From NCBI GenBank assembly GCA_025558095.1, contig JAIVFI010000042.1, positions 124,001-188,000 on the forward strand: 64,000 nt of DNA. The letters are read 5' to 3'. The stretch comes from Hyaloraphidium curvatum SAG 235-1 (Eukaryota; Fungi; Monoblepharomycota). Shown one piece after another: positions 1 through 64,000 of this stretch (position 1 is the first letter of the stretch; the number at the start of each line of letters is the position of its first letter). The notes beneath the pieces are model-generated. The model made no database searches and was not told the origin of the DNA. It saw only the letters and a program-made list of their open reading frames with translations. The translations under genes and the position numbers were made by a program.

Positions 1-1
1 C

Positions 2-1708
2 GGGCTCCACCGCCACCCTCGCGAACCCCAGCGCCGCCTCCCCCCCCCTCACCCTCGCCGCCCTCGCCTCCCCCGCCGCGCGCCTGAACCCCGCTGCAAC
101 CTTCCCCATCACCGGCCCGAACCTCCCCGCGTACGCATCCAGCGCCCTCGCGACCACCTCCGCCTCCCCGCCGCTGCTACCCGCCACCCTCTCCGCCCCG
201 AGCATCACGTGCCCCGCCCGCAGCGCGGGGCCGGAGAGCCACATGGGGTGCACCCATCTGAGCTCCGGGTCGTCGGCCATCTGCGCCTCGAGCAGGCGGA
301 CGATGGTCAGCGCGCCCTCGAGGGCGCGGAGGAAGGTCGGCGCGGCGAACATGCCCGGGTCCGCGGCGCCGGGGTCGCCCGAGAGGAAGCCGTCGATCCC
401 CAGGAGGGACTGCTGCATGCACATGGCGCCGAAGAAGGAGTGGGCGACGCCGCGGGAGGGGAAGTAGCGCGGCCAGACGGAGAAGAAGCGCGCGGCGTTG
501 GTGCCGGTGACCAGCCCCGCGAGCTCGGGGGGCAGCGCGGAGGCGGCGTCGGAGAGGAGGTGCGAGGCGTGGACGACGGAGCGGCGGTATGCCGCCTCGG
601 CGGGGGTGTCCAGGGCCGGGTCCTGCGAGACCAGCGCGAGGGGGCGGATGTTGTGCTGCGCGAGGGAGAGGTTGGTGTAGGCGCTCACGTAGTGGATGAA
701 ATTCTGGAGCATGCCGAAGGTGCCGAAGGTCGCGCGCTTGGAGAAGGTGGGCTCGATGAGCTCGCGCACGGCCAGCGTGCGGGCGAGCGAGGCGGGTGGG
801 TCGTCCGGGTCCTCGGGGGGGAGCAGCCTCCGGAAGTCAAAGAGGAACGGGCCCTTTGCGGCCTCCGGCCGCCCGCCGTACATGGCCGCGTAGGCCTCGT
901 CCGGATCCGGGTGGTCCCAGAAGTGTTCCGCCCCCGGAACCGGCACGGGCTCCGCGAACCACGCCTTTGCGGGCGCCCGCGAGGCGTGCAGGGCGTAAAA
1001 GACGTCCGTCATGCGGGCGCAGACCAGCATGCGGGCCCGCGTCTCGAGGAGCACCCACTCCGCGGGCGAGGCGGGCCGCATGTCGCGCCTGGAGATGCCG
1101 CCGCACACCTCTTCGGCGAGGTCCGAAATGTGGCGGGTGATGTGGAAGGTCTCGTGTGCCAGGCCGAGGAAGGTCAGCAGCGTGTTGAGCACCAGCAGCA
1201 CCTGCAGCGCCTCGACTGCGCCCATTGTCCTGTCGGGCGGCGCGCGGTCGTAGAAGCCCGCCAGCAGCATGGCCTTTGCCCGCTCGGCGTATGCGTGGCC
1301 GGCGACCAGCCTGTCGGCGAAGGCGATTCCGGGCACGTCGACGAACACGGAGCCCATCGCGGCGGCGGCAAACAGCAGCGCCAGCGGGGGGCCCTTCTGG
1401 TAGAGCAGGCGGGCGGGGGCGACGGCGGCCGGAGCGGGCCCGCCCGGCGACGGTGGCCCCAGCGACGCCAGCGCGGCCTCGAGCGTCGCGCGGTGCACCA
1501 CCGGCAGCGTGACGGCAAAGTCGCGCCAGAACCCCGCGACGCTGGCGGCCAGGATGTCGGGCGCGCGCGGCCCTGGGTCCATCGGCCACACGAGAGGCGC
1601 CCGCCCGGGTGCCGCCGCCGCCGACGCCAGCGTGGCAAACGCAAGCTCGCTGGTGCCGCTGCTCTCCTCGTCGTCGCCGTCGAACGCGGGGCTGCCGTCG
1701 GACGCCAT
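2..1708 (-). CDS. Fungal-specific transcription factor domain (Fungal_trans/MHR-like) protein, 3' end beyond window
   Basis: Frame read manually from ATG at 1708 (MASDGSPAF...) and open to the window edge, so absent from the ORF track. Contains 'FWRDFAVTLPVVHRATL...LLFAAAAMG...AVEALQVLLVL...EWVLLETRARM', the pattern of the fungal TF middle-homology region. No Zn2Cys6 cluster seen. Confidence 0.65.
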   Translation of the reverse strand, partial: MASDGSPAFDGDDEESSGTSELAFATLASAAAAPGRAPLVWPMDPGPRAPDILAASVAGFWRDFAVTLPVVHRATLEAALASLGPPSPGGPAPAAVAPARLLYQKGPPLALLFAAAAMGSVFVDVPGIAFADRLVAGHAYAERAKAMLLAGFYDRAPPDRTMGAVEALQVLLVLNTLLTFLGLAHETFHITRHISDLAEEVCGGISRRDMRPASPAEWVLLETRARMLVCARMTDVFYALHASRAPAKAWFAEPVPVPGAEHFWDHPDPDEAYAAMYGGRPEAAKGPFLFDFRRLLPPEDPDDPPASLARTLAVRELIEPTFSKRATFGTFGMLQNFIHYVSAYTNLSLAQHNIRPLALVSQDPALDTPAEAAYRRSVVHASHLLSDAASALPPELAGLVTGTNAARFFSVWPRYFPSRGVAHSFFGAMCMQQSLLGIDGFLSGDPGAADPGMFAAPTFLRALEGALTIVRLLEAQMADDPELRWVHPMWLSGPALRAGHVMLGAERVAGSSGGEAEVVARALDAYAGRFGPVMGKVAAGFRRAAGEARAARVRGGEAALGFARVAVEP

Positions 1709-1950
1709 GGCGGTGGGCCCGGCTCCGGCGGACAATCTTTGATCGGCGGATGAGGGATGGAGCCTTCCGGAAACTCGCCAAGGCCACGGCAAATCTCTCG
1801 ACGTGCAGGACGGTCCGTCCAGCGGAGAACAACCAGGGAGCATCGGGATGCGGGCCTCGAATTAGACCGCAGGGACTCATGCGGAAATGGCCCAAGATGG
1901 CCCCGGATGGCGAGATCATCCAGCTCCACTCCGCACGCGACAAAGCACCC

Positions 1951-3775
1951 TCACGCCGACGACCCGAACCCGCTGTCCTGCCTGTCCAGCATCTCCTTCA
2001 GCGCATCCGCCACCTCCGCGAACCGCGGCCTCTCCGCGGCCTCGTACGCCCAGCACCTCCCCATCAGCCTCCACAGCGCCTCGGGGCACCCGTCGGGCCT
2101 CCCGGGCCTGAACCCCGGATCGGCCGCGATCCGCTCCCCGAACTCGTGCAGCCCCAGCCCGCAGTCGTCGAAGGGCAGGTCGCCCTTGGACCACAGCTCG
2201 TGCGCCAGCATCGCAAAGGCGTACACGTCCGACGCGCGGGACCGGGTGCCCTTCCACACCTCGGGGGCCATGAACGGCGGCGTGCCGCCCATGAACACCG
2301 ACCCCCCCGTGGCGGCGCGCCGCACCTTGGACTGCCCGAAATCCGACACCTTGGCCGTGCCGTTCTCGTCCACGAGCACGTTGGCCGCCTTGAGGTCCGA
2401 GTGCAGGATCGGCGAGGGGCGCGAGTGCAGGTGGTTCATCCCCTTTGCCACCTGGAACAGCAGGTCCAGCGTGAGGCGGCGGTCCCACGCGTGCCGCTCG
2501 AGGTATTCGGCCGCCGTGCCCTCCATCAGCCGGGTGACCATGCACACGGGCTTGCGGCACCATCCTATGAGGGGGAGCACGTTGTCGTGGTAGGGAAGGG
2601 AGCCCCAGACGGCCATCTCGTGCACGAACTCGGCGCGCTTCCTGTCCGCGTTCTTGGACGAGCCGGCGATCCTGACGACCTTCATGGCCACCCTGGTGTG
2701 GTTCTGGTACGTCCCCTCGAACACGGTCCCGAAGCTCCCCGCGCCCAGGAACTTGCCCTGCACCAGATCCGCGGGGTCGATCTCGTAGCTGCTCCTCAGC
2801 GCCGCCGGCCTGTCGGGCTGCTGCTGTGTCCCGCGGGCGCGCTGCAGCCCGTCGATCTCCTTCTCGAGCCTGAGGCGCTCCGCCAGCATCGCGATCTCCG
2901 AGGCGCGCGCCTCGTTCTCGATCTCGAGGCGGCGGCGGAGAGCGCGCTCCTCCTCGTCCAGCCGGCGGCGGAGGGATTCCTCCTCCTCCGCGGCCTGCCG
3001 CCTGCGGAGCTCGGATTCCAGCCGGAGCTGTTCCGCGGGGGAGGCCTGCTGGAGGCTCGACCCGGGCTGCTGGAGGCTCGACCCGCGCCGCGCCGGCGCC
3101 GGCATCCTCGCCCAGTGCGCCTCGACCAGCGCGCGCGTGGCTTCGTCCGAGTAGTCCAGCGCGCAGAGGCCCATTGGGCAGCGGGCCCATATATCCACGC
3201 GGCCGGCGTGCTCGAGGAGCACCTTGACGACGTTGGTCCTGCGCGCGTAGCAGGCTGGAACGGGATCGAATGGTCAGCCGATGCCGTGATCGCGCAACTG
3301 GGGTGGTGAGGCACCAACCGACGATGAACCCCGGGATGCCCTCCGACCCCAGCACGTTCGGATCCAGCCTCGGGTCCGCCAGCAACCTCCGCACCACCTC
3401 CCCCGTGGCATCGTACAGGCACGCGGCGTGGAACGCCGAGACGCGGGCAAAGTTGTCCGCGACCAGGTTGGGGTCCACGCGCGGGTCGGCGAGCAGCAGG
3501 TCCACCATGTCCGGCGCCTTGCGGCACGCGGCGATCATCAAGGGCGTCCAGCCGTTGGGGTCCGTGCCGTTGGGGTTCACATTGGGGTCGGCCAGGTGGG
3601 CGCGGACCGACGCGGAGTCGCCGGCGAGCACGGCGGCGCAGAGCTCCTTCGCCGAGCTGGCGGTGCTGGAGAGCGTCCGCGGGGGGCGGGGAGGGAGCGA
3701 CGGCCAGAGCGCGAAGGCGGCCGCGGAGCCGCCGACGAGGTCCGCCCAGCTCGGCGGCTCGTCCGACGCCGGCAT
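1951..3775 (-). CDS. Ankyrin-repeat + coiled-coil + tyrosine-kinase-like (TKL) protein kinase, 2 exons
   Basis: Ankyrin repeats (GWTPLMIAAC, SAFHAAC, GFIVACY). Intron about 3318-3255 joins GFIV|ACYARRTNVV. Kinase motifs GAGSFG, VAMK, HSDLKAAN, DFG, GTPPFMAPE, SDVYAF. Confidence 0.9.
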
Positions 3776-4453
3776 CGGCCCGGGGCGGGCGCACACCTTG
3801 CCTCGCATGTCGGGCGCTTGATGCTGATTTGCTGCTGCGGGATTGGACGGGAAGGCTGCTTAGGAGAGTTGATCCGTGTTGCGTGGAGAGGCGGTCCCTA
3901 GAAATCGACGCTCGGGACGCTCGATCGCGGGGCAATCCAAATTGCCCGGCCCAGCGCACGGTTAAACCCCGTCTCGGACCATCAAGGCCGCGCATTCTTC
4001 CTGCAAGCCATGAAGCTGCTGATGAACAGGACAAGGCGGTTGGGAGCAGCGCAGGCCAGTGCCGACCAAGCAGCAGGGGATCGAGGATCGGACGGGTTTC
4101 ATAATGCTTGTTCAGCGACGACACGCAACGCGACTCTGGTCTCTCGCCCTTCGTCGCAACGAGGAGGACCGCCGGGGCTGCATCCAGCCCCGTCTACAAG
4201 TTGAAGCCGCTGTGTGAGGCTCGCCGCCCGGGTCGGATGGTACGCCCATCCCCGCGATCCACAAGAACCCTGTTCATTCCCTGGACCGCGAGGCCCAGGT
4301 AGGTCTTTCTAAGGCGATCTCGGGGGGAAATAGCTGCGCAATTCCGGGTAGCTGCGCACTCCGGGCGGGTTTAGTCGCCGGGCGGGTACAAAAGGGGGGC
4401 GATGTCTCCCGCGGCTGCGCACGCGCAGCACCCTCCGTCCCGAATATCCGACA

Positions 4454-5975
4454 ATGTCCGACACGGCCTCCCCGCCGGCGTCCGACGCGTACAACCTGCA
4501 GGGCACGTGCGACCCGGCCTTTTCCGCGGTGCGCGACGCGTTCCTCGCGGGGTTCGCTGCGGGCGAGGAGCTCGGCGCCGGCATCGCGTGCTACTGTGAG
4601 CGGCAACCGACCCCGCGGCAACCGGAATCCTGATCGACGCGCAGACCGCGGCACGAAGGTCGTCGACCTCGTCGCCGGCTGGGCCTCCGAGGACCGCGCG
4701 GCGCCGTTCCTCCCGTCGAGCATCCACACGGTGCACTCTGCCGGCAAGAACCTCGAGTCGGTCTCGCTCGCGCACGCCGTCGGCAAGGGCGCGCTCTCGT
4801 ACGACCAGACGATCGCCAGCGCGTGGCCCGAGTTCGCCGCGGGGGGCAAGGAAGGCGTGCTGGTCAAGGACCTCGCCGAGCACATGGCAGGCGTCGGCTG
4901 GCTCGACGAGGCGCACTGGCCGCGCATCGAGGAGCTGACGGACCTCGAGGCGCTGGGGAAGCGGATTGCGGGGCAGCCTCACAACTTCGGCGGCGTTCTG
5001 ACCAAGAGCTACCACGGCCTGACGCGCGGTGGGTTGCCGCCGCGGAATGCACGAGACAGAAGCTCACCTCGTGCCTCGCGGTCCAGGCTGGTTCATCAAC
5101 GAGCTCCTCCGCCGCACCCTGGGCCGCTCGCACGGCTCCCTCGTGCGCGAGTGGTCCTCGGCGCTCGGCACGGACGCCTTCGTCGGCCTCCCCGCGTCCG
5201 AGGACGCGAGGTTCGTCCCCGTGGTTTTCACCCCGGCCAACATCGCCATGTTCAAGATGATCGCCACGCTGCCCCCGGACCTCCCCGTCGCCAAGAGGAC
5301 CAAGATCGTCGGGGCCCCGGAACCCGAGGAGACGGGCGGGCTGGCGAGCAACGTGCTCGACGTGCTGCGGGGCGAAACCCCGAGCGCTTACACGGTGTCC
5401 AACGCTGCCGGGGTGCGTGGCTGCCCTCCCGCCTCAGCCTTGCCGCCGGCTGACCCTCCCGCCGCGCAGCTCGCCTCGTTCGCCAACCTCATGTCCCTCG
5501 GTGGCACCCACCCCGCCCTCCCCTCCCTCATCCCCGCCGAGACGTTTGCCCTCGCGCACGAGCTGGAACCCCGCAACCTCGACAAGCCCGACGCCGTCGC
5601 CGGCGCCCCGATCCGCACCTGCGTCGGCGGCTTCTCCAAATCCCTCCCGGGGCTCAAATTGCCATGCATCAAGGCCGACTGGTCCGCGATGCCTCCCAAG
5701 TTCGAGGTGCCCGAGGGGTGGAAGGGGGACGGGTGGACGTGGTTCGGATGGGACGGGCTCGGGGGCTCCCTGCTGCAGGTGTGTCCCGTGCCGTGCCAAG
5801 GGTGGGCGGAGGTGCTGAACGCCGGCAGTGGGATCCCGAGCGCAGGTGCGCCTTCGCCTACTCCCCCACGCTGCTGTACCCCGGCGGCGGGTTTACCGAC
5901 GCCCGGGCCGCGAGGTGCATGCTGGCGTTCGTGGAGTGCGTGGAGAAGCTGGAGAGTGGGGAGGGGGGGAAGTGA
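4454..5975 (+). CDS. Beta-lactamase-family serine hydrolase (EstA-like), about 5 exons
   Basis: N-terminus 'GTCDPAFSAVRDAF...EELGAGIA...VVDL', SxxK motif SAGK, 'WPEFAAGGKE', 'YHGLTRG', 'FGWDGLGGS'. GT-AG introns near 4596, 5028, 5411 and 5779. Confidence 0.85.
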
Positions 5976-6226
5976 GCGCGGGGCGGGTGCGGGGCGGTCC
6001 CGGTTGCGGACGGCAGTTGGCCTTGAAAAGCGGTATGGTTTCGAGCATGTGCAAAGAAGGGCAAAGCATCGCATTAGTCTTGGAAACGCTATGGATGTGC
6101 AACGAAGAGGAAAGGCAGAGTATTGAATAGACAAGTTATTCGCACGACTCGCACGACGGGCAAAGCCATCTAAATCGGACGCGTTTCGCGGAAGCATCCC
6201 ATTCCGACAGTTGGGGACACACGGAG

Positions 6227-7516
6227 CTAAGCCGCTCCCTCGCCCGCCTCCACGACCCGCAGCGCCGCCTCGGCCGCATCCACCCCCGTCCGCCACGCAC
6301 CCCCGACGGTCGCCGCCAGCGTCGGATGGCACGCCTCTCCCGCGATCAGCAGCCTTCCCCCCGGCAGACCCGCCGCCAGCTTCTCCCTCGCCCGCCCGGC
6401 GCCGATCTTGGCGTGGCTGTACGCGCCCAGCGCATAGGGGTCCGATATCCAGGAGGTGACAACCGCGCCCGGAGCAAAGGCGGCAAGCGAGTCCGGGCCG
6501 AGGCACCGCGCGATCTCCCTCCTCGCCCGCGCTTCCGCCGCCTCCGCCCCCGCGGCTTCGAGCTCCACCGCGAGACGGCCGCCGAACCACACCGTCGCGT
6601 AGTCTCGCCCCAGGGGCCACAGGTTGATCGGCACCACCGTCTCCCCCGGCGCGATCTGGCGGAAAACCGAGGTGTTGGATTTCAGTCCGAGGCGGTCGGC
6701 GCCTGCGGCGCGCAAAAAGACCTTGACGACGGCGCCGAGGTGCAGATCCGCGGCGGCCCGGAGCACGGGTTCGGGCAGTGGCGGCGAGAAGGCGATGCTG
6801 CCCGAGGCGAGGACGGCGGTCGGCACGGTGCAGATGGCGGCCTCGGCAGCGAGGGTGCCCCAAGTCCCCGAGGCTTCCACGCCGTCGGGCCCCCAGCTGA
6901 GTTTGGAAACCGGCGAACCGAGCCGGATTTCCAGGCCCTCGGCAAGCCGCTCCAGCAGCGTCCCCATCCCGCACTCGGGAAGCAGGTTGCGGCCTTCAAG
7001 CAGCGTGGCGTTGAAGTCCGCGAGGTCGATCTCGTCCAGCGGCCACGCCGCGATCACGTCGCCCTGGAACGACGCGACGGTCGCGTCCCAGGGCCCTTCC
7101 GAAGGGGCAGCCGCCAACGCCGGGACCGCCGAGTCGGGCGGCAGCCCCGCGGCGGCCTTTTCCACGGCCTCCTCGAACGAATCCCACGCCTGGCGGTAAT
7201 CCTTCACTTCAGCGTCGGTGGCCCTCCGGTCGCCGACCACCGCGACGCGTCTCCGGAGCACATCGGAATCGACCAATTTAACGCCGGCGGCCAGCGCCTC
7301 GGCGACCACGGCATTGTGCTCTGCGTCGTGGAGCCACGTCGCGCCGAAATCCATCGGGCATCCCCAGCGCGAATCGGTGTGGGCGCGGCCTCCGACGCGT
7401 TCCCGGGCCTCGAGCACGACGCAGGTGCGGCCGGCGGCGGCGATGGACCGCGCCGCCGCGATCCCGGCCGCGCCCGCGCCGACAACGAGCACGTCGCAGT
7501 CCGTTCGGGGGGCCAT
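6227..7516 (-). CDS. Flavin monoamine oxidase family FAD-dependent oxidoreductase (intronless)
   Basis: 429-aa ORF with GAGAAG Rossmann motif, 'LEARERVGGR', 'DFGATWLH', 'W..DPYALGAYS', 'AGEA...TVGGAWRTG'. Confidence 0.92.
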   Translation of the reverse strand: MAPRTDCDVLVVGAGAAGIAAARSIAAAGRTCVVLEARERVGGRAHTDSRWGCPMDFGATWLHDAEHNAVVAEALAAGVKLVDSDVLRRRVAVVGDRRATDAEVKDYRQAWDSFEEAVEKAAAGLPPDSAVPALAAAPSEGPWDATVASFQGDVIAAWPLDEIDLADFNATLLEGRNLLPECGMGTLLERLAEGLEIRLGSPVSKLSWGPDGVEASGTWGTLAAEAAICTVPTAVLASGSIAFSPPLPEPVLRAAADLHLGAVVKVFLRAAGADRLGLKSNTSVFRQIAPGETVVPINLWPLGRDYATVWFGGRLAVELEAAGAEAAEARARREIARCLGPDSLAAFAPGAVVTSWISDPYALGAYSHAKIGAGRAREKLAAGLPGGRLLIAGEACHPTLAATVGGAWRTGVDAAEAALRVVEAGEGAA

Positions 7517-8094
7517 GTAGGGAACCGTAGTGGAAGCTTTGCGTCTTCGGCTCGCGTTTCGGGTTTCGGGAGAACAGGGTCAACCCGAGCGCAACGTCGC
7601 GAGGAATCCTGGCGCTCACTCGCTCAGTCGGATCCATTGACTCGAAAAGCTTGAATCCGGACATATCAAGCGACCGGGATGTGTGGGCCTATCCGTCTCG
7701 CATCCACCCTTTCGATCCACCTCCCGCACTCCGGCACCGCTTCACTTCGCTGGCAATTACAGCCTCGTTGATCTTCCACCTCCCGACAAGTTTACTTGCA
7801 TGCACAGCGTCGGCCAGCACCGCCAATGCTGCGGCATCCCGGCGGCCTTTGGGTGCCTGAGGCGTTGACAGGCACAAAGAATCCAAACCACTTTCTTCGC
7901 TGATCGAGTGCACGCACGTGCGGCCCGACCCTTTCTCGTTCTCATCGCGTTGATGCATTGCCTGCATGTGACGCGCGCCTTGAACCGAGCTTCATCGCCA
8001 AGTTTAATCGCGCGGGCTGTGCCGATCTCGCCGCAACATTTGGGCCGGTCGGCCAGCCGCCGAGGTCGTCGCCAAATCGAGTGCCCTGAACGAC

Positions 8095-8625
8095 ATGCGC
8101 GCAAGCTCTGCCGTTCTCCTAGCCGTTGCCCTGCTTCTCGCCGTCGCGCTGCTGTCCTCCGTGCAGCCTGCGGCGGCCCAAACCTCGTCCACGGCCACGA
8201 GAAAGGTGGCCCTGTCCCGCAGCGCCGTCTCGCGTTCCTCACTCACAGACCCGCGGGCAGGGCACTCTCGCATCCCCGCCCACCTTCAAGTCGAGGACCA
8301 GGACGACCTCGGTAGCTTGCCCATGCAGGCCCGGGGCCTGCTTTCCCTGATCGGGGCCCCACCCCCCAGAGCACTACTTCGAGCACCGCTTGCCCGGAAC
8401 GCACCGTGGTCCTCCCGCCAAGCACGATCACCGTGACCAGGGGCCTCACCAAGTCTGCGACAGTCACGAGCAAGGTCGGTGTGCCCCTTTTGTTCATCGA
8501 ACAGCTTCTCTTGACAGCGGCTGCCGCAGGTCATCTTTATCAAGAGCGTCACCACGACGGTCAAATGGATCCGCGTGGTGACCAGGACGGTTACGAAGAC
8601 CGTGAGGCCAAGGCTGAGGGCGTAA
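8095..8625 (+). CDS. Small secreted Thr/Val/Lys-rich protein, multi-exon
   Basis: Signal peptide MRASSAVLLAVALLLAVALLSSVQPAAA. Putative introns join GTLASPPTFKSRTRTTS, then STACPERTVVLPPSTITVTRGLTKSATVTSK, then VIFIKSVTTTVKWIRVVTRTVTKTVRPRLRA* (TAA 8623-8625). Confidence 0.6.
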
Positions 8626-8777
8626 GCCCGAGACGGATGGCTATAGGACCCTGTAGTCGCGGTGAAGACATCAATTGAAACCCACACATCCAACGGCTCA
8701 AAGGTTCGCCCACGGCGCCGGCAAGTGCTTTGACGGCCCCTTCGTTTTGCTCTCCGCCCACGCACCCGTCGAAGCTA

Positions 8778-9990
8778 TCACTCGTGCTTCTCCTCCGCCA
8801 GCTTCTTTGCGCGCAGCTCCTTCCACTTGCCCTCTTTCCACCCGTGCGCGTCCTTGGGGTACATCGGCAGCGTTCCGTCCAGCTCCGTCTCGTGCGCCAC
8901 AATTACAATCACATTGTCTTCGGCATCCATACGCGCCAGCTTCGCCATGGTCGTGTACGCCTGGGTGTCGTCCAGGTGCACCGAGAGGGGCTGCTCCGGC
9001 CCGTACTCGAGACCGGTCGCGGTGAAGCTGTACTTGCCAATGCGGCACCGGTCGTCCTCGCTGTGCCCGTCGTGGACCTTCCACCCGTGGTACAGACACA
9101 GCCGGTGCGCCGCGTCCCCGCCGAGGAGGATGTACTCGGGCTCCGGGCCGGCCTTGATCCGGCACAGGGCCGTCAGGTGGCCGGGGAGATGGCCCGGGGC
9201 GTCGCAGAAGAAGAGGGACCCGTCTCCGAACCAGTCGATGGCCCTGTCGAAGGCGCCGACGGGCTGCCACTTGAATCCGCCCGTCTTGAGGTCCGTCCAC
9301 TTGTGCTTGGTGAGCTCGGCCGCATGCATCGGCGAATCGTTGTCTTCGGGATACCCGGGCCCGAACGCGGTGAAATCGCCGACGACCATCTTCGCAGACT
9401 CGGGCCAGATCGTCGGGTCGCCGACGTGGTCAAAGTGCACGTGAGAGAGCACGACGGTCTGGATGTCGTTGACGGACAGACCGCCCGCAGCGAGAGACGT
9501 GGCGACGTCGTGGCCGATCATCGTAGAGGGGAACGCGATGGCCATGGTCGCCTTGAAAGGGCCCGGGTAGTTGTCGGGGTCGCTACGGCAGCCGGGGTCC
9601 CAGACGATGCGCTGGACGTGGTCTCCGACCTGCGGGGCGATCAGACACCGCATTCTGGGACCGACGCAACACCGGGTTTCGCACCCGTTTCTCGATCAGC
9701 GCGCCGTGCACGGGAATCTCGATTTCCACCTTGTCCGGACGCTGCTCGAAGAACCGCATATCCATTTTCAGCCTCCCATTGAGCAGGAAAGACACCTTCG
9801 GAGCAGGGATGACATGAAACATCAGCGTGGACGGTCACTTGAGCAGATCAGTCACCTTGACGACAGCGTCGTCCGATGCGGGAGCGGGGATGGGGTGGAA
9901 CGGCAGGGTGGCCGGATCCACGTGCTTCGCATTTGCCGAGTCGGAGCGGCCCGAGGCTAGCCAGGACGGCTGGTCGACTGCCGAAGACAT
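8778..9990 (-). CDS. Metallo-beta-lactamase-fold hydrolase (AHL-lactonase-like), 3 exons
   Basis: HxHxDH motif SHVHFDHVG, 'DWFGDGS...DAPGHLPGH', 'GGDAAH', 'AHE'. ATG at 9990 (MSSAVDQ). Introns near 9855-9800 and 9684-9630. Confidence 0.88.
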
Positions 9991-10300
9991 TGCGGGAACG
10001 CGAATGGAAGGGGCGGGAGAGACGCAGCGAGGTTGGGTGTGTTCTGTCTCCCGCGTCTCGCTCGCCACTCCCGTCGATCGTCGGCGCCCGTTCCTTTGTT
10101 CGATCCCATGAACTCGAATCTCCTTCGTTCGCAAGTCCAAGGCAACTCGGATCCACGATCAAACTGTTCATGTCTGCTGGTTTCGGACTCGAGGAGCACA
10201 AGAAAGAAGGATCATGTCCGACGACGGACGCCATTTCACGATGTAAAGGACACGCAAAGAGAGAAAAGACATCAATTCAAACTCTAAAGCATCCAACAGC

Positions 10301-11243
10301 TCAGAGGTTCGCCCTCGGCGCCGGCTTGTCGTCCATCGCCCCGAAGCTCCCGTCCTTGCGCAGGTAGATGCTGTTCTTGGGCGTGGCAAAGAGCCTCCTG
10401 ACCATGGGCTCGAAGTACGACAGCGGCTTGGTCTCGCGCTTGGGGTCGAACGCGGGGGCGTCGTACTTGGCGCAGAACTCAACGACGTAGTCCCTGTCCC
10501 GCGGCAGGTCAGGATAGGGGGGGGGGGGGGGGGGGCGCCGGGGGGTGGGGTTACCAGTAGGGGTGGCCGCGGAACTGGTCGCGGAGGTTGCGGTCCAGGC
10601 CGAGGTAGTGGAAGAAGTAGTAGCCCTGGAACAGGCCGTGCTTCTCGACCATCTTTGGGCGTTGAAAGGCGTCGACGGAGCGTGGTCAGATGGCCGCGAG
10701 CTCCAACACCCTGTACAACCCACAAAGAGGTTCTTCTCCGAGATGAACGGCTTCAAAATCGACGCCGCAATGTCCGGGTGGTTGTAGCTCCCCAGCGTGT
10801 CCCCGATATCGTGCAGCAGGGCACAAACTATGTACTCCTCGTCCCGCCCGTCCTCCTCCGCCAGCTGGGCCGTCTGCAGGCAGTGCGTCAGGCGGTCCAC
10901 GGGGAACCCGCCAAAGTCGCCGTCCAGCAGGCGGAGGTGGTCCAGCACGCGGTCGGCGAGCTTCTGCGAGAACGGGCCGGCGTACGACTTGATGATGTCC
11001 CAGTCCGCCTGCGTGCCGAACTTCATGTCCGTGCTGCGATTCCCGGGGGAAAGAACGATGGGAGAGGCGGCACGGAAGCGGGAACGGGGGCAGGGAAAGA
11101 CGGGAGACAGGTCAGCCGGCCTCGGCATCGCCCGGCGCTCCTGGGGCCCACTAGCTCGCCCGCCTCTCCTCCTCTTTGGCCTCTTCCTGCTGCACGAGCT
11201 TCTTGGCATCGGGCCCAAGGCCCTCGTAGCTCTTGGCGGCCAT
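10301..11243 (-). CDS. HD-domain protein (COG4341/PhnZ-like phosphohydrolase or diiron oxygenase family), intron-containing
   Basis: 'VDRLTHCLQTA...CALLHDIGD...NHPDIAA...MVEKHGLFQGYYFFH...FCAKYDAPAFDP'. Two internal introns. First exon (MAAKSYEG...) is tentative. Ends PAPRANL*. Confidence 0.85.
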
Positions 11244-11660
11244 CGCTGGGGGTTGCGGAGGGGGAGATTGCGAGTGAGGGTGGTGGCTCAGGCGCGGGCG
11301 GCGGCCGAAGCCGCGAGGAATCTTCCTTTCGAACCGGGGCGCAAGCCCCTTCAGTTGTGCGGTTCTCCATCGTTGTACCTCGGATTTCTATCCACAGTGG
11401 ACTCCAGGGCGATTAATGCGGGGTCGAAGCATCGGCGACGACGGATTCGCGGGCAGCAACGCCTGCCCGCCGCCCCGGATGGTCGATCGGACAAGCGTCG
11501 CGACCCATGGCTCGGGCAGATCGCCGGGACGGACGCGGACACGAGCGCCAAGGGCACTAATGCTTCTCCTTACGGACCTGGTGAGTTCAATCGCTCATCA
11601 GTTCCAATCGCTTCAATCGCGCTTATGTACATCCCTCCCCTTTCCTCTCTCCGAGGGCCA

Positions 11661-13361
11661 TCATCCGGGCCCCAACCGCAACCTCCCGTCCTCGATCGCC
11701 CTCTGCAGCTCCCCCGCCACCTCCGCCGGCACCCTCGCGACCTTCTTCCCCTTCTGCGTCCCGGGCGCCCCCGGCTCGGGCGGCACCCCCGCCGCCGCGC
11801 GGCCGTCGACCACGCGGCGCTCCTCCTCCTCGGCCTGCAGCTCCAGGCCCCCTTCGGCCTGTTCGGAGAGGCGCAGGGCGTCGCCGCCGCAGGTGTCGCA
11901 GACCAATGCAGCGCCGGAGGTGAGGGAGCCCAGGTGCCGGCGGAGGAGGCGGTTCTGCTCCTGCAGGCGCGCGTGGACGGATGAGAGGGAGAGGAGCTGC
12001 TGCTCGAGGGTGGAGATGTACTGCGGGACGGAACGCGATCGTCAGTCATGCCATCGGAGGGCGCGGCGCGGCGGACGACCAACCTCCTTCCTCCGCGCGC
12101 GGAAGTTGCGCGCCGAGATCTTGTTCCTCAGCTGCCTCCTCTCCTTGCTCGTCAGCCCCTTTGCGCCCCCCTCCTTGGCCAGATCGTCCTCGTCCAGCCG
12201 CGCCTGCAGGTCCTCGGTCGCACCCACGGGCTGGTTGCTCGCGTGCGGCGGCGCGCCGCGGTGCGCGTGCTGCGACGCGATCAGGGAGTGGATCTCCTGC
12301 AGCGGGTCCTCGTCGTCCGAGGCGTCCGAGGGGTCGGAGGGGGGCGTGGCGGCGCGCTTGGAGGGGGTGGAGCGGGAGCGCTTCGGGGCGGAGGAGGAGG
12401 TCGATGCCGGGGCGGGCTTGGCGCGGGATCGCGGGGCGCGGGATTTCGCGGCGGAGGGACCCGATGCGGAGGGTTTCCGCGCGCGGGTGGGGGCCGGGGG
12501 GTGGAAGGAGGAGGCGGTGGAGGGGGAGATCTCTTCGGGGTCGGGCTTGATCTCGGCGAGGTCGTCGCCCTCGGCGTCAAGATCGTAGTAGGCAGGGCCG
12601 CCATCGGCGGGGAGCGCGTCGCGGTCGAGCATGGCCGAGTCCTGCGATTGCCACGAGAGTGAGGCGGCCAGGCCGCCGGGGCCGGTGGGCAGGCCGCCCA
12701 GACCCCGCGGGTCGACGGTCGCGGGCTCCGGCAGCGGTGCGGGTGCGCCGGCCTGCGGCATCATCAGCGGCGCGGTGATGCCCGACAGCAGCTGCGCGAG
12801 CAGCAGCCGCGACTCGGCGTTGATCCTGTCCAGTGTGAGGTTCGGCAGCAGCTCGTCGGCGTTGCCCGACGAGGTCGCCGACGCCGGACTGCGTGTTGCC
12901 GGCGGGGCCGCGGGCGCGCGCGACGGCACCACGCGCGGCATCACGAGGCCCCTGTGCCGCTCGCCGTGTGCGCGCTGCTCGCCGACCATCGGCCGCGTCG
13001 ACCACGCGGGCGGGCCGGGCGGGATGACGGATGCGCCGCCGGCCAGCGTGATCGGCTGCACGCTGCCCCCGCTGCTGAACGAGGAGGACGGGGCCGGCCT
13101 CCGCCTGTTTGCTTCCAGCACGGCGGAGATGTCGAGCTCGATGTTCAGCGGCGCGGGCGGCGGCAGCGCGGCGTCCGAGAAGCCGGCGGCCTCGAGCAGC
13201 TGCCGCGCGGCCGCGTCGTAGTCGATGTCGTCGGCCGCCGGCGTCGCGCCGTCGCCGCCGAGCTCGCCAAAGTCGAAGAGGTCCGTCGGCGTCGGCGGCG
13301 CGAAGCCCGCGCCCAGAAGCGGGTCGCGCAGCAGCGGGCCGGGCAGCGCGTCGATCTTCAT
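11661..13361 (-). CDS. bZIP transcription factor, 2 exons
   Basis: Basic region KERRQLRNKISARNFRARRKE, intron about 12083-12021, then zipper YISTLEQQLLSLSSVHARLQEQNRLL. Confidence 0.88.
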
Positions 13362-13949
13362 CGTAACCGCACTAAACGGACTGCTTAGGATTCGGTTGGG
13401 TGCTTAAGGTGCCTCGGTGTCGGAGCGAACTGCGCGCGACGGCGTGCCCGCGGGTGTGCGGGGTGCCGGGGGCACCTGCGGTCGCCCAATCCCCCTCAGT
13501 GGCCGCGACGCATGCCCTCGGAGCCGATGCGGAGGTCGGCGGGGGCACGGCGGGGCGCTGAACGCAAGGGAAGCGGGTGGGGAAGTTGTTGGCGCTGTGC
13601 GACTGCGCGCGATTACCCGCGCGTGGCCGGACCCACGCTTGCGCAAGCTCGTACCAATCACGTTCGGAAGCTTGCTACCGGGCCGGCGGACACGGAAGCC
13701 GCATCAGAACTTCGCATCGGGTAGATCTTTCCTGGTTCTGCCGGCATCTGCGGTGCCGAGGCAATCCGGCACCCCGCGGTCCCCCCAAAGCCCCCGATCT
13801 CTGCACATGCTGAGTTTGCGACCGGAGTCCCAATTCCGGGCCGGGACGCAGGTTCCATGGGCGACATCCGCCTTCGATTCCCAATCCTGCGGCTCCTGCC
13901 GCAATCGGACGCTCTCCCGCCCGATCTTGTGCGCCCCGGGCTTGGCGCC

Positions 13950-15135
13950 TCAAGCCTTGAGCTTCTCCAGCACCTCCCTGTTGACCACGTGCTCCGGCAC
14001 CGGCTTCCCGCCCAGCGCATCCAGCACGTTCTGCGCGCTCACGATCGCCACCTTGTCCATGCTATGAAGCAAGGAGGGCGGGGACGAAAGAGAGGGGGGA
14101 AGAGGGAGAAGACGAGAATAACCTGGTCAGCAGGATCCTGTCACGCAGCCCCGCAGCAGGCACCCACCACTCCCTCGTCCCCGTCGCGAAATGCGGGCTC
14201 AGCACGACGTTCAGCCCCTCCTCGAACAGCGGGTGGTCCAGCGGGCTCGGCTCCTTCTCCAGCACGTCCAGCCCCGCGCCAAACAGCCTCCCCTCCTTCA
14301 GCGCCTCGGCCAGCGCGACCTCGTCGACCAGGCCGCCCCGCGCGGTGTTGATCAGGACGGCCGAGGGCTTCATCAGCGCGAGCTCGGGGCGGCCGATCAG
14401 GTTGGTCGTCGTCGGGGATTTGGGCAGGTGCAGGGTGACGATGTCGACGAGGGGGAGGGCGGAGGCGAGGTCCGCGACCGGGGTGCCGCCCATCTCGCGG
14501 ATGGCGTCGGCGGGGATAAAGGGGTCGTAGACCTTGGGAAGCGGTGAGCACATCCAGAGCACGGAAGGCGATCGCGAGACCCACGAGCACATCCATGTCG
14601 AACGCCGCCAGCCTCTTTGCCATTTTCCTCCCGATCCTTCCAAATCCCACGACAAGCGCCGTCTTGCCAGCCAGATCATGGGCGGGGGGCAGCGGCCTCC
14701 ACTTTCCGCTCCGGGCGGCAGCATCGGCCTCCTTTGTTCGCTTCATCACCGCGAGCTGCAACCAGTAGTTCAGCTCACGTCCGGCACGAGGGAGGGAGAG
14801 GGACCGACAAGGAGGGCGAAAGCGCACTCGGCTACTGACCCCGAGTTGGCATCCCCGCACACCAGCAGCGGGATCCCAACCTCCGTCAACCCGTCCACAT
14901 CCACCGTATCGAATCCCACGCCGAACCTGACGACGGCCTTGCACTCCTTCGCGTTCTTGATCACCTCCCTGTTCCACACCCCTAGCCCGAGAATGGCCGA
15001 CGCGCAGTCCGCCGATTCGGCGAGGAGGACGGCGGGGTCGGTGTCCGCTATCTCGCGCACGTCGATGCCGTATTCGCGGAGGAGGGAGACGCCGGGGGCG
15101 GGGAAGCCCCGGAAGACGAGGACTTTGGGAGCCAT
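13950..15135 (-). CDS. D-isomer-specific 2-hydroxyacid dehydrogenase (phosphoglycerate/hydroxypyruvate dehydrogenase family), about 4 exons
   Basis: 'RFGVGFDTVD', 'NSGSVAE', 'GFGRIG', 'LINTARGGLVDE', 'GAGLDV...EP', 'SPH'. Confidence 0.9.
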
Positions 15136-15352
15136 CGCGTGCAGGGAGCGGGTGAGATGAGGACGGGATTTGGGGAGGTGGGAGACAGGCGATCGTGGTG
15201 TCGATCGGGACGTCTCGTGGCGAGCTAGAGGGCGCAAGAGGCGGGTAAAGACAGACAGGAGATGGCAGCAAAGGCAGATTGCGATGTAATTCTAGTACAT
15301 TGGATTTCGGGTATCCGACGCCGGAATCCGCGCGCGGGCAGCCCGCCGGCGC

Positions 15353-16477
15353 TCAATCGGGCAGGATGGCATCCACCTGCCTCCTCACGCCCTCCCTCTC
15401 CGCCTGCGGTTTTCCCTGCGACAGCAGATGCACCAGATGCATCTTCCTCCTCTGCCACACCGCCCTCGCCCCCGCCGGCGGCGCCCCGTCGCGCTTCCGG
15501 CACGCCTGGATCCACTCCAAAATGTACGCATCGCTGAGCGTCAGCGCCTTGCTCAGCTCCATCCCGCCCGACCGCATCAGCATCCCCGCCAGCCCGCGCT
15601 CCGCCGCGCGCCAGAGGGAGATCCGCTCGAGCTGCCCGTCCAGGAGGCCGTCGTTGCGGAGGCCGGCGCCCGCGCGGGCGAGCCACAGCCGCACCCCGGG
15701 GTCGTCCTCGATCCGTTCCGCGGGTGTGTCGCGGATGCTGAACGCGGAAGCGGCGCGGGTGCGGACGAAGGTGACGAGGTCCGGGCCGTACAGGGGGAGC
15801 TTGCTCCGCAGCGCGGCGGCGGGCGGCCTGGAACCGGGCGGATCCGACATGAGGAAGGGGCAGACGAAGCTCGCGGTGCAGACCAGCGACGAGACCAGCA
15901 CGGTGCCCGCGGCGGGATCGAGCGAGGCGTCGAGCACGTAGTCCTCCGCGGCGGGGTAGGACCTGACCCACGCCGGCGGCCAGACCCGCAGATCGGAACT
16001 CCAGTCCTCGATTGCGGGCGCGTCCGATGGTGATGCGCCTTCGCCGCTGCCGTAGAGGCACCAGCTCCGCGAGATCTGGAGGCGGTGGCCCGCCCCTTCC
16101 TCCACGAGCGAAAGGGGGCCAAAGTCGCGGAACCACTTGAGCTCCGCCTCGTCGCCGCCCGCGGATCCGAGCAGCTTAAACGGCGTCTCGAAACAGGACC
16201 TGCCCGCGGGCCGGAACGTGAACCGCCCCCCGTCGAACGACTCGAAGGCAAGGTCCACCACGTTGCCGCTCTCGCCAGGCCGGTCCCAGCCTACCCTCAC
16301 GACATAGCGCCCGCGGCGGAACTTCTCCGACACGGCCTCGTTGCCGAGCGTGCGGAACAGCCGGGAAGCGGAGCGCAGGCCGAGCCAGATGGTTCGGAAG
16401 TCCGCGGCGGCAAAGCACCGGATCCAGAGCTCCGTCGGCAGCGCTTCGAGGTCCATGCCGCGTTCCAAGGGTTCCAA
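15353..16477 (-). CDS. F-box-like domain protein of unknown function
   Basis: N-terminal 'LEALPTELWIRCF...LRSASRLFR' F-box pattern in a 374-aa ORF. Confidence 0.6.
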   Translation of the reverse strand: MEPLERGMDLEALPTELWIRCFAAADFRTIWLGLRSASRLFRTLGNEAVSEKFRRGRYVVRVGWDRPGESGNVVDLAFESFDGGRFTFRPAGRSCFETPFKLLGSAGGDEAELKWFRDFGPLSLVEEGAGHRLQISRSWCLYGSGEGASPSDAPAIEDWSSDLRVWPPAWVRSYPAAEDYVLDASLDPAAGTVLVSSLVCTASFVCPFLMSDPPGSRPPAAALRSKLPLYGPDLVTFVRTRAASAFSIRDTPAERIEDDPGVRLWLARAGAGLRNDGLLDGQLERISLWRAAERGLAGMLMRSGGMELSKALTLSDAYILEWIQACRKRDGAPPAGARAVWQRRKMHLVHLLSQGKPQAEREGVRRQVDAILPD

Positions 16478-16941
16478 AGACGACGAAAATGGCCGGAAGA
16501 ATCTGGTACCGGGTGCGGTAGGCCTCGGCGATCCGCCCGCGAGGAACCGGAATCGGCGGCAGATACCGCGGGCCCGGCGCGGAAATGGGGCTCTTTACGC
16601 TCCGGGGGCGCTTCTGCGCAATAGAGAATGTTCGGCTTCAGCAGTTGCAAACCGCTGTTGCCATTCGGAGGGTCTACTCTGGACACCTTCGGAGGACGAG
16701 TCCGACGCGGCCGCAGCGCCAGACGCCGCTGTACAGCGCAAGACCACCTGTGCTCAAGCTTTCACTCAACGAATCTAATGTAACAGTGGGTATCACGACA
16801 GAGGACAACTAGTAGGTTCCCATCACCCTTTTTCCGCGCTCAGAGCTTGGACGGCGTCCCGCTGCGGGCCTGCCGCTTGCTCCCCCCCTCTCCCGACGAA
16901 GTCGACCTCTCGCGTTTCCGATCATGCTCCCCCGAGCGTAG

Positions 16942-19900
16942 CTAGTCGTCCGCGGCCTCCATCTCCTCGTCGTCGTCGTCGTCGTAAAGGCCGTTGGCGG
17001 GCAGCTTGATGTCCGGGTTCTTCTCGGTCGCGAACTTGAGCTGGTCGTCCGCGCCGAGGGTGACCTTGACGATCTGCCGGTCGCGCAGCTTGCCCGAGAT
17101 GAGCATCTTGCTGAGCGTGGTGACGAGGTTCTTCTCGAGCCACCGCCGCAGGGGCCTGGCGCCGTACTGCGGGTCGTACGCGAGGCCGAGGATGTGGTCG
17201 ACGGCCTTGTCGTCGAGCTCGATCTTGATGCCGCGCTGCTCGAGCCGCTTGGAGATGCTCTTGAGCTGGATGCGGACAATGTCCCGCAGCTGGGCTCGGC
17301 CCAGGGGCGAGAACACGACGATCGAGTCCAGACGGTTGAGCAGCTCGGGCCTGCGGGGACAAAGTCAGCGACGAACAAGGGGTGAAAATTCGACGCCGAA
17401 ACCCACCTCAAGGCCGCGCGCAGGTCCTTCATGACCTTTTCCCTCGTCGCCTCGTCGATCTTGCCGTCAAAGTTGGGGTCCTCGAACAGGTGCTGCAGGT
17501 GGTAGGCGCCGATGTTGCTGGTCATGATGATGACGGCGTTCGTGCAATCCACCGTGCGGCCCTTGCCGTCGGTCAGGCGACCGTCGTCGAGGACCTGCAG
17601 CAGGATGTTCATGACCTGCGGGTGCGCCTTCTCGATTTCGTCGAAGAGGACGACGCTGTAAGGCTTGCGCCGCAGGGTCTCGGTGAGCTGGCCGCCCTCG
17701 TCGTAGCCGACCTGTCAAAGAAAGGAAACGTGAGCGATCCGAGGGTCGCGGAAAGTGGTGTGGGAAACTCACGTAGCCAGGCGGTGCGCCGATGAGCCTC
17801 GAAACTGCGTGCTGCTCCATGTACTCGGACATGTCGATCCGGATCATGGCCTTCTCGTCGTCGAAGAGCTCCGCCGCGAGTGCCTTGGCGAGCTCCGTCT
17901 TGCCGACGCCCGTGGGGCCGAGGAAGAGGAAGCTGCCGATCGGCTGGTTCTCCCTCGCCATGCCGGCGCGGGAGCGGAGTACGGCCTCGGCGACCTCGGT
18001 GACCGCCTCGTCCTGCCCCACCACGCGCTCATGCAGCCGATCCTCGAGCTTGAGGAGCCGGTCCATCTGCGTCCGGCTGAGCTTCTCGACCGGGATGCCC
18101 GTCCACCGGGCGACGACCTCGGCGATCTGGTCGGCGGTGACGACCTCCTTGACCAGCCGCGCCGAGTCGCCTTCGGCCTTGCGCGCCTTTTCCTGCGCCT
18201 CCAGCTCCCGGATCCGCTTCTCGACGTCCGGCACGGCGTAGTAGCGCAGGTCGGCGGCCGTACCCAGGTCGCGCTTGCGCTCAGCGTCGGCGATCTTGTT
18301 CTTGAGGTCGTCGAGCTTCTTCTGGAGCGCCTGGATCTCTGTCACCCGCCCGCGCTCGGCCTCATACTGGGCGCGCAGCGGCTTGAGCTGGTCGTCGATG
18401 CTCGAAATCTCCTCCTTGACCTTCTGCAGCCTCTGCTTGCTCGCCGCGTCCTTCTCCTTGCCCAGCGCCGTGGCCTCGACCTCGAGCTGCAGCCGCTTGC
18501 GCTCCAGGTTGTCGATCACCTCGGGCTGCGAGTCGAGCTGCACGCGCACGTTGGCGCAGGCCTCGTCGACGAGGTCGATGGCCTTGTCGGGGAGGAAACG
18601 GTTGGTGATGTAGCGGTGCGCAAGGGTGGCGGCGGTGACGAGCGCAGAGTCCTGGATCCGCACGCCGTGGTGGGATTCGTAGCGCGCGGCGAGGCCGCGG
18701 AGGATGGAGATGGTGTCGGTGAGGGAGGGTTCGCCGACGTCGACCTGTGGAGGGGGAAAAGGTCAGCAGGGAACAGAGGCAGGCCGGCGACGGTCGACAT
18801 ACCCTCTGGAAACGCCGCTCAAAGGCCGGGTCCTTCTCGACGTACTTGCGGTACTCGTCGATGGTGGTGGCGCCGATGCAGCGCAGCTCGCCCCGCGCAA
18901 GCATGGGCTTGAGCAGGTTGGCCGCGTCCATGGCGCCGTCGGTCTTGCCAGCGCCGAGGACGAGGTGGATCTCGTCGATGAAGAGGATGATGCCGCCCTC
19001 GGCCTCCTTGACCTCCTTCAAGAGCGCCTTGAGCCGCTCCTCGAATTCGCCGCGGTACTTGGCGCCGGCGATGAGGGCGCCCATGTCGAGCGAGTAGAGC
19101 TGGGCCTGGAGGTTCTCGGGCACGTCCTTGCGGACGATGCGCTGTGCGAGGCCCTCGACGATGGCGGTCTTGCCGACACCGGGGTCGCCGACGAGGACAG
19201 GGTTGTTTTTCGTGCGGCGGGAGAGAACGCGAACGACGCTGGGAGGGGAAGGTGTGAGTGACGGGCGCGGCGGGGAGCACGGCTGAGCCTACCGTCTGAT
19301 CTCGTCGTCGCGGCCAATGACGGGGTCGAGCTTCCCCTGCTCGGCCATCTCGGTGAGGTTGACGGCGTACTTGGTCAGGGCCTCGAAGGTCTCCTCGGCG
19401 CTCTTGGTGTCGACCTTCTTGTTGCCGACGACCTTGACCACCGCGTCCTCAATGTCCTTGATCGTGGCGCCCGACTCCTTCAGGGCGTTGGCCACCTGCG
19501 CGTCCTGGAGCAGCGCCGACAGAAGGTGGTTCACGCCCATGAAGGTGTCCTTGGCCTTCTTCTGCAGGTCCACCGCTGCGCGGAGCACCTTGAGCGCGGC
19601 CGAGGAGAGCGACACCTCGTCCGGCGGCGGGTCCTGGGACGGCAGCTTGACCAGCGCCTTCTTGATCGCGCGCTCGGCCTGCTTCGGGTCGCCGCCGGCC
19701 TTCTGCACCACGTTGGCGAGGAAGCGGTCCTGGTCGTCCATCAGGACCGCGGCGAGGTGCAGCGGGGAGATTTGGATGTGCTGCGACTCCGCGGCGAGGT
19801 CGCGGGCGGCAGAGCTGCGGTGTGCGGGGGTGCATGGGGCAAGAGGAGGGCGATTCACGGTGCGGTATGGGAGGCCGAGTCAGCGGAGGTTCGGGAGACG

Positions 19901-19987
19901 GGTGCCGGGACCGGCAGGCGGCAGCGGGAGCGAAACTCACAGCACCGCATTGACTTTGTCGCTGAATTTGTTCGGGTCTATGCTCAT
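16942..19987 (-). CDS. HSP104: Hsp104/ClpB disaggregase, about 6 exons
   Basis: '[14 protein letters not shown]', Walker A GDPGVGKT and GPTGVGKT, '[13 protein letters not shown]', '[10 protein letters not shown]', middle coiled coil, 'YGARPLRR', acidic tail [13 protein letters not shown]. Confidence 0.97.
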
Positions 19988-20049
19988 CGTTGCGTCTGAG
20001 CCTGAAGTCGTGTGTGTGTGGAAGCGAGTTGCGGAGGTGGGCGGGCGTG

Positions 20050-20105
20050 GTCCTATATTGACTTGTCCACGGGGACGGAAGGTTCTAGCAGCTGCGAGAA
20101 CATCC
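20050..20105 (-). promoter_or_regulatory. Putative heat-shock element and TATA-like box upstream of HSP104
   Basis: GAAggTTCtaGcA (20078-20090) and GAAcaTcC (20098-20105) resemble inverted nGAAn units about 90 bp upstream of the HSP104 ATG. A TATA-like run lies at about 20053-20058. Confidence 0.4.
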
Positions 20106-20745
20106 CCTTGCGGACGCTCCGGCTTGGCTCAACCGCCCCAAACAAATGACAAATCACTGTATTAGACATCTTCATTCTGCACCGGTGGCCCGTTTCGTCG
20201 GGCTCCGGCTGTAGGCCGAGGGGTAGCCGGTGACAGCTCACTGTCGTCTCCAAAACTAGTCGACAACTCTTGAGGCCGAATCCAGCAGCCAGACCCCAAA
20301 AGAAGCTATTTGCCCCTCGTTGGCACCCGCCGATGGTGGGCAGGCTGGCCCTGGGCTCCATCCTCGCCTTATCGGCACTAAGGCCGGCGTGGCTTCCAAG
20401 GTTCATGCGGCAATCGGAGGCAACGGCGGGCAGAAGCGCCAGAAAACCGAGGAATCCAGTTTGCATAGCACGATTAGCTACTTCTGGCTCGGCTAACGGC
20501 TCGGATTGGCGTTCTGCCGTGGCCGTACACAGCTGAAGGGTGATCTTCCGAGTGTGGGTCCAGTCGAGCAGGCTCCGCCCTTCGACCGCGCCCCCTCTCG
20601 AAGCGCGGGGCACGCACGAAGCACACGGGGCAACGCTCCGCAGCGCCTGCGGAACGTTCCCGCCGGCCGCCCAGCGGCGCGCGCCCCCGCGGAGTGCCCG
20701 ACGCGACCTCACAGACCGCCACGGCACCGCCGCATCCCTGAAGAA

Positions 20746-23700
20746 ATGGCCGCCAACGGCACGCCGAACGGCGCCCCCGCCGCGGACGCGCCGGTCGAAA
20801 TGTCGCAGATTGCCGCGCAGACGCCCGCCGCGGCCACGCCCGAGACGTCGCCGGCGCACGCACACTTCGCGGAGCCCCCGCGCCCTCAGCGACCCGGTCT
20901 TGCCTTCCAGGAGCCCGTGCAGCCGGCGAAGCCGCAGCTGGTCGTGCCGCCCGAGCCCGTGCCGCACGTGAACGGCGCCGCGGTCGCGCCGGCGGAGGCG
21001 CCGGAAGCAAAGGCCGCCGCAGAGGCGGCGAAGGAGAAGGCAAAGGCCCTCGACATCGTGGGTCGGGCATTCCGCGGCGCAGGCAAATGCTGACGCATGG
21101 GCGCGCGCAGACGGAGCACCTCATGACCCCCGAGGAGGTCGCCGCAAAGTACAGCACGGCCATCAACCTGACCACGCCGGCGCAGTCGCCGGGCCTGACG
21201 ACCGCGGAGGCCACCAAGCGCCTGGTGGAGTACGGTCCCAACGCGCTGACGCCGCCCAAGAAGCGCCACCCGATCCTGCGCTACCTCGACTTCCTCTCGG
21301 GTCTCTTCAACGTGCTCCTCATCGGCGCCGGCGTGCTCTCGTACATCGTGTACGCCGTCGACCCGGCAAACAACTTCCAGAACGTCTACACGGGCGCCAT
21401 CCTGTTTGCCGTGGCATTTATCAACGCCTTTGTCGAATACATCCAGGAAGCCAAGAGCCAGGCCGCCCTCGAGAGCTTCAAGGTGCGTCGGCCCTCGCGT
21501 TCACGACCCATTTCGGGCCCTGATTCGTCCTTCCCCCAGAACCTGATCCCCAGCAAGGCCATGGCCATGCGCGACGGCCGCCTCGAGACCATCGGCGCCG
21601 CCGACCTCGTCCTGGGCGACGTGGTCCTTGTCAAGATGGGCGACAAGACCCCTGCGGACGTGCTCCTCTTCTGGTGCTCCGACATGAAGGTCGACAACTC
21701 CTCCCTCACCGGCGAGTCGGAGCCGCAGGACCGCAAGATCAACAACAAGCAGGAGAACCCGCTCGAGGCCACGAACCTGGCCTTCAACGGCTCGCTGGTG
21801 GTCAACGGCGAGGGCTACGGGATCGTCGTCCGCACGGGGGACAAGACCGTCATCGGGCAGATCGCCAGCCTGACCAACAACGAGAAGAAGGGGCAGAGCC
21901 CCATGTCGCACGAGATCGAAACCTTCGTGTACAAGATCGCCGCCCTGGCCGGTATCTTCGGCATCACGTTCTTCCTCATCGGGCTGCTGGGCAAGAAGAT
22001 GGGCATCTCGTTCTCGCTCAACTTTGCCATCGGCATCCTGGTCGCGTTCGTGCCCCAGGGGCTGCCGTCCACTGTGACGATGCTGCTGTCGATCGCGGCC
22101 AAGAGAATGGCGCAGAAGCAGGTGCTGGTCAAGGATCTGCAGGTGGGGGGCGCGTGCCGCTGGTTGGATCTTCGAATCCTAACAGAGGTGTATACAAACG
22201 TTCCCCACAGGGAGTGGAAACGCTCGGCGCACTGACGCTCCTCGCGACGGACAAGACCGGCACCCTGACCAAGAACCAGATGACTGTGACGTACGTCTGG
22301 GTCGGCTGCCGCCTCTACACCACCGAGATCAACAACAACCGCGACGACACGGCCTTCCTTGACAACGACGCCCCCGGCGTCATGGGCGCTCTCTACCTCT
22401 TTGCCCTCTGCAGCAAGGCCCGCTTCGACCGCACCGACGTGCCCATCAAGGACCGCGGGGTGATCGCCGATGCCACCGAGGCCGGGCTGTACCGCTGCGC
22501 GTCGCAGCGGCTCGGGGATTTTGATTCCCTGGCGACCAAATACCCCAAGGTGTTCGAGGTCCCCTTCAACTCGACTAACAAGTGGGCCATGACGGTCAAC
22601 AAGCTCCCCCACGCCAAGGGCCCCCTGACCCTGATGATGAAGGGCGCCCCCGAGCGGGTGCTGAAGCTGTGCACGCGCATCTTCGACGCCGAGGGCGGTG
22701 TGAGGCCCATGACGGACGCGGACAGGGCCACATTCGAGGAGATTTACAGGTTCATGGCGTCCAAGGGCCACCGCGTGCTGGCGTTTGCGACGGACGAGCT
22801 GGACGGAGACAAGTACCCAGAGAACTTTGCCTTTTCGAGGGACCCACAGAACTACACGACCGACGACCTCGTGTTCCAGGGGCTGGTGTCGCTCGAGGAC
22901 CCGCCTAAGCACGGCGTGCGCGAGGCGGTGGGCAAGATTCGGCAGGCGGGCATCCAGGTCGTCATGGTCACAGGAGAGTGGGTTTGCGCCCTTCGCGTAC
23001 TCTTCATCATTTCAGCCAATGCGTGCCCGACAGCCACCCCCTAACCGCGGGTGCGATCGCGCAAAAGATCAACCTGATGGTCGGCGAGACGAAGGAGATG
23101 GTCGCGGAGCGCACGGGCAGGCCGGTGTCTGACATCACAGAGGATGAGTACGACGCCGTCGTGATCCACGGCGAGCGGGTCGACGGACGTCGGTGCCTTT
23201 GCATGCTTTCGCGGATGGTTTTGCTGATCGGGCGTTTCAGTCACGGACGATGAGTGGGACCGAATCTTTGAGCACGACGAGATCATCTTTGCCCGGACGT
23301 CGCCCAAGAACAAGCTCCAGATCGTCAAGCGCGCACAGTCGTACGGTCACATTGTCGGCGTCACCGGCGACGGTGTCAACGATTCGCCCGCCCTCAAGAA
23401 GGCGGACCTCGGCATCGCGATGAACATTTCGGGTTCGGACGTGTCCAAGGAGGCGGCGGCCATGATCCTGATCGACGACAACTTTGCGTCCACGGTGCAC
23501 GGTGGGCATCCCTTGGCGGTCCGCGTCCACGTGACCCTGACGGCTCGTTCGCCAGGCATCGAGGAAGGCCGGGTCATCTTCCAGAACGTGCGCAAGTCGA
23601 TCCGCTTCGTCATGTCCCACATCGCACCCGAAGTCTGGACCGCCCTCCTCTTCGTCATCGTCCCTATTCCGCTCCCCCTGCAGGCCATCCAGATCCTGTG

Positions 23701-24773
23701 GATTGATCTCGGGTACGAGATCTTCCTCGGTCTCTCGATCGCCTTCGATCCCCCGGAAAGCAAGGGGGCGGTGATGACCCTGCAGCCGCGCAAGCCCGTC
23801 ACGGGCGAGAGCGTGCAGCTGCTCCGCGAGAAGAAGGCCTGGGAGGCGTCGAGACACCCCAAGCGCGTGGACCCCGAGACGGGGGCCATCGACCGGTCGA
23901 GGGAGAACTGGTTCGAGCGGACCGCGGGCAACATCTCCGACCTCTTCACGGCGCAGTACTGGAAGTTCGCGTTCACCAAGACCGAAGAGGAGGTGCTGGT
24001 AGACAACGAGCTGCTCAGCTACTCGCTGCTTGAGATCGGGTCACTCGAGACCATCGGCTGCTTGATCGCCTTCTTCTGGGCGCTGTGGTACTCCTACCAA
24101 ATTACGCCCGCCGACGCGCAGAGCATGGCCAGCGCTAATATGTACTTTTTCGCGAACTCTCCGCCTTACACGACCTCGACCGGCAGGACGCTGGTGGGTT
24201 GATGGTCGGGTCATTCGATAAGGCTTACCTCACTGCGACTGCCCGTAGAATGCTTCGGAGCAGATGGACGCGCAGTCGCAGGGGCAGTCAGCCTACTTCT
24301 TTGGCATTTTCTTCCTCCAGTGCTACAACCTGTTCATGGTCAAGGCTCGGATCCACCTGCCCTTTGGCAAGTTCATGGTCGCCAACAAGTGGAACTTCAT
24401 CATGGCCTTGCTCGGCCTCTGCCTCGCCGTCTTTGTCGTCTACACCCCGCCCCTCAACATCGCCTTCCTCTTCTCGTGGCAACTCAGCCCGCTCATCTGG
24501 ACTGCGCCCATCGCTTTCGGCATCGTGCTGATCGTCTACGTCTCGCTGCGCGTGCTGGCGCTGCGCAAGATCGACCCGGTCAAGTACGCCGACGCGCCCG
24601 AGGGGCTCAAGATGTACGCCACGAGGTACTCGACGCGGAGCTCCATTTCCGTGCCTACTTTCCGTCGGAGGAGCTCGATCGGTGGGTTTGATCCCCGCGC
24701 GGTCGCGACGGGGGTGCCTGATATGTTCCCCGACAGCCCCGTCCGTTATGGCCGCGAACGCTGCAGCGAGTAA
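20746..24773 (+). CDS. P-type IIC (Na+/K+-ATPase-like / fungal ACU-like) cation ATPase, multi-exon
   Basis: 'YGPNALTPP', 'VDNSSLTGESEPQ', DKTGTLT, 'PFNSTNKW', KGAPERV, 'DPPK', 'VTGD|HPLTA', 'VTGDGVNDSPALKKAD', 'DDNFAS', 'IEEGR'. M4 reads VAFVPQGLP. Confidence 0.95.
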
Positions 24774-25164
24774 GGCATGATCTTGCTTTCTGGGTATCTG
24801 ATTCGGTGTTGTTGCCTTGCAGTGAGGAATGATCGAAGAGTGAGGGTGCAGTAGCATGGAACTCCGGGATGTAGCATGATCTGCTGGAGGATGTCATAGA
24901 GAAGTCTGCTAATGTAGTTGCTGTTCTATCTCTGCTGCTGTCTGTTTCCGAAAGTGATCAGTGCACGGCTGCCCATGCAGGCCGATTGGAACCGGGTGTC
25001 AGCGGACCGCGGAGCGAGTCCGAGCACGCACACCATTTGTTTCCCATCGCGCCTGCAGCCTCACCGCCTTCCTAGTGCTAAGGTCTTGCCGCCGGCGGAA
25101 GCTCGCGGACTTGCCGAGCGAAACCGGACGGCGGCTGACGTTCCCATCGCCGGCAGCGCCCGAG

Positions 25165-26978
25165 ATGGTCAACGCCGAGCCCTCGCCCACGGATGCCCCG
25201 GCGGCGGCCCCCGAGAACCCGTCCGGCCTCTCCAAGTCGCAGCTGAAGAAGCTCAAAAGGCAGCAGGAAGCCGCTGCTGCCGCGGGCGGCGATGCTGGGG
25301 ACCGCACGCCCGAAGCTCGCGAGAGCGAGTCGCCGCAGAACGCGATGGCGGACGACGAGGTCAAGGTGTCCAAGAACGGCTACATCGAGACCGTCGCCAA
25401 GCGCCTCAGGAACCTGAAGAAGAAAGTCGTGGGTTCCGAGCCGGCGATGGATGCCCGGGACGCGTCCCCGACCTCTGTTCCGCGGCGTTCTACAGAAAAA
25501 GATTGAGACCTACGAGGCGATCCCGAAGGACAAGCTGAACGCGGATCAGAAGCAGACCCTGGACAAGAAGACCGAGACGCTGGCGCTGGTGAAGGAGCTG
25601 GAGGAGATTATCAAGCTGCTGCAGGCTCACGAAGCCGAGGTGGGCTGTCATTCTTTCGGGGCTTTCCAGGGCTCACTTTTCCGTTGCACACAGGAAAACA
25701 AGCAGCAGAAGAAGGAGAAGCAGGCGCAGGAGCAGCAGGATGCCCAGAAGATCGCCGCCGCCGTTGCCGAGGCTAAGGCGCAGGACCAGCAGAAGCTCCA
25801 GGCCCTCTGCAAGGCTTTCCTCAGCCTCAACATCCTGTACCCCAGCATGTATTCGCAGCTCGTGTTCCCCTTCAGCAACGAACAGATGAACGCCATCAAT
25901 CTGATCAAGACCAGCATCTTCGGCGAGAACATCATCAACGACGCGTGGGCATTTTCAGCACGAGGCTCCGTTTTCCTCATCTCTGACACAGCTTCCTTGC
26001 ATCCCAGCAACTTCTCCAAGGAAAGCTTCACCGAGACCTCCTTCCACCACCTCAACCAGTTCCTCGCGCGCTCGGCCGACGTCTTTGTCGATGGCTTCAC
26101 CTACGCCGACATCGCGGACCTCGTCGACCAGATCTCCGCATCGCGCCCCGCGCCCCCCGTTTTCGGCGTCGACGAGGCGCAGATCATCGGCGGTGCAAAC
26201 GGGACCTACGAAGCGGCGTATGAGGACCAGACCGTGCCCGAGGAACAGGAGGGGGAGCAGCCCGTGGTCCTGGGGGCGGGGATGCCACTGACGTTCGGAA
26301 GCGTCAGCGTGAGGTTCGGAGACGTGACGGTCGAGTCCGAAGGTGAGCATTTCGGAGTGAGCGCATTGGCTGGCGGCGCAGGAGGAGGCGTCGAAGATCC
26401 CTGGGATGGTTGATTAGTCTTCAAGACACCAAATCATGGTTCAAACATGCCTTTTCTGCTGAGGGATGGTTCCGCGGGGAACTTGGCGGGACGCATTTGG
26501 CGTGCGATGCTGACCAATCCTTTTCCTCGCTGCAGTGCCCAGCTTCGCTGGCGCTTCCGCCGAGCAGGACAACTCGGGCGCAATTGCTGAGCAACAGCAG
26601 GCCACCATGCCCATCTTCGGCGCGTACCAGGACCCTACGACGGGCTTGGTCTCGGCGGAGGCCAGTTGGGGCGCGCAGCCGGTCGTCGTGGACGAGGATT
26701 CGCTGACGCCGATCGAGGACGACGTGCACGCGATGCAGCAGCACGCCAGCGTCTACGGCTACGTCGGGCAGCACCCCGTGCAGCCTCAGTATGGCCACGG
26801 GTACGTCGACGCGGAAGGGTACCAGCCGGCGCCGGGAGCGGGCTACAGGGGCAGGGGCAGGGGCAGGGGTTACGGTGGAGGCTACCGCGGCCGCGGCAAC
26901 GGCGGTCAGGGGTACCGCGGCCAGGGAGGTGGCTACCGCGGCAACCGCGGACGCGGCGCACCGCCGCCGCAGGCTTGA
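25165..26978 (+). CDS. Caprin-1-like RNA-binding protein with C-terminal RGG/YRG repeats, multi-exon
   Basis: 'IETVAKRLRNLKKK...KIETYE...KLNADQ' resembles the caprin HR1 coiled coil. C-terminus GYRGRGRGRGYGGGYRGRGNGGQGYRG. Confidence 0.65.
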
Positions 26979-27263
26979 AAGCTAGGGACTCGGGAACCGG
27001 GGTGGGGCTTTCGGACGGGGAGATTGGTGGACGCTGTTGGAGTTGGGGAGACCGTGAGCGGAGGGGAAGGCCGGCGACGACAGAACGAATGACGGAAAAG
27101 GGGGCGATCTCTGAGTCGGAGCACCCGCGATACGGATCGGATGGACATGAGATGGGATGGACATGAAGTGGAGGTTTGGCGCCGGGTATGTACCCGATCC
27201 CAGGCGTTCGAATGTAGATACGGCTTCGGAAGATGGTATGTTTTTCCACATCGATTCCTTTCA

Positions 27264-29264
27264 TCAAGAAGCATACAGTGATGTGACTGTTGCCACCTGC
27301 TGGGTGACATTGGTGTACCGAGTCGCCCGGATGGTCAGTAAGTCATCCAGCACGCCCCGGTGGTGAGCCGGGACCATCTCCTTCGCGAACGCCCGGAAAG
27401 CCGAGGTAAACGCGTGCTTGTCATTCTGGCACAGGTGGACTTCGAGCCTCTTGGGCTGGGTAAGTGGCTTCCCCGGGTCCTCGGGCCTGGTGATCCACAG
27501 CGAGGTGCCCAGGTCCAGAATGAAGGCCGCGTTGTGGCTGGCAAAGAGCACCGCGCCGGCGTACGACTTGAGCGCGTTGGCGAGGGCGGTAATGGATTCA
27601 AAGTCAAGGTGGTTGGTGATTTCGTCCAGGACGAGGAGGTCGGGCAGGGGAACGGCGGCGAAAACGTCAGCGAGGATGAGGCGCACTCGGAGCCCCCCGC
27701 TCAGGGCCTCGATCGGGAGAAGCGCGGTGCCGCTGCCACCGAGCCCGAAGCGGGCCATGTGCGCTCGCGCGGGCTCGTCGTCCTTGAAGGCCTGAGGATG
27801 CCGTCGCCGTAGGTACGCGACCCCGGATTCATGCAGGCAGCCTTCCAAAGTGGCGAGCTGATTCTGATCGATTATAGCAAGCTTGCCGGCGCGCTTGATG
27901 GTGCCGGCGAGTACGGTGACGGAGGATTGGTCGGCGATCGCGCGCAGGAGCGTACTCTTGCCGGTACCGTTCTTGCCCACCAGTGCAATGCGGTCGCCGA
28001 TGTGGACAGACGCCGTGACACCCACGAGCACCGGCCCGGGGCGGCCAGGGTATCCGAGGGAAACGCCGTCCAGTTCAACCAACGGAATGTTTCGCTTGCC
28101 AGAAGCCAGCTCCGTTTCGGGCAGCTTCATGGTGAGCATCTTGCCTATCATGACGGGCTCCGCGCGCGCGGGAGCGCGAACGAACTCGATCCCGAGTTTC
28201 TTCATGGCGTACAGCTTGTACCTTTTGCCGTCCTCGCGGTAGAATCCAGATCGGGTCTCGGCTTTTCGTTCCCGGCTGGCGGCCTGCTTCAGCGCCTTGT
28301 CGTTCCCGGCGCGGCCCGCGGCGGCCTTTTGCTGCTGCACGCTGGCCTTCATGCGGGCATCCTCCTGCTGGCGCTTTTCGTAGAGCTTCTCGTGGAAGGC
28401 TTTGTACTCGTCCGCCTTTTGCTCGAAGTTGGCATAGTTGCCCGGCACGCACTGCAGCGTCATCTTGTGGATCGAGATGATGTCGGTGCACACCATGTCG
28501 AGGAAAGCGGCGTCGTGCGAGACGACCATGACCGTCATTGGCGGCTCGCCCGGCGGCGGTGGCGTCTGCGGGTCCACCATGCCCCCGTCACGCAGAATCG
28601 AGGCCAGCTGCAGCACCGAGACCAGGTCCGCGTGGTTCGTCGGCTCGTCCAGCATGAGGAGATCGGGTCGCGCAAACAATGCCCTTGCCAGCTGCAGCCT
28701 GGTCCGCCAGCCGCCCGACAGCGTGCCCAGCTTCGCGGCGCGGATAGTTGCGGGGAAACCGAGCCTCTTCAGAAGCGCCTCCGCGCGTCCTTTTGCACCC
28801 TCGGCGTCGTGAGCTTCCAATTCGTTCATCAGCGCGTCCATTTCCGCGGCCAGCGCTTCCACGTCGTCCGGGCCCTCGCCGGCCTCCAGCTCGGCCATGC
28901 GGGCGTGGGCATCGGCGAGCACCGAGTCGCCCGCGACGACATAGTCGACCGCCACGAGATCCGAGTCGCCCTCGCGCTCCGCATCGTTTTGGCCGACATA
29001 CACCGCGCGAACGCCCCCCGCCTCCATAATGGCGTCGCGCACGGCGCGCATCAGCGTCGACTTGCCGCAGCCGTTCTCGCCGACGATGCCGTAGCGGTGT
29101 CCCCGTTGGAGCACCATGGCAGCGTCGCGGAGGAGCAGCGTGTCCCCCGCCCCGAGAGTGGCGGACTTCATCGTGAAGAACGCGTCGCTGGAAGCGACCA
29201 CACGGACCTCGCCGACGAGCACGGTCGGCGGGTCCGGCGACGTGCCCGGGTTCTCGTTCTCCAT
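27264..29264 (-). CDS. ABC-F family ATPase (two ABC cassettes, no TM domain), intronless
   Basis: GENGCGKS / LSGGW / LDEPTNH and GKNGTGKS / LSGG / LDEITNHLD, with a helical inter-ABC linker. Probable ATG at 29264. Confidence 0.92.
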   Translation of the reverse strand: MENENPGTSPDPPTVLVGEVRVVASSDAFFTMKSATLGAGDTLLLRDAAMVLQRGHRYGIVGENGCGKSTLMRAVRDAIMEAGGVRAVYVGQNDAEREGDSDLVAVDYVVAGDSVLADAHARMAELEAGEGPDDVEALAAEMDALMNELEAHDAEGAKGRAEALLKRLGFPATIRAAKLGTLSGGWRTRLQLARALFARPDLLMLDEPTNHADLVSVLQLASILRDGGMVDPQTPPPPGEPPMTVMVVSHDAAFLDMVCTDIISIHKMTLQCVPGNYANFEQKADEYKAFHEKLYEKRQQEDARMKASVQQQKAAAGRAGNDKALKQAASRERKAETRSGFYREDGKRYKLYAMKKLGIEFVRAPARAEPVMIGKMLTMKLPETELASGKRNIPLVELDGVSLGYPGRPGPVLVGVTASVHIGDRIALVGKNGTGKSTLLRAIADQSSVTVLAGTIKRAGKLAIIDQNQLATLEGCLHESGVAYLRRRHPQAFKDDEPARAHMARFGLGGSGTALLPIEALSGGLRVRLILADVFAAVPLPDLLVLDEITNHLDFESITALANALKSYAGAVLFASHNAAFILDLGTSLWITRPEDPGKPLTQPKRLEVHLCQNDKHAFTSAFRAFAKEMVPAHHRGVLDDLLTIRATRYTNVTQQVATVTSLYAS

Positions 29265-30022
29265 CGTCGTGGACACGCTTTGAGTGTCTGGTGCTTGGCT
29301 GTGGTCTTTGCGGCGGGGTTTGGAGAAAGTGGCACGGGCGACGCCGCGGGTGCAAGGGTCTCGCCTATCCTCTCGCAACGCGTCCGATTTCCCGCTTATC
29401 GGCCGAAGTAATAGATTCGGCTCGAATCCTGGAAGCCTATCCGTTGCAACATATTATTTCCGCGCGCGGAAACACCATCCTTGAGCCTGAAGGTGTAGCA
29501 GAGTCGCAGTACTTCTTCGCGTCGGTGTACTCATAGCGATCGACGACAGAAACGTTCTAACGCTCCTTTTCTTGTGCGCCAGGATATCGCAACGGATCGG
29601 TATGGCAGCCCTGATACACAACAGTAACTTGCGTCGCCCGGGAAACGAAGATCGTCATCTGTCATCCAGGCGTTTCCTTGACGTTCAGCAACTAAGGCAA
29701 AGCAGCCTTTCACAGCCGACATTCGAGGATATGCGAAGAGATGAGCGATGGCTCACAGAGCCGTCTCCGGCTCGCCGTCGGTAGTCCTAGCTGATCCTGA
29801 TGACGGGCGGACCCAGAAACCAGCAAAAGGTGTGGATCTTGATGTTCCTGCAGTGCCAATCGACCCCCCGCTTCGAGATAGCGGCGATCTCTCGAGGGTT
29901 TGGGGCTCCCGGGTTGTGGCGAACGCCCGTTGCCCTGGCGATCGGCGCGGCTCGGCTCATCGTCCCGCAACAGCAAACCTCGCCGAACTTCGTTGACGTT
30001 CGACAACTCGCACGAGATAGCC

Positions 30023-32614
30023 ATGGCCGCCATCCCCGAGTACCTGAAGGTGACTGTCGATACCTCGGCTCTCGATGGCGCCGCGGGCGCCGCTCGTTGG
30101 GCACTGCTGACCGGGCGCATCCGCTGTTTTCCCGGCTGTCTCCCGGCCCCTCATTCGCTGTCCCCAACACGCCATCCGCGCTATAGGTGCGTTCTCCACG
30201 CGTCTGCGTGTTCCGCTGGAACCTCTCTGACCGAGATGCTGACGATTTCCTTCCCCGCCGCGGTTTTCTTCGCGCGCCGACAGTTCTACATGTAGGCCTT
30301 ACGAAACCCTCGCCCCGCCGCCCCGAGGCATCCGCTTACCGCGATCGCTCTTCCGCCGCACTCAGCAACGGAGAATGGGTCGACCCCGTTGGGGAGCTCA
30401 AGGTCGGTTGCAGCTCCTACCTCCCCGGGCGTTTGATTCCAGATCTGACGCCCCTTCCCGCGACCGTGCGTTCCCCTGGGTGCATCGTCCATCAGACCCA
30501 CGAGGTCATCGACCCCTCGACCGAGAAGCCCATCGCCCGCATCGCGCTGGGCTCCAAGGCCGACGTCGACCGTGCGGTCGCCGCTGCCAAGGCCGCCTTC
30601 CCGGCCTTCGCCGCCACGACCCCGGAGTACCGCGCTGACCTGCTCGACAAGAGTGCGTGTCGCTGCGCCCTGGATGGCCGCTTTTGCGCTTGTTTGTGCT
30701 GCTGCGGATGCTGATGGTTTCGCCCGCGAACCAGTCGTTGCAGAGTACACCAAGCGCCTGCCCGAGATCGCCAAGGTCATCTCCGACGAGATGGGCGCCC
30801 CCATGTGGCTCGCCAACGCCGCCCAGGTGCGTGCTTTGTCCTGATTCCGGGCATGTCCAGCAGCTGATGCGACCTGTCCCTTTCTCACAGGCTCCCGCTG
30901 GTCTCGGCCACTTCGCGACCACCGCCGCCATCCTCAGGCAGTGTGCGTTTCGCCTAGCTTTTGCTTCCGCCGTTCCAAGTGGTTCTGATCAACCCTTTTG
31001 TTTGCAGTCAAGTTCGAGGAGATGCGCGGCAACGTCCTCCTCCGCAAGGAACCCGCTGGTGTTTGCGGCCTGATCGTGGGTTGCACCTTGCGACATTCCA
31101 TCGGGCCATTGCTAAAATTCCCGTGCTCCAGACCCCCTGGAACTGGCCCGCCAACCAGATCGCCTGCAAGGTCGCCCCCGCCCTCGCCGCCGGCTGCACG
31201 ATGGTTCTCAAGCCCTCGGAGCTCGCTCCCCTGGACGCCATCATCATTGCCGAGTGCATCGCCGCCGCCGGTGTCCCCGCTGGTGTGTTCAACCTCGTCA
31301 ACGGCGACGGCCCGACCGTCGGCACCGCCCTGTCGTCCTCGCCCGACATTGACATGATGGTGGGTCGCCTGGGTTCCGTTGGCATGAGACCGCTTGCTGA
31401 CCCGACGTTTCGCCCCGTGCTCTAGTCGTTCACTGGCTCGACCCGCGCCGGTATCCTCGTCGCCCAGGCCGCCGCTGGCACCGTCAAGCGCGTCGCCCAG
31501 GAGCTCGGCGGCAAGTCGGCCAACATCATCACCCCCGACGCGCCCCTCGAGAAGGCCGTCACCAGCGGTGGTGGGTGTCTTTGCGCCGTCTCGTCGATTT
31601 GGAACCGATCGCCTGATGCGCCTTCCTTCCAGTGCTGACCATGATGACCAACTCCGGCCAGTCCTGCAACGCCCCCTCGCGCATGCTGATCCACAAGGAC
31701 CAGTACGACAAGGCCGTCGAGATCGCCGCCGCCGTCGCCTCGACCGTCAAGGTCCAGCCCCCCAAGGAGGCCGAGCAGGTGTGTTGTCCACTTGACTTGA
31801 TTTGTGAGGGCGATATCTGATTCGCATTTCGTTGTTCAGGGCGCCATCGGCCCCGTCGCCAACGGCACCCAGTTCAAGAAGATCAACGGCCTGCTCCAGA
31901 AGGGCATTGACGAGGGCGCCAAGGCCGTCGTCGGTGGCCCCGGGCGCCCGGAGGGCCTGACCTCGGGCTACTACATCCGCCCGACCATCTTCGCCAACGT
32001 GAACAACCAGGTGAGGATGACTGGACGGAGGAGGGGTTGATCGGACCGTCTTCGGTTCCGCACCTCGCCACGTCCCCCCGGGCCACCTTGTTCAACACTA
32101 AACATCATCTTCCTTGCAGATGACCATCGCCCGCGAGGAGATCTTCGGCCCCGTGCTCGTCATGATCCCGTACAACAACCTCGACGAGGCAGTCGAGATC
32201 GCCAACGACACCCCCTGTGCGTACGCACCTGCCTACGCGCAGGACGTCATTTCCTGACACGCTTTGCGATGCAGACGGCCTTTCCGGCTACGTGTACGCC
32301 AAGGACGTCAAGGCCGCCCGCGAGCTGGCCACCAAGTTCCGCTCCGGCAACGTCCACCTGCAGGGCACCGGCGTCGACTTCACCGCGCCCTTCGGCGGCT
32401 ACAAGCAGAGGTACGGAGGCATCTGTGGGCCGTTGCTTTATGTTCGCTGACGGTTTGGTGCAGCGGCAACGGTCGCGAGTGGGGCGAGTTCGGTGAGTCT
32501 CGGGTTTGGCTTGGGTGGTTTCGCACGACTAATCTTCGTGTGTTCCTTACAACAGGCCTCGCGGAGTTCCTCGAGACCAAGGCAGTCCTCGGTGCGGCCG
32601 AGCAGAGCGACTAA
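30023..32614 (+). CDS. NAD(P)+-dependent aldehyde dehydrogenase, about 15 exons
   Basis: 'TPWNWP', 'KPSE', 'FTGST', 'ELGGKS', 'NSGQSC', 'EEIFGPV', 'PFGGYKQ|SGNGRE'. About 14 GT-AG introns, including an 8-nt microexon. Confidence 0.95.
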
Positions 32615-33194
32615 GCGTCTCGCCTTTCTTTTGCGGCATTCGCGATCCTGCTGCCGCGAAGCGCGATCTTTTGTTCTTGCGGTCCGCTTCAGTAGTTCGT
32701 ATGTTGTAGATCCGAGTATGTCGTGTCGAATCTTACGTCGGCTCGCTGGATCTTCTCGCCCTAGTCCGGTCCTCCTCACACGTCCAAGAACATTCGGTTG
32801 TTTGATTTCGATGTTCGATCCATAGACTCATACGCGAAACTGTGGTCGTTGTCGAGCCCGCCCACCACCGACGCCTCGGCACCGGCAACACGACCTCCCC
32901 ATCCGCACGGACGCGAACAAAAGTCAATTAGAAAGAATGTATCAAATGGATCTCTACAATATCCCCGTTCCAGACGCTCTATGTGAAGGTATCGCTTCTA
33001 GCGAAGGAGACCCGACAATGGCAGCAGCAAACCCAATCTACCCAGCTCTAAACATCTAGAAGCAGTCCGCAGATGGCATTCTAGCAGGCCCGAAGGCTTT
33101 TTCCGAGGTATCGACGGCAGGTGACGAAAGCAAGTGTTCATCGTCGGCGGTCCCGTCAGTGGGGAGGCCGCCTCAGCAGACAAAGAGTCGTTGC

Positions 33195-34271
33195 TCAGTA
33201 GTCGTCGTCGGAAACATCCTCCTGCAAGGAAAAGAAGAGTCAGCGGCTGCCGCGTGATCGCCAAGTCCGGTCGCCACGTACCCCGTTCTTCTTCTTCAGA
33301 GCCTTTGCCCGGGCCTTCTTCTTGGCATCCTTGGCGGACAGGGATTTTGCCTTGCCCTTGACGACGTTGCCCATGGCGTCGAGCGTGTCCTCCTGGTCCT
33401 TCTCCTCGAGCCGGGGGCCCTTGCCCTGGCCCTGGACCCAGTTGTGGCCCGAGGGGGTGAGCCGGCCGGCGTCGACGGCCCAGACTTCGGTGCAGAGAGC
33501 CTCGGTGAACTCGCTGGAAGGGAAGGAAGGGTCAGCTTCGACCAGGCGCGCCAGCAGTCGAAGGAAACGCACCGGTTGTGGGTGATGATGCAGACACCGC
33601 CGCCAAACTCCTTGATGGCGTGCGCGAGGGCGCCGAGCGACTCGCGGTCGAGGTAGTTGGTGGGCTCGTCGAGGACGAGGATGTGCGGGCGCTGCCACAT
33701 GGCGGCACCGATGACGAGCTTGACCTTCTGGCCGCCCGACATGCCCTTGATGTGCGAGTGCGAGATGATCTCGGGCTCGAGGCCCATGTCGACGAGGTGC
33801 TTCTCGATCTCCTTCTGCACGAGCGGGCGCGCGAGACCCTGCGAGGCGGCCTCCTTCATGTCGACCTCCTGGAGCTTCTTGAGCAGGCCCATCTCCTCGA
33901 GCTGCGAGCGGGGCAGCCACATGTTGTCCGACGACATCTTGCCCACGAACGAGACCTCGTACTCGTACGAGCTCTTAAGCTTGCGGCGGGCGAGAACCTC
34001 GTCGACGACGAGCTTCATGCCGTCAATCACGTGCACCTTGCTCATCTCCTTCTCCTCCTCGGCCGAGATGGTGCGGTTGGCCTTGCCGAGCTCCTCGCGG
34101 TCCTCGCCGGTCGCGTAGCGCCACTGGATGTACTGGTTGGGCGTCTTGTCGAGGTGGTGCTCGATGTGGTGGAAGGCGTGCTGGGCGACGTAGGCGATGC
34201 GGAGGTTGGGGTGGCGCCAGACGGTGCCGGTGCCCTCGTTGGCCTCGAGCTCGCCGACGAGCAGCTTGACG

Positions 34272-34302
<31 letters not shown>

Positions 34303-36851
34303 TGATGGCGACGCGGGAGCCGAGCGAGCACTGGAAGCTGATGTCCTCGAGCTGCTTGCGGTCCGTGCCGGGGTACTGGAAGTCGACCTTCTGCATCTTG
34401 ATGATGGCGCGCTCCTTGGTCTTGACGCCCTCGAGGAACCCGGGCTCGGGGAACTTGAACTTGATCTCGGCGGCGCCGAGCTCGTAGTAGCTCTTGGCCT
34501 CGGGCACGCGCTTGACGAACTCGGAAAGGTTGCCGCGGTAGCGCTTGAGCTTGAAGTTGTGGATGTGGATGATGTCGGTGCACACGTTGTCGAGGAAGCC
34601 CGAGTCGTGCGACACGATGATGGAGGTGACGGTCTTGAGACCGGTCAGGTAGTTCTCGAGCCAGGCCACGTTGACGACGTCTGCGGAAAGAGATCAAGGT
34701 CAGCAGCGGTCGAAAGAAGCGCGGGCAGGCAGCAGCAACGCACCAAGGTGGTTCGTCGGCTCGTCGAGGAGCAGAATGTCGGCGTTGAGGAGCATGGCCC
34801 TGGCGAGGGCGAGCTTCATCTTCCAGCCGCCCGAGAGCGAGGCAATGGCGGTCTTGAGCTTGGCGTCGTCGAAGCCGACGCCCTTGAGGGCCGTCACGAC
34901 GTCGTCCTTGTTCTGCTTGCCGATGGTCTCGTCGAGCATGACGAACTCGAGGACGGGGATGTCGGCGAGCGAGCCGTCAATGTCGTGCTCGACGTAGACG
35001 GTCCTGAGGACCTCCTTGGGCGGGAAGCCCTCGACCTGCTCGTTGGCGATGGCGCGCATGAGCGTCGACTTGCCGGTGCCGTTGGCGCCGCACAGGCCGT
35101 AGCGGCGGCCGCGCTTGAGGTGCAGCTTGGTGCGGTTGAGCAGGATGCGGGCACCGTCTGCGAGGAAGGCAAGATCAGGAGCTGATCGAACGCTGCAGCA
35201 CGCAGGCAAACTCACAGGCGAGCGAGAACTCGCAGTCGCAGAGGTCCTCCTCCCCCTCGTCCTCCTCGTCGCCGTTGTCCTCCTTGGCCTCGAGCGACTT
35301 GTAGCACTTGTCCAGGAAGGCGTCGGCGACCCTCTTGGCCTGGTCCTCGGGCAGCAGCGGGAGCAGGTAGGGCACCACGGCGGCCTCCCATGCGACGGGG
35401 TCGAAGTCCTTGGCGGCCTCGAGGTTGGCGGCCAGGATGGCGACGTACTCGACGCTGGGGCGGAAGAAGTGGTTGCCCTGGGGCAGCTCGGAGCCGGTGA
35501 CGTCCTTGACGATGTGCGAGAGCGCGTGCAGGTGCTTCTCGTCGGCGCGGACCTCGGTCTTGAGGCTCTCGGCGAGCTTCTCGGCCTCGGTGAGGATGGC
35601 GCGGTTCTCGGGCGTGTCGAACTTCTCGAGCATCACCTGCGGGAAGGCGGCGTCAGAAAGGGGCTGCGGCAAGGCGGATGCGCCGGCGGATGCTCACCCT
35701 GGCGCGCTCGGCGACCGACCGGGCCTCGGGGTCCGACATCTCGTCCTCGACCTTCCTGAGGGCCGGGAGCAGCTTGGGCAGGAACGGCGCGATGTAGGCG
35801 GGGTTCTCGACCAGCTTGCACATGTTGTCGATGATGACGGCGCACTTGCGGCGGATGGGGGTGGAGCGCTCCTGCATGCCGCGGCTGAGGAGGGGCACCA
35901 TGATGGCGAGGGTCGGCGACTCGACTTCCTGCACAAAGGTGGTGGCACCGAGCTGGTGCACGGTCTCGGGGACCTTCTCGGGCTCGGCGATGCAGGCGAT
36001 GAGCGCGGGGATGAACTTCTCGATGTCCTTGTTGGAGATCAGAGCGCACACGTCGTTCATGGCCTTGAAAGCGGCCTTCTTGACCTCGGCCTTGGTGTCC
36101 CTGGAGGGCGGAGGCATCGGCGGGTCAGATCCGTGCATCAGGATGCAGATCGCGGCCGAGATCCGGGCCGGCGGGCCGCCGGCCAGGGGATCAAACAAAG
36201 GCCACGTGACACCCACCACATGCAGTCGGAGACGAGCGGGATGATGTCGGGCACGGCGGCGGTCATCTGCTTGGGCGCGACCGACGCGAGCTGGCCGAGG
36301 ATGCGCAGGGCGCCCTCCTTGACCTGCCACTTCTGGCTGTAGTCCATGCTCTGGTAGAGGATGGGCAGCACCATCTTGGTGGCGCTGGAGTTGACGCCGG
36401 CGGCGATGGCCTCGGCGGCCTTGGCGGCGGCGGCGGTGACGGGCTTGGCCTTGTCGGCCAGCAGGTCGAGCACGGTGCGCAGGAGCGGGATGAGGAAGGG
36501 CTCGGCGGCCCTCAGCTCGGGGGAGGCGGCGACGGCGGCGACGAGGCCGAGTGCGCCCTCGCGGGCGACGGCGTTCTTCTTGTCTGCGAGCGCTGCGCGG
36601 AGCGAGGCGAAGACGTCGAAGGCGTCGAGTGCGTGCGGGCCGGCGGCGGCGACGAGGCCGACCAGCTCGGCGGCGGCGGCGGCGCGGTCGGCGGCGGCCG
36701 CGGCGGCGGTCGCCCTGTCGAACAGCTGCTTGGCCGAGGCGCCCTTGTCGGCGGCGATAGCGTCCTTCGGGGTGAGCGAGGCAAGGCCCAGTTGGGCCGC
36801 GGTCTCCTCGACCGCGAGGTCGGTCTGTGGCGCGGGCTCGCGGGGGGCCAT
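33195..36851 (-). CDS. YEF3: Translation elongation factor 3 (eEF3), multi-exon
   Basis: HEAT region ('KWQVK...GAL', '[22 protein letters not shown]'), '[12 protein letters not shown]', ABC1 [11 protein letters not shown]2 GPNGAGKS with chromodomain insert (YEYEVSF), Lys-rich then acidic tail EDVSDDDY*. Confidence 0.97.
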
Positions 36852-37392
36852 GGCGGCGGGAGTTGCAGGCGAGGCAGTGAACGGCGGAATCGCGGCGGCT
36901 GCTCGGCTCTGCTACGGCGCAAAGGGGGGGCCGGGGGGGGGGGAAGGAAAAAGTTTGGTCAGGAGAAAACGACGCCCGGCCGCTTCAAATAGGACCCGGC
37001 AATTGGGGCTGGTGGAATTCTGCAGGAGAAAATATCGGTCCCTTCGCGCCGGGAGCATTTGCCGCCAGCTCCGCCTCCTCTCGACTTTTCCCTTGTCCGC
37101 TTCCGCTTCCAACGGAAAGAGCGGAAAAGATGCCTCCCAACTATCCACGACTGGATCTCTCGCAACCTCGCACCAAGAGACGCCGGACGCTGGGATCCGC
37201 ACGTGATCCCCACCCGGCGAGCCTATCTGGCCAGGCACTTCTTCGGTCGACTTTCTCGCATTCCCAACCCGGATGTACAAATCTCATGCAATGCCAGGCA
37301 TCCACGTGCGCAGCCCTGGCCCAGAAACCCGTCCCGCGCCCGCCCGCCGCGGGAAACCGTCCCCGCCGGGCTCGGCCCGGCGCAGAGGGACC

Positions 37393-39716
37393 TCACTTGG
37401 CCTCTGCCTTGACCGCCTCGGCCTGCCGCGCCTCCGCGACGTCCGCCTCCTTCCTCATGGCCTCGAAAGCTTCCTCAAACAGGCGCGCGATGACGAAGCC
37501 GTCGCCCTTGGCGTAGAGGTCCTTGCCGGGCACGCCGCCGGCGTCCAGGTCCATCTGGATGCCGAGACTGATGCCCTCGTTGTAGCTGGCGATGGCGAGG
37601 CCGAGGCCTGGAAGGAGAGGAGGGAGGAGATCAGCGCCGCGGACCGGAGCAAGCTCGTGCGGAAGGGCGTACCGTTGGGGGTCGCGCACGGGATGACGGC
37701 AACGTACTGCGTGTACGGCACGCCGGCCCAGAACAGCTGCGCAGAGGGACCGCTGCAGGGGAAAGGAGGTCAGGGCATGCGATCTCAAGAGCGAACACAT
37801 GGAATCCCACGGGACGTTGGTGATGGCCGATAGGATCTTGCCAAACTTGGGCCAGACGAACCTCCCCAGCGCCGTCCCGGGCGACGGGAGCGGCACCAGC
37901 CACGGGAAGTAGCCCGAGATGTTGAGGCCCCAGAAGTAGAGGTACGGCTCCAGGCTCTTCTTGAACCTGTTCATCCGGCGGCGCACCACCTTGAGCAGCG
38001 ACTTTTCGCTGCCCTCGACGGGAAGCGGGAGCAGCCAACCCGAGGACTGGTTGTTCATGGCGTTGTCCCCGCGCGCGCGCAGGGAAGTCGGGACGAGGTA
38101 GGCGAGCGACGAGTCCTTGAGCGCGTCGCGCTCGCGGGCGTACTTGACGACGGCCGAGTGCGTGCAGGTGACCTGTCCCGCACGGATCAGCATCGCACCA
38201 ATCCGGCATCTCCAGCAAAACCCACCATGAGGTCGTTGATCGACACCCCGAGCGCGTTCTTGACCCTCTTGACCTCGCGCATGGGCAGCCGCTTGGAGAA
38301 GCCGAGCTGCTTCTCGGCGAAGAAGCCCCTCTTGCTCCACAGGCTCCGGCGGAACCCGGAGAAGGCCAGCCGCAGCATGTTGAGCAGGAACACCCCGAGC
38401 CCGAACAGCACGAAAGCGACGGTCTGGATGACGGCCTGCACGCGCCTGTCCTCGAGGATCGACATGGGGAACGAGGCCGGCGCGGCCTTCTTCCCGGCCT
38501 TTCCCTTCGCCTCGGGTGAGGGAGACGGGGTCGGCGCGGGCGAGGGCACGGCGGCGGGGGAGGCGTCGCCGGGGACGGGGGTCGCGCGGCCGCTGGCGTT
38601 GCGCTTGCCCGTGACCTGGTACTGGAAGCGGCTCATGTCGACGGGGCCTTCGCGGGGTTTGCCGGTGGCGGGGTCTACGGAGAAAAGTGGATCGGATCAG
38701 AAGCAGGAAGGTGAAGCGACGAAGCTCGACCGTACCAATCGAGGCTAGGTAGCTGATGAAGGGCCTGACCGAACCCTCGCCGTCCGCTGCCATGCCGGCG
38801 TAAGCATCGAAAGCAAGCAGAGCAAAGCCAGCACTCACCGAGGGCGTGGTGAAGCTTCCAGAACATGGCCGAGCCCGTCTTCCCGCCGGGCAGGATCATG
38901 CCCGAGATGTGGTACATCTTCCACGGCGGCCTGGCGTCCCAGTCGTTGCCCTCGGCCATCAACTTTCCGCACAGCAGCCCGAGCGCGAGCTCGGCGGCCT
39001 CGGGGGTTTGCTCGCCCTCGACGACCAGCGGGACCTCGGCAAAGTGGTTGCGGAGGTCAAAGTCGGCGCAAGGCTCGAAGTAGGGGCGGCCGAAAGTGGT
39101 CTTGTTGCGCACGATCTTGCTGGTCATGCGCTTGGCGTTGCCGACCTTGCTCAGGGAGGCCAGGTAGCCCTCGAGCTGGTCGAACGCCTTCTGGCCGTCC
39201 AGAGGGGTTTCGAAGATGTAAAGGCCGCTGGCAAGGCACGACGCGCGTCACGATCGGCTCCTCAGTCATCGTTGAAAGCATCGAAAACACTCACGCAATG
39301 TCCATGTTGTGGAAGTCGTCCTCGCACTGGAGGAAGCCATTGTCGGGCCCGGTCAGGTAGTCCTTTCCCTGAAAAGAGCGACGCGGTCAGCAAATCCGGC
39401 GGCACCGAACATCATGGCCGATTGCGGTGCCGAAAGGCCGACCGGAGCGCCAGCGATGCGTTCCGGTTCCGGTCGGGCTTCCGCGACCGCTGATTCGGCT
39501 TCCACCCACATCGCCGGCCCACCACTCCTGGACATCGCCCTTGATCCCCTCGACGACGTTCTCATTCACGGCGCGGACCACGTTCGCGACGCGCACGGTC
39601 CACGGCGTGCGCTTCCTCGCCGAGGAAAGCGGCAGAGCGCCGTTTCCATTCGCGTGCGCGTGTGGGCCGTGGCCGTTGGCCGGGGGCGCGAGGTGCCCGT
39701 CGACGACGGCGGCCAT
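37393..39716 (-). CDS. Wax ester synthase/diacylglycerol acyltransferase (WS/DGAT), multi-exon
   Basis: Spliced catalytic motif HHAL|ADG (HHxxxDG), 'RPPWKMYHI', 'GVSINDL', 'ITNVP', 'SYNEGISLG'. Confidence 0.88.
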
Positions 39717-40223
39717 TTTTCAATGCTGAATGGCGGGGTACGAGGGGGCAACGGGGGCGTGAGAAGGGGAGAGTGAAAGGAGAGAAGTTAAGCGCACGGG
39801 CACGAGGAGGAAGGATGCTCAGCCACCTTGGCCGCCGGGAACGCCCGAAGAGAAGTCGGCAACTGGAGCCGACACCCGACTGGCGATCCAAAAGTTCCGA
39901 GTGCAATGGACATCCATGACCTAATTCGTAGAGACCGATTCCTCTTTCTGGACTGCTGTGCGGACATTCTGGTTGGGAATAGGCAGCTCCTTACTCTCCT
40001 TACCTCGAACCATGTGCGATACATTGCTTTCCATCCGATCTTCGACGCTTACGACATTCCAAGAGGCGATTCCACTTGTCCGAGCAACCAAGCCCTGAAG
40101 CCAGAGTCGCCAGTCGCGCCACGGCCGATGACCATGTCGTCCCTTTGCCCCCGTTGTTCCGTCTCCCGCAACTCTCTTTGTCCCCGCGAGCGCGCGTGAC
40201 GTGAGCTCTGGCACACCACGGAC

Positions 40224-41844
40224 ATGGATCCCAAGGACCTCGGCGCTCCGACCGCGACGTCGGACGCCGCGATTGCCCCATCTCCGGGGCTCGTCGCGTC
40301 TCCGCTGCTGTTCACGCCGCAGGAGTTCGCTGCCATGTTCCCGCGGCCGCCGACGTGGCCCGCCGCGATGTCGGACTCTGAAGTCTCGTTTTCGGACCCA
40401 GCTCGCGACGCGAGGGGCCCGCAGTTGAAGCCTGCGGACCTTCTTGTCGAGCTCAAACCGTTCCCAACTCTTCGGCGATTCACGGGTGTCCAGTTCTGGT
40501 TCCTGCCCTTGACGGCTCCTCAAACCTTGCGCTACATCTTCACCACGCTCGCGGTTTCCGCGTCTTTCGCCCTGGTTTGGCCGTTCGGAGCTGGTCGTTT
40601 CGAGACCCGGATGATTGTCACGGGATTCGTGCTTCAGCTGTGCTTCAACACGGTCCGCACCGTCATGTGGGGTACGTACAATAGGCGGAAAGGATGGCGC
40701 TGGACAGTGGAACAGTTTGGCGAAAATGTCGCGGAGAACAGCTACCGGGGCCTCGTGAACTGGATCCGGCTCTTTGACTGGTCGACTTCACCCAAAAACG
40801 GCAGCCCAAGCATCTTTCCGGCTTGACGGCTCACCGGGACGGCGACGCGCTTTGCCCTTGTGCGAGGCCGTCATGCACTGGCAACACCCCGCAGAAGGTG
40901 CTCAAAGGGAGAGTCACTGAGGTACTTTATCGGTGCTCCCACAGTCTAGTATCGCAGCTGGCGATTTTGTGGACGTCTCTCGTCACCCTCGGGCCCGAGA
41001 CTTGGACAGTAGGATGGTCTGCCGCGATCTTGTGTCTCGGAAGTGGGTCGCCATCGCGCCCTGCCCGTCTGTCACTCACCGCATTCCGCCGAAGTCGTTT
41101 CTGTGGTCCTAGTTACGAGCGAGATTATGGCTACCGCCCCGCAACATCCTGCGGTTTTCAATTTGACCGCGCGGTTGCGGCATCGCGGCCTCTTTTTGGC
41201 GCTCGGGCAGCTAATCGACCACTGCAGTGCTTTGCTTCGTGCGAGCGACTGCAACGACCAACAGGCGGCTTCTTTGCCGTACGTGGAGCTACTTGCCACG
41301 CTCAGCGCAACTTGGAAGGCGAGCTTCTTTCCACGCTACATACCTCGCATATTTGCTTTCTTCTTTGCCACCGTACTTACTGCGCAATCCTCAGCGCGGT
41401 GGGGCATGTTCCTGGCTCCTTTTGCTGCTTCAGCCGATGACTCTTTTTCCATTTAAGACCATCGCAAGGTGCATACCAGCGTGGATGCTCCTCTACATGC
41501 TCTACTTTCTCGTCTCGCTGAGCCAGGAGCTTTGGAACGCCGCGATCTTCAACGCCGAGGTCGAGGACATCTCGGACCTGCTGGAACACGCCCGCCGCCA
41601 GCTCCGTCAGCTCGTCTCTTTCCGCCCGTATTCCCGCGCGGCGCTCGCGGTCCGCGCCCACGAGGCCGTGCTGGACTCGTACCTGCGCGTGGGGAACAAC
41701 AGGGCGAGGGTGCTGGGCTTCGTCGTGAGCTTCGGAGCGATACGTTCGCTCTACATCACCCTGGCGACGGTCGCGTTTGCTCTGTGGGGCGTGATCCGCG
41801 GATTGGGCGTCGGCTTCACGATGGACGGTGTCTGCCCGGGATGA
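40224..41844 (+). pseudogene. 7-TM membrane protein family paralog 1, two apparent frameshifts
   Basis: Homologous to 54387-55943 and 59432-60910. Introns at about 41042-41093 and 41399-41457. Restoring the family alignment needs a 1-nt shift near 40777 and another near 41378. Confidence 0.65.
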
Positions 41845-41980
41845 AACTGGGAGCGCAGCTGGCGGAAGCTCCAATACGACCTCCTTCCTTATCCAGCACC
41901 TTACAGTCTTTGAGAAATTCACAGCTTCGGCCGATCCCATCGGCTGTCGCCTCACGGGCGTCCCCAGCGTGTCCGATCCA

Positions 41981-42331
41981 TTACGCCCGAAATCCGAAGT
42001 ATTCAATCGCGGCAATGAGCAGGATGGGGCCAATGACCATCCCCTTGCCCTTGGCCCAGTCGAAGTCCTTCCTCAGGCCGGCGACCATCAGGACCTCGCC
42101 CAGGTACGACAGCTGCGCGACCCGGCGGGCCTCGGGGCTTTCAAAAGCGTAGGCGGCAAAGGCACGGAGCAGCCCGTGGACCGGGAGCCCGGCGTTGATG
42201 GCGGCGACGCCCTCGGCGGACAGGGAGGGGAAGTTGTCGGCCATGCCCTTGCCGGCGGCGGTGTAGGCCAGGGCAAAGTCCAGGGCCGCGTTGAAGGCGA
42301 GGAAGCCGCGGATAACCTTGACGGCCGTCAT
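41981..42331 (-). CDS. Small multi-pass membrane protein, weakly Erg28-like
   Basis: 116-aa ORF from ATG 42331 with GC3-biased codons. 'LLRAFAAYAFESPEARRVAQLSYLGE' is reminiscent of Erg28. Confidence 0.55.
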   Translation of the reverse strand: MTAVKVIRGFLAFNAALDFALAYTAAGKGMADNFPSLSAEGVAAINAGLPVHGLLRAFAAYAFESPEARRVAQLSYLGEVLMVAGLRKDFDWAKGKGMVIGPILLIAAIEYFGFRA

Positions 42332-42629
42332 TGCTTCCAAGTTTCGGCGGCGGGAGGCAATAAAGAAGTAGCTTCGGCGGGGAGTTTGCTTCCGCGACGG
42401 GCCAAAGAGCGGCGGGGAGACGGTGGAGTGTCTGTCCCGGTGATCGGCCTCGTCGGCTTCCGGCCCGGCCGGTTGATCCGAAGTGACCGACTCCCGAAAG
42501 ACAAAGAGACCGAAAGACAAAGAGACTCAAGGTAGCGATCGTATCCTTCTGAAGCATCTTTGTCACTCTACTGTCTAGTCATAGCCGTTGCAAGATACCG
42601 TGATGGAGCCTCTTTCCCCGTTCGACCCT

Positions 42630-44107
42630 TCAGAGCTTGCTTCCCTTCCCCTCGAACACCTCCGACAGCCCCCTCAGCCTGTCCCTGAACGCATCCCAGC
42701 TCACGTACGTCCCCTTGAGATGCCTCGCCACCCCACCCTCCCCCCTCCCCGCGATCTCCACCTTCTTCCCGTCCGACGAGAACGCCTTGCGGGCGTGGAG
42801 CACCCGCCTGTTGGCGAAGCACACCATCTCCCCCGGCTTCAGGCGGTACTCGAACGCCGCCCCCGGTTCCTCCAGCAGCCGCGCGAAGCGGCGGAAGGCC
42901 GAGTAGAACTTGGGCACGTCCTGCGGGTCCGCGCCGCGGAACTCCATTGGGCCCTGGAACGGGGGCGAGTAGGTGACCTCGAAGGCCTCGTTGCCCAGGA
43001 GGTCCTCGGTGCGGGTGATGGTGGGATGGGACATGCGGAGGCGGTGAGTCGAGGTGGGGGCGGCGTAGTGGAAGGTGACGGGGATGCGGGAGAGGATCGA
43101 GGCGTCGGATTCGCCGAGCGTGCTCGACTCCTTCAGGCGGAGCGCGGCGCGGTAGGCGTCCGAGAAGTAGTTCTCGCCGCCGTGGTCCGATTGGATCAGG
43201 CAGTGGAGGAACTGGAGCCCGGGCGGCTTCTCCAGGTAGCTGGCGAAGAGCGAGATCAGTCGGTTGGACGACCACAACGCGGAGCTACCCACCACAAATC
43301 CGTGTGGAGGCCGAGCTCCACGTTGGTGTAGGCGATGTTGTTGCTGTTCTCCAGGCTCTTCACGTCCCACGTCCGCCCGTAGAAGGTCTCCATGATGGGC
43401 CCGATCCGCTCCGCCACGCGCTCGATGGCCAGCACCGGCTGCCCAAACTCGCCCTTGACGGGCTCGAAGGGCATGTTGCGCAGGATGACGATGCCGTACT
43501 CGCTCATCTGCTTCAGGAAGCGGTACAGGCCGCGGTCCCGGGCGGGGTCGATCTCGTGGAAGCTGGGCTCCGCGCCCAGAGACGCCGGAACGACGTCGGC
43601 AAAGTCCATGAACAGATCCGGCGACTTTTCCAGGGCCTTGACGTCCCAAATTTTGGGCGTGAAGGACGGCGCCGACCCCGGCGCGGGCAGCTTTCCCGGG
43701 GCCCCCGGCCCGGCCACCGTGGTGAGGTAGGCACCCTCGGCCAACTTCGCGAGCGGGTACACCGAGACGTGCCTGTAGCCGGGCACGGGCTTCGACGGCG
43801 GGCCGCCCGCGGCGTACTCTGCGTCCGTCAGGTGCAGCGGCTCCAGCGGCCGGTCCCACTCCAGCGTCAGGGCGCCGCCGGCCAGCGACGCCGCGACGGG
43901 CGCGATGCCGTCGGGCACCTGGAACGAGTTGTGCAGCTTCTGGTTGTTTGTCGGGTGGAGGCACTCGGCGCACGGGCAGTTGTCGCGCAGCCACGCGAAG
44001 TGGAACTCGGACAGCGTGGATGCGCCGGGCGCCGCGCCGGCCGGCGGCGGGACGAGCCCGCGCAGCACGAGCGAGTGCGGGCCGCGGGACTCGAGGGTCA
44101 CGGCCAT
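42630..44107 (-). CDS. Gamma-butyrobetaine/trimethyllysine hydroxylase-like Fe(II)/2OG dioxygenase (GBBH N-domain + TauD), peroxisomal PTS1
   Basis: 'WLRDNCPCAECLH' Zn site, 'NIAYT...LGLHTDL', 'PPGLQFLHC', 'NRRVLHAR', 'RHLKGTY'. One intron about 43295-43242. Ends GSKL*. Confidence 0.9.
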
Positions 44108-44439
44108 CGCGGGTTGGGCAAGGGGCGGAATCGTGGCGCAGGAAGTCCGACGGGCCGACCTTCGGCCGAGTCACGCCCAGCAGAACCATACGAACGCTAA
44201 TCAGATCCAGCCGTTCTAGGAATCTTGGAGTTTGCGACGGTGCACCGTCAAGCTCTGGCGCCCCCATTTGTGGCCCCGCATCCCCGAACATCGCAGCCTG
44301 ACCAGCCTACGTAACAGCCACTCCTGAGGCGGTCGCCAACCATCTCGAACCTCGCCATCAGCCTCTCCGCCACGGAACCACTCATCTACACTTGCTCACA
44401 CGTATTTGCAACACACGCCGGCACGATGATCCCGTCACT

Positions 44440-45714
44440 TTAGGTCGCCGCGCTGTGCGCCTCCTCCCACGAGCTCCACTGCGGGCTCACTTCGATCGGG
44501 TAGCACGACGGCCTGTGCTCCTTCCAGTCGGCCCGCTGGCAATCGGCGGAGCAGTAACGGGCCATCTTGCACCTCGAGCAGGCCATCACTGGCGCCTGGG
44601 TGAGCGATCTGGAAGGTGGAGCCCGCCGGTGCGAATCGCCTCCGCGCGCTCCTCCGCTTCCCTCTCGCTCGGCAGTCCGGCTTCACCGAACGCAGGACCG
44701 TCGCAGCCCGAGATCATCTTCAGGATGGCAAGGTGCATCAAAGCTTGGTGGATCTGGCGGAAAGCGTGGCCCTTTTGCCCGTGATCGGCACCTTCGCGGC
44801 TCTTGGCGGTAACCAGGACCACCAACCCGACCTGAAGGAGCCTAAGCGCCCGTTGCTTCACAGCCTGGTGCGTCGCAGCATGCTTCTTGTAGGGCTCGGG
44901 CTCCCGTGCAATCACCGAGAGCAACCGGCCCAGGACGGAGATGAGCTCCTCTGCTTTGCGAAGCGTGTCGTCATTCCACGGTCCGATCGGCGCCCCGGAA
45001 GGCTTCCTGAAGATGCTCGCCGAAGGGAACGGCGCCAACAATGAGATCGATGAGGTCCGGCTGGCTGGCAAGGCGGGATCGGATGGGGTCCTGGGTTGCG
45101 CAGCCGTGCAAAATCGTCACGAAGCTCATGACGCGCTCGCGCACGCGCTGGTAGATTTCAACGGCGTCGGGGTGCCCACCGGGGCCTGCGACCATGACAG
45201 GCACGGGCAGATTGACGGCCGCGCCGGCAAGGTGCTGGAACTCGACGCGGAGACCGAGCTGCAGGGCGTTCGAGAAAGCGAGGGGATCGGCGACGTGCGC
45301 GAGGCAGAGCTTCAGCGGCCTGGCGAGCCGCGACACGAGCCTCGTCACGATAGAACAGATCTCGTCGTCCGTGCGGGAGGACATGGCCGGGAGCTCAGCT
45401 CCGAAGGAGTCCTCCCCGTTGCCGGGCGAGAAGCCGTCGAGCATGATTGGGATCGCGTGGCCCGCCGTGAGGATCCGGAGCTCGGCGTCGTCAAGCGAGT
45501 CCGTTGCCGCATCGGACAATGCGGCGCCCTCCGCGGGCACTCTCCAGGAACAGATGAGATTGTGGACGTTCTGCACTTGGCGGGCCAAGTCCGAGGAAAG
45601 ATGGATCATGTCCGACACCGTCCACGGGTCCTTGGCAAGCAGAGAAACCACGTCTGGGTGCGTCAGAGACAGACCGAGCACTGCAGCAAAAGGTGGGGTT
45701 CTAGCTTCGGTCAT
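44440..45714 (-). pseudogene. MYND zinc-finger protein, apparently frameshifted
   Basis: C-terminal 'CSRCKMARYCSADCQRADWKEHRPSC' at about 44500-44585. Upstream coding switches frame twice (ORFs 44971-45714 and 44586-45071) without evident introns. The first CxxC is degenerate (CDGPAF). Confidence 0.55.
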
Positions 45715-45910
45715 TTTGGTTGGAAAGGCCCCAAAATCGGAGGTGCAGCACCGATGACGTGGTGGACACCGCGCCTCGCAAGCTCCACTACCTCTCCACC
45801 TAAACGGATCACGGTCACGCCGATGCCATCACTCGGAGCCACCATTCACGGTTCGAGAAGCACGCGACTCTGAGGATTGCGGTGGCCCTCGTCACTCCGC
45901 CTTCCGGGCT

Positions 45911-48427
45911 TTACAGCCGTATCTCGTCCCTCTCCGCCCTTCCGTCGACCATCTCGAACCTTGCCATCAGCCTCCCCGTCGCCGCATCCATCCATCTGCG
46001 CTCGCGCCCGTACCGCTCCCCCGCCAGCATCCGGTCCACCGCGTCCGCCACGTCGCGGTAAACCACCCACTCCGTACGTCCGTGCAGCTCGATCACGATG
46101 TCGCAGGTCGGCCTGCCCGCCCGCTCCACCTGCGTCTTTTTGCCCAGCCCCAACCGCGACGCCGATGCGTCTCCGTGGATGACGGCCTGGAGGCCGCCGA
46201 CGAGGCCTGACAAGTCGGGGTTCGAGAGCACCGAGCCGAGGCTGCCATGCGCAGTCGCGACGAGCTGCACGCCGCGCTGCGAGATGGCCTTGGCCGAGGT
46301 GCACTCCTGCCGGTCACCGAGCTCGTCAATCACGACCACGTCGGGGGTGTCTGAAAAAAGGATGGCGATGCTGTTCAAGCGGCCCGTATCGAGCGAGGAC
46401 AGAGCGAGACGCACGGTTCTTGACGGCCTCGAGCATGATGTTGTACTGGTTCCGCCGGTCGCGCACCTGGAAGCGCCGGCACTGCCCTACAGCTGGATGG
46501 GGCACGTCGCCGTCGCCACCGATTTCGCACGAGGTGTCGACAATCATGGACCGCTTCCGCAGCACGGTGGAGACGAAGCGGCAGATGTCGCGGAGCAGCG
46601 TCGTTTTGCCCTGGCCTGTGTGCACGAGAGGTATCAGCGCCTGGCTTCACAGAACGACTGGCATGCAGCACAAACCGGGCCTGCCCAGGATGAGCACCGA
46701 CTTTCCCTCGTTCAGCACGTCCCCCAGCGCATCCGCGACCCCCTCCACCACCCGCGCGATCCGGATCGTCACCCCGACGGTCAACCCCTCCTTGTTCGGG
46801 ATCCGGCTGACGCGGTGGATGTGCCGGTCGATGCCGGCGCGGTTGTCGCTGCTGAATCTCATGGAGGCGACGGTGGCGGCCACGTCCTCGCGGGTGAGGA
46901 CGGTGCCAAAGCGGATCGGGTCGTCGGAGGGGGAGACGGTGTAAGCCTGCGCCTGCGAACCAAAGTCAAAGACGAGCTCCATGATGCTGGTCAGTGGCTG
47001 CGAAGCAGCCTCGAACGCCGCGACGAGGGATTCGCGCACGGCTTCGGGGAGCATGTCCAGGACAACGTCCAGGTCCGCGTCGACGCTGACGGCGACCGGG
47101 GCAGAAGCAGGCTTGCGATCGGAAGGACCCGCCGCGGACGCGGCGGCCTGCTCATCCTCATCTTCATCCTCCGGCCCCTCCGCAACCTCGGAAAACGGCG
47201 CGACCTCCTCGTACGTCGCCGTCCAGGCAGTCCGGTCCATCTCCACGACCAGGTCCCTGCCCCACGGCTTGCGCCTGCTCGCCGCCGTGAGTCTGTGCGA
47301 GTCGGCGCCCCGGTACTCGTCCGCGTAGCGCTCGCTTTTGAGCTCCGCCAACTTCTGCGCCGCGGCCGCGATCCGCTCCAGCAGCTTCTCCCGCGCCGGG
47401 ATCAAGTGCGCCACGTCCGCCGCCGCATATCCGAGCAACTTCGCCGCGAGCGGGTGTCGAATCCACAGATCCTCCGCCCCTGGGCCGTTCATCGCCTTGC
47501 GTACGTCCTTCTTGAACGGATTGGAGGGGAGCCCCACCGCGTCCAGCATCTCGTTCAGCCCGGGCTTCCTCCCCGCCCCGTCGGCCCGGTCCCCGCGCAA
47601 GGCGACGGCGGAAAACGCGTCGTCGCAAGACCACTCGGCCGCCTCGGCCTCCAGCTCGCGGAGCTGCAGGAGCAACGCCTGCGTGTCCGCGACCCCGGAG
47701 ATCCGGATGCCGAGCTGGCGGAAGGCGGCGTCGGCGTCGGCGCGGCCGTCGTGGAACACCTTGACCACCCCGCGGTCCTCCATGATCTCCTTGAGCGAGG
47801 AGAAGAGCCGCGAGCGGCGGTCCTCCGGGAAGCCGGCGGCCGCGACAAAGTCCAGGAGGAAGACGGCGGACGGCGTCGAAACCTGCCAAAGGCAGATCCG
47901 CCCGCCTGGCTCGAGATCCCCTTCGAGGTCGCAGCCGATGATCTTGGCCTGGCGAATGACAACTAGAGCAGATGACCAGAAGAGTTCCGTGTCCGCCAGG
48001 ACGGGCTCCGCGGGAACGGCCGGGTCCGGGGCCGCGCGCACGGCGCCGCCAACCGACACCGTGTCGCCGGGGGCCGGGCTCGGGTAGGGGGGCACGGCAG
48101 TAGGGCGCGCAGCAGGTGGTGGTTTTGAGCCCTTGTAGACGCCGACGAGGTCGATGGTGGGAATGTCCCTGTGCTTGGTCACGAAGATCCGACCCTTCAG
48201 CATCTCGCTGACGTTCTTGAGGAACGACCCTTTGACTTTGGCATAAAGAGCCGGGTTCCTGGACTTGACCAAGGTGCCCAAGCTGGAGAGGGTGTTGAGC
48301 TTTGTGCCATTGTTCGTGACCTCGTAGAGGAGCGCGAAGAGTTGGTCCTGGCGGAAAAGGAGGAGCATGAGGAACGACCACGACCATGGCACTTCGTGAC
48401 CCGAACCTCATCCGATACCGAGGACAT
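45911..48427 (-). CDS. Fusion: N-terminal HTH-like domain + DEDDy 3'-5' exonuclease (Egalitarian/EXD1-like) + Ycf45/SpoIIIAA-type P-loop ATPase
   Basis: Exo motifs GCDLEG, FHDGRADA, DTQ, YAAADV. ATPase 'FSSDNRAGIDRHIHRVSRI', spliced Walker A GRPG|QGKTT, 'VDTSCEIGGDGDVPH', 'N|HTPDVVVIDE', 'VATAHG'. Three introns. Confidence 0.88.
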
Positions 48428-51131
48428 GGCGAACGTCCGAATAAAGTTAACCGGGAGCACGAACCGAGCCCTCACCGTGCGTGCCGGACACAACCCGGAC
48501 AAACGGTCGCTCCTCTGGTTCTGAGACGGGTCCAGGGTCCCGAGCTAGCAACCGTAGCAAACCCACATCCCCGGCAGCCTCCGCGGCAAGACGGCCCTCG
48601 ATCCAGCGCGGGGCGATTTGGGGTGGGCCGGGCCGGCCGCGGGCGGCGGTGGCGGCGGCGATGCGGCCCTCGCGCCCGGCGCCGACGCGCAGCTCCTCGA
48701 CGCGTTCGTCGCGTCCCTGCCGCCGGGCTCGTGGGCGATCCACGTGGCCGCGTACCGCGAGTGCCTGGAGGTCCAGCAGGACGGCACGGCGGGAAGCCCG
48801 GGGCTCGCCCAGGCGGACCCGCGGTGGGCCGCCCTATATCGCTCTCCCATTCTCGTGGCCACCGTGCGCTGGTTGGGGGCCCGGGCCGTGCTCGACAGGG
48901 ACGGCGACCCGGACGGCGCCTCGCTCTCGCCGGGGACGCGGCTGGGCACCCTGGTCGCCGTGCTGGAGCGGCTGTGGGAGGCACTTCTGGAGGGAGAGCT
49001 GGCCCGGTTCTGGGCCGAAGCGGAGGCTGCAGGGGCCCGTCGAGAGGACGTGGAGCGGCGTGGAAGCCTCACATCGCTCGAAAAAGTTGCCGGGTCCGGA
49101 GACGTGCCGGCGTGGGACCCCGAGATCGCCGGGCGGCTGCAGACGATGGAGAACCTCGCCCTCGAGTGGAGCCTGTGCGTCGTCGCCGTCTTCGTGGACC
49201 TGCACCTCTCCCGCGCCGTCTCGTCGCGCGCCCTGCTCCGCCAGGTCGCCGCCATGATGCGCGTGGTCCGCGTTCCCGGGGAGGACCGCCTACCCGCGCA
49301 GCTCGCCACCTTTGACGACTTCTTCTTCAGCCAGCAATGGGTGAACTGTTTCTGGATGCTGGTAGTGAGCGAGCTCTGGTTTGCCGCCAGCACCGACACC
49401 GAGCCCTTGCTGGACCCCGTCGCCGAGTTCCCCTCGGTGCCGTACCTCATGCGCCCCGGCCTGGTCGCCTCGGTCCCCGCGCCGTCGGGCCGCCCGCGCG
49501 GGATCCCCGTCCCGGAGCGCATCCTCTCCATCCGCCGCATCACCTGCCGCGAGTACCTCGGCCTGGTGGACCCGGTGCGGAGCACCACGCTCCCCGCCGA
49601 AGACCAGGAGACCTTGCTCGCGGGCACAGTGGGCCGGATCGCCCAGCTGGGCCCGCTGCCGCTCCGCATCCTGCTAAACTATGCGGTGCTCAAGACCGCG
49701 CAGCTCAAGTCGTGGGCGCGGGCGCGGGGGCTTTCGGTGTTTGACGTGCTGGTCGCCGAGCACGCGCTCGAGTCGGGGCCCGCGGCGGGGACCACGGGGT
49801 CCGAAGTGCGCTACCTCCGCCGCCTGGCCGCCAACCCGCACCTGCCAGAGGCGATAAGGCGGCGGCGGTTCGTGCTGCGCGCCGTGGAGCGGGTCGAAGG
49901 GAAGCTGCCGCCCGGCTTGGCTAAGGCGGCGCGAGACGCCGATTTCGACGCGTTCGCGGCGGAGCTGCCGGAGATGGGGCCCGAGGGGCAGCAGATGGTA
50001 CTCGCATCGCTGCTCACGATGCGGCTGGCGTGCATGCTGCTGGGGTCCCCGGAACCTTTCGCGGACCTGCGGCCCGGTGGGGAGGAAGCGGACAGCCCTT
50101 CCCGTGCACCCGACGTCGAGCACCCGGCCTACAACGAGCAAGTGGAAGACCTTCCCGATGACGCCTCCTCCCTCCTTGGCCTGTCCGACGTCTCCGCGGA
50201 CCCCGACCCGCCCTCAGAGTCGGACGCATCCAGCGACGCCGATCTTCGCCTGCTGGAGCTGTGGTTCGCCACCCCCGCCTTCACCTCCGCCTCGCGCGAC
50301 GCCATCTCCATCTCGGCCTGGGCGCGGCTGCTCCCCTCGCGCTTCACCGCGGCGCAGCTCCGCGCGTCCCCGTTCGCCTCCATAGCATGCAACGCCGCCG
50401 TGCTGGCCGCGTGGTTCCACCTCCTCGTCCTGCGCCGGTTCTCCGCGATCGCCGTGCGCGCGCCCGCGGCGCTGCAGGCCCGCGCGCTGGAGCTGCACGG
50501 GGACATCCTGTCGGACGTGCACGCGTGCCTGGAGCTCCTGGACGCCTCGGGCCGCCCGGGGCACGCGGCGTCGGCGGGGCTGCTCCGCTCCGTGCTCGAA
50601 GGGGAAGGCGACGGGCTCAGCAGGGCGGATTTGCAGATCCTGCGCACGGCGAGGCAGGTCGTGGGACGGTGCCCGCACCTCGCTGGAGGGGACGCCGATG
50701 GGACGTGCTGGGTGTGCGCGGCGGGGAGGGCGGGACGGCTCCGTGGAGAAGGGGACGAAGCGGGGGGCGAGGATGCCGGGGATCCGCTGGCAAGGGTGGC
50801 GGGGTACGGGCTCGCGCGGGCCGACAGCGCCGAGGGGGTCTTGTCGGATGCGACGGCGAGGGTGGTCACCCCCGAAAGCTCGCTGGCGGCATCGTCGGCC
50901 TCGGGGAGCGCCACCGCTGCCGGCCCCAGGAGGGTGCGGTTCGCGGACGCGGCGGATGTTTTCGAGACCTATTCCAAGGAGGAGTACCCGGCGAGGTCGA
51001 TGCTGGCGGCGGACCACCCGGAGGACGCGGTGCGGGATCCGGGGGCGGACATGGGGGTGATGCCGCTGGCGGTGATGCTGGAGCAGCGGACGAGAGACGG
51101 GATGCCGAACCTTAGGGTGTATTGGAGTTAG
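48426..51131 (+). CDS. Fungal-TF-domain-like large protein with C-terminal PP1-docking-like motif
   Basis: Open frame 48558-51131 with 'LLDAFVASLPPGSWAIH', a CxH...CxxC motif and RRVRF...VFETYSKEEY. The start is uncertain; the candidate is exon 1 at 48426-48476 spliced to 48558. Confidence 0.65.
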
Positions 51132-51241
51132 CACGCCTTCCCTGCAGTGGGAATGTGATTGAGATCCTGGCACCCAGCCCGACAGGGTCGACGGAGTCGC
51201 CGGAATCGAGAGATTGCAAGATCGCATCGGAGCCGTCAATT

Positions 51242-51801
51242 CTACGGCGGGCCGTACCGAATCGGCGGCGGCCCGTCCCACGCGGCGTGGTGTTCTGCCG
51301 CCGGCCGCGCATCCAGGTTCCCATCCGTCCCGGGCCCGCGGCTCCGTCTCGAAGCCCCCCACATCGCCGCGTCCGCCAACGGGTCCGTCCCTCCCTCCCG
51401 ATCTCCGACCCCGGTCCCGCTGTCCGATCCGTGCCCGGCAACCCTGGCCATGCACAGGCAGAGGTAGCACTCGCCCTCCTCCCCGACATCGCTGCAGTGC
51501 GCGCACCCGGCCACCACGCTCGCCGCCCTCCTGAGCACGCGCACCCCCGCGGGCCCGATCGCGGCGCCGTCGGGGTCCCCGTCCAGGGCGCCGCGGCGTC
51601 CCCGCGGAGCCCCTGCTCCCGGGGGCGGCGGCGCAGCAGCAGGAGGGGGAACAGGGCGCCGTGCACGGCGGCGGTGCAGAGGAAGGAAGCGCGCGAGCGC
51701 TCAAGCCCCGGCGCCTTGGCCGGCGCGGCCCTCAGCACCGCGTCCGCAAGGAACGCGGCCGCCGCAGGCGTGAGCGGCGGCTCCCGCGGCGCACAGGTCA
51801 T
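51242..51801 (-). pseudogene. Truncated, frameshifted fragment paralogous to the C-terminal part of the 48426-51131 protein
   Basis: 'RASFLCTAAVHGALFPLLLLRR' aligns with 'FASIACNAAVLAAWFHLLVLRR'. 'VLRRAASVVAGCAHC...GECYLC' aligns with 'ILRTARQVVGRCPHL...GTCWVC'. The two blocks are in different frames. Confidence 0.5.
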
Positions 51802-52050
51802 GGCGATGCGAGGTCGGGTTCTCTGATCGGGTCCGCGTCCCACATCGCCGGATCGACTTTGCCACAGGGTCTGGATGACCGCGAATCCCCAAGGACGCAT
51901 CGATCGGCTGAACCTTGCATCTTCGAGTGCAGGCGGCCGAGACGAGAACCGAACGGGCTCTCGGGACTATCGCACGTCATCCAATTCGCTCCAATACGAC
52001 AAATTTCCAGTTCCACACGCAAGTGTTTGCTATGGCTGTCCCATTGCTGC

Positions 52051-54235
52051 TCAGATCTTGTGCTTCGAGGGCGCTATAGCAACGAACAGTCAGCTCTTCT
52101 TCCCACGAGGCGATCCCGGCAAGCCCTCACTTTCGCACCGCACCACCCGGCCCGGCAGCTCCCCGGTCGGCACCCCTTTCCGGTACGTGACCTTTCCGCT
52201 GACGATCGTCGCCTCGTATCCGTCCGCGCGCTGCATCAGCCTCCTCCCGCCCGACGGCAGGTCGCTGATGATCTCGGGGATCTTGATCGCCAGCGCGTCG
52301 AGGTCGATGACGTTGACGTCGGCCTTGAGCCCCGGCCGGAGGACGCCGCGGTCGGTCAGGCCGATCGAGAGCGCCGTGTCGCTGGTCAGGCGGCGGACGA
52401 TCTCCTCGATCGGCTTCCCGGCCTTCTTGACCCAGTGCGTGAGCGAGAAGCTCTGGAAAGACCTGCAAAAGAGGGGTGTGGTCAGGAGTGATCAGCTGGG
52501 AGGGTGCGGGAAACCCGTACGCGTCCATAATCATGCCTTGAACGAACGAAAGGTGTGAGGAACGTATTCATATCCTGCCCCGCACTGCACCCACCGACGT
52601 GCGCTCCGCCATCAGAAAGTCCCATGATGGCGTTCCGGTTGTTGAGGTATTCCTCGGCCGCGTCGAAGTTGTACTTGTCAAAGTTGGCGAGCGGGCAGTA
52701 CAGGAAGTCGCGTCCGTTGTTCTCCAGCAGCATGTCTGGCTGCGGCGTCAGGATCCAATGCGGGAACGCGCTCGGACGCGGCCGCTCACCGTAGGCCACT
52801 TCCTCGGGGCGCTTGCCCGCGCGCTCGGCGATGGCCGCGACGGAATCCTCGGCGTTCGGGTGGTAGTTCGGCGGGTCCGTGAGGCGGAACATGCGGTTGA
52901 ACTTGAGCAGCGGGATCAGCGGGTGGGTCGCGTTCTTGATGCGGTCCTCCGACAGGATCCTCCTGCGCCTCTCGGGGTCCTTCATGGCGACCACGCGCTG
53001 CTCGGGGGCGAGGTGCGCGATCTCTTTGTAGCTGGGGCAGCCGCCGAAGGGCGTCTGGGAGCCGAGAAGGCCGAGGAGGACGCCGACGGCGCGGGGAGGG
53101 AAGACGGGGCGGATGTTGACGCCGTCGGCGGCGGCCGCGTCGGCAAGCTGGACCAGTTTGCGCCACCTGTTGCTGGGGTCGTCGTGCCCCTGGGCGGAGA
53201 GGAAGGTCGCGGGCCGGCCCGACCGCTCGACCATCTTGCGGATGAGCTTGAACTCGCTGTCTGCGCTTTCGGCGGAATCGATGAAGTCGCTGTTGACCTC
53301 GATGATGCCCGCGCCCGCGTCCTTGAGACCGAGCGCCATCCCCACGAGCTCGTCCTCCAGCGCCCGGTAGGTTGGGATCGTGTCGCCCTTGCTCGACTTG
53401 TGAACGAGGTTGCGCGTCGTGCTGAAGCCAAAGGCGCCGGCTTTTACCGCGTCGGCAATGATCTTGCGCATCTGCTCGACGTCGCGGGGCTGGGCGGGCT
53501 CGAGGTTGACCGCGCGATCCCCTGTGCGACGGCAGCGATATCAGTGACTTGAACAGCACCAGATGGGCTAGTCCGAAGGATTCTCACCCATGACGTAGAC
53601 CCGCACCGCAGCGTGCGGCACCAGCGCGCAAATGTCAATGTCGTGCGGCCTCTCGTCGATCTTGTCCAGGTACTCGGCGAAAGTCTCCCACGAAAAGTCA
53701 AGCCCGTCAGCCAAAACTGACTCCGGAATGTCCTCCACCCCTTCCATGAGCTCGATGAGCTTGCCGGCCTGTTCCTTGCGGACGGGGGCGAAGCCGACGC
53801 CGCAGTTGCCCATGACGGCGGTGGTCACGCCGTGCAGGGACGAGGGGTTCAGCCGCGAGTCCCACACGGCCTGAGCGTCATCTGCGGAGCCCAGTTGAGC
53901 GAGCGACGGGGACTCGAGGTTAGGCAGGACGTACAGTGGGTGTGGACATCTGGAAAGGCGGAGTGAGGACACCAATCGAACGAGGCCCCAGTTCTACCCA
54001 CCGACGAAACCGGGGGTGACGAACTTCCCCTTGGCGTCAATCTCCTCCTTGCCGCGCGGGAGCCCCTGCCCGACCGCCGAGATTTTGCCCCCCGAAATGG
54101 CGACGTCGGCCGGGAAAGCCGGCGCGCCGGTGCCGTCCACCACGAGCCCGCCGCGGATGACCTGCGCCCCCGCGGGCCGTCAGCGGAGTCCAGCGGATAA
54201 AGCGGAGGACGCACGAGGTCCGGTTGCGAGGCCAT
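52051..54235 (-). CDS. N-acyl-D-amino-acid deacylase (D-aminoacylase)-family amidohydrolase, multi-exon
   Basis: 'IRGGLVVDGTGAP', 'PGFV|DVHTHY|DAQ', 'HGVTTAVMGNCGVGFAP', 'GLSDGGAHV', 'DRGVLRPGLKADVNVID', 'TGELPGR'. The last exon is tentative. Confidence 0.9.
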
Positions 54236-54386
54236 TGCTGTCAGCGACGGTGGGGTGGATGGTGGTTTGGGAGACGGCGCGCCGCGGCGCCACGCGCCGC
54301 CACTGGCGGTGGCAAACATTCAGCGGAGAAGAATCGGACGGCTTCTCGTTTGGAAGGCAAAAGTCTGTTGCATGGAGGTCCAGCAA

Positions 54387-55943
54387 TCACCCCGGACACA
54401 CCGTCTGTATCGTCAGCGCAACGCCGAAACCCCTCATGGCGCCCAGTACCGCGAACCCGACCGTGATCGCAGCGACGAGCACCCCCCTCGCCGTTCCGTA
54501 TCCCACTGGCTGCCCCAGCACCCTGGCCCTGCTCGCGCCGGCCGAAGCCGCGGCCAGTTCTAGCAGCCGCGCGTGGGCTTCCAGCGCCGCCGCGGCCCGC
54601 GGGTCCGGGCTGTGGAGCGCCGAGGCGGCGAGGATGCGGCGGGCGGCCGCAGCGGCGCCGAGACACAGCGTCGAGGTGTCTTCCGCGACCGAATTGAAGG
54701 CCGAGACGATGAGGATGGAGCGGATCACCATGCCCAGGACAAAGGCGGCAGTTGCGATCTGGAACGCAGCAACGCAGCGGCCCGCGGCCAGGTTCATCAC
54801 GAGCGTGATGAGGAGGATGACGCCGGAGAATAGAACGAAGCGGCGTTCCAAGGATAGGTAGACGAATCGATGCGACCAGTCGACCGAAAGGAGCCGCAAC
54901 AACTTCACGTGGAGCTCAGTGCTGGGTTTCAGCACTGCGTCGGCGCCTTCGCCCCGTAGCAGGAAGGAGCGGTAGCGGCGCAAGAAAGAGCGTAAAGAGG
55001 CCGAAAGCGCCCGATACGCAACACGCCGCACGAAGAAAGCCGACGGAAGCATGAATACTGCCCTTTCCCGGACCGAGTAGGTGAGCCCGTAGCCCACCAC
55101 CAAGTAGATGACTGCAAAGATACCGCCAACAGCACCCCAGGAAGGCCAGAACTGTGAAGCCAGCTCGATTGCCGGAGTCCAGAGGATGAAGAGCAGAATG
55201 ACCCCGCCGCAGACAGTGTCCAACCCGGCGTCCAGCAGCCTGGCGAGCGCATCGTCCCGTAGCACGGATCCTGCGCACCCAGCAGCAGGGCACGGGCACC
55301 GCACGTCGGCCTCATCGTGCTGAAGAAGCACGAACGCAGGCGGATCGGGTTGGACGCCGGCCTCGGGATTCTCGACGTCCGCTTTGCGACCGCGCTCCCG
55401 CACGTCGCTCAGCTCCCGCAGCTGCAGCCAACGCATCACTGGCGAGAGCGACAGCGTGTCGTAGGGGTTCGGCCCCCTGTTCACGATCGCCGAGACGCGG
55501 CCCCGCCTCAGGCTCGCGGCTAGCATCCCCCAGCCATAGGAGATCAAGAACTGCAGCGCCACGATGCCTGCCGCAACCAGGCCCACGGCCAGCGCCGGCT
55601 GCGGGAAACGGGACGGCGGCGCATTGGCGGCGGTCCACGCCAGCGCGGCCAGAATGGGCAGGGCGAGCAAGTGCGCCAACGGAAAGAGCACGCCGACACG
55701 CGGGAATCTCGCGCCGAATCGAAAGAGCGCGGCCATCGCCGGCAGATTCGCGGCGTCGAACGCGGCGGCGAACGCGGCGGCGGAAAGCGGGTCCGCAGCG
55801 CGTGCCTCCGCCGCGGGGTCCGCGGGCGCGTCATCCGCAGGACGGGGACCCGCACCCCGCGGCGCCTCGGGGAACAATACGAGCCATTCGGCAGGCGCGA
55901 GCGAGGTGGCCTCGGGCCCCGGCGTGGGCTCGTCGTCGTCCAT
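54387..55943 (-). CDS. 7-TM membrane protein family paralog 2 (intronless), possible GRL/7TMIC fold
   Basis: 518-aa ORF with seven hydrophobic segments, 'MRWLQLREL...HDEADVRCPCPAAGCAG', 'LWTP', and C-terminal 'ARVLGQPVGYG...AMRGFGVALTIQTVCPG'. Confidence 0.85.
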   Translation of the reverse strand: MDDDEPTPGPEATSLAPAEWLVLFPEAPRGAGPRPADDAPADPAAEARAADPLSAAAFAAAFDAANLPAMAALFRFGARFPRVGVLFPLAHLLALPILAALAWTAANAPPSRFPQPALAVGLVAAGIVALQFLISYGWGMLAASLRRGRVSAIVNRGPNPYDTLSLSPVMRWLQLRELSDVRERGRKADVENPEAGVQPDPPAFVLLQHDEADVRCPCPAAGCAGSVLRDDALARLLDAGLDTVCGGVILLFILWTPAIELASQFWPSWGAVGGIFAVIYLVVGYGLTYSVRERAVFMLPSAFFVRRVAYRALSASLRSFLRRYRSFLLRGEGADAVLKPSTELHVKLLRLLSVDWSHRFVYLSLERRFVLFSGVILLITLVMNLAAGRCVAAFQIATAAFVLGMVIRSILIVSAFNSVAEDTSTLCLGAAAAARRILAASALHSPDPRAAAALEAHARLLELAAASAGASRARVLGQPVGYGTARGVLVAAITVGFAVLGAMRGFGVALTIQTVCPG

Positions 55944-56099
55944 CGCTGTGGCAAGTCAATTGCCGCGCTCGCCGCCGCCCGCCGTATGTGCAGATCTTGA
56001 TTTATCTTGAGCAGGCGTTCGCTGCAGCAACGTTGTCTACCTCTATCGCTTTGGAGGAGAGCGTTGGTATCAAATGTAGAACATGTCTTGCTATCGCGG

Positions 56100-58340
56100 C
56101 ACGAGGTGAGGAAGGCTAGCGGAGGCGCTTCCCTTCCATCGCGAGGCCGGACGTGCACTCGTGCGAGGTCCTTGTACGTTGTGGCGGCTTCTGCTGTTGC
56201 CGGACTCAGCTTACATGTGCCCAGGAAGGAGCCCCAGCACACCCCGTACCGCGTCCGCGTGCACCAACGCGAGCGCGAGATCGTCAAGCTCGAGCCTTAT
56301 CAGCATTGCGAGGACGGCCTGCTCCTCGGCCTCGCTGTTTCCACGCACATCCAACACGGCACCCGTGAGGAGGTCGAGCAGGGGCAGGGGTAAAGTTCCG
56401 AACCTTGCCGTGACGATCGCGGCGGCCCGCGCCATGGCGGAGAGGTCGACGTGCGCCGTTGTAGATTCCTCGTCCCTGCTGTAGAAGGCATACGTAAACC
56501 GCTATTACATCGATCGACGATGCGTTCGGAACGACGTACTCATCCGCGGTGGCTTCTCCCTCGCTCTCCTCATCGGACTCGTATCCCCTCCCGTCCCCTT
56601 CGACGTCCGTGTCCTCTGTGTCAGCAGGCTCCGTTGGCACGGCCTCGTACATCTGCATCGCTGCGGTTTCGTGGTTGAGGGCGGCTCCGGCCACGCCTGC
56701 CGCTTCCGTTCCTTCGGGGACTTCGAGGTCCGCGCCGGCGCCAGCCACCTCCACACCTCCTCCAACACCCTGCCAAAGGTAAAATAAGCCACTCTCATCG
56801 CAAGTGGCCGGCAGGGAGCTCACCGTCGCGGGAGCGGGACGAACGAGCGGCGATGACTGTGCCATCGCGGATGCCAACGACGCCGAGCGCGGCCGCGGTG
56901 CCTCCGACTAAAGGAGAAGTGATGCAGTAGGCAGGCTGTTGATTTCGGCTGCGAGTGGTCCGTGCTCGAGGCACTGAAGGCGAGGGGCCGAAGAGTGAGC
57001 ACGTGACGAAACCGTGGCGCAAGACGCCGCTGCCGCCATCATCTCGTGCGCTCCTGGGCCTCCATCAAGAGAAACATAGATCCCACGAGCCGCAATCTTT
57101 TTCGGCCTATTGCGAAGACTACCTTTTGACGGCTCCTGTGATGGCCAAGGGCTTGAAGGGGATCGAGTGGACCGTGGACGCCGACAACAGGGGTGAACGA
57201 AATTCCACTGGGACCGAGAGTGACACGCATACCGCCAATTGTAGCCCTCACGGCGGCAGCGCTGGTGCGATCCAATTCGGATGATTGTGTTGGTGCAGAC
57301 AACCCGGAACGAGGAAATGCAGGAGTCAGCAGGAGTAACGCAAGTCCATTCCTCCCATCCGCAAGTCAGAAATGCGTTGGCGCTAGTTCCTTCAGGTTTG
57401 GACGGTCTCCCGACTTCCAGCCCTCCCATCCATGTCCTTGGGGATGAGCAGCGCACCTCTCACTGCATCCGCCTCCTCCAGCGCGAGCGCGAGATCGTCC
57501 AGGTCGCAATCCCGCAGAGTCTTGAGGACGGCCCACTCCTCGGCTTCAGCGTTCCCATGTAGATCGAGCACAGCGCCAGCAAGAACGGAGGGGATGGACA
57601 CTGGGACGATGCCGACTCCGAAGTAGTCGATGATGATGGAGGTGGCCCGGGCCATGGCCGTGCGTTTGTCAAGCGTCATTCCGGCTTCGTAGTTCTCTCT
57701 GTGGGCACACTAGGTGAGCCAGCAAATTGATTGGGGCGTTCGGAACGTACTCATCCGCGGTGGCTTCTCCGTCGGACTCGCTCTCCTCATCAGAATCCGA
57801 TTCCTCCTCGGCCTCTTCGACTTCCGTGTCCTCTGCGTCGGCAGGCTCCATTGGGACTCCCTCATTTATCGGCATCGGGGTGGTGAAGCTGCCTGCTCCA
57901 TCCGCGCCCTGCGCCGACGACTGGCCCGCGGCGTCGGAGCCCACGGGACCACCAGGCGCCTCTTGCACTCCTTCCGCGCCATCCTTTGAATTAGAAAATG
58001 AACTCCATAGCGTTGAGGGACGGCAAGAGGGCTCCCACCATCTCCCCTCTTCCCCTTCCCTCCTCTCCCCCTTCTCCCCCGAGCGCGGCGAGCACCACCC
58101 GCTCCTTGGCTCCCGGGTTGCCGAGCCGTTCGGCGTCGACGAGGTTCAGGCCCGACCTGAGGGCTTCGAACAGGGGCGCGAAGTACCTGGGTGCGACGTT
58201 CCGCTCGAGGATCTCGGAGGCGCGGGCGAGGGCTGCGAGGCTGGCGCCGGTCGAGGCGGTAAGGTCATCATTTTCTTCGCCGTAGGGCCTAATGAGCTCG
58301 GAGGCCGGCTTTCGGAGCGGGGACGGACATACGTGTCGTC
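56100..58340 (-). repeat. Tandemly duplicated exon-intron-exon module (acidic segment + small helical domain), 2 clear copies and 1 diverged; hypothetical protein(s)
   Basis: 56245-56650 and 57455-57860 are similar at the DNA level (e.g. gcgagcgcgagatcgtc, gtactcatccgcggtggcttctcc) and encode 'EP(A)D.ED...ESEGEATADE|...MARA..I...GAVLD..GN.EAEE.AVL..L...LDDLALAL..ADAVRG'. A weaker copy 'LARASEIL...GNPGAKERVVLAAL' lies at about 58085-58245. Confidence 0.7.
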
Positions 58341-58361
58341 CGTCGAGGGTTCAACCTGGCG

Positions 58362-59306
58362 ATGGACACGAAGGACCGCCACGTGTCGGGCATGGGCGGG
58401 TGCTTGATGGGCTTTGGCATTCCGCAGGACTGCTACGAGCCGATGAAGGCGTTCCATACGCGTTTCTGGCCCCTGCTAAGTTGCTGTCTATTCGCCCTTT
58501 GGCAGTGCGCATCGATCTCGCGGCCCGTCAGAAAGCGGCTGGCCTTGGATCCAGCCTTCTTGGACGCTCTTGGCGTGCTTCCCCTGCACGACTTTGACCT
58601 CCTGACACTCCTCGTTTTAGCCAACGGCGACGTGCCGCCTCCTGCGTCGAGCGGCCGGGAATCCGTGCGGCCGCATCCCGACGACGGACCCCTCTTCACC
58701 CCCGGCGAGCCCATGGTCCGCATCTCGGGCCGTGTTCTCTTGCACAGCCCCGAAGCCCGCGCCGCCGCCGACCGCGCGCGGCAGGGCTCCTTTTCCGCGT
58801 ACCGCACCCTTCTCGCCTGCCTGCTGGAGGAACACCTCCCGTACGAGGAGCGGATGGACTGGCTCGAGGCGGAAAGGTGCGCCATGTGCATGCCTTCGTG
58901 GCTGCGCTGGTTCTACGACGACCGCTGGGACGGTCGCACGTCCCCGTTCGTGGGGGCGCCCCGGGACGTGCTCGTTCTGGACGCGGAGCTGCGGCAGCTC
59001 GCGGACGCGATCGGCATCGCCGCGGGCGGTAGCAAGCCGCGAGCGCTCCCCTTTGCGGATCCCCTCCCCGGGGCGGGGCCGGACTCGTGCGATGCCTGCG
59101 GCAAGAGCGGTGGGCTGATGCGGTGCGGAAGGTGCCTCGTGGCGCGGTACTGCTCGGCGAGGTGCCAGAAGCGGGCCTGGGGGGAGCTCGGGCACAAGGC
59201 GGGGTGCGTCAAGTCGGAGCTCGAGAGGGCGTCGTTCCTAGACCGGGCGAGCGACGATGAGGCAGGCCACGGGGAAGGTCGGGAGAAAGGTGAAGAGGAT
59301 GCGTAG
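58362..59306 (+). CDS. MYND zinc-finger protein
   Basis: 'CDACGKSGGLMRCGRCLVARYCSARCQKRAWGELGHKAGC' at the C-terminus of a 314-aa ORF. Confidence 0.85.
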   Translation: MDTKDRHVSGMGGCLMGFGIPQDCYEPMKAFHTRFWPLLSCCLFALWQCASISRPVRKRLALDPAFLDALGVLPLHDFDLLTLLVLANGDVPPPASSGRESVRPHPDDGPLFTPGEPMVRISGRVLLHSPEARAAADRARQGSFSAYRTLLACLLEEHLPYEERMDWLEAERCAMCMPSWLRWFYDDRWDGRTSPFVGAPRDVLVLDAELRQLADAIGIAAGGSKPRALPFADPLPGAGPDSCDACGKSGGLMRCGRCLVARYCSARCQKRAWGELGHKAGCVKSELERASFLDRASDDEAGHGEGREKGEEDA

Positions 59307-59431
59307 ACCATGCAGGGATCGATGCCGGGCGGGTTTTCCTGAATAAGATTCGCCGCGCTGGATTGATGACCCTAGGCTTGAGTCGCGATCGAGGAAGCTT
59401 CTCCGTAGTTCACCCAACACGCGCCCTCACC

Positions 59432-60910
59432 ATGTCTGCCGCCGACGGCTCTGCGACCGCGCTCAAATCGCTAAGCTCTGCCGAGCTTCTCGCGACTTTC
59501 CCCTTTCCCGCGCCCTCGGACAACGCAACCGGCTTCCCGCGCTCCCTCGGCTCCGGCGACGAATCCGGACTCGACAAGGGCGACGGCGACCCGGAGCCGG
59601 CTCTCTCGCCAGCAGATGTCATTAACCGGCTGGAGAAGGCGGACCTCGGCGCGCTGGCGGCCATGGTGCGCGCGTGCACCACCGCCGCGTGCAGCCGCGC
59701 CGCCCTCCTCCCCGCCGCTCTCATTGCGACCGTCCTCGAGATTGCAATCGGCGCCATGATGTTTCCGCTGGATGACGGGTCGTTCGGAACCCGGCAGATG
59801 GCCACCGCGTTGGCCTGCCTCGCCGTCCATTTTGGGTTTTCGACGGCCATCATCCTCTACGTCTATCTCGCCTCTGTGGTCTCTCCTGAGCATGCGAAAC
59901 GCTTTGCCGCCAGCCTCGCGCAGACGGTCCGGTGGCTCGAACTATGCGACTCCCCGATCCCATCCAAGCTCGTGGAGCACGTTCCCGGCGACCGCTTTTG
60001 CACCTGCCGCGCGTGCTGCTCCGGGCTCCTCCGCATGGCAGTTTGGGACCGCATCCTGCGCACGAGCATATTCCAGGGGACCGGGACCATCGCCACGATG
60101 ATATGCCTTTGGACCCCCATGGTCCGCTTCGGCCCGGCCTTCTGGTCCACCTGGTACGGCGTACTGCTCGGCACCGTGTTCCTGCTTTCCGTTGTCGTGT
60201 GGAACTTTGTCGCCTTGCTCATACGCTGGACGCGGACCAGCCCCGCGGACGTGCGCCTCCGGACCCGGATCTACCGGCGCGCTAGCGCCCTCGCCCTGCG
60301 GGACCTGCTCGCGCGAGCACGCGCCTCGCTCCTTGACGACAAGCCCGTTGGCGTCCCATTGAACCGCGAACTCTACGTCTCGCTCCATGCCGAGTACGAA
60401 TCACGCTGGCGGGCGGCGCGCAGCGTGGGCGCACTTTCATCCAACGCCTTCACCACCCTCATCACCTTCGTCTCGCCTTTTGTCCTGTTTGCCTGCGCCG
60501 TGGCCAACATCGCCGTGGGATCCTGCATCCCCTTCTGGATCGTCTGCTGGTTCCTCATCAACCTCGGGCTGCTGGTGATCGACCTTGCGCAGCTGCCCGC
60601 GGCCAACGACCAGATCGACGACGTGCTCTCCCTCTACGCGGACGCCAGGACCGCCCTCCAGGCCATGCTCGCTGAGTCCGCGCGGCTGCCTCCGAGGCCC
60701 GCCGCCCGGGAGCTGAGGGAGCACCTCGGCCTGCTGACCTCCCTCTGTTCTGCGGACAACCTGCGTGCGACCTTCGTGGGGATCGTGGTGACGTGGGGGC
60801 TGGCAAAGACGGTGCTGGTCACGGCGGTGACCGTGGCAGTGGCGCTGTGGAGCGTGCTCAGGGGGGCGGGGGTGTCCTTCACGATCGAGACGGCATGTCC
60901 AAGCTTTTGA
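59432..60910 (+). CDS. 7-TM membrane protein family paralog 3 (intronless), possible GRL/7TMIC fold
   Basis: Seven hydrophobic segments, 'VRWLEL...HVPGDRFCTCRACCSG', 'LWTP', and C-terminal 'ATFVGIVVTWG...LWSVLRGAGVSFTIETACPSF'. Confidence 0.87.
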   Translation: MSAADGSATALKSLSSAELLATFPFPAPSDNATGFPRSLGSGDESGLDKGDGDPEPALSPADVINRLEKADLGALAAMVRACTTAACSRAALLPAALIATVLEIAIGAMMFPLDDGSFGTRQMATALACLAVHFGFSTAIILYVYLASVVSPEHAKRFAASLAQTVRWLELCDSPIPSKLVEHVPGDRFCTCRACCSGLLRMAVWDRILRTSIFQGTGTIATMICLWTPMVRFGPAFWSTWYGVLLGTVFLLSVVVWNFVALLIRWTRTSPADVRLRTRIYRRASALALRDLLARARASLLDDKPVGVPLNRELYVSLHAEYESRWRAARSVGALSSNAFTTLITFVSPFVLFACAVANIAVGSCIPFWIVCWFLINLGLLVIDLAQLPAANDQIDDVLSLYADARTALQAMLAESARLPPRPAARELREHLGLLTSLCSADNLRATFVGIVVTWGLAKTVLVTAVTVAVALWSVLRGAGVSFTIETACPSF

Positions 60911-61230
60911 CTCGCGTGGAGAGTGTCATGTTGAATCTATCCTACTTCCGTTAGCGACCCCTGTAGGTGACCCGTCCTGTCCAATCGCACCTCAGCACGT
61001 GATGTGGGCCCGGGGGACATTGGCTGTTTAAATTTCGAGGAATCCGAGCTCGCGCGGCCGCATCCAGCATTATGGATGATCGACTGAGCTACCTGACCCC
61101 CAGTTCGGTCGTTGGAGGCGGGGATCGAGCACGGATCGCCCGGCGAAACTTTCGAATCACCCGCGGTGGTGGTGGGGCGGAAACGCAAGGGGTTCGCCTC
61201 CGCTGTGCCACGCCGGAAACCGGAACGGAC

Positions 61231-63476
61231 ATGGAGAGCGAGGGGGCCCCGGCGTCGGGACCAACGTTACCCGGGACGAGCGCCCTCGAGCGCCTGCCGC
61301 TGCCGGTGCTGCAGGCGGTGCTCGATGCGGCCGGTTCGCCTGCGGTGTTCCGGGCCTCGTCGGCCCTGCGCGCGCTGTTCAGGCGGCCTCTGCGCCACGG
61401 CGAGAGTGTTGCCCTGCTGCGAGGCGCCAGCGAGGGGGACTTTGCCGGCAGCCCGCTGGCTGACAGCGTGCGATTGCAGTTTTTCCGGGCGAAGCTGCTG
61501 CGGGGACTCGCGGGGCAGGACTCGGACACCGACGCCGCGCTCGCCTCCCTGGAGCGCCACCCGTGGTTCGACGAATATGTGGCCGCGCAATTGGCGAGGT
61601 GTCCGCTGCCGGACGCTGCGTGGTCGCTGCTGTTTGTTTACGGCGTCAGGCGCGAGCGGGAGGTCAGGCTGAGGGAAGCTGGCGCGGACACGTCGGGGCC
61701 TCAGATCTCCTACCCCGGAGAGGCCAATGAGGCGCAGGATGACACTACGGACGCCGGGGACGACAACGAATCGGACGATGGCCAGGCGGAAGCGGCAGAA
61801 GGGGTGCAGGCGGACGGGGAAGCGGAAAACGACAGCACCCCGCCCACCCTCGGCCCGCGCCTGCGCAACATCGTCCTCGGCGCCCTGGTCGAGCGCTTTC
61901 CGCCGCCAGCCGACCACTGCTGCTGCCACGGCGACTGCGACCTGACCAACGAGCTCGGCGAGCGCGAAAAATGGACCCTCGCCGACGCGCTGCTTGTCGG
62001 CGCCACGCTCGGCGACGCGGGAGTGGTGGCCGAGGCCATCGCGCGTGGGGCGCCGTGGTGCGCCAGACTGGGGGAGATGGCGGTTTCGGCGGCGGTGCTG
62101 GCGGACCACAAGGGGGCAGGTGCGTTGGTGACCCAGCGACCGAACATGGGACCGTTTTCTCAACTCCCTTTGCAGCCGACTTGGTGCTCGACCACCGCGC
62201 CCGGCACCACAGGCGGCACGCGGAATCCCCCGCTCCACCGCCCCCGACGGATCCCGTCCTCCTCGCCTGCGAGCTCGATCGCCACCGCATCCTTCCCTCC
62301 CTCCTCGACCAGTACCCTGCTGGTCCCGAGGCACCCGCCGACGGCCCCGCCGACATCTTCTCCGAGGAACCCGATGAGGAGGAACCCTTGCCGACCACCT
62401 ACTTCGACCACGTCGTGCGCAACCACTCCAAGCGCCGGCCGCCCAAAGCCACCCCCCGCCCGCGTCCCGCACCCCTCCTCGCCGCCAGCCGCCGCGGGCA
62501 CGACCAATCTGTACGCGCGCTGCTCCTCCACCCCTCTTGGGACCCCGACGACCCCCCGTCGGGCACGACGCTCCCCTTGCTGTACGCCGTTCTCAACGAC
62601 CACCGCGCCACCGTGCGCGCCCTCCTCGCTTCGGACGCCCCGGCGCACCTCCCCTACCCGTACCCCTTCTCGGCGCTCCCCCTCCTCCTCGGTGTGCTCG
62701 CGGGCTCCCGCGGCGCAGTCCTCGCGCTGCTCCCCGCGCAGCCCCGCGAGGCCGGGGACCCCGTCGCGCAGGGCGATTTCCTCCTCCTGCGCCTCGCGGC
62801 GTATTTTGGCGATGCGGGAACGGCGGATGCGCTGCTGGCTTGGTCACGGGCTGCAGGGAGGGAGGTCAGATGGGAGGAGGTGGCAGCTGTGGGGACGCGG
62901 TTCGGACTGGGGGGCATGGTGAGGTGGGCGGCGGCGCGGATGCGGCGCGAGGTCGAGAGCGGGCGGACGTCCGCGCGGGGAGGCAAGGGCAGGGAACGCG
63001 GTTGGATGGGACGCGCGGCGGACGCGGTGCAGGGGGTCGTGGGGGCGGCGGCCGACTTTTTCGGCCTGTCGTACCGCGTCCGCCTCGCGGCCTACCGGGC
63101 GCGCGTGGCGGAAGAGCTCGGCCCCTTCGCACCCTGCACCGACCCGCTCGGCGTACCGCGCATCTTCGGCTTCGAGGGCCACGGCCTGGCAATTCCCCCT
63201 CTCGACACGGACGCGGACGGCGCCCCGACGGCCTTCGACCCCCGACCCGCGCCGGGCCTCCTTCCCCCGCACCCGGGCCTGCCGCGGCCGATGCGGTTCC
63301 CGCACCTGGGCAGGCTGCTTCGGAACGACGTGGTGTCGGCGGTCTCCTTGTTGGGGAGCATGCTGAGCGTGCAGCAGGAGGGCGATGGGGATGGTGATGC
63401 ATGGGAGTCGGAAGCCGAGGCCGGGGTGCAGGGGCCGGTGGACGAGGCGGACGTGCTGGCCGCAGAGGTGGATTGA
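61231..63476 (+). CDS. F-box-like + ankyrin-repeat protein, 2 exons
   Basis: N-terminal 'LERLPLPVLQAVL...RASSALR'. Intron 62120-62175 joins DHKGA|ADLVLD. Ankyrin repeats PLLAASRRGHDQSVRALL, LLYAVLNDHRATVRALL, LLRLAAYFGDAGTADALL. Confidence 0.75.
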
Positions 63477-63626
63477 GGTCTTTGATTGCTGATGGGAGAT
63501 GCTGCTGGGTAATGCAATGCTGATTGAAAGATCGTTGTGGCGCCTGCCGCCGGAGAGGTCGGCGGCGCCTGCGTATTTGCCACACGGCCATCCGCGACAC
63601 GCCGACTCCGTCTCCCGCGCGCGAAG

Positions 63627-64000
63627 ATGGCCGCCGAAGCAAAGTACAAGTGCGCATGGCCTTGTCGCGCTCTTTCGAGGCACGCTCAATCGAAAGGGTC
63701 CCGCAGCCGCACGGACCGCCTCGTCCCGCTGCCCCCCCACGACCCCGCCGTTCCGTGGCCCTCGCTGGACAGCAACGACTATCCAGCAGGCCCGCTGCCC
63801 GAGGTAACCAACCATGAGCGGCTGAAGAAGGTCCTCGAGCGCATCAGGAATCCGGACCTCGCGAGGCACGGCAAGACGTTTGCGCTGCTGGCGTGCCACA
63901 AGGGGAGGTCCGTTCGCGTCGTGGTGCCGAAGCACGGACCGCCGGAGCTCACTTTGCAATTCGCTAGGCTCGTGCTGGAGGAGTACGGCCCGCCGGAGGA
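63627..64000 (+). CDS. 5' part of a probable beta-lactamase-family serine hydrolase (runs off window)
   Basis: Spliced MAAEA|NRTDRLVPLPPHDPAVPWPS...GKTFALLACHKGR|LVLEEYGP resembles the N-terminus of NylB/AmpC-like hydrolases. The catalytic motif is outside the window. Confidence 0.5.
   Translation, partial: MAAEAKYKCAWPCRALSRHAQSKGSRSRTDRLVPLPPHDPAVPWPSLDSNDYPAGPLPEVTNHERLKKVLERIRNPDLARHGKTFALLACHKGRSVRVVVPKHGPPELTLQFARLVLEEYGPPE

What the first reader, a model, noticed from the sequence alone, without database searches (positions are those of the whole stretch)
59432..60910. Expanded fungal 7-TM family with insect odorant/gustatory-receptor-like (7TMIC/GRL) architecture: candidate chemosensory ion channels
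Seen: three dispersed, strongly diverged paralogs within 21 kb (40224-41844, 54387-55943, 59432-60910). Each has seven hydrophobic helices and no signal peptide, very short TM1-2, TM3-4 and TM5-6 loops, and long helical TM2-3, TM4-5 and TM6-7 loops. Conservation peaks at a split last helix (A-T/R-F/V-L/V-G-x-x-V-x-x-G ... T-V-A/G-x-A-L-W/L-x-x-x-R-G-x-G-V-x-F/L-T-x-x-x-x-C-P). Established: insect OR/GR channels and their GRL/DUF3537 relatives have an N-in/C-out topology with exactly this loop asymmetry, a TM6-7 anchor helix and a Gly-containing TM7a/7b hinge; this differs from GPCRs. Inference: this is a lineage-specific receptor-channel repertoire in a basal fungus, evolving by birth-and-death. 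The GR TYxxxxxQF motif is absent, so the pore-lining helix would be a new variant.
Basis: partly seen in the sequence, partly recalled or inferred. Interest (0 to 1): 0.85.

Follow-up and report, generated by a model that had tools for sequence, protein, structure and literature searches.

The report
Odorant-receptor-fold gene family in a fungus
The gene at 59,432-60,910 is one of several hundred very diverged copies, in the early-branching fungus Hyaloraphidium curvatum, of a seven-helix membrane protein whose predicted 3-D structure matches insect smell and taste receptor channels better than any other solved structure; this would be by far the largest repertoire of that kind reported outside animals, but its function is untested.

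Summary
Window 59432-60910 (+) and 54387-55943 (-) are intact single-exon genes (492 and 518 aa, 27% identical). 40224-41844 (+) is a third copy, broken into four reading-frame pieces.

All three belong to a family with no Pfam or PDB sequence match:
- at least 128 loci seen directly in this 32-Mb genome
- 455 public 50%-identity clusters
- 17 of 19 sampled clusters are Hyaloraphidium curvatum "hypothetical proteins"

- seven hydrophobic helices
- short loops of 4-11 aa on one side and long loops of 64-81 aa on the other
- N-in/C-out by the positive-inside rule in 109 of 109 members
- a most-conserved, split last helix

The family therefore meets the published structural criteria for the 7TMIC superfamily. 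It lacks the GR TM7 motif and any sequence-level link to that superfamily. It has its own invariant His/Asp/Cys3 loop motif and a conserved extracellular Cys pair.

Channel and chemosensory function remain inference. I rate this a new, hugely expanded variant of a known kind.

The parts
59432..60910 (+). Finding gene: intact single-exon ORF, 492 aa plus stop. Member of the expanded 7-TM family.
   Evidence: ORF list. Identical to database protein P0001. Family profile score 552 bits over profile positions 1-489. AF2 model pLDDT 84.8, pTM 0.82.
59696..59764 (+). TM1 (residues 89-111)
   Evidence: Hydropathy; AF2 helix 89-108.
59798..59872 (+). TM2 (residues 123-147)
   Evidence: Hydropathy; AF2 helix 120-148.
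59969..60016 (+). Family-specific motif in the long TM2-3 loop, predicted cytosolic: L180-x2-H183-x3-D187-x2-C190-x-C192-x2-C195. Candidate metal-binding site (inference).
   Evidence: H183, C190, C192 and C195 are 100% conserved and D187 95% in 109 members. The spacer between the last two Cys is 4 aa in 86 members and 2 aa in 22.
60065..60130 (+). TM3 (residues 212-233), preceded by a helical extension from residue 193
   Evidence: Hydropathy; AF2 helix 193-225 plus 227-232.
60155..60223 (+). TM4 (residues 242-264). The helix continues to about residue 302 on the long-loop side.
   Evidence: Hydropathy; AF2 helices 241-266 and 271-302.
60452..60520 (+). TM5 (residues 341-363), the membrane end of a 50-residue helix (314-363)
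   Evidence: Hydropathy; AF2 helix 314-363.
60524..60526 (+). Invariant Cys365 in the 4-residue TM5-6 turn. Candidate disulfide partner of Cys489 (inference).
   Evidence: 100% conserved. On average 1.0 Cys in this loop, 1.0 in the C-tail and none in the other short loops. AF2 places short strands at 365-367 and 482-484.
60533..60598 (+). TM6 (residues 368-389), the membrane end of a 49-residue helix (368-416) that carries invariant N392
   Evidence: Hydropathy; AF2 helix 368-416; N392 100% conserved.
60698..60748 (+). Candidate TM7a helix (residues 423-439), followed by a non-helical linker with G450
   Evidence: AF2 helix 423-439, break at 440-454. The same split is seen in model 2: helix 448-470, break, helix 482-505. 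G450 is 97% conserved.
60794..60865 (+). TM7b (residues 455-478), the most conserved helix (R459, T467, W473, L476, R477)
   Evidence: AF2 helix 455-478; entropy 1.67 bits against about 2.9 for the other TMs.
60866..60907 (+). Short conserved C-terminal tail (G480 ... C489-P490), predicted extracellular
   Evidence: G480 99%, C489 98%, P490 82%; few K+R on this side.
54387..55943 (-). Paralog 2: intact single-exon ORF, 518 aa plus stop
   Evidence: ORF. 27% identity to the finding gene. Profile score 463 bits. AF2 model pLDDT 90.8, pTM 0.90. Annotated form P0020 is 449 aa.
40224..41844 (+). Paralog 3: the same family, in four frame pieces. It has one frameshift with no room for an intron (between about 40776 and 40799). 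Two junctions carry about 50 extra bases and have in-frame GT-AG options. Probable pseudogene or mis-assembled gene.
   Evidence: Six-frame profile hits; junction arithmetic; sequence.

Best explanation
The gene encodes a member of a very large, fast-diverging family of seven-helix membrane proteins in Hyaloraphidium curvatum (Monoblepharidomycetes). The family has the fold and topology of the 7TMIC superfamily: insect odorant and gustatory receptor channels, GRLs, DUF3537 and PHTF.

Shown here:
- The genes are real, protein-coding and under purifying selection.
- There are hundreds of them, often in tandem.
- They have 7 TMs, a predicted N-in/C-out topology and long loops on the N-terminal side.
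- TM4-6 helices are long and TM7 is split, with its membrane half the most conserved part.
- Insect OR/GR structures are the best and only full-length structural matches.

Inferred, not shown:
- As in ORs and GRs, subunits assemble, probably as tetramers, through the cytosolic extensions of TM4-6 and TM7a.
- TM7b lines a central pore.
- The variable TM1-6 bundle forms a ligand pocket, so the repertoire acts as ligand-gated channels that sample many extracellular chemicals.

Family-specific additions:
- An invariant H-x3-D-x2-C-x-C-x2/4-C motif in the TM2-3 loop, which is probably a cytosolic metal (zinc) site.
- An invariant Cys pair joining the TM5-6 turn to the C-terminal tail on the outside.
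For: Family and reality of the genes:
- Intact ORFs.
- At least 84 loci found with the single protein and 87 with the profile, all 87 at E<=1e-114. My hand-merged union of the two lists is 126 loci, and two window copies appear in neither.
- 893 first-look candidates.
- 455 clusters at E<=1e-3 among 1.84 billion representatives. 17 of 19 sampled are H. curvatum singletons.
- dN/dS is 0.25-0.37.

Architecture:
- Seven hydrophobic spans.
- Loop lengths.
- K+R within 12 residues of TM ends is 10.2 on the N-terminal/long-loop side against 3.4 on the other, in 109 of 109 members.

Fold:
- Model 1 has pLDDT 84.8 and pTM 0.82. Model 2, a 27%-identical paralog with a 109-sequence alignment, has pLDDT 90.8 and pTM 0.90.
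- Foldseek top hits with probability 0.8-1.0 are all OR/GR for both models.
- ESM Atlas shape search gave TM 0.58/0.69 and 0.59/0.67 to unnamed cnidarian and echinoderm clusters.
- The nearest named language-model clusters include DUF3537 (7 hits), 7tm_7 and Trehalose_recp.
- Conservation peaks in TM7.
Against: - There is no sequence-level similarity to any OR, GR, GRL or DUF3537. PDB profile search found 0 hits at E<=10, and Pfam gave nothing for 20 members at E<=10.
- Foldseek E-values are only 0.01-0.7 and TM-scores 0.3-0.44.
- Rmsd is 5-6 A.
- The GR TM7 motif is absent.
- The TM3-4 loop is very short and the TM2-3 loop long. By my recollection this is unlike insect ORs.
- No tetramer model, expression data or electrophysiology is available.
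- The AF2 alignments contain paralogs only.
- By my own knowledge, not tested here, H. curvatum has no swimming stage. Chemotaxis is therefore not an obvious use.
Confidence: 0.6

Rival explanations
1. The family truly has the 7TMIC fold but does not act as an environmental chemoreceptor. It could be a constitutive or internally gated channel, a scaffold, or an endomembrane protein, as proposed for some distant 7TMICs such as PHTF. The expansion would then be driven by something else, for example conflict with viruses or parasites, or self/non-self recognition.
For: The fold evidence is the same as for the main explanation. The long TM2-3 loop recalls the PHTF-like Class-B description (10.1101/2023.08.30.555482). 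The invariant cytosolic His/Cys motif suggests an intracellular partner or metal. The function of most non-insect 7TMICs is unknown (PMC9998090).
Against: Hundreds of paralogs at a median 27% identity have variable TM1-6 and a conserved TM7. dN/dS of about 0.3 is, by my recollection, in the range reported for ligand-receptor repertoires. A housekeeping channel would not need hundreds of variants.
Confidence: 0.2
2. The resemblance to OR/GR channels is convergent or a generic helical-bundle match. This would be an unrelated, lineage-specific 7-TM family of unknown mechanism, such as a transporter, enzyme or receptor.
Against: For two models, every OR/GR structure listed ranks in the top 19 of 48,161 chains, most of them in the top 8. 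These hits cover about 71-94% of the target chain, while unrelated hits cover only 80-220 residues. Topology, loop asymmetry, helix lengths and the TM7 split all agree independently.
Confidence: 0.13
3. It is a G-protein-coupled receptor family, with the classical 7-TM N-out topology.
For: It has seven TM helices. Fungal and chytrid genomes do carry expanded GPCR families (my own knowledge).
Against: Predicted N-in in 109 of 109 members. An 88-residue hydrophilic N-terminus with no signal-like segment. No GPCR among the top 50 structural matches of either model. In Foldseek, GPCR rows have probability of about 0.1 or less. No Pfam 7tm family hit.
Confidence: 0.02
4. The ORFs are non-functional, either spurious long ORFs of a GC-rich genome or a decaying or selfish repeat family.
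For: The genome is 60-72% G+C and full of long spurious ORFs. One window copy is broken. There is no confirmed RNA evidence.
Against: dN/dS is 0.25-0.37 at dS 0.24-1.2. Residues are invariant across 109 members that share only 27% identity. The AF2 models are confident. Most loci are full-length open frames.
Confidence: 0.03

Closest known systems
Insect odorant receptors, Orco and gustatory receptors (7TMIC; PDB 7LIC, 8V3D, 8V02, 8Z9A, 8VC1, 8JM9, 6C70)
   Different: There is no detectable sequence similarity and no TYhhhhhQF motif. The TM3-4 loop is only about 8 aa and the TM2-3 loop is 64-81 aa with an invariant H/D/C3 motif. There is an invariant Cys pair between the TM5-6 turn and the C-tail. 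The host is a fungus without neurons. Channel activity is untested.
GRL / DUF3537 'Class-A' 7TMICs of unicellular eukaryotes and plants, including the chytrid SpunGRL1 (PMC7746228)
   Same: Length is similar (350-500 aa), as are the 7 TMs, the intracellular N-terminus and intracellular loops longer than extracellular ones, which are the criteria of that paper. DUF3537 clusters are among the nearest named clusters by protein-language-model features. Both occur in an early-diverging fungus.
   Different: PF12056 does not match any member or the genome, although that genome search had no working positive control. Known non-animal GRLs are single genes or small families: 1 in Spizellomyces, 6 in Thecamonas and Vitrella, 4-12 in plants (PMC7746228). 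Here there are hundreds.
PHTF-like 'Class-B' 7TMICs (10.1101/2023.08.30.555482)
   Same: The core 7TMIC fold with a lengthened first intracellular loop (TM2-3). That screen reported 7TMICs in Chytridiomycota and Blastocladiomycota.
   Different: Class assignment is open.
GPCRs and other 7-TM folds (PAQR, microbial rhodopsins)
   Same: Seven transmembrane helices.
   Different: GPCRs and rhodopsins have the opposite predicted topology. None of these folds appears among the top 50 structural matches. They lack long cytosolic helical extensions and a split TM7.

Membership tests
7TMIC superfamily (structural definition of PMC9998090 and 10.1101/2023.08.30.555482) | Seven transmembrane helices | tested here: met
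   Seven hydrophobic spans in the gene and in the family mean. They match the helices of both AF2 models. DeepTMHMM itself was not available.
7TMIC superfamily | Intracellular N-terminus and extracellular C-terminus | tested here: met
   Positive-inside rule: K+R is 10.2 against 3.4 near TM ends, in 109 of 109 members. The N-terminus is long and hydrophilic, with no signal-like segment. This is a prediction only, with no experimental topology.
7TMIC superfamily | Intracellular loops longer than extracellular loops | tested here: met
   Median IL1/IL2/IL3 are 81/77/67 aa. EL1/EL2/EL3 are 11/8/4 aa and the C-tail is 14 aa.
7TMIC superfamily | Long TM4, TM5 and TM6 projecting below the bundle (anchor domain) | tested here: inconclusive
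   Helix lengths fit: 241-302, 314-363 and 368-416 in model 1, and 262-330, 344-388 and 393-441 in model 2. These are far longer than the roughly 22-residue hydrophobic spans. The 3-D packing could not be inspected because no coordinates were available.
7TMIC superfamily | TM7 split into TM7a (cytosolic) and TM7b (membrane) | tested here: met
   Model 1 has helix 423-439, a break at 440-454 with G450, then helix 455-478. Model 2 has helix 448-470, a break, then helix 482-505.
7TMIC superfamily | Tetramer with a central pore lined by TM7b; ligand-gated cation conductance | not testable with these tools
   No multimer prediction tool was available, and this needs experiment.
GR/GRL/DUF3537 sequence families (Pfam PF08395 7tm_7, PF06151, PF02949 7tm_6, PF12056) | Profile-HMM match above the family threshold | tested here: not met
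   No Pfam hit for the two window proteins at E<=1. None of these families matched any of 20 members at E<=10. PF12056 was not found in the genome, but controls were also silent.
GR/GRL sequence families | TM7 motif TYhhhhhQF | tested here: not met
   The TM7 consensus is R-T-x-x-V-T-x-x-T-V-x-V-G-L-W-S-x-L-R-G-x-G, with no Tyr or Gln-Phe at conserved positions. Published distant members also keep only 1-3 of the 4 positions (PMC7746228).
GPCR (rhodopsin-like and fungal classes) | N-out/C-in topology and a GPCR fold | tested here: not met
   Predicted N-in. No GPCR in the top 50 of either exhaustive structure search.

The most novel reading that the evidence does not exclude
Hyaloraphidium curvatum, a fungus that by my recollection is non-motile and planktonic, carries roughly 400 genes for OR/GR-fold (7TMIC) ligand-gated channels. 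This would be an independent, non-animal, non-neuronal 'olfactory-type' receptor repertoire. It has its own cytosolic His/Cys3 metal module and an extracellular disulfide. Its size rivals or exceeds insect OR+GR repertoires and is one to two orders of magnitude above any 7TMIC family reported outside animals.
Probability: 0.35. Interest if true: 0.9.

Novelty: new variant of a known kind. Interest (0 to 1): 0.78.

Why it matters
The 7TMIC superfamily (insect ORs and GRs and their cryptic relatives) is thought to be ancient. Outside animals it is known only as single genes or small families of unknown function (PMC7746228, PMC9998090). Large, fast-evolving repertoires have so far been an animal feature tied to chemosensation.

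A fungus with hundreds of such genes would show that massive diversification of this channel fold arose independently in a microbe. It would also offer a compact (32 Mb), culturable organism in which to ask what non-animal 7TMICs sense and whether they are channels. The family's sequence depth (hundreds of paralogs at about 27% identity) is well suited to mapping a ligand pocket and pore by covariation and site-wise selection.

The invariant His/Asp/Cys3 loop and the Cys pair are features I did not find in the 7TMIC papers read here, and they are directly testable.

Tried and rejected
- **Pfam.** The two window proteins (E<=1) and 20 members (E<=10) gave nothing relevant.
- **PDB profile search.** At E<=10 it gave 0 hits.
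- **PF12056 in the own genome.** No hit, but the control genomes were silent too, so this is uninformative.
- **The search for homologous proteins.** The single protein and the 20-sequence profile returned only 3-4 family members because of the word index. This did not help to find outgroups.
- **Weak tail of the representative search.** About 46 proteins lie between E 1e-10 and 1e-3. They were not listed, so possible relatives in other fungi could not be examined.
- **RNA evidence.** One run, guessed to be RNA, holds 79% of the gene's words. Nothing was laid. Those places were not sent to any search tool afterwards, and expression stays untested.
- **BFVD viral fold search.** Only weak giant-virus rows appeared (Edafosvirus, probability 0.92, TM 0.3).
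- **Tmp39/TMEM39.** It ranked high by language-model features, but there is no Pfam PF10271 match and no solved structure. Not pursued.
- **GPCR, transporter and spurious-ORF readings.** Rejected; see the rival explanations.
- **Spliced or joined model of the third copy.** It was not built or searched. The copy was analysed exon by exon and by coordinate arithmetic only.
Full report
**What is at the coordinates**

The window is 60-72% G+C. It corresponds to G000:C42:124001-188000 of a 31.9-Mb, 55-contig assembly. The finding gene is an uninterrupted ORF at 59432-60910 (+), 492 aa from the annotated ATG. An upstream in-frame TTG/ATG would add 23 aa. It is identical to database protein P0001.

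A second copy at 54387-55943 (-) is an uninterrupted 518-aa ORF. Its public annotation, P0020, starts at an internal Met and is 449 aa. The two proteins align over 367 residues at 27% identity, E 6e-17.

The pieces cover profile positions 8-169, 169-248, 253-346 and 357-489.

- The first junction lies between about 40776 and 40799, where both profile alignments abut. There is no room for an intron, so it is a frameshift or an assembly error.
- The other two junctions each carry about 50 extra bases. Both have in-frame GT-AG options: 41043-41094, and 41373-41457 or 41399-41468.

The copy was analysed exon by exon. It is probably a pseudogene. Since most family members are single-exon, introns here would be unusual.

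Neighbouring genes are ordinary: ankyrin protein, amine oxidase, P-type ATPase, TauD dioxygenase and a zf-MYND protein.

**Organism and family size**

All named relatives are "hypothetical protein DFJ74DRAFT_..." of Hyaloraphidium curvatum. The window's own proteins sit on the 457,035-bp contig of that NCBI assembly. The genome is therefore H. curvatum, which by my own knowledge belongs to the Monoblepharidomycetes.

- A search of the genome with the protein gave 91 matches, which I count as 84 loci, out of 691 first-look candidates.
- A 109-sequence profile gave 893 candidates. All 87 scored were at E<=1e-114 except one split gene.
- Merging the two lists by hand gives 126 loci. Neither list contains the other two window copies, so the lists are far from complete. 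At least 128 loci are therefore directly seen.
- Contig C42 alone has at least 6 copies in 457 kb.
- A profile search of 1.84 billion representatives (one per 50%-identity cluster) found 455 proteins at E<=1e-3 and 284 at E<=1e-30.
- Of 19 sampled representatives not encoded in the window, 17 are H. curvatum singletons.

The family therefore has several hundred members in this one genome.

The remaining two sampled representatives come from a Logan assembly (SRR26194948, locus L031, 52.7% G+C) and a JGI metagenome contig (L032, 58.8% G+C). Each carries one member that is about 29% identical to H. curvatum proteins. These contigs show only patchy (72-82%) or no DNA similarity to this genome. 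The family thus exists in at least two other, unidentified organisms.

Tandem arrays are common. Examples are three genes at C41:363908-370221, and pairs on C39, C29, C9, C14, C19 and C32. Two other first-stage notes on this genome describe the same family in other windows. They are unchecked and add no independent evidence.

**The genes are under selection**

The median pairwise identity among 109 full-length members is 27%. The closest pairs have dN/dS of 0.25-0.37 at dS 0.24-1.2 by the Nei-Gojobori method. These are evolving protein-coding genes, not spurious ORFs of a GC-rich genome.

**Architecture and topology**

Hydropathy of the gene and of the family mean gives seven spans. They coincide with the helices of two AlphaFold2 models.

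| Element | Median length (aa) |
|---|---|
| TM1-2 loop | 11 |
| TM2-3 loop | 81 |
| TM3-4 loop | 8 |
| TM4-5 loop | 77 |
| TM5-6 loop | 4 |
| TM6-7 loop | 67 |
| C-tail | 14 |

- Lys+Arg within 12 residues of the helix ends average 10.2 on the side of the N-terminus and long loops. They average 3.4 on the other side. All 109 members show the same sign.
- The N-terminal 88 residues are hydrophilic, with no signal-like segment.
- The short-loop side carries exactly one invariant Cys in the TM5-6 turn (C365) and one in the C-tail (C489, 98%). It has none elsewhere.
- Both models place short strands at these two positions. A disulfide between them would fit an extracellular location. This is inference, because no coordinates were available to measure the distance.
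- The long TM2-3 loop carries an invariant L-x2-H-x3-D-x2-C-x-C-x2/4-C motif. An odd number of cysteines plus a histidine on the predicted cytosolic side suggests a metal site (inference).
- TM7 is by far the most conserved helix, at 1.67 bits against 2.8-3.1.
- By my own knowledge, variable N-terminal helices with a conserved TM7 is the pattern seen in insect OR/GR repertoires. It is also reported for 7TMICs in general (10.1101/2023.08.30.555482).

**Fold**

- Model 1 is the finding gene with 20 paralogs: pLDDT 84.8, pTM 0.82.
- Model 2 is the 27%-identical paralog with 109 sequences: pLDDT 90.8, pTM 0.90.
- No templates were used for either model.
- In both, TM4, TM5 and TM6 are parts of 45-70-residue helices that extend far beyond the hydrophobic spans.
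- In both, the last helix is split: 423-439 then 455-478 in model 1, and 448-470 then 482-505 in model 2.

|---|---|---|---|
| MhOR5 (7LIC) | 12.1 | 333 | 5.3 |
| AgamOR28 | 12.0 | 346 | not recorded |
| AaegOR10 | 11.4 | 344 | not recorded |
| ApisOR5 | 11.3 | not recorded | not recorded |
| BmGr9 | 11.0 | 343 | not recorded |
| Orco | 10.6 | 335 | not recorded |
| Gr43a | 10.1 | not recorded | not recorded |

- These seven hits take ranks 1-7 for model 1. All later rows align only 80-220 residues of helical bundles.
- No GPCR, PAQR, rhodopsin or transporter appears in either top 50.
- Foldseek is weaker, with best E 0.011 and 0.028 and TM 0.3-0.44. Its top rows with probability 0.8-1.0 are again only OR/GR structures. 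The published screen also notes that most true 7TMIC hits have poor Foldseek E-values (10.1101/2023.08.30.555482).
- The ESM Atlas shape search gave TM 0.58/0.69 and 0.59/0.67 to unnamed clusters of about 400 aa from Cnidaria and Echinodermata. It gave 0.47/0.69 to a Nucleocytoviricota cluster, and less than 0.3 for everything else.
- Among named clusters, the language-model neighbours include DUF3537 (7 hits, 0.93), 7tm_7 and Trehalose_recp, but also Tmp39. These are leads only.

**Comparison with the known superfamily**

The published criteria for a 7TMIC are:
- seven TMs
- an intracellular N-terminus
- intracellular loops longer than extracellular ones
- long TM4-6 forming the anchor domain
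- a TM7a/7b split

The 3-D packing of the anchor domain could not be inspected, so that feature is recorded as inconclusive.

What is not met is any sequence-family definition. There is no Pfam 7tm_6, 7tm_7, Trehalose_recp or DUF3537 match. There is no PDB sequence hit at E<=10 and no GR TM7 motif. This is also true of several accepted distant 7TMICs, such as PHTF, GrlHz and the trypanosome proteins (PMC9998090).

The differences from insect receptors rest partly on my own recollection of OR loop lengths. They are a very short TM3-4 loop, a long TM2-3 loop with the His/Asp/Cys3 motif, and the conserved Cys pair. The longer TM2-3 loop is reminiscent of the PHTF-like Class B (10.1101/2023.08.30.555482). 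Class assignment could not be tested.

7TMICs in chytrids are already published, as one GRL gene in each of two Spizellomyces species (PMC7746228). The 2023 screen mentions Chytridiomycota and Blastocladiomycota. Hyaloraphidium is not mentioned in that preprint or its held supplement. I found no paper linking Hyaloraphidium to this family.

**Mechanism**

Shown: a real, selected, hugely expanded family with OR/GR-like topology and predicted fold.

Inferred by analogy with solved OR/GR channels:
- assembly through the cytosolic TM4-6/TM7a extensions
- a pore lined by the conserved TM7b
- ligand recognition by the variable TM1-6 bundle
- hence a repertoire of ligand-gated channels

I put about 0.8 on the 7TMIC-fold assignment. 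I put about 0.6 on the whole statement including receptor-channel function.

The main rivals are:
- the same fold with another role (0.2)
- a convergent or generic helical match (0.13)

GPCR and non-functional-ORF readings are disfavoured.

**Limits**

- No multimer prediction, no coordinates and no DeepTMHMM were available.
- There was no access to bona fide GRL/DUF3537 sequences for profile-profile comparison.
Those places were not sent to any search tool afterwards, and expression is untested. One run, guessed to be RNA, holds 79% of the gene's sampled words.

**Verdict**

The structural interpretation is supported. The function remains a hypothesis. This is a new and extreme variant of a known superfamily: several hundred copies, its own motifs, and a fungal host. 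It is worth experimental follow-up.

Noticed in passing
window 40224-41844 (+): The third family copy is split over four frame pieces. It has one frameshift with no room for an intron (about 40776-40799) and two junctions with about 50 extra bases and GT-AG options. The region's G+C (0.606) is lower than that of the intact copies (0.67-0.68). It is probably a pseudogene.
   Followed up: partly
window 54387-55943 (-): The public gene model of this paralog (P0020, 449 aa) starts at an internal Met. The open frame and the family profile support a 518-aa protein with the conserved N-terminal 'AEW..FP' segment, so the annotation is probably N-terminally truncated.
   Followed up: partly
L031:9761-11721 (Logan SRR26194948, 52.7% G+C) and L032:3-1373 (JGI metagenome 3300043314, 58.8% G+C): Each contig carries one member of the family, about 29% identical to H. 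curvatum members. They come from organisms with a different G+C content. The L031 copy is split over two frames at profile position 366. The source organisms are unidentified.
   Followed up: partly
ESM Atlas and BFVD fold searches with the two models (no window coordinates): A Nucleocytoviricota protein cluster (TM 0.47/0.69) and Edafosvirus and Catovirus uncharacterised proteins (Foldseek probability 0.92 and 0.41) weakly resemble the model. Giant viruses may therefore encode proteins of a similar 7-TM fold.
   Followed up: no
window 58362-59306 (+): The gene directly upstream of the finding encodes a 314-aa protein with a C-terminal MYND zinc finger (PF01753, E 6e-9).
   Followed up: no
   Followed up: no
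P0012, P0035, P0070, P0129 (710-788 aa public models): Some annotated family members are 200-300 aa longer than the 7-TM core. They may be fused gene models or may carry extra domains.
   Followed up: no
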